Shown: positions 1 through 4,011 of the stretch, in pieces
How the letters are laid out: every line of letters starts with the position of its first letter
How positions within the stretch are numbered: the first letter of the stretch is position 1
Virus record (IMG/VR): IMGVR_UViG_2698536379_000010
Strand: one strand, 5' to 3'
DNA from: a virus
Lineage: Duplodnaviria > Heunggongvirae > Uroviricota > Caudoviricetes
Length of the DNA stretch: 4,011 nt
Translations under genes and position numbers: made by a program
Notes under the pieces: model-generated
The model's database searches: none
The model's input: only the letters and a program-made list of their open reading frames with translations
Told to the model about the DNA's origin: nothing

Positions 1-79
1 CATATTCGCCCTGACTTTCCAGAACCATACGAACTGCCCGTTGACGGACCTCGGGGGAAAAACGTGTATTTTTAGTCAT
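1..79 (-). CDS. IS3-family transposase OrfA (helix-turn-helix N-terminal protein), N-terminal 26 codons; truncated by window edge
   Basis: ATG at 79..77 on the - strand, preceded by AGAGG with ~8 nt spacing. Translation is MTKNTRFSPEVRQRAVRMVLESQGEY, open to the window edge. The other two frames on this strand segment are not relevant; the sense (+) frames 1 and 3 are closed by stops. Confidence 0.85.
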   Translation of the reverse strand, partial: MTKNTRFSPEVRQRAVRMVLESQGEY

Positions 80-108
80 CCTGTTTACCTCTTTCTCAGG
101 GAGTTTAG

Positions 109-133
109 TCTCCAGGATTCCCGGGGCGGTTCA
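109..133 (-). repeat. Terminal inverted repeat (left IR) of the IS3-family element; extent approximate
   Basis: The terminal ~25 nt on the - strand are TGAACCGCCCCGGGAATCCTGGAGA, beginning with the TG dinucleotide typical of IS3-family ends. The inner boundary cannot be set without the other end, which is outside the window. Confidence 0.55.
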
Positions 134-547
134 ATAAAAGGGATTGGCAGTGTACTGGGATTTGATCTCAGCAGCCTTTCCCTGAATGCCAATGGGGGGA
201 TTTATCAGTCTGCTGATTTGAGTCGTTACAGTGGCACGGTGGTTAACCGTCCGACGTTTTTTGCTTTTGCAAAAGGCGCGGGTGTGATGGGGGAAGCGGG
301 ACCTGAAGCCATTCTGCCATTGCGTCGTGGTGCTGACGGTAAGCTGGGGGTTGTGGCGGATATTGGGGGTTCAGGTATGGCGATGTTTTCCCCGCAGTAC
401 AACATCGAGATCAATAACGATGGCACGAACGGGCAGATAGGTCCGGCTGCCCTGAAGGCGGTTTATGACCTCGGGAAAAAAGCGGCAGCGGACTTTATGC
501 AACAGCAGGCCCGTGATGGTGGTCGGTTAAGTGGAGCATATCGGTAA
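134..547 (+). pseudogene. H: Tail tape measure protein (lambda gpH-like), 3'-terminal fragment (137 codons) of a gene interrupted by the IS insertion
   Basis: Frame 2 is open from the IS junction to TAA at 545..547. The C-terminus ...NIEINNDGTNGQIGPAALKAVYDLGKKAAADFMQQQARDGGRLSGAYR resembles the lambda gpH C-terminus as I recall it (...INNDGTNGQIGPAALKAVYD...RDGG...). Its stop overlaps the M start (TAATG). The upstream part of the track ORF (41..133) is antisense IS sequence, not H. Confidence 0.8.
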
Positions 548-876
548 TGGAGACGTTTCACTGGAAAGTGCGCCCGGATATGAATGTGGTATCAGAGCCG
601 AAAGTGGTGACAGTGAAGCTGGGCGATGGTTATGAACAGCGTCGTGCGGCGGGACTGAATAACCAGTTGTCGACTTACAGCGTGACGATACGTGTTCGTA
701 AATGTGAACACCCATCTTTAAAAGCCTTTCTGGAACGGCACGGTGGCGTCCGTGCATTTCAGTGGACGCCACCTTATGACTGGAAACCGATCAGGGTGGT
801 TTGTCGTAAATGGTCGGCAAGCGTGGGGGCGCTGTGGGTAACCATAACGGCAGATTTTGAACAGGTCGTGGCATAG
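547..876 (+). CDS. M: Tail tip assembly protein M (lambda gpM homolog), 109 aa
   Basis: ATG at 547 overlaps the H stop (TAATG), with GGAG about 10 nt upstream. Length is identical to lambda gpM (109 aa) and it sits between H and L. Motifs GDGY, TYSV, WTPPY and the C-terminal FEQVV match my recollection of gpM. Confidence 0.9.
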   Translation: METFHWKVRPDMNVVSEPKVVTVKLGDGYEQRRAAGLNNQLSTYSVTIRVRKCEHPSLKAFLERHGGVRAFQWTPPYDWKPIRVVCRKWSASVGALWVTITADFEQVVA

Positions 877-880
877 GAGG
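875..880 (+). promoter_or_regulatory. Shine-Dalgarno sequence (AGGAGG) for gene L
   Basis: AGGAGG lies 5 nt upstream of the ATG at 886 and overlaps the M stop codon TAG (874..876). Confidence 0.6.
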
Positions 881-885
881 CTCTG

Positions 886-1584
886 ATGCAGGATATTCCA
901 CAGGAAACACATCATGAGACGACACGCCTCACTCAGTCAGCCCAGGCGGTGCTCTGGGAAATCGATCTGACAGAGGTCGGTGGTGAACGTTATTTTTTCT
1001 GTAATGAGCAGAACGAAAAAGGTGAGCCGGTTACCTGGCAGGGGCGGCAGTATCAGGCATACCCCATTCAGGGGACGGGATTTGAACTGAACGGCAAGGG
1101 CAGTGCTGCCCGTCCGACACTGACGGTTTCTAACCTGCACGGCATGGTCACGGGGATGGCGGAAGACCTGCAGAGTCTGGTCGGCGGAACGGTGGTCCGG
1201 CGTAAGGTTTACGCCCGTTTTCTGGATGCGGTGAACTTCGTCAACGGAAACAGCGACGCCGATCCGGAGCAGGAGGTGATCAGCCGCTGGCGCATCGAGC
1301 AGTGCAGCGAACTGAGTGCGGTGAGTGCCTCCTTTGTACTGTCCACGCCAACGGAAACGGATGGCGCTGTTTTTCCGGGACGTATCATGCTGGCCAACAC
1401 CTGCACCTGGACCTATCGCGGTGATGAGTGCGGTTATCACGGTCCGGCAGTCGCGGATGAATATGACCAGCCGACGTCCGATATCACGAAGGATAAATGC
1501 AGCAAATGCCTGAGTGGCTGTAAGTTTCGCAATAACCTCGGCAACTTTGGCGGCTTCCTTTCCATTAACAAACTTTCACAGTGA
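886..1584 (+). CDS. L: Tail tip protein L (lambda gpL homolog), 232 aa, with a Cys-rich C-terminal region
   Basis: ATG at 886 after a strong ribosome-binding site. Length of 232 aa equals lambda gpL, with conserved position between M and K. Five clustered cysteines lie in the C-terminal ~60 residues (ANTC, DEC, DKC, SKC, SGC). The stop TGA (1582..1584) overlaps the K start. Confidence 0.92.
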   Translation: MQDIPQETHHETTRLTQSAQAVLWEIDLTEVGGERYFFCNEQNEKGEPVTWQGRQYQAYPIQGTGFELNGKGSAARPTLTVSNLHGMVTGMAEDLQSLVGGTVVRRKVYARFLDAVNFVNGNSDADPEQEVISRWRIEQCSELSAVSASFVLSTPTETDGAVFPGRIMLANTCTWTYRGDECGYHGPAVADEYDQPTSDITKDKCSKCLSGCKFRNNLGNFGGFLSINKLSQ

Positions 1585-2333
1585 ATCCCATGACAGAGAC
1601 AGAATCAGCGATTCTGGCGCACGCCCGGCGATGTGCGCCAGCGGAGTCGTGCGGCTTCGTGGTGAGAACGCCGGAAGGGGAAAGATATTTTCCCTGCGTG
1701 AATATCTCCGGTGAGCCGGAGGCGTATTTCCGGATGTCGCCGGAGTACTGGCTGCGGGCAGAGATGCAGGGTGAGATTGTGGCGCTGGTCCACAGCCACC
1801 CCGGTGGTCTGCCCTGGCTGAGTGAGGCCGACCGGCGGCTGCAGGTGCAGAGTGATTTGCCGTGGTGGCTGGTCTGCCGGGGAGTGATTCATAAGTTCCG
1901 CTGTGTGCCGCATCTTACCGGGCGGCGCTTTGAGCACGGGGTGACGGACTGTTACACGCTGTTCCGGGATGCTTACCATCTGGCGGGGATTGAGATGCCG
2001 GATTTTCATCGCGAGGATGACTGGTGGCGTAACGGTCAGAATCTCTATCTGGATAATCTGGAGGCCACAGGGCTGTATCAGGTGCCGTTGTCAGCGGCGC
2101 AGCCGGGCGATGTACTGCTGTGCTGTTTTGGTTCATCGGTGCCGAATCATGCCGCCATTTACTGTGGTGACGGCGAGCTGCTGCACCATATTCCTGAACA
2201 ACTGAGCAAACGAGAGAGGTATACCGACAAATGGCAGCGACGCACACACTCCCTCTGGCGTCACCGGGCATGGCACGCATCTGCCTTTACGGGGATTTAC
2301 AACGATTTGGCCGCCGCATCGACCTTCGTGTAA
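1581..2333 (+). CDS. K: Tail tip assembly protein K (lambda gpK homolog) with N-terminal JAB/MPN metalloprotease domain and C-terminal NlpC/P60-like domain; start codon uncertain (GTG 1581, ATG 1590 or internal ATG 1734)
   Basis: The frame is open from GTG 1581 (overlapping the L stop as GTGA) to TAA 2331..2333, and the first ATG is at 1590. The JAB/MPN motif H-S-H-P-x6-S-x2-D (HSHPGGLPWLSEAD, nt 1791..1832) and an upstream E-x-C-G (AESCGFVV, Glu at 1644..1646) are present. Cys (1950..1952) and two downstream His residues are arranged as in NlpC/P60 enzymes. Confidence 0.9.
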   Translation: MNPMTETESAILAHARRCAPAESCGFVVRTPEGERYFPCVNISGEPEAYFRMSPEYWLRAEMQGEIVALVHSHPGGLPWLSEADRRLQVQSDLPWWLVCRGVIHKFRCVPHLTGRRFEHGVTDCYTLFRDAYHLAGIEMPDFHREDDWWRNGQNLYLDNLEATGLYQVPLSAAQPGDVLLCCFGSSVPNHAAIYCGDGELLHHIPEQLSKRERYTDKWQRRTHSLWRHRAWHASAFTGIYNDLAAASTFV

Positions 2334-2878
2334 AAACGGGGGCCGAAGCCATCCGGGCGCTGGCCATGCAGATCCCGGCGTTTCGTCAGAAGCTGAGCGA
2401 CGGCTGGTATCAGGTACGGATTGCCGGGCGTGATACAGGTGAAAATGAATTATCATCCCGTCTTAATGAGCCGCTGGCAAATGGTGCAGTGATCCACATC
2501 GTGCCGCGCCTGGCGGGTGCCAAAAGTGGCGGTGTGTTTCAGGCAGTGCTGGGTGCGGCGCTGATTGCGGTGGCATGGTGGAACCCTGTGGGCTGGCTGG
2601 GGGCCGCGGCTGTATCGGGTATGTATGCAGCAGGGGCCAGTATGATCCTGGGTGGTGTGGCGCAGATGCTGGCACCGAAAGCCAGAACTCCCCGTACACA
2701 GACAACGGATAACGGTAAGCAGAACACCTATTTCTCCTCACTGGATAATATGGTTGCCCAGGGCAATGTTCTGCCTGTTCTGTACGGTGAAATGCGCGTG
2801 GGGTCACGTGTTGTCTCTCAGGAGATCAGCACGGCAGACGAGGGGGACGGTGGTCAGGTTGTGGTGATTGGTCGTTGA
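2231..2878 (+). CDS. I: Tail tip assembly protein I (lambda gpI homolog), 215 aa; N-terminal ubiquitin-like/beta-grasp region followed by a Gly/Ala-rich hydrophobic segment
   Basis: ATG at 2231 is the first start codon after an in-frame TGA at 2195..2197, with GAGAGAGG 11 nt upstream. It overlaps the K 3' end by 103 nt in a different frame, which is the arrangement I recall for lambda K/I. The stop is TGA at 2876..2878. Confidence 0.88.
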   Translation: MAATHTLPLASPGMARICLYGDLQRFGRRIDLRVKTGAEAIRALAMQIPAFRQKLSDGWYQVRIAGRDTGENELSSRLNEPLANGAVIHIVPRLAGAKSGGVFQAVLGAALIAVAWWNPVGWLGAAAVSGMYAAGASMILGGVAQMLAPKARTPRTQTTDNGKQNTYFSSLDNMVAQGNVLPVLYGEMRVGSRVVSQEISTADEGDGGQVVVIGR

Positions 2879-2896
2879 TGAAAAACGTTTTATGTG

Positions 2897-2926
2897 AAAC
2901 CGCCTCAGGGCGGTTTTGTCGTTTCT
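2897..2926 (+). terminator. Stem-loop with T-rich tail in the I-J intergenic spacer (possible weak intrinsic terminator or RNA stability element)
   Basis: AAACCGCC (2897..2904), loop TCAG, then GGCGGTTT (2909..2916) form a perfect 8-bp stem, followed by TGTCGTTTCT. It sits in the 60-nt gap between the I stop and the J start. Confidence 0.4.
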
Positions 2927-2938
2927 GGAGCGTGAGGA

Positions 2939-4011
2939 ATGGGTAAAGGCAGCAGTAAGGGGCATACCCCGCGCGAAGCGAAGGACAACCTGAAATCATC
3001 CCAGATGCTGAGCGTGATAGACGCCATCAGCGAAGGACCGATTGAAGGTCCGGTGGATGGATTAAAAAGCGTGCTGCTGAACAGTACGCCAGTGCTGGAC
3101 AGTGAAGGTAATACCAACATCTCCGGTGTCACGGTGGTGTTCCGGGCCGGTGAGCAGGAGCAGACACCGCCGGAGGGATTTGAATCCTCCGGTTCTGAGA
3201 CGGTGCTGGGTACGGAAGTGAAATACGACACGCCGATCACCCGCACCATCACGTCGGCAAACATCGATCGTCTGCGCTTTACTTTCGGTGTGCAGGCACT
3301 GCGGGAAACCACCTCAAAGGGGGACCGGGATCCGTCGGAAGTCCGCCTGCTGGTTCAGATACAGCGTAATGGTGGCTGGGTGACGGAAAAAGACATCACC
3401 ATTAAGGGCAAAACCACGTCGCAGTATCTGGCCTCGGTGGTGGTGGATAACCTGCCGCCGCGCCCGTTTAATATCCGGATGCGCAGGATGACGCCGGACA
3501 GCACCACAGACCAGCTGCAGAACAAAACGCTCTGGTCGTCATACACCGAAATCATCGATGTGAAACAGTGCTACCCGAACACGGCACTGGTTGGCGTGCA
3601 GGTGGACTCGGAGCAGTTTGGCAGTCAGCAGGTGAGCCGTAATTATCATCTTCGCGGGCGCATTCTGCAGGTGCCGTCAAACTATGATCCGGAAAAACGC
3701 ACTTACAGCGGCATCTGGGACGGAACGTTAAAACCGGCATACAGCAACAACATGGCCTGGTGTCTGTGGGATATGCTGACCCACCCGCGCTACGGCATGG
3801 GGAAACGTCTTGGTGCGGCGGATGTGGATAAATGGGCGCTGTATGTCATCGGCCAGTACTGCGACCAGTCAGTACCGGACGGCTTTGGCGGCACGGAGCC
3901 GCGCATCACCTGTAATGCGTACCTGACCACGCAGCGCAAGGCGTGGGATGTGCTCAGTGATTTCTGCTCGGCGATGCGCTGTATGCCGGTATGGAACGGG
4001 CAGACGCTGAC
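2939..4011 (+). CDS. J: Tail tip/central tail fiber protein J (lambda gpJ homolog), N-terminal 357 codons; continues beyond window end
   Basis: ATG at 2939 is preceded by GAGG (2934..2937). Frame 2 has no stop through to the window end, which is why it is absent from the ORF track. The translation MGKGSSKGHTPREAKDNLKSSQMLSVIDAISEGPIEGPVDGLKSVLLNSTPVLD... closely matches the lambda gpJ N-terminus as I recall it. Confidence 0.93.
   Translation, partial: MGKGSSKGHTPREAKDNLKSSQMLSVIDAISEGPIEGPVDGLKSVLLNSTPVLDSEGNTNISGVTVVFRAGEQEQTPPEGFESSGSETVLGTEVKYDTPITRTITSANIDRLRFTFGVQALRETTSKGDRDPSEVRLLVQIQRNGGWVTEKDITIKGKTTSQYLASVVVDNLPPRPFNIRMRRMTPDSTTDQLQNKTLWSSYTEIIDVKQCYPNTALVGVQVDSEQFGSQQVSRNYHLRGRILQVPSNYDPEKRTYSGIWDGTLKPAYSNNMAWCLWDMLTHPRYGMGKRLGAADVDKWALYVIGQYCDQSVPDGFGGTEPRITCNAYLTTQRKAWDVLSDFCSAMRCMPVWNGQTL

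Follow-up and report, generated by a model that had tools for sequence, protein, structure and literature searches.

A probable IS629/IS1203-type insertion in the tape-measure gene of an Sp3-like lambdoid prophage of Escherichia coli

The DNA analysed here, referred to as the window, is a stretch of 4,011 nt that makes up an entire draft contig (CYAE01000080.1, assembly GCA_001277435.1), the sequence upstream of base 1 being beyond what can be read. It very probably records the transposition of a 1310-bp element of the IS629/IS1203 type into the tail tape-measure gene H of an Sp3-like lambdoid prophage, with the element antisense to the gene, the trinucleotide ATA most likely duplicated at the target and the prophage tail-defective. 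The identity of the IS end, the exact junction, the colinearity of the adjoining sequence with an intact H and the intact state of genes M, L, K and I were observed directly. One end of the contig lies 133 nt into a multi-copy IS and the other within J, a repeated gene; breaks inside repeats are usual in short-read assemblies.

The features on the IS side of the junction and in the adjoining part of H are as follows, in window coordinates.

1-133, minus strand: left end (IRL side) of an IS3-family element of the IS629/IS1203 type, identical at 133/133 positions to 1310-bp copies
109-133, minus strand: left terminal inverted repeat, 5'-TGAACCGCCCCGGGAATCCTGGAGA, with a 22/25 match to the right end in the full copy L005
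88-92, minus strand: putative orfA ribosome-binding site AGAGG, 8 nt 5' of the ATG (79-77), as read from the sequence
1-79, minus strand: OrfA codons 1-26, MTKNTRFSPEVRQRAVRMVLESQGEY, from translation; the ORF runs off the contig
134-136, no strand assigned: ATA, codon 885 of H, the predicted downstream copy of a 3-bp target duplication, as suggested by the 3-bp duplications in related copies and the 885-aa product
134-547, plus strand: 3' fragment of H, codons 885-1021 and the stop, 100% colinear with the intact H of DEC5E; a gpHC-like C-terminal piece with the gpI-binding segment
41-547, plus strand: chimeric 168-aa ORF (CTT54486.1) that starts at a TTG within the IS; its first 31 codons are antisense IS sequence

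A search with positions 1-133 gave full-length matches of 100% identity to IS3-family elements in numerous E. coli chromosomes and plasmids (E = 2e-62); of the 5,782 records with a match, 772 showed at least 99% identity. All 133 positions also agree with one end of the complete 1310-bp element of the O145 strain RM9872 (L005, 1324-2633). This end is the variant of O145, O26, O111, O103 and O121 strains and of their plasmids, whereas the O157 copy labelled 'IS1203 family' agrees with it at 125/133 positions (94%). The boundary of the element is base 133, where the plus strand reads ...GGTTCA and the minus strand starts with the inverted repeat, and the junction string at 133/134 is GGTTCA/ATAAAAGG. 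Read on the minus strand from base 133 (TGAACCGCC...), the end has the form of a 5'-TG...CA-3' terminus, of which one end only is in the window; in the full copy from RM9872 both ends begin with 5'-TG and agree with each other at 22 of their first 25 positions. The first-pass annotation, made from the sequence alone, had placed at 1-133 the left end of an IS629/IS1203-like IS3-family element antisense to the tail genes, and this was borne out by the 133/133 identity and the OrfA translation. The terminal TG, the ribosome-binding site and the OrfA start were also found where it had put them, the exception being the second inverted repeat, which is outside the window.

The 26-codon OrfA N-terminus in the window is identical to that of the 108-aa OrfA in the RM9872 copy, in which OrfA overlaps an OrfB of 295 aa and a programmed frameshift has been annotated by RefSeq (PGAP). 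The OrfB protein scored 312 bits against the NCBIfam model transpos_IS3 (cut-off 160). The orfA/orfB architecture of the IS3 family, with a -1 frameshift and a DDE transposase, was found on the RM9872 copy, the window itself holding OrfA codons 1-26 only. Assignment to the IS629/IS1203 group was made by proxies, namely the RefSeq naming of the O157 copy, which is 94-95% identical and called 'IS3-like element IS1203 family transposase', and the published divergence of the IS629 sub-types, three of which have been described and which diverge by 4-5% (PMC3271280). Copies with an end identical to that in the window share with IS629/IS1203 of EHEC, EPEC and Shigella the terminus, the OrfA N-terminus, the length of 1310 bp, the frameshift layout and the 3-bp duplications. 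The location of the element in a prophage fits the preference of IS629 for prophages, in which 62% of the O157 copies are situated (PMC3271280).

On the other side of the junction, positions 134-4011 showed 100.0% identity to the Sp3-like lambdoid prophage in E. coli O55:H7 DEC5E, as compared with 99.9% for several other O55:H7 genomes, 99.1-99.3% for DEC5B/DEC5D and 98.2% for O157:H7 strains. The H gene of DEC5E is intact and 3066 nt long; base 134 corresponds to its nt 2653, with which codon 885 (ATA, Ile) begins, and the H frame continues from there to a stop codon at 545-547 that overlaps the start of M (TAATG). Tape-measure coding sequence had been claimed to resume at 134 in the frame of the H stop, as the colinearity with the DEC5E gene confirms; the intact tape measure had been expected to be about 850 aa long, and the gene instead encodes 1021 aa. 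In DEC5E the 1021 codons of H are intact and lie between T and M, the order of the tail genes in relatives being G, T, H, M, L, K, I and J. An intact 1021-aa H was also present in 10 of the 10 long contigs that were retrieved via the L protein.

The intact H homologue scored 284 bits against TIGR01541 (cut-off 104.75) and also matches PF06791, PF24622 and PF09718, with a Pfam layout of TMP_2 at residues 228-426, TMP_4 at 616-693 and Tape_meas_lam_C at 811-885. The TIGR01541 match, which covers H residues 656-981, is split by the insertion. The insertion codon, 885, coincides with the last residue of the Tape_meas_lam_C match. The chimeric ORF CTT54486.1 carries the GenBank product name 'putative tail length tape measure protein'. 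It is probably an annotation artefact, to judge from the sequence, because its first 31 codons are derived from the antisense strand of the IS; no Shine-Dalgarno motif was found in the sequence 5' of its TTG codon. Likewise, no credible translation start of its own was found for the C-terminal piece of H.

A chimeric assembly, in which reads from an IS were joined to the H fragment and the site itself carries no IS, would be compatible with a contig that ends in a multi-copy repeat and with the absence of the exact junction string from 5,426 complete E. coli genomes, from species-representative (GTDB) genomes and from viral contigs. However, the junction coincides exactly with the terminal base of the IS, an identical 4011-bp contig occurs in a second sample, and in independent assemblies produced by different software H is likewise broken at codon 885 despite flanks that are single-copy. 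We therefore consider an artefact of this kind extremely unlikely, and a genuine insertion in H remains the preferred reading.

Insertions of a similar element in H were found in five complete O157:H7-type genomes (3-5-1, 272, 08-3918, 27_141091 and ERL04-3476), all of them with an element of the 'IS1203 family' in the same orientation. The mapped sites are nt 2370-2372 of H in 3-5-1, with the target duplication GAG (L001, 3824-5133), and nt 2432-2434 in ERL04-3476, with the duplication GTA (L006, 1324-2633), while the remaining three lie at or near nt 2370-2372 as judged from the match span only. Annotation of H as two pseudogene fragments, together with a 3-bp duplication, was checked and found in 3-5-1 and ERL04-3476. 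These insertions share with the window the gene and the antisense orientation, but differ from it in site (2370-2372 and 2432-2434 versus 2653-2655), in IS variant and in prophage allele. The suggestion that three insertions in the same orientation within 285 bp reflect a regional preference was rejected as an ascertainment effect of the query design.

The occurrence of an IS in the same gene and orientation in five complete genomes raises the question of whether the window junction was derived from such an O157:H7 insertion, 221-285 bp further upstream in H, by a deletion adjacent to the IS. This was rejected as scarcely credible, since the IS variants differ, with 125/133 identical positions at the end and 95.5% identity overall between the O157 element and the RM9872 copy that matches the window. 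The flanking prophage allele points in the same direction, with 98.2% identity to the O157 type against 100% to the O55 type. The differences between the IS variants indicate that the insertion in the window is a separate event.

Target duplications of IS629 are 3-4 bp in size (PMC3271280), and the three related IS copies that were fully readable each had duplications of 3 bp, with GAG and GTA in the same gene H and GCT in RM9872. A duplication of ATA followed by the terminal TGA of the IS (...TCG ATA/TGA) would end H after exactly 885 residues. A protein corresponding exactly to H residues 1-885 is present in the public protein collection, for the O55-type allele in 14 Logan contigs and for the O157-type allele in 13 contigs, and a protein corresponding to residues 1-886 is absent from it. 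The O55-type product is recorded from Logan assemblies only, and the 885-aa matches come from assemblies other than that of the window; the O157-type 885-aa entries at NCBI share their product wording and accession series with the ORF deposited from the window. A nonsense change from AAA to TAA at codon 886 would give an identical 885-aa product. The proposal that ATA at 134-136 is one copy of a target duplication is thus supported indirectly, by the three related 3-bp duplications, the presence of the 885-aa product and the absence of an 886-aa product. For the genome of the window we infer the other IS end and the duplication, as well as the loss of function.

We also identified H proteins of 884 aa labelled 'partial' in 50 contigs for the O55 type and in 14 contigs for the O157 type. 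These pair with partial proteins of 136 aa that start at K886 and have neighbouring accessions within the same assemblies, as exemplified by EEZ7347542/EEZ7348276 and EFB7133783/EFB7134322, which indicates that independent assemblies break H at this codon. Boundaries between paralogues were rejected as a cause of the contig breaks because the 150-nt flanks on both sides of the site are single-copy in complete genomes, and an inserted repeat at the site is the best explanation. Viral contigs, metagenome contigs and species-representative (GTDB) genomes were scanned for the predicted upstream junction string without a match. H products of 86 aa and 109 aa with internal starts were considered as insertion markers and proved uninformative; they derive from frameshifted or deleted H genes and not from an IS.

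The partial proteins also bear on an IS-mediated rearrangement, in which the IS adjoins the 3' part of H and a deletion or inversion between IS copies has brought unrelated DNA to its other side, with the 5' part of H missing or located elsewhere. The upstream side falls outside the contig, which ends in the IS, and matching duplications are found at only 21/47 of the O157 IS629 sites (PMC3271280). Deletion-type decay is also known in this prophage, where the terminase is joined to the 3' end of H (L022) or the major tail gene to H (L028). Such an origin nevertheless appears quite unlikely, in that other assemblies hold both halves of H cut at the same codon, as the 884-aa and 136-aa partials, and the 885-aa product predicted by a simple insertion is present in other assemblies. 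A simple insertion of the element into H is the explanation that we prefer.

Downstream of H, the window contains the following tail genes.

547-876, plus strand: minor tail protein M, intact (PF05939, E = 1e-39)
886-1584, plus strand: minor tail protein L, intact (PF05100, E = 3e-99)
1590-2333, plus strand: tail protein K with JAB and NlpC/P60 domains, intact (PF14464, PF00877)
2231-2878, plus strand: tail assembly protein I, intact (PF06805)
2939-4011, plus strand: 5' part of tip attachment protein J, 357 codons, running off the contig (PF24801, FNIII-A_GpJ)

In relatives, J is 1137 aa long and the effector genes nleB2 and nleC are located just downstream. The long ORF for I overlaps the end of K by 103 nt (2231-2333), and the start of I has been annotated differently among genomes, giving a protein of 215 aa in the window and DEC5E and of 170 aa in Sakai. 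The 60 nt that separate the stop codon of I from the start of J contain a GC-rich hairpin at 2897-2917, AAACCGCC-TCAG-GGCGGTTT, which is followed by a T-rich tail. A 65-nt region at this hairpin has a folding energy of -20.7 kcal/mol (z = -2.35) and was not flagged by the terminator scan.

The insertion had also been suggested to be polar on M, L, K, I and J. Pattern scans for promoters and terminators in the window and the full IS yielded nothing above shuffle expectation, and sequence patterns thus give no support to an outward promoter, or to a terminator strong enough to cause polarity, in either of them. Late transcription in lambdoid phages is antiterminated by Q. A polar effect of the IS on M-J is doubtful: the scans predict no convincing terminator for transcription through the IS, and antitermination by Q should blunt any polarity, which leaves the case for it weak.

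To what extent the interruption of H would affect the tail can be judged from phage lambda. H shares with lambda gpH the matches to the models TIGR01541, TMP_2 and Tape_meas_lam_C, and differs from it in length, with 1021 aa as compared with 853 aa. The C-terminus of H aligns to gpH 619-851, with codon 885 opposite lambda V701. Within the 137-aa fragment encoded in the window, residues 66-135 align to lambda gpH 782-851 (8iyk, E = 1.7e-14) and residues 102-132 match the 32-residue gpH chain of PDB 9e7m. In the lambda tail tip, gpH 818-849 is bound to the hub protein gpI (PMC12617516), and the homologue of this segment is included in the C-terminal 136 aa of H that the insertion removes. An 885-aa H would thus be unable to dock on the tip initiator and no tails would therefore be formed; on these structural comparisons we infer, with good foundation, a loss of tail assembly, as the first-pass annotation had anticipated.

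After assembly of the lambda tail, gpH is cleaved into gpH* and a C-terminal piece of approximately 14 kDa, gpHC, at a site near the Gly-rich hydrophobic stretch 691-712; the exact site is not known, nor is it known whether the cleavage is essential in lambda (PMC12617516). The insertion codon, opposite V701, falls inside gpH 691-712 and near the gpH*/gpHC processing region. The piece of H that is lost is about the same size as lambda gpHC, as the cut made by the IS maps to V701 near the cleavage site. Unlike the processing of gpH in lambda, the split of H is genetic and precedes assembly, and the C-terminal piece is without an evident start of its own. The idea that a tape measure split in advance retains partial function is speculative.

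It is plausible, as had been proposed, that the prophage is defective. The gene for the prohead protease/capsid fusion has an internal stop or is split in DEC5E and in several O55:H7 relatives (L004, 1-172; L008 and L015, 1393-3420). The broken protease/capsid gene in these relatives suggests that the IS may not be the first lesion and that the prophage family was already decaying, and to call the prophage defective because of the IS may overstate the role of the element. Other routes of decay were also seen, with the final 86 codons of H immediately after the gene for terminase gpA in one contig (L022, 4481-6261) and a major tail gene fused to the 3' part of H in another (L028, 8175-10330).

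Taken as a sequence of events, the insertion would have occurred in a host close to E. coli O55:H7 DEC5E, by the copy-out-paste-in transposition via a circular intermediate that is attributed to the IS3 family. The element would have entered antisense to the tail operon, most likely with a duplication of the 3-bp target ATA at codon 885, and translation across the predicted upstream junction would terminate H after residue 885, at the terminal TGA of the IS. The truncated H would retain its length-determining body. Without the tip anchor, the tape measure would be unable to join the tip initiator and tail tubes would not be nucleated, which would make the prophage tail-defective unless H were supplied by another resident prophage.

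The break at codon 885 was found with two alleles of H, one of the O55:H7 type (P614/H655) and one of the O157:H7 type (T614/R655). A break in two alleles is explained equally well by one ancient insertion with later excision, by exchange between prophages through recombination or by independent insertions, and we consider it unlikely that ATA at codon 885 is a recurrent target of IS629 rather than the site of a single clonal event. Ten chimeric proteins predicted as edge partials (QDSRGGS versus QDFRGGS), which would have allowed typing of the IS variant, were searched for and none was present in the protein collection. IS629 is abundant in the O157/O55 clone complex (PMC3271280), and nothing evidently related was found in those parts of the literature on IS629 and the tape measure that were accessible.

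The finding itself represents known biology, namely a routine insertion of the IS629/IS1203 type that would inactivate a prophage tail gene, and it adds nothing new on mechanism. Insertion sites of IS629 are used to mark lineages of the O157/O55 clone complex, in the approach known as IS-printing, and the present site, found in none of 5,426 complete E. coli genomes yet recurrent in draft assemblies, could mark a sublineage. IS insertions in tail genes are a routine route to defective lambdoid prophages in these pathogens, and defects in the prophages affect the mobilisation of the effector genes that they carry.

Follow-up and report, generated by a model that had tools for sequence, protein, structure and literature searches.

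Gene K of the lambda-type phages has been given different lengths in different sequence records, and the question raised by this locus is whether its protein begins at the classical internal ATG, giving 199 aa, or at a codon further upstream, next to the stop codon of gene L. We analysed a stretch of 4,011 nt from a tailed phage (IMG/VR record IMGVR_UViG_2698536379_000010), referred to below as the window, which contains the tail-tip section of a lambda-type late operon in the order H-M-L-K-I-J. As is the case for lambda gpK (TAPK), K in the window sits between L and I/J. The genes are as follows.

Window start: gene H, 3' end only (open reading frame list)
547-876: gene M (open reading frame list and matching Pfam family)
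886..1584, + strand: gene L, minor tail protein L, 232 aa (Pfam Phage_tail_L, 330.7 bits; RefSeq annotation of DEC5E)
1590..2333, + strand: gene K, predicted JAB/MPN+ and NlpC/P60 protein, 247 aa (RefSeq, homolog length, conserved ATG)
2231..2878, + strand: gene I, tail assembly protein I, with a ubiquitin-like N-terminal domain (open reading frame list; RefSeq)
From 2939: gene J, beginning only (open reading frame list and Pfam)

Lambda, 434, mEp460 and many E. coli prophages share 96-98% identity with the window, and a prophage in E. coli O55:H7 strain DEC5E matches positions 134-4011 at 100% identity. The 3' end of K and the beginning of gene I overlap by 103 nt in different frames, and the Pfam family Lambda_tail_I matches residues 14-97 of the gene I product. 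An IS element lies inside gene H of the window's prophage, and because of this insertion K, although its open reading frame is intact, may no longer be under selection in this particular prophage.

Annotation of gene K in the window and in related phages

In the identical DEC5E DNA, RefSeq places WP_001419734.1, a 'C40 family peptidase' of 247 aa, at the equivalent of window positions 1590-2333. This protein is identical to K of the window, its product name covering the C-terminal domain only, and the exact 247-aa sequence is already present in NCBI (AEZ39569.1 and others, 161 contigs). The 247-aa K is therefore already known for this sequence from the RefSeq annotation, as is its architecture from the 2006 paper discussed below, and the present analysis leads to no change in the annotation of this window.

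The situation is different for lambda itself. The initial annotation had stated that lambda gpK is annotated as a 199-aa protein with a start equivalent to the ATG at 1734, and this is indeed how the gene is described in J02459 and NC_001416 (14276-14875), with UniProt TIPK_LAMBD carrying the same 199-aa sequence. The 199-aa call is also found in DE3 and lambda imm21, the DNA of which has the upstream frame open. Other records give K as 211 aa (KT232076), 247 aa (434, PV340536, JLK-2012 and Stx2 12E129), 244 aa from an equivalent start (Fels-1) or 293 aa (BP-4795).

The L-K junction and the choice of start codon

The signals that bear on the start of K are listed below.

1582-1584, + strand: TGA, stop codon of L (sequence)
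1581..1583, + strand: GTG, candidate start of a 250-aa form, overlapping the L stop (GTGA); unconserved
1718..1722, + strand: GGAGG, Shine-Dalgarno-like, 11 nt 5' of the internal ATG; also codes for part of E-P-E-A
1734..1736, + strand: internal ATG (Met49), the classical 199-aa start, equivalent to lambda 14276

The K frame runs without interruption from 1569 to its stop codon, TAA, at 2331-2333, and the GTG that overlaps the L stop, the ATG at 1590 and the ATG at 1734 all lie within it at the positions originally reported. Among the phages compared, GTG 1581 was found in the window only; its equivalent is GTA, together with a TAA stop for L, in lambda, 434 and five Stx-type phages, while Fels-1 differs. 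This codon shows no Shine-Dalgarno pairing (dG +2.0). The ATG at 1590, which lies 5 nt past the L stop and is without a Shine-Dalgarno sequence (dG about 0), has an equivalent 5-11 nt past the L stop in lambda, 434, the five Stx-type phages and Fels-1. Since the ATG is kept in all the phages compared and GTG 1581 is not, and since RefSeq agrees, translation of K most likely starts at ATG 1590. Of the product of about 247-250 aa that had been proposed, the 247-aa form is thus retained and the 250-aa form is not.

The lack of a ribosome-binding site and the spacer of 5 nt make coupling to L the natural reading of this junction, and it is plausible that K is translated by termination-reinitiation, in which ribosomes finishing L would probably re-initiate at ATG 1590. 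A scan for promoters and terminators near the L-K junction gave nothing above shuffle expectation. At the internal site, the duplex of GGAGG with the anti-Shine-Dalgarno sequence has a dG of -9.5 kcal/mol, a value that holds for lambda and 434 as well as for the window. Phages of the Stx lineage have ATT/ATA in place of the ATG itself. The strength of this internal Shine-Dalgarno site probably explains why 1734 has been chosen repeatedly, both by people and by gene callers.

Conservation upstream of the internal methionine

An exhaustive homolog search, covering 1.84 billion representatives, recovered 2,702 K homologs among the representatives, from which 103 full-length homologs of less than 62% identity were taken as a distant set. 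In these, the residues of the upstream element were highly conserved (E19 96%, C21 90%, G22 98%), as were other residues coded upstream of 1734 (N38 98%, F47 94%, P17 87%, H11 83%, A12 80%) and those of the downstream motif (H68 98%, H70 96%, S78 90%, D81 97%). The internal Met49, however, was kept in 13% of the distant set, with Ile in its place in 63%. E19, C21 and G22 were invariant in alignments A2 and A3, and the 48 upstream codons as a whole are conserved among homologs down to 35-50% identity. Thus conservation does reach upstream of nt 1734, and the internal methionine is itself unconserved.

The lengths of the homologs are in keeping with this pattern. The dominant length among close homologs is 247 aa, in clusters that hold thousands of members, and homologs from Salmonella, Citrobacter and Edwardsiella with 69-80% identity are 242-249 aa long and share the conserved pattern ILAHA..CAPAESCG.VV..G..Y.PC.N.S.EP..F. 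At the nucleotide level, the variable columns in 1590-1733 among eight lambdoid phages fell at the three codon positions as 6/4/18 (chi-square p=0.002). Comparison of 1590-1733 with the Stx phages gave 11 synonymous to 3 nonsynonymous codon changes, against about 46:27 for the rest of K, so that the upstream stretch is under purifying selection, with a stronger constraint than the remainder. Because five independent lines, namely the domain profile, the homologs, the conservation, the codon-position pattern and the predicted fold (the profile and fold are described below), all agree, the 48 codons upstream of 1734 appear to be coding.

The JAB/MPN+ and NlpC/P60 domains

The following domains and motifs were assigned to K.

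1599..1883, + strand: JAB/MPN+ metalloprotease domain, Prok-JAB PF14464 (Pfam, PDB 2kks, AlphaFold2, Foldseek)
1644..1655, + strand: E-S-C-G element with the predicted catalytic Glu, E19 in the 247-aa numbering, 5' of the internal Met
1791..1832, + strand: HSHPGGLPWLSEAD, zinc-site motif HxHx7Sx2D with H68, H70, S78 and D81 (sequence and homolog conservation)
1920..2261, + strand: NlpC/P60 (C40) cysteine peptidase domain (Pfam PF00877, A3 alignment, Foldseek)
1950-1952, 2148-2150 and 2184-2186, + strand: putative triad C121, H187 and H199 (motif position)

The Prok-JAB profile matched residues 7-101 of the 250-aa open reading frame over profile positions 4-103 of 114 with 51.3 bits, well into the part coded upstream of nt 1734. 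In contrast, the 199-aa form scored 22.9 bits over profile positions 63-103 only, and with a gathering cut-off of 25 bits for PF14464 the long open reading frame passes and the short form fails. The part of K that is coded 5' of 1734 includes MTETESAILAHAR...AESCGFVVR, with AESCG at 1641-1655 and the Glu codon at 1644-1646. It had been proposed that the Glu of an E-x-C-G element upstream of the internal Met completes the site formed by the downstream HSHPx6Sx2D motif, and both parts proved to be present and conserved: the JAMM site is complete, with the upstream E19 joined by H68, H70, S78 and D81, each conserved in 90-98% of the 103 distant homologs. The solved JAB protein of PDB entry 2kks aligns to K residues 7-102, its ARQALPNEACG pairing with ARRCAPAESCG of K.

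An AlphaFold2 model of the 247-aa K had a mean pLDDT of 79.6, its most confident part being residues 1-40 (pLDDT 91-94). In the N-terminal domain the pLDDT was mostly 77-94, falling to 69-72 at residues 71-90. A helix at 3-15 and strands at 21-27 and 30-36 are all placed by the model upstream of Met49. When the N-terminal domain was compared with the PDB by Foldseek, Pyrococcus furiosus JAMM1 (5lda/5ld9; TM 0.66 on target, rmsd 2.6-2.8 A) was found first, followed by Rpn11, CSN5 and AMSH, and the predicted N-terminal domain would accordingly be classed as an MPN fold. By this model, a product beginning at 1734 would be missing a helix and two strands of the core together with the catalytic Glu; the suggestion that such a product lacks the conserved Glu and the first strands of the fold is thus upheld both by the Pfam score, which drops below the cut-off, and by AlphaFold2. 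The 199-aa form was itself modelled with a mean pLDDT of 35.6 from an alignment of 5 near-identical sequences, in which the intact NlpC/P60 domain collapsed too, so that alignment depth confounds the comparison with the 247-aa model, and nothing about the N-terminus can be concluded from it. By profile, motif and predicted fold K would be a JAB/MPN+ metalloprotease, for which zinc binding and (iso)peptidase activity are predicted.

For the second domain, PF00877 matched with 49.1 bits, against a gathering cut-off of 23 bits, over profile positions 1-105 of 105. D120, C121, N186, H187 and H199 were invariant among the 24 homologs of alignment A3, and the putative triad was assigned from among these by motif position.

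A missing base in the lambda reference sequence

Comparison of the window with lambda pointed to the origin of the 199-aa call.

1724, + strand: G that J02459/NC_001416, the lambda reference, lacks between its positions 14266 and 14267

Where the reference reads GGAGGC-TATTTCC, the window has GGAGGCGTATTTCC, the extra G being that at 1724, and the upstream open reading frame of the reference (ATG 14134) is as a result out of the K frame. In alignment A1, the G was present in LC730321 (Lambda_AGU, 48,503 bp), in DE3 of BL21(DE3), in KT232076, in lambda imm21 and in PV340536, and phage 434 also has a base at the equivalent of 1724, as A. The 247-aa frame is thus open in five other lambda-derived sequences, in 434 and in the window. 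About 25 near-identical phage records, lambda imm434 among them, span 352 nt and not the 351 nt of the reference.

Exact matches to the reference were confined, within the phage collection, to J02459, NC_001416, OR474059 (UNVERIFIED) and OR974322. The last two also carry, like the reference, an additional G near position 138 where LC730321 has none, and because of this second reference-only state both look to be derived from the reference and not independent of it. Among 3,917 complete E. coli genomes, 6,660 places matched the reference 61-mer, none of them exactly; the best were 98.4% identical, with one extra base. The simplest reading of these alignments is that the gap represents a one-base omission, in a G+C-rich stretch, from the lambda sequence of 1982. 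Programmed frameshifting in lambda K was considered as a candidate and rejected, since the frame break is confined to reference-derived records. Literature searches turned up no paper that explicitly corrects where lambda K starts or what stands at position 14266. A sequence note for commercial lambda DNA reportedly gives the same two differences, with a G inserted at 14266 and one deleted at 138, which agrees with our alignments at 1724 and near 138.

Our preferred reading is that K is a 744-nt coding sequence, 1590-2333, for a two-domain protein of 247 aa, and that the 199-aa call is an annotation artefact of the gap in the reference, which we regard as very probable. The missing G closes the upstream frame, and it is for this reason that K was called as 199 aa in lambda. 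Without the G at 1724, the first 48 codons would have fallen out of frame; annotators would have settled on the following ATG, which by chance has GGAGG upstream of it, and the 199-aa call would then have been copied to other records and to UniProt.

Alternative explanations for the start of K

The classical view, in which the upstream frame is untranslated and a 199-aa protein from ATG 1734 is the only product, could draw on the annotation in J02459, NC_001416, DE3, lambda imm21 and TIPK_LAMBD and on the strong Shine-Dalgarno sequence at the internal ATG. We find it very hard to maintain, however, as the upstream codons are under purifying selection and conserved to 35% identity, the catalytic Glu included, and without them the domain falls short of the Pfam threshold; moreover, the internal ATG is missing from many homologs, and the 199-aa call in lambda hangs on a 1-nt gap particular to the reference. 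Little more can be said for the possibility that this gap is real (GGAGGCGTATT), and that lambda, unlike the window, has K split into two polypeptides or makes it by ribosomal frameshift. Four GenBank records do carry the gap, and lambda uses programmed frameshifting in G/GT, which provides a precedent. Against this, LC730321, DE3, KT232076, lambda imm21 and PV340536, all lambda-derived, carry the G, the gapped version was met at none of the 6,660 places in the 3,917 E. coli genomes, and the two gapped records other than the reference also share its G near 138, so that a real gap seems to us highly implausible.

If translation began at GTG 1581, within the overlap with the L stop, the product would have 250 aa and begin MNPMTETES. 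This codon is in frame and overlaps the TGA at 1582-1584, and four-base overlaps of a start and a stop codon are a classic arrangement for translational coupling; yet GTA stands in its place in lambda, 434 and the five Stx-type phages, every phage compared keeps the ATG that follows three codons on, and RefSeq begins at ATG 1590 (MTETES), which together render the GTG start quite improbable. It is also conceivable that K has two products: besides the 247-aa protein from ATG 1590, a 199-aa protein nested within it would start at the ATG at 1734 and carry NlpC/P60 and a non-functional half of the JAB domain. The GGAGG 11 nt upstream of ATG 1734 and its dG, shared by the window, lambda and 434, speak for this, and nested in-frame starts occur elsewhere in lambda, in S105/S107 and C/Nu3. 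In contrast, Ile replaces the internal Met in 63% of the distant homologs and also in phages of the Stx lineage, the GGAGG is constrained as E-P-E-A coding sequence too, and a form starting at Met49, being without helix 1, the two core strands and the Glu, would by the model probably have its first ~50 residues unfolded. We therefore consider a second product unlikely, and regard with similar doubt the idea that the phages with GGAGG-ATG (the window, lambda and 434) deliberately make, beside the 247-aa enzyme, a 199-aa isoform that is NlpC/P60-only or regulatory.

Function of K and comparison with known systems

The two-domain architecture was recognised by Iyer, Burroughs and Aravind in 2006, who described TAPK as JAB + NlpC/P60 (PMC1779556) and proposed that it processes the neighbouring gpI, freeing the ubiquitin-like N-terminal domain at a conserved C-terminal Gly (PMC1779556). 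Lambda gpK is needed for tail assembly and was undetected in virions by mass spectrometry (PMC10721106, PMC12617516). K would on these grounds be a factor for tail-tip assembly and not a part of the virion, and its JAB domain may, following the published hypothesis, remove the ubiquitin-like N-terminal domain of gpI. In virion structures gpI is resolved only from residue 101 or 135 on (PMC11101478, PMC10721106), and an unresolved N-terminal domain is compatible with processing by JAB, though not proof of it.

Lambda gpK is the same gene as K of the window, in the same H-M-L-K-I-J order and with the same JAB + NlpC/P60 architecture (PMC1779556). K of the window is 97% identical to the 247-aa K of re-sequenced lambda and falls in the same 90% cluster; in contrast, the form in the reference and in UniProt has 199 aa as a result of the missing G. 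The two also differ at the L-K junction, which is GTA/TAA in lambda and GTG/TGA in the window, and in the IS that the window's prophage carries in H. Thus it is the canonical lambda K that is truncated, for want of one G in the reference, and the point is one of curation, as J02459, NC_001416 and TIPK_LAMBD still carry a K that is short by 48 residues. Work on lambda K that takes its sequence from the reference, whether by cloning, modelling or mutation, deals with a protein without the catalytic Glu and part of the JAB core, and clones based on the reference, such as those of ORFeome two-hybrid screens, would have used a K without half its JAB domain. Truncated clones of this kind could explain the absence of tail-protein partners for K in such screens.

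With the JAMM/MPN+ isopeptidases (Pyrococcus furiosus JAMM1, the desampylase HvJAMM1, Rpn11, CSN5 and AMSH) K shares the predicted fold and the E...HxHx7Sx2D signature of the zinc site. The identity to K is, however, only 22-25%, K is fused to NlpC/P60, and the ubiquitin-like domain of gpI has been proposed as its substrate. The NCBIfam desampylase model aligns to K residues 3-93 with 27 bits, far under its equivalog cut-off of 130 bits. The C-terminal domain has structural matches by Foldseek to MepS/Spr, LytE and CwlO, and with MepS/Spr (C40, E. coli) K shares the whole PF00877 profile and the conserved Cys-His-His. In contrast to MepS/Spr, however, K is a cytoplasmic protein that virions lack (PMC10721106), and it is for this reason unlikely to serve as a cell-wall hydrolase during infection.

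Length and family assignment of K

The length assigned to K varied among GenBank records, which called the protein as 199, 211, 247 or 293 aa (loci L006, L007, L008, L009, L013 and L014 of the related loci compared), and these differing lengths were encountered even where the DNA was nearly identical. In PHROGs, phrog_7305, a separate family of 76 aa and 'unknown function', matched residues 1-76 of K (window 1590-1817), and the JAB-only family phrog_2635 and the NlpC/P60-only family phrog_2552 were also present. Some of these families probably arose where K had been annotated in pieces or cut short, and others may represent genuine two-gene versions of K.

A second single-base difference in the lambda reference

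A second single-base site separating the lambda reference from the independent Lambda_AGU sequence was found near position 138 at the left end of the lambda genome (L020/L019), where the reference carries an extra G in GCGAGGC as compared with Lambda_AGU. Both reference-only single-base states, here and in K, were common to the lambda records OR974322 and OR474059, and this therefore suggests that these two records were derived from the lambda reference.

The K-I junction and gpI

2231-2333, overlap of K and I, 103 nt, in different frames

The start position of I is itself uncertain, since the Pfam I domain match begins only at residue 14 of I (ATG 2270). In some GenBank records I is begun at the stop of K, and the start codon used there corresponds to GTA in the window. 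As called here, gpI is 215 aa in the window (2231-2878), in contrast to 223 aa in lambda (L001 1374-2045). While the N-terminal ubiquitin-like part and the C-terminal part of the two proteins were nearly identical, the difference in length fell within the Gly/Ala-rich hydrophobic middle segment.

A hairpin between I and J

2897-2925, strong hairpin between I and J, dG -20.3 kcal/mol (z -3.5 against shuffles)

This hairpin, consisting of the stem AAACCGCC, the loop UCAG and the stem GGCGGUUU, followed by UGUCGUUU, was not picked up in a simple terminator scan of the window. A terminator is annotated at the equivalent site in the phage 434 record. The hairpin lies within the late operon.

An IS element in H

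1-133, end of an IS3-family element (IS1203/IS629 type), with a minus-strand ORF (79->2) encoding the transposase N-terminus

The transposase N-terminus at the left end of the window reads MTKNTRFSPEVRQRAVRMVLESQGEY. The tape-measure gene H of this prophage is interrupted by the IS element, and the prophage is thus probably tail-defective, despite M, L, K and I being intact in the window and J being intact for the portion inside it.

What the first reader, a model, noticed from the sequence alone, without database searches (positions are those of the whole stretch)
1581..2878. Adjacent JAB protease (K) and ubiquitin-like protein (I): a phage Ubl-protease pair
K combines a JAB/MPN metalloprotease motif with an NlpC/P60-like Cys-His-His arrangement (Cys at 1950..1952). 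The next gene, I, has an N-terminal region that in lambda gpI has been proposed, as I recall, to be a ubiquitin-like beta-grasp domain, here ending near ...PRLAGAKSGG (Gly-Gly at 2528..2533). That is followed by a Gly/Ala-rich hydrophobic stretch (VFQAVLGAALIAVAWWNPVGWLGAAAVSGMYAAGASMILGGVAQMLAP, about 2534..2677). This layout suggests K could process I or another tail-tip protein at or near the GG, by analogy with ubiquitin/deubiquitinase systems. As far as I know this is poorly characterised experimentally.
Basis: partly seen in the sequence, partly recalled or inferred. Interest (0 to 1): 0.5.

Follow-up and report, generated by a model that had tools for sequence, protein, structure and literature searches.

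The report
Lambda tail protease–ubiquitin-like pair
These are the phage lambda tail-tip genes K (a double protease) and I (a plug protein made with a ubiquitin-like cap that K cuts off during tail assembly); the reading is correct but was predicted in 2006 and has since been reported experimentally, so it is not new.

Summary
The window is a lambdoid prophage tail-tip operon (H'-M-L-K-I-J). K (1590-2333) has a Prok-JAB and an NlpC/P60 domain. Both catalytic motifs are invariant in 24 K proteins, 16 of them from distant phages. I (2231/2270-2878) is a Lambda_tail_I protein. Its N-terminal 80 residues fold with high confidence as a beta-grasp closest to MoaD, CysO, SAMP1, Urm1 and ubiquitin. Two hydrophobic helices and the plug domain seen in lambda virions follow.

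Iyer, Burroughs and Aravind proposed it in 2006. A 2025 plenary talk by A. [quoted passage not shown] Lambda cryo-EM models start at gpI residue 101 or 134/135. The F-pyocin homologue loses its N-terminus only in mature particles.

One refinement: the most conserved feature is P-x-x-x-G-[A/S], which aligns weakly with MoaD's terminal Gly-Gly. The scissile bond probably lies within A-K-S-G-G (2519-2533).

Side notes: an IS1203 end truncates gene H, and the lambda reference K is mis-annotated because one base is missing.

The parts
1590..2333 (+). Gene K (tail tip assembly protein K, 247 aa; an alternative GTG start at 1581 is probably not used)
   Evidence: ORF. Pfam Prok-JAB plus NlpC/P60. phrog_30 at E 4e-162. 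98% identical to 247-aa clusters annotated as phage tail protein or C40 family peptidase.
1599..1883 (+). JAB/MPN (JAMM) metalloprotease domain of K. Motif residues: Glu19 at 1644-1646, His68-Ser-His70 at 1791-1799, Ser78 at 1821-1823, Asp81 at 1830-1832.
   Evidence: Pfam PF14464 at E 1.2e-13. E19, H68, S69, H70, S78 and D81 are invariant in 24 K proteins, 16 of them from distant phages. The AF2 model best matches P. furiosus JAMM1 (5ld9/5lda), Rpn11, CSN5 and AMSH.
1920..2261 (+). NlpC/P60 (papain-like) peptidase domain of K. Residues: Cys121 at 1950-1952, His187 at 2148-2150, His199 at 2184-2186.
   Evidence: Pfam PF00877 at E 5.9e-13. D120, C121, H187 and H199 are invariant in 24 K proteins. 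Fold hits to MepS/Spr and the C. difficile autolysin Acd33800.
2231..2878 (+). Gene I (tail tip assembly / plug protein I). It is 215 aa from ATG 2231 and 202 aa from ATG 2270.
   Evidence: ORF. Pfam PF06805 at E 4.5e-23. phrog_32. A profile of I homologues matches lambda gpI chain 8iyk_I at E 1e-78. Distant homologues start at the Met14 equivalent.
2270..2521 (+). Ubiquitin-like beta-grasp domain of I (Met14 to Ala97 in lambda numbering; residues 1-84 counted from Met14)
   Evidence: AF2 pLDDT of 95-98 for residues 1-80, with topology b-b-a-a-b-b-a-b. Foldseek hits to MoaD, CysO, SAMP1, Urm1 and ubiquitin.
2504..2533 (+). Flexible C-terminal tail of the ubiquitin-like domain, P-R-L-A-G-A-K-S-G-G. 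It contains the conserved P79, G83, A84 and G88 and is the likely cleavage region (the bond itself is probably within 2519-2533).
   Evidence: Column counts: P79 62/62, G83 61/62, A/S/G84 62/62, G87 17/62, G88 54/62; G83 and G88 are 17/17 in the phage-genome set (window plus 16 phages). pLDDT falls to 62 here. Profile position 83 aligns with residue 73 of the 74-residue MoaD 3rpf_C (E 0.35, weak). The lambda gpI model begins at residue 101, which equals G88 (PMC11101478).
2534..2677 (+). Gly/Ala-rich hydrophobic segment forming two predicted helices (H1/H2 of gpI)
   Evidence: Hydropathy and composition. AF2 helices at 86-104 and 112-134. In lambda these helices surround the C-terminus of gpH and are predicted to be membrane-inserting (PMC11101478; PMC10721106).
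2678..2875 (+). C-terminal plug (TAPI-C) domain of I, retained in the virion
   Evidence: Aligns with lambda gpI residues resolved in tail-tip cryo-EM. Conserved motif FS.L.N..AQG..VP..YG.
2270..2333 (+). Out-of-frame overlap of the 3' end of K with the 5' end of I (64 nt from ATG 2270; 103 nt from ATG 2231)
   Evidence: Coordinates and frames. The same 103-nt overlap is annotated in lambda NC_001416.
886..1584 (+). Gene L (context: the tip hub protein that I and K act together with)
   Evidence: Pfam Phage_tail_L at E 3e-99.
2939..4011 (+). 5' part of gene J (context: the central tail fibre, onto which I assembles)
   Evidence: Pfam FNIII-A_GpJ at E 1e-41. Annotation of the matching phages.

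Best explanation
K and I are the lambda-type tail-tip maturation pair.

**How I is built.** I is made as a precursor with four parts:
- a MoaD/ubiquitin-like beta-grasp domain,
- a short flexible Gly-containing tail (P-R-L-A-G-A-K-S-G-G),
- two hydrophobic helices,
- a C-terminal plug domain.

**Proposed sequence of events.**
1. The precursor joins the J trimer together with L.
2. The zinc JAB/JAMM domain of K recognises the beta-grasp domain and hydrolyses the peptide bond at the end of its tail, probably within A-K-S-G-G (nt 2519-2533).
3. The ubiquitin-like domain and K both leave.
4. The hydrophobic helices and plug stay in the tip lumen, where they grip the C-terminus of the tape-measure protein H and seal the tube.

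The removable domain would keep the hydrophobic segment soluble. It would also act as a checkpoint, so the tip cannot bind H or the tube until it is complete.

**What is shown here.** Gene identity, both K active sites intact and invariant, the beta-grasp fold, the conserved tail, and the domain order.

**What is taken from the literature.**
- Cleavage by K and its timing.
- Absence of the N-terminal domain and of K from virions.

**What is inferred.**
- The JAB site rather than the NlpC/P60 site does the cutting.
- The exact bond.
- The solubility role (my inference) and the checkpoint role (proposed in the F-pyocin preprint and implied by the Davidson talk).

In this particular prophage an IS1203 copy truncates gene H. 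The pair is intact but probably cannot build a tail here without help.
For: **Domain assignments**
- Pfam: K = Prok-JAB plus NlpC/P60; I = Lambda_tail_I.
- PHROGs: phrog_30 and phrog_32.

**Catalytic sites of K**
- JAMM residues E19, H68-S-H70, S78 and D81 are invariant in 24 K proteins, 16 of them from phages of Mannheimia, Ralstonia, Burkholderia, Halomonas, Moraxella, Acinetobacter, Vibrio, Pseudomonas and the T1, Rtp and Dhillonvirus groups.
- NlpC/P60 residues C121, H187 and H199 are invariant in the same set.
- The K model is closest to archaeal JAMM1, including its complex with the MoaD-like SAMP2 (5lda).

**Fold and tail of I**
- AF2 gives pLDDT about 97 for the N-terminal domain, dropping at the tail.
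- Foldseek hits are MoaD, CysO, SAMP1, Urm1 and ubiquitin.
- The P79/G83/[A,S]84/G88 tail is conserved.

**Co-occurrence**
- A K gene with both domains was found with I in all 16 distant phage genomes examined, even where morons separate the two genes.

**Literature**
- Prediction of JAB-mediated release of the Ubl at its C-terminal Gly: PMC1779556.
- gpI resolved only from residue 101 (PMC11101478) or 134/135.
- gpK not detected in virions by mass spectrometry.
- The N-terminus of F-pyocin PA0640 is detected in assembly-stalled tips but not in mature particles, and deleting the K homologue PA0639 gives tip-less tubes.
Against: - The experimental claim is available to me only as a meeting summary. 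I could not see primary data, the cleavage site or the active-site mutants.
- The NlpC/P60 triad is as strictly conserved as the JAMM motif, so sequence alone cannot say which site cuts I.
- Missing cryo-EM density could reflect disorder rather than cleavage. The lambda virion mass-spectrometry table lists only one gpI peptide.
- PA0640 expressed alone in E. coli loses its N-terminus to unknown host proteases, so removal need not strictly require K.
- The alignment of G83-A84 with MoaD's terminal Gly-Gly rests on a weak profile match (E 0.35).
Confidence: 0.85

Rival explanations
1. K does remove the ubiquitin-like domain, but the papain-like NlpC/P60 site (Cys121-His187-His199) makes the cut, as in most eukaryotic deubiquitinases. 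The JAB domain would only bind the Ubl or act on something else.
For: The Cys-His-His triad is invariant in all 24 K proteins. Iyer et al. raised the possibility that the NlpC/P60 peptidase also processes the Ub-related protein, and noted prophages whose K has only an NlpC/P60 domain.
Against: The JAMM motif is equally invariant. The closest structural relative of the K N-domain is a JAMM that cleaves MoaD-like SAMPs. In the NlpC-only K variants the JAB is reported to be fused to I rather than lost (phrog_35166 looks like such a JAB-I fusion). The meeting summary attributes the activity to K's 'deubiquitinating domain'.
Confidence: 0.1
2. There is no specific K-dependent cleavage. The N-terminal domain of I is simply flexible, or is trimmed by host proteases, and K acts as a non-catalytic assembly chaperone or on another substrate.
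For: Missing density is compatible with disorder. Recombinant PA0640 loses its N-terminus in E. coli without its K partner.
Against: Two invariant catalytic sites in K argue for enzymatic function. The N-terminus of PA0640 is detected by mass spectrometry in stalled tips but not in mature particles. The Davidson report states cleavage by gpK directly.
Confidence: 0.04
3. The JAB domain of K is mainly a counter-defence deubiquitinase. It would strip host Bil-type ubiquitin-like proteins from the central tail fibre J, and its link to I would be secondary.
For: Hör et al. suggested this for phage tail-assembly proteins with DUB domains (bioRxiv 10.1101/2023.09.04.556158). K acts on the J-containing tip complex.
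Against: Bil strongly protects against SECphi4, a Dhillonvirus. A Dhillonvirus K (PTXU06) has intact JAMM and NlpC/P60 motifs, so having K does not confer escape; this is inferred at genus level. K co-occurs with the Ubl-bearing I far beyond hosts known to carry Bil. [quoted passage not shown]
Confidence: 0.05

Closest known systems
Phage lambda gpK / gpI (TAPK / TAPI of Iyer, Burroughs and Aravind 2006; Pfam PF14464+PF00877 and PF06805)
   Same: Same genes, same order (L-K-I-J) and same 103-nt K/I overlap. The tail motif VPR[LV]AGAKSGG and the C-terminal plug domain (from ...GGVAQMLAPKARTPR to the end) are near-identical.
   Different: The hydrophobic linker is 8 residues shorter than in lambda and differs in sequence (215 vs 223 aa). 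This copy sits in a prophage whose tape-measure gene is cut by IS1203. K here is an intact 247-aa ORF, whereas the lambda reference record annotates only 199 aa.
F-type pyocin PA0639 / PA0640 of Pseudomonas aeruginosa
   Same: Homologous K-like maturation factor and I-like tip plug. Only the C-terminal part of the plug (127-200) is seen. The N-terminal domain is removed on maturation, and the K homologue is absent from particles but required for tips.
   Different: It is a tailocin, not a phage. The protease responsible had not been assigned in that preprint.
Archaeal JAMM1 with SAMP1/SAMP2 (PDB 5ld9, 5lda, 3po0, 2l52)
   Same: A small stand-alone JAMM metalloprotease paired with a MoaD-like beta-grasp protein. 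These are the best structural matches for both halves of the pair.
   Different: SAMPs are conjugated by an E1 and removed again (from my own knowledge). Here there is no E1 or E2 in the operon, and the Ubl is made as an N-terminal fusion and removed once. K carries an extra NlpC/P60 domain.
Eukaryotic ubiquitin precursors processed by deubiquitinases (Rpn11, CSN5 and AMSH-type JAMMs)
   Same: The Ubl is translated in frame with another protein and released by hydrolysis after its C-terminal glycine tail. The JAMM fold and the E/HxH/S/D motif are shared.
   Different: The tail reads G-A-K-S-G-G rather than L-R-G-G. The released Ubl has no known later use, and the retained product is the structural protein.
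MoaD / ThiS / CysO sulphur-carrier proteins
   Same: Closest fold (TM 0.69-0.75 on the target). The conserved Gly aligns, weakly, with the penultimate Gly of MoaD.
   Different: There is no free C-terminus before cleavage, and no MoeB/ThiF or MoaE partner in the operon. The final residue is Ala or Ser in most members rather than Gly.
Phage T5 baseplate hub pb3 plug domain
   Same: A trimeric plug that closes the tube at the same position and is thought to insert in the outer membrane (PMC10721106).
   Different: It is an insertion within one large hub protein. According to that paper's gene comparison there is no counterpart of K.

Membership tests
Lambda tail assembly protein I (TAPI; Pfam PF06805, phrog_32) | N-terminal MoaD/ThiS-like beta-grasp domain | tested here: met
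   PF06805 at E 4.5e-23 over aa 14-97. AF2 pLDDT about 97. Foldseek MoaD at E 6.7e-5, plus CysO, SAMP1, Urm1 and ubiquitin.
Lambda tail assembly protein I (TAPI; Pfam PF06805, phrog_32) | Conserved glycine at the C-terminal end of the beta-grasp domain | tested here: met
   G83 (nt 2516-2518) is present in 61/62 representatives and 17/17 proteins of the phage-genome set (window plus 16 phages). It is followed by Ala, Ser or Gly in 62/62.
Lambda tail assembly protein I (TAPI; Pfam PF06805, phrog_32) | Gly-rich hydrophobic linker followed by the C-terminal TAPI-C plug domain | tested here: met
   Composition and hydropathy. A profile of I homologues headed by the window protein matches lambda gpI 8iyk_I at E 1e-78 along its full length.
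Lambda tail assembly protein I (TAPI; Pfam PF06805, phrog_32) | Gene lies between K and J in a siphophage tail-tip operon | tested here: met
   Order H'-M-L-K-I-J.
Lambda tail assembly protein I (TAPI; Pfam PF06805, phrog_32) | N-terminal domain removed proteolytically during tip maturation | not testable with these tools
   Known only from the literature on lambda and F-pyocin.
Lambda tail assembly protein K (TAPK; JAB + NlpC/P60, phrog_30) | JAMM motif: Glu, HxH, Ser, Asp | tested here: met
   E19, H68-S-H70, S78 and D81 are present and invariant in 24 sequences. PF14464 at E 1.2e-13.
Lambda tail assembly protein K (TAPK; JAB + NlpC/P60, phrog_30) | NlpC/P60 catalytic Cys-His-His(polar) triad | tested here: met
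   C121, H187 and H199 are present and invariant. PF00877 at E 5.9e-13.
Lambda tail assembly protein K (TAPK; JAB + NlpC/P60, phrog_30) | Zinc-dependent peptidase activity on gpI; protein absent from virions | not testable with these tools
   Literature only.
Ubiquitin-like conjugation systems (E1/E2/Ubl/DUB; e.g. Bil, CBASS Cap2/Cap3, SAMP) | E1-like adenylating enzyme (and E2) encoded with the Ubl and the JAB | tested here: not met
   The window encodes only IS1203, H', M, L, K, I and J, and no ThiF/E1 or UBC domain was found. It works like the deconjugation half only and is not a conjugation system.
MoaD/ThiS sulphur carriers | Free C-terminal Gly-Gly and a cognate MoeB/ThiF plus synthase partner | tested here: not met
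   The tail is G-A followed by 118 further residues. There is no partner gene in the operon.

The most novel reading that the evidence does not exclude
K's second, equally invariant active site (NlpC/P60 Cys121-His187-His199) may have its own substrate in tail assembly. [quoted passage not shown] The protease for that step is stated to be unknown (PMC12617516), and the gpH C-terminus sits inside the gpI helices that K has just uncovered.
Probability: 0.1. Interest if true: 0.6.

Novelty: already known. Interest (0 to 1): 0.22.

Why it matters
The pair is a textbook example of a ubiquitin-like domain and a JAMM deubiquitinase working together outside eukaryotes. It is used as a one-shot assembly checkpoint in one of the commonest phage tail types: about 1,700 of 50,697 phage records carry an I homologue.

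It matters for three things:
- understanding siphophage and F-tailocin tail assembly,
- engineering tailocins,
- the evolutionary history of ubiquitin signalling.

All of this has already been said in the literature. This window adds one more intact copy and a sharper view of which tail residues are conserved.

Tried and rejected
- **The search for related loci with the 62-sequence I alignment** failed because there was no conserved 7-10-column stretch. I used tblastn against annotated phage records instead and fetched 16 distant loci.
I used 21 closer homologues instead.
- **A K-I fusion or complex model** was considered and dropped. The tool returns no coordinates or contacts, so docking of the tail into either active site could not be read.
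- **The lambda virion mass-spectrometry supplement** lists only one gpI peptide with no position, so it cannot locate the mature N-terminus.
- **The simple terminator scan** did not flag the I-J hairpin. Folding did.
- **No primary paper or preprint from the Davidson group** on K/I cleavage was found in the library.
- **The anti-Bil counter-defence idea** was rejected as the main function: a Bil-sensitive Dhillonvirus genus carries an intact K.
- **A sulphur-carrier role for the freed Ubl** (in connection with the Fe-S cluster of gpL) was considered and set aside. The operon has no E1 or synthase partner, and most members end in Ala or Ser rather than Gly.
- **The suggestion that the gpI N-terminus is the missing peptidoglycan hydrolase** (PMC11101478) does not fit a MoaD-like beta-grasp with no catalytic motif.
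Full report
**What is in the window**

Six-frame ORFs, Pfam and BLAST show a lambdoid prophage tail-tip operon on the + strand:

| Feature | Coordinates |
|---|---|
| 3' remnant of tape-measure gene H | 134-547 |
| M | 547-876 |
| L | 886-1584 |
| K | 1590-2333 |
| I | 2231/2270-2878 |
| Start of J | 2939 onward |

The DNA is about 96% identical to phages mEp460, Ayreon and cdtI. Positions 134-4011 are 100% identical to a prophage of E. coli O55:H7 DEC5E.

**Check of the observation**

- HSH is at 1791-1799.
- The Cys codon is at 1950-1952.
- Gly-Gly (GGCGGT) is at 2528-2533, at the end of PRLAGAKSGG.
- The Gly/Ala-rich hydrophobic stretch is at 2534-2677.

Pfam places K in Prok-JAB (E 1.2e-13) plus NlpC/P60 (E 5.9e-13), and I in Lambda_tail_I (E 4.5e-23, aa 14-97). 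PHROGs gives phrog_30 and phrog_32.

**K: two live active sites**

I aligned K from the window with K from 16 distant phages and 7 closer database proteins. The distant phages infect Mannheimia, Ralstonia, Burkholderia, Proteus, Halomonas, Moraxella, Acinetobacter, Klebsiella, Pseudomonas (two phages) and Vibrio, or are HK75 and members of the Rtp-like, T1-like, Tempevirinae and Dhillonvirus groups. Identity falls to 28%.

- The complete JAMM signature is invariant: Glu19, His68-Ser-His70, Ser78, Asp81.
- The NlpC/P60 signature is also invariant: Asp120-Cys121, His187, His199.

An AlphaFold2 model of K (mean pLDDT 82) matches best the Pyrococcus JAMM1 deubiquitinase homologue, including its complex with the MoaD-like SAMP2 (5ld9/5lda). 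Next come Rpn11, CSN5 and AMSH. For the second domain the matches are MepS/Spr and a clostridial autolysin.

**I: a ubiquitin-like cap on a hydrophobic plug protein**

I used 61 representatives of 50%-identity clusters (30-57% identical to the window protein) as the alignment for AlphaFold2. Residues are counted from Met14.

- Residues 1-80 are predicted with pLDDT 95-98 as b-b-a-a-b-b-a-b.
- Confidence drops to about 62 right after Pro79.
- Two long helices follow in the hydrophobic stretch.

Foldseek against the PDB returns MoaD (1fm0_D, E 6.7e-5, TM 0.75 on the target), CysO, SAMP1, Urm1, ThiS and then many ubiquitin chains. The C-terminal half aligns with the part of lambda gpI that is seen in tail-tip structures.

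**Which glycines are conserved**

Counts are from the 62-sequence alignment:

| Position (from Met14) | Conservation |
|---|---|
| Pro79 | 62/62 |
| Gly83 | 61/62 |
| 84 | Ala 48, Ser 12, Gly 2 |
| 85 | Gly or Lys in 56/62 |
| 1-4 variable residues | not conserved |
| Gly88 (second Gly) | 54/62 |

In the set of 17 I proteins (window plus 16 distant phages), Gly83 and Gly88 are both 17/17.

A profile of the Ubl domain alone aligns its position 83 with residue 73 of the 74-residue MoaD 3rpf_C. That makes Gly83-Ala84 the counterpart of MoaD's terminal Gly-Gly, but the match is weak (E 0.35).

Ge and Wang report that lambda gpI is resolved 'from position 101 onward' in the closed tail (PMC11101478). 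Residue 101 is the second Gly of KSGG (alignment). The mature N-terminus therefore lies at or before that residue. The scissile bond most probably lies in A-K-S-G-G (nt 2519-2533).

**What the literature already says**

- **Original prediction.** Iyer, Burroughs and Aravind (Genome Biol 2006, PMC1779556) described the Ubl domain of 'TAPI', its conserved C-terminal glycine, the Gly-rich linker, the JAB plus NlpC/P60 architecture of 'TAPK' and the conserved K-I-J neighbourhood.
- **Experimental report.** The report of the October 2025 bacteriophage conference summarises a plenary by A. Davidson. [quoted passage not shown]
- **Independent support from lambda.** gpK is not found in virions by mass spectrometry or cryo-EM, and only the C-terminal part of gpI is seen (PMC10721106 and PMC12617516).
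- **Independent support from F-pyocin.** The N-terminus of the I homologue PA0640 is detected in assembly-stalled tips but not in mature particles. Deleting the K homologue PA0639 gives tip-less tubes (bioRxiv 10.64898/2026.02.24.707460).

**Mechanism and what remains open**

The best-supported mechanism runs as follows:
1. The precursor I joins J and L.
2. K's JAMM site removes the Ubl cap.
3. K and the cap leave.
4. The uncovered hydrophobic helices and the plug hold the C-terminus of H and seal the tube.

Shown here are the parts and their conservation. Taken from others are the cleavage, its timing and the absence of K and the cap from virions. Inferred are the responsible active site, the exact bond and the solubility role. 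The checkpoint role is proposed in the F-pyocin preprint.

The invariant NlpC/P60 site has no assigned substrate. The protease for gpH to gpH* cleavage is stated to be unknown, which is the basis for the low-probability novel reading.

The idea that the DUB domain counters Bil-type defence is weakened by two facts. Bil protects strongly against a Dhillonvirus, and a Dhillonvirus K has both motifs intact.

**Comparative context**

An I homologue is found in 1,735 of 50,697 phage records. In all 16 distant genomes examined, a K gene with both domains accompanies it.

K and I are not always adjacent:
- Vibrio H20 and Pseudomonas Medea1 have regulatory morons between them.
- HK75, Proteus Pm34 and Pseudomonas CF54a have small ORFs between them.

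No E1 or E2 gene is present in the window. This is a Ubl-fusion plus DUB processing pair, not a conjugation system.

**Verdict**

It restates a published 2006 prediction that has since been reported as experimentally confirmed. Novelty: already known. Interest is low for a specialist. The only residual questions are the exact bond and the role of the second protease domain.

Noticed in passing
window 1-133 (minus strand), junction at 133/134: This is the left end of an IS3-family IS1203/IS629 element. Its inverted repeat TGAACCGCCCCGGG... ends at 133, and the orfA start reads MTKNTRFSPEVRQRAVRMVLESQGEY on the minus strand. It interrupts tape-measure gene H, so this prophage probably cannot make its own tails. 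The IS part and the H part each match E. coli genomes, but this exact junction appeared only as non-collinear two-piece matches among the records listed.
   Followed up: partly
L002 (lambda NC_001416) 3635-3862; window 1718-1735: The lambda reference (J02459/NC_001416) annotates K as 199 aa starting at the equivalent of window Met49 (ATG-1590 numbering; Met52 from the GTG at 1581). That leaves a 148-nt L-K gap and cuts off the JAB N-terminus with its catalytic Glu. The reference is one base shorter here (GAGGCTATTTCCG vs GAGGCGTATTTCCG in the window). Independently sequenced lambda, DE3, imm21, imm434, HK629 and HK630 records span 302 nt against 301 in the reference, and a resequenced lambda (PV340536) annotates a 744-nt K. 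This is probably a one-base error in the 1982 sequence. A 2020 review analysed the 199-aa version and saw only one peptidase domain (PMC7291167).
   Followed up: partly
window 2231-2333: The start of I is uncertain, and the gene overlaps the 3' end of K out of frame by 64 nt (from ATG 2270) or 103 nt (from ATG 2231). Distant homologues begin at the Met14 (2270) equivalent. Some annotations, such as PV340536 and the 182-aa clusters, start I at GTG 2330 to avoid the overlap; that would delete the first two strands of the beta-grasp. The extra C-terminal tail of K (HASAFTGIYNDLAAASTFV) is shared with the Mannheimia phage K but absent from the other 15 distant K homologues aligned.
   Followed up: partly
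window 2885-2933 (I-J intergenic): A strong hairpin (core AAACCGCC-TCAG-GGCGGTTT followed by a T-rich run) folds at -20.7 kcal/mol, z = -3.2 against shuffles. It looks like an intrinsic terminator or attenuator between I and J. HK75 has an annotated terminator at the same position. The simple terminator scan did not list it.
   Followed up: partly
protein database hits P0282, P0305, P0360, P0386, P0048; PHROGs phrog_28576 and phrog_35166: Single polypeptides combine JAB and/or NlpC/P60 with the I domain (K-I fusions). phrog_35166 looks like JAB fused directly to I. Some may be frameshift or assembly artefacts within the K/I overlap. Others match the natural fusions noted by Iyer et al. (2006).
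   Followed up: no
L014/L019 (Vibrio phage H20), L017/L020 (Pseudomonas phage Medea1), L012 (Rtp-like IME253): Unrelated genes are inserted within the tip operon. Anti-repressor, KilA-N and zinc-ribbon genes (H20) or about 3.4 kb containing three regulator genes and several hypothetical ORFs (Medea1) sit between K and I. An HNH endonuclease sits between I and J in IME253. K and I therefore co-occur without strict adjacency.
   Followed up: no
PMC11101478 (lambda tail-LamB structure), discussion: The authors speculate that the unresolved N-terminal part of gpI might be the missing peptidoglycan-cleaving enzyme. The MoaD-like beta-grasp fold found here, and its removal before virion completion, argue against that.
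   Followed up: partly
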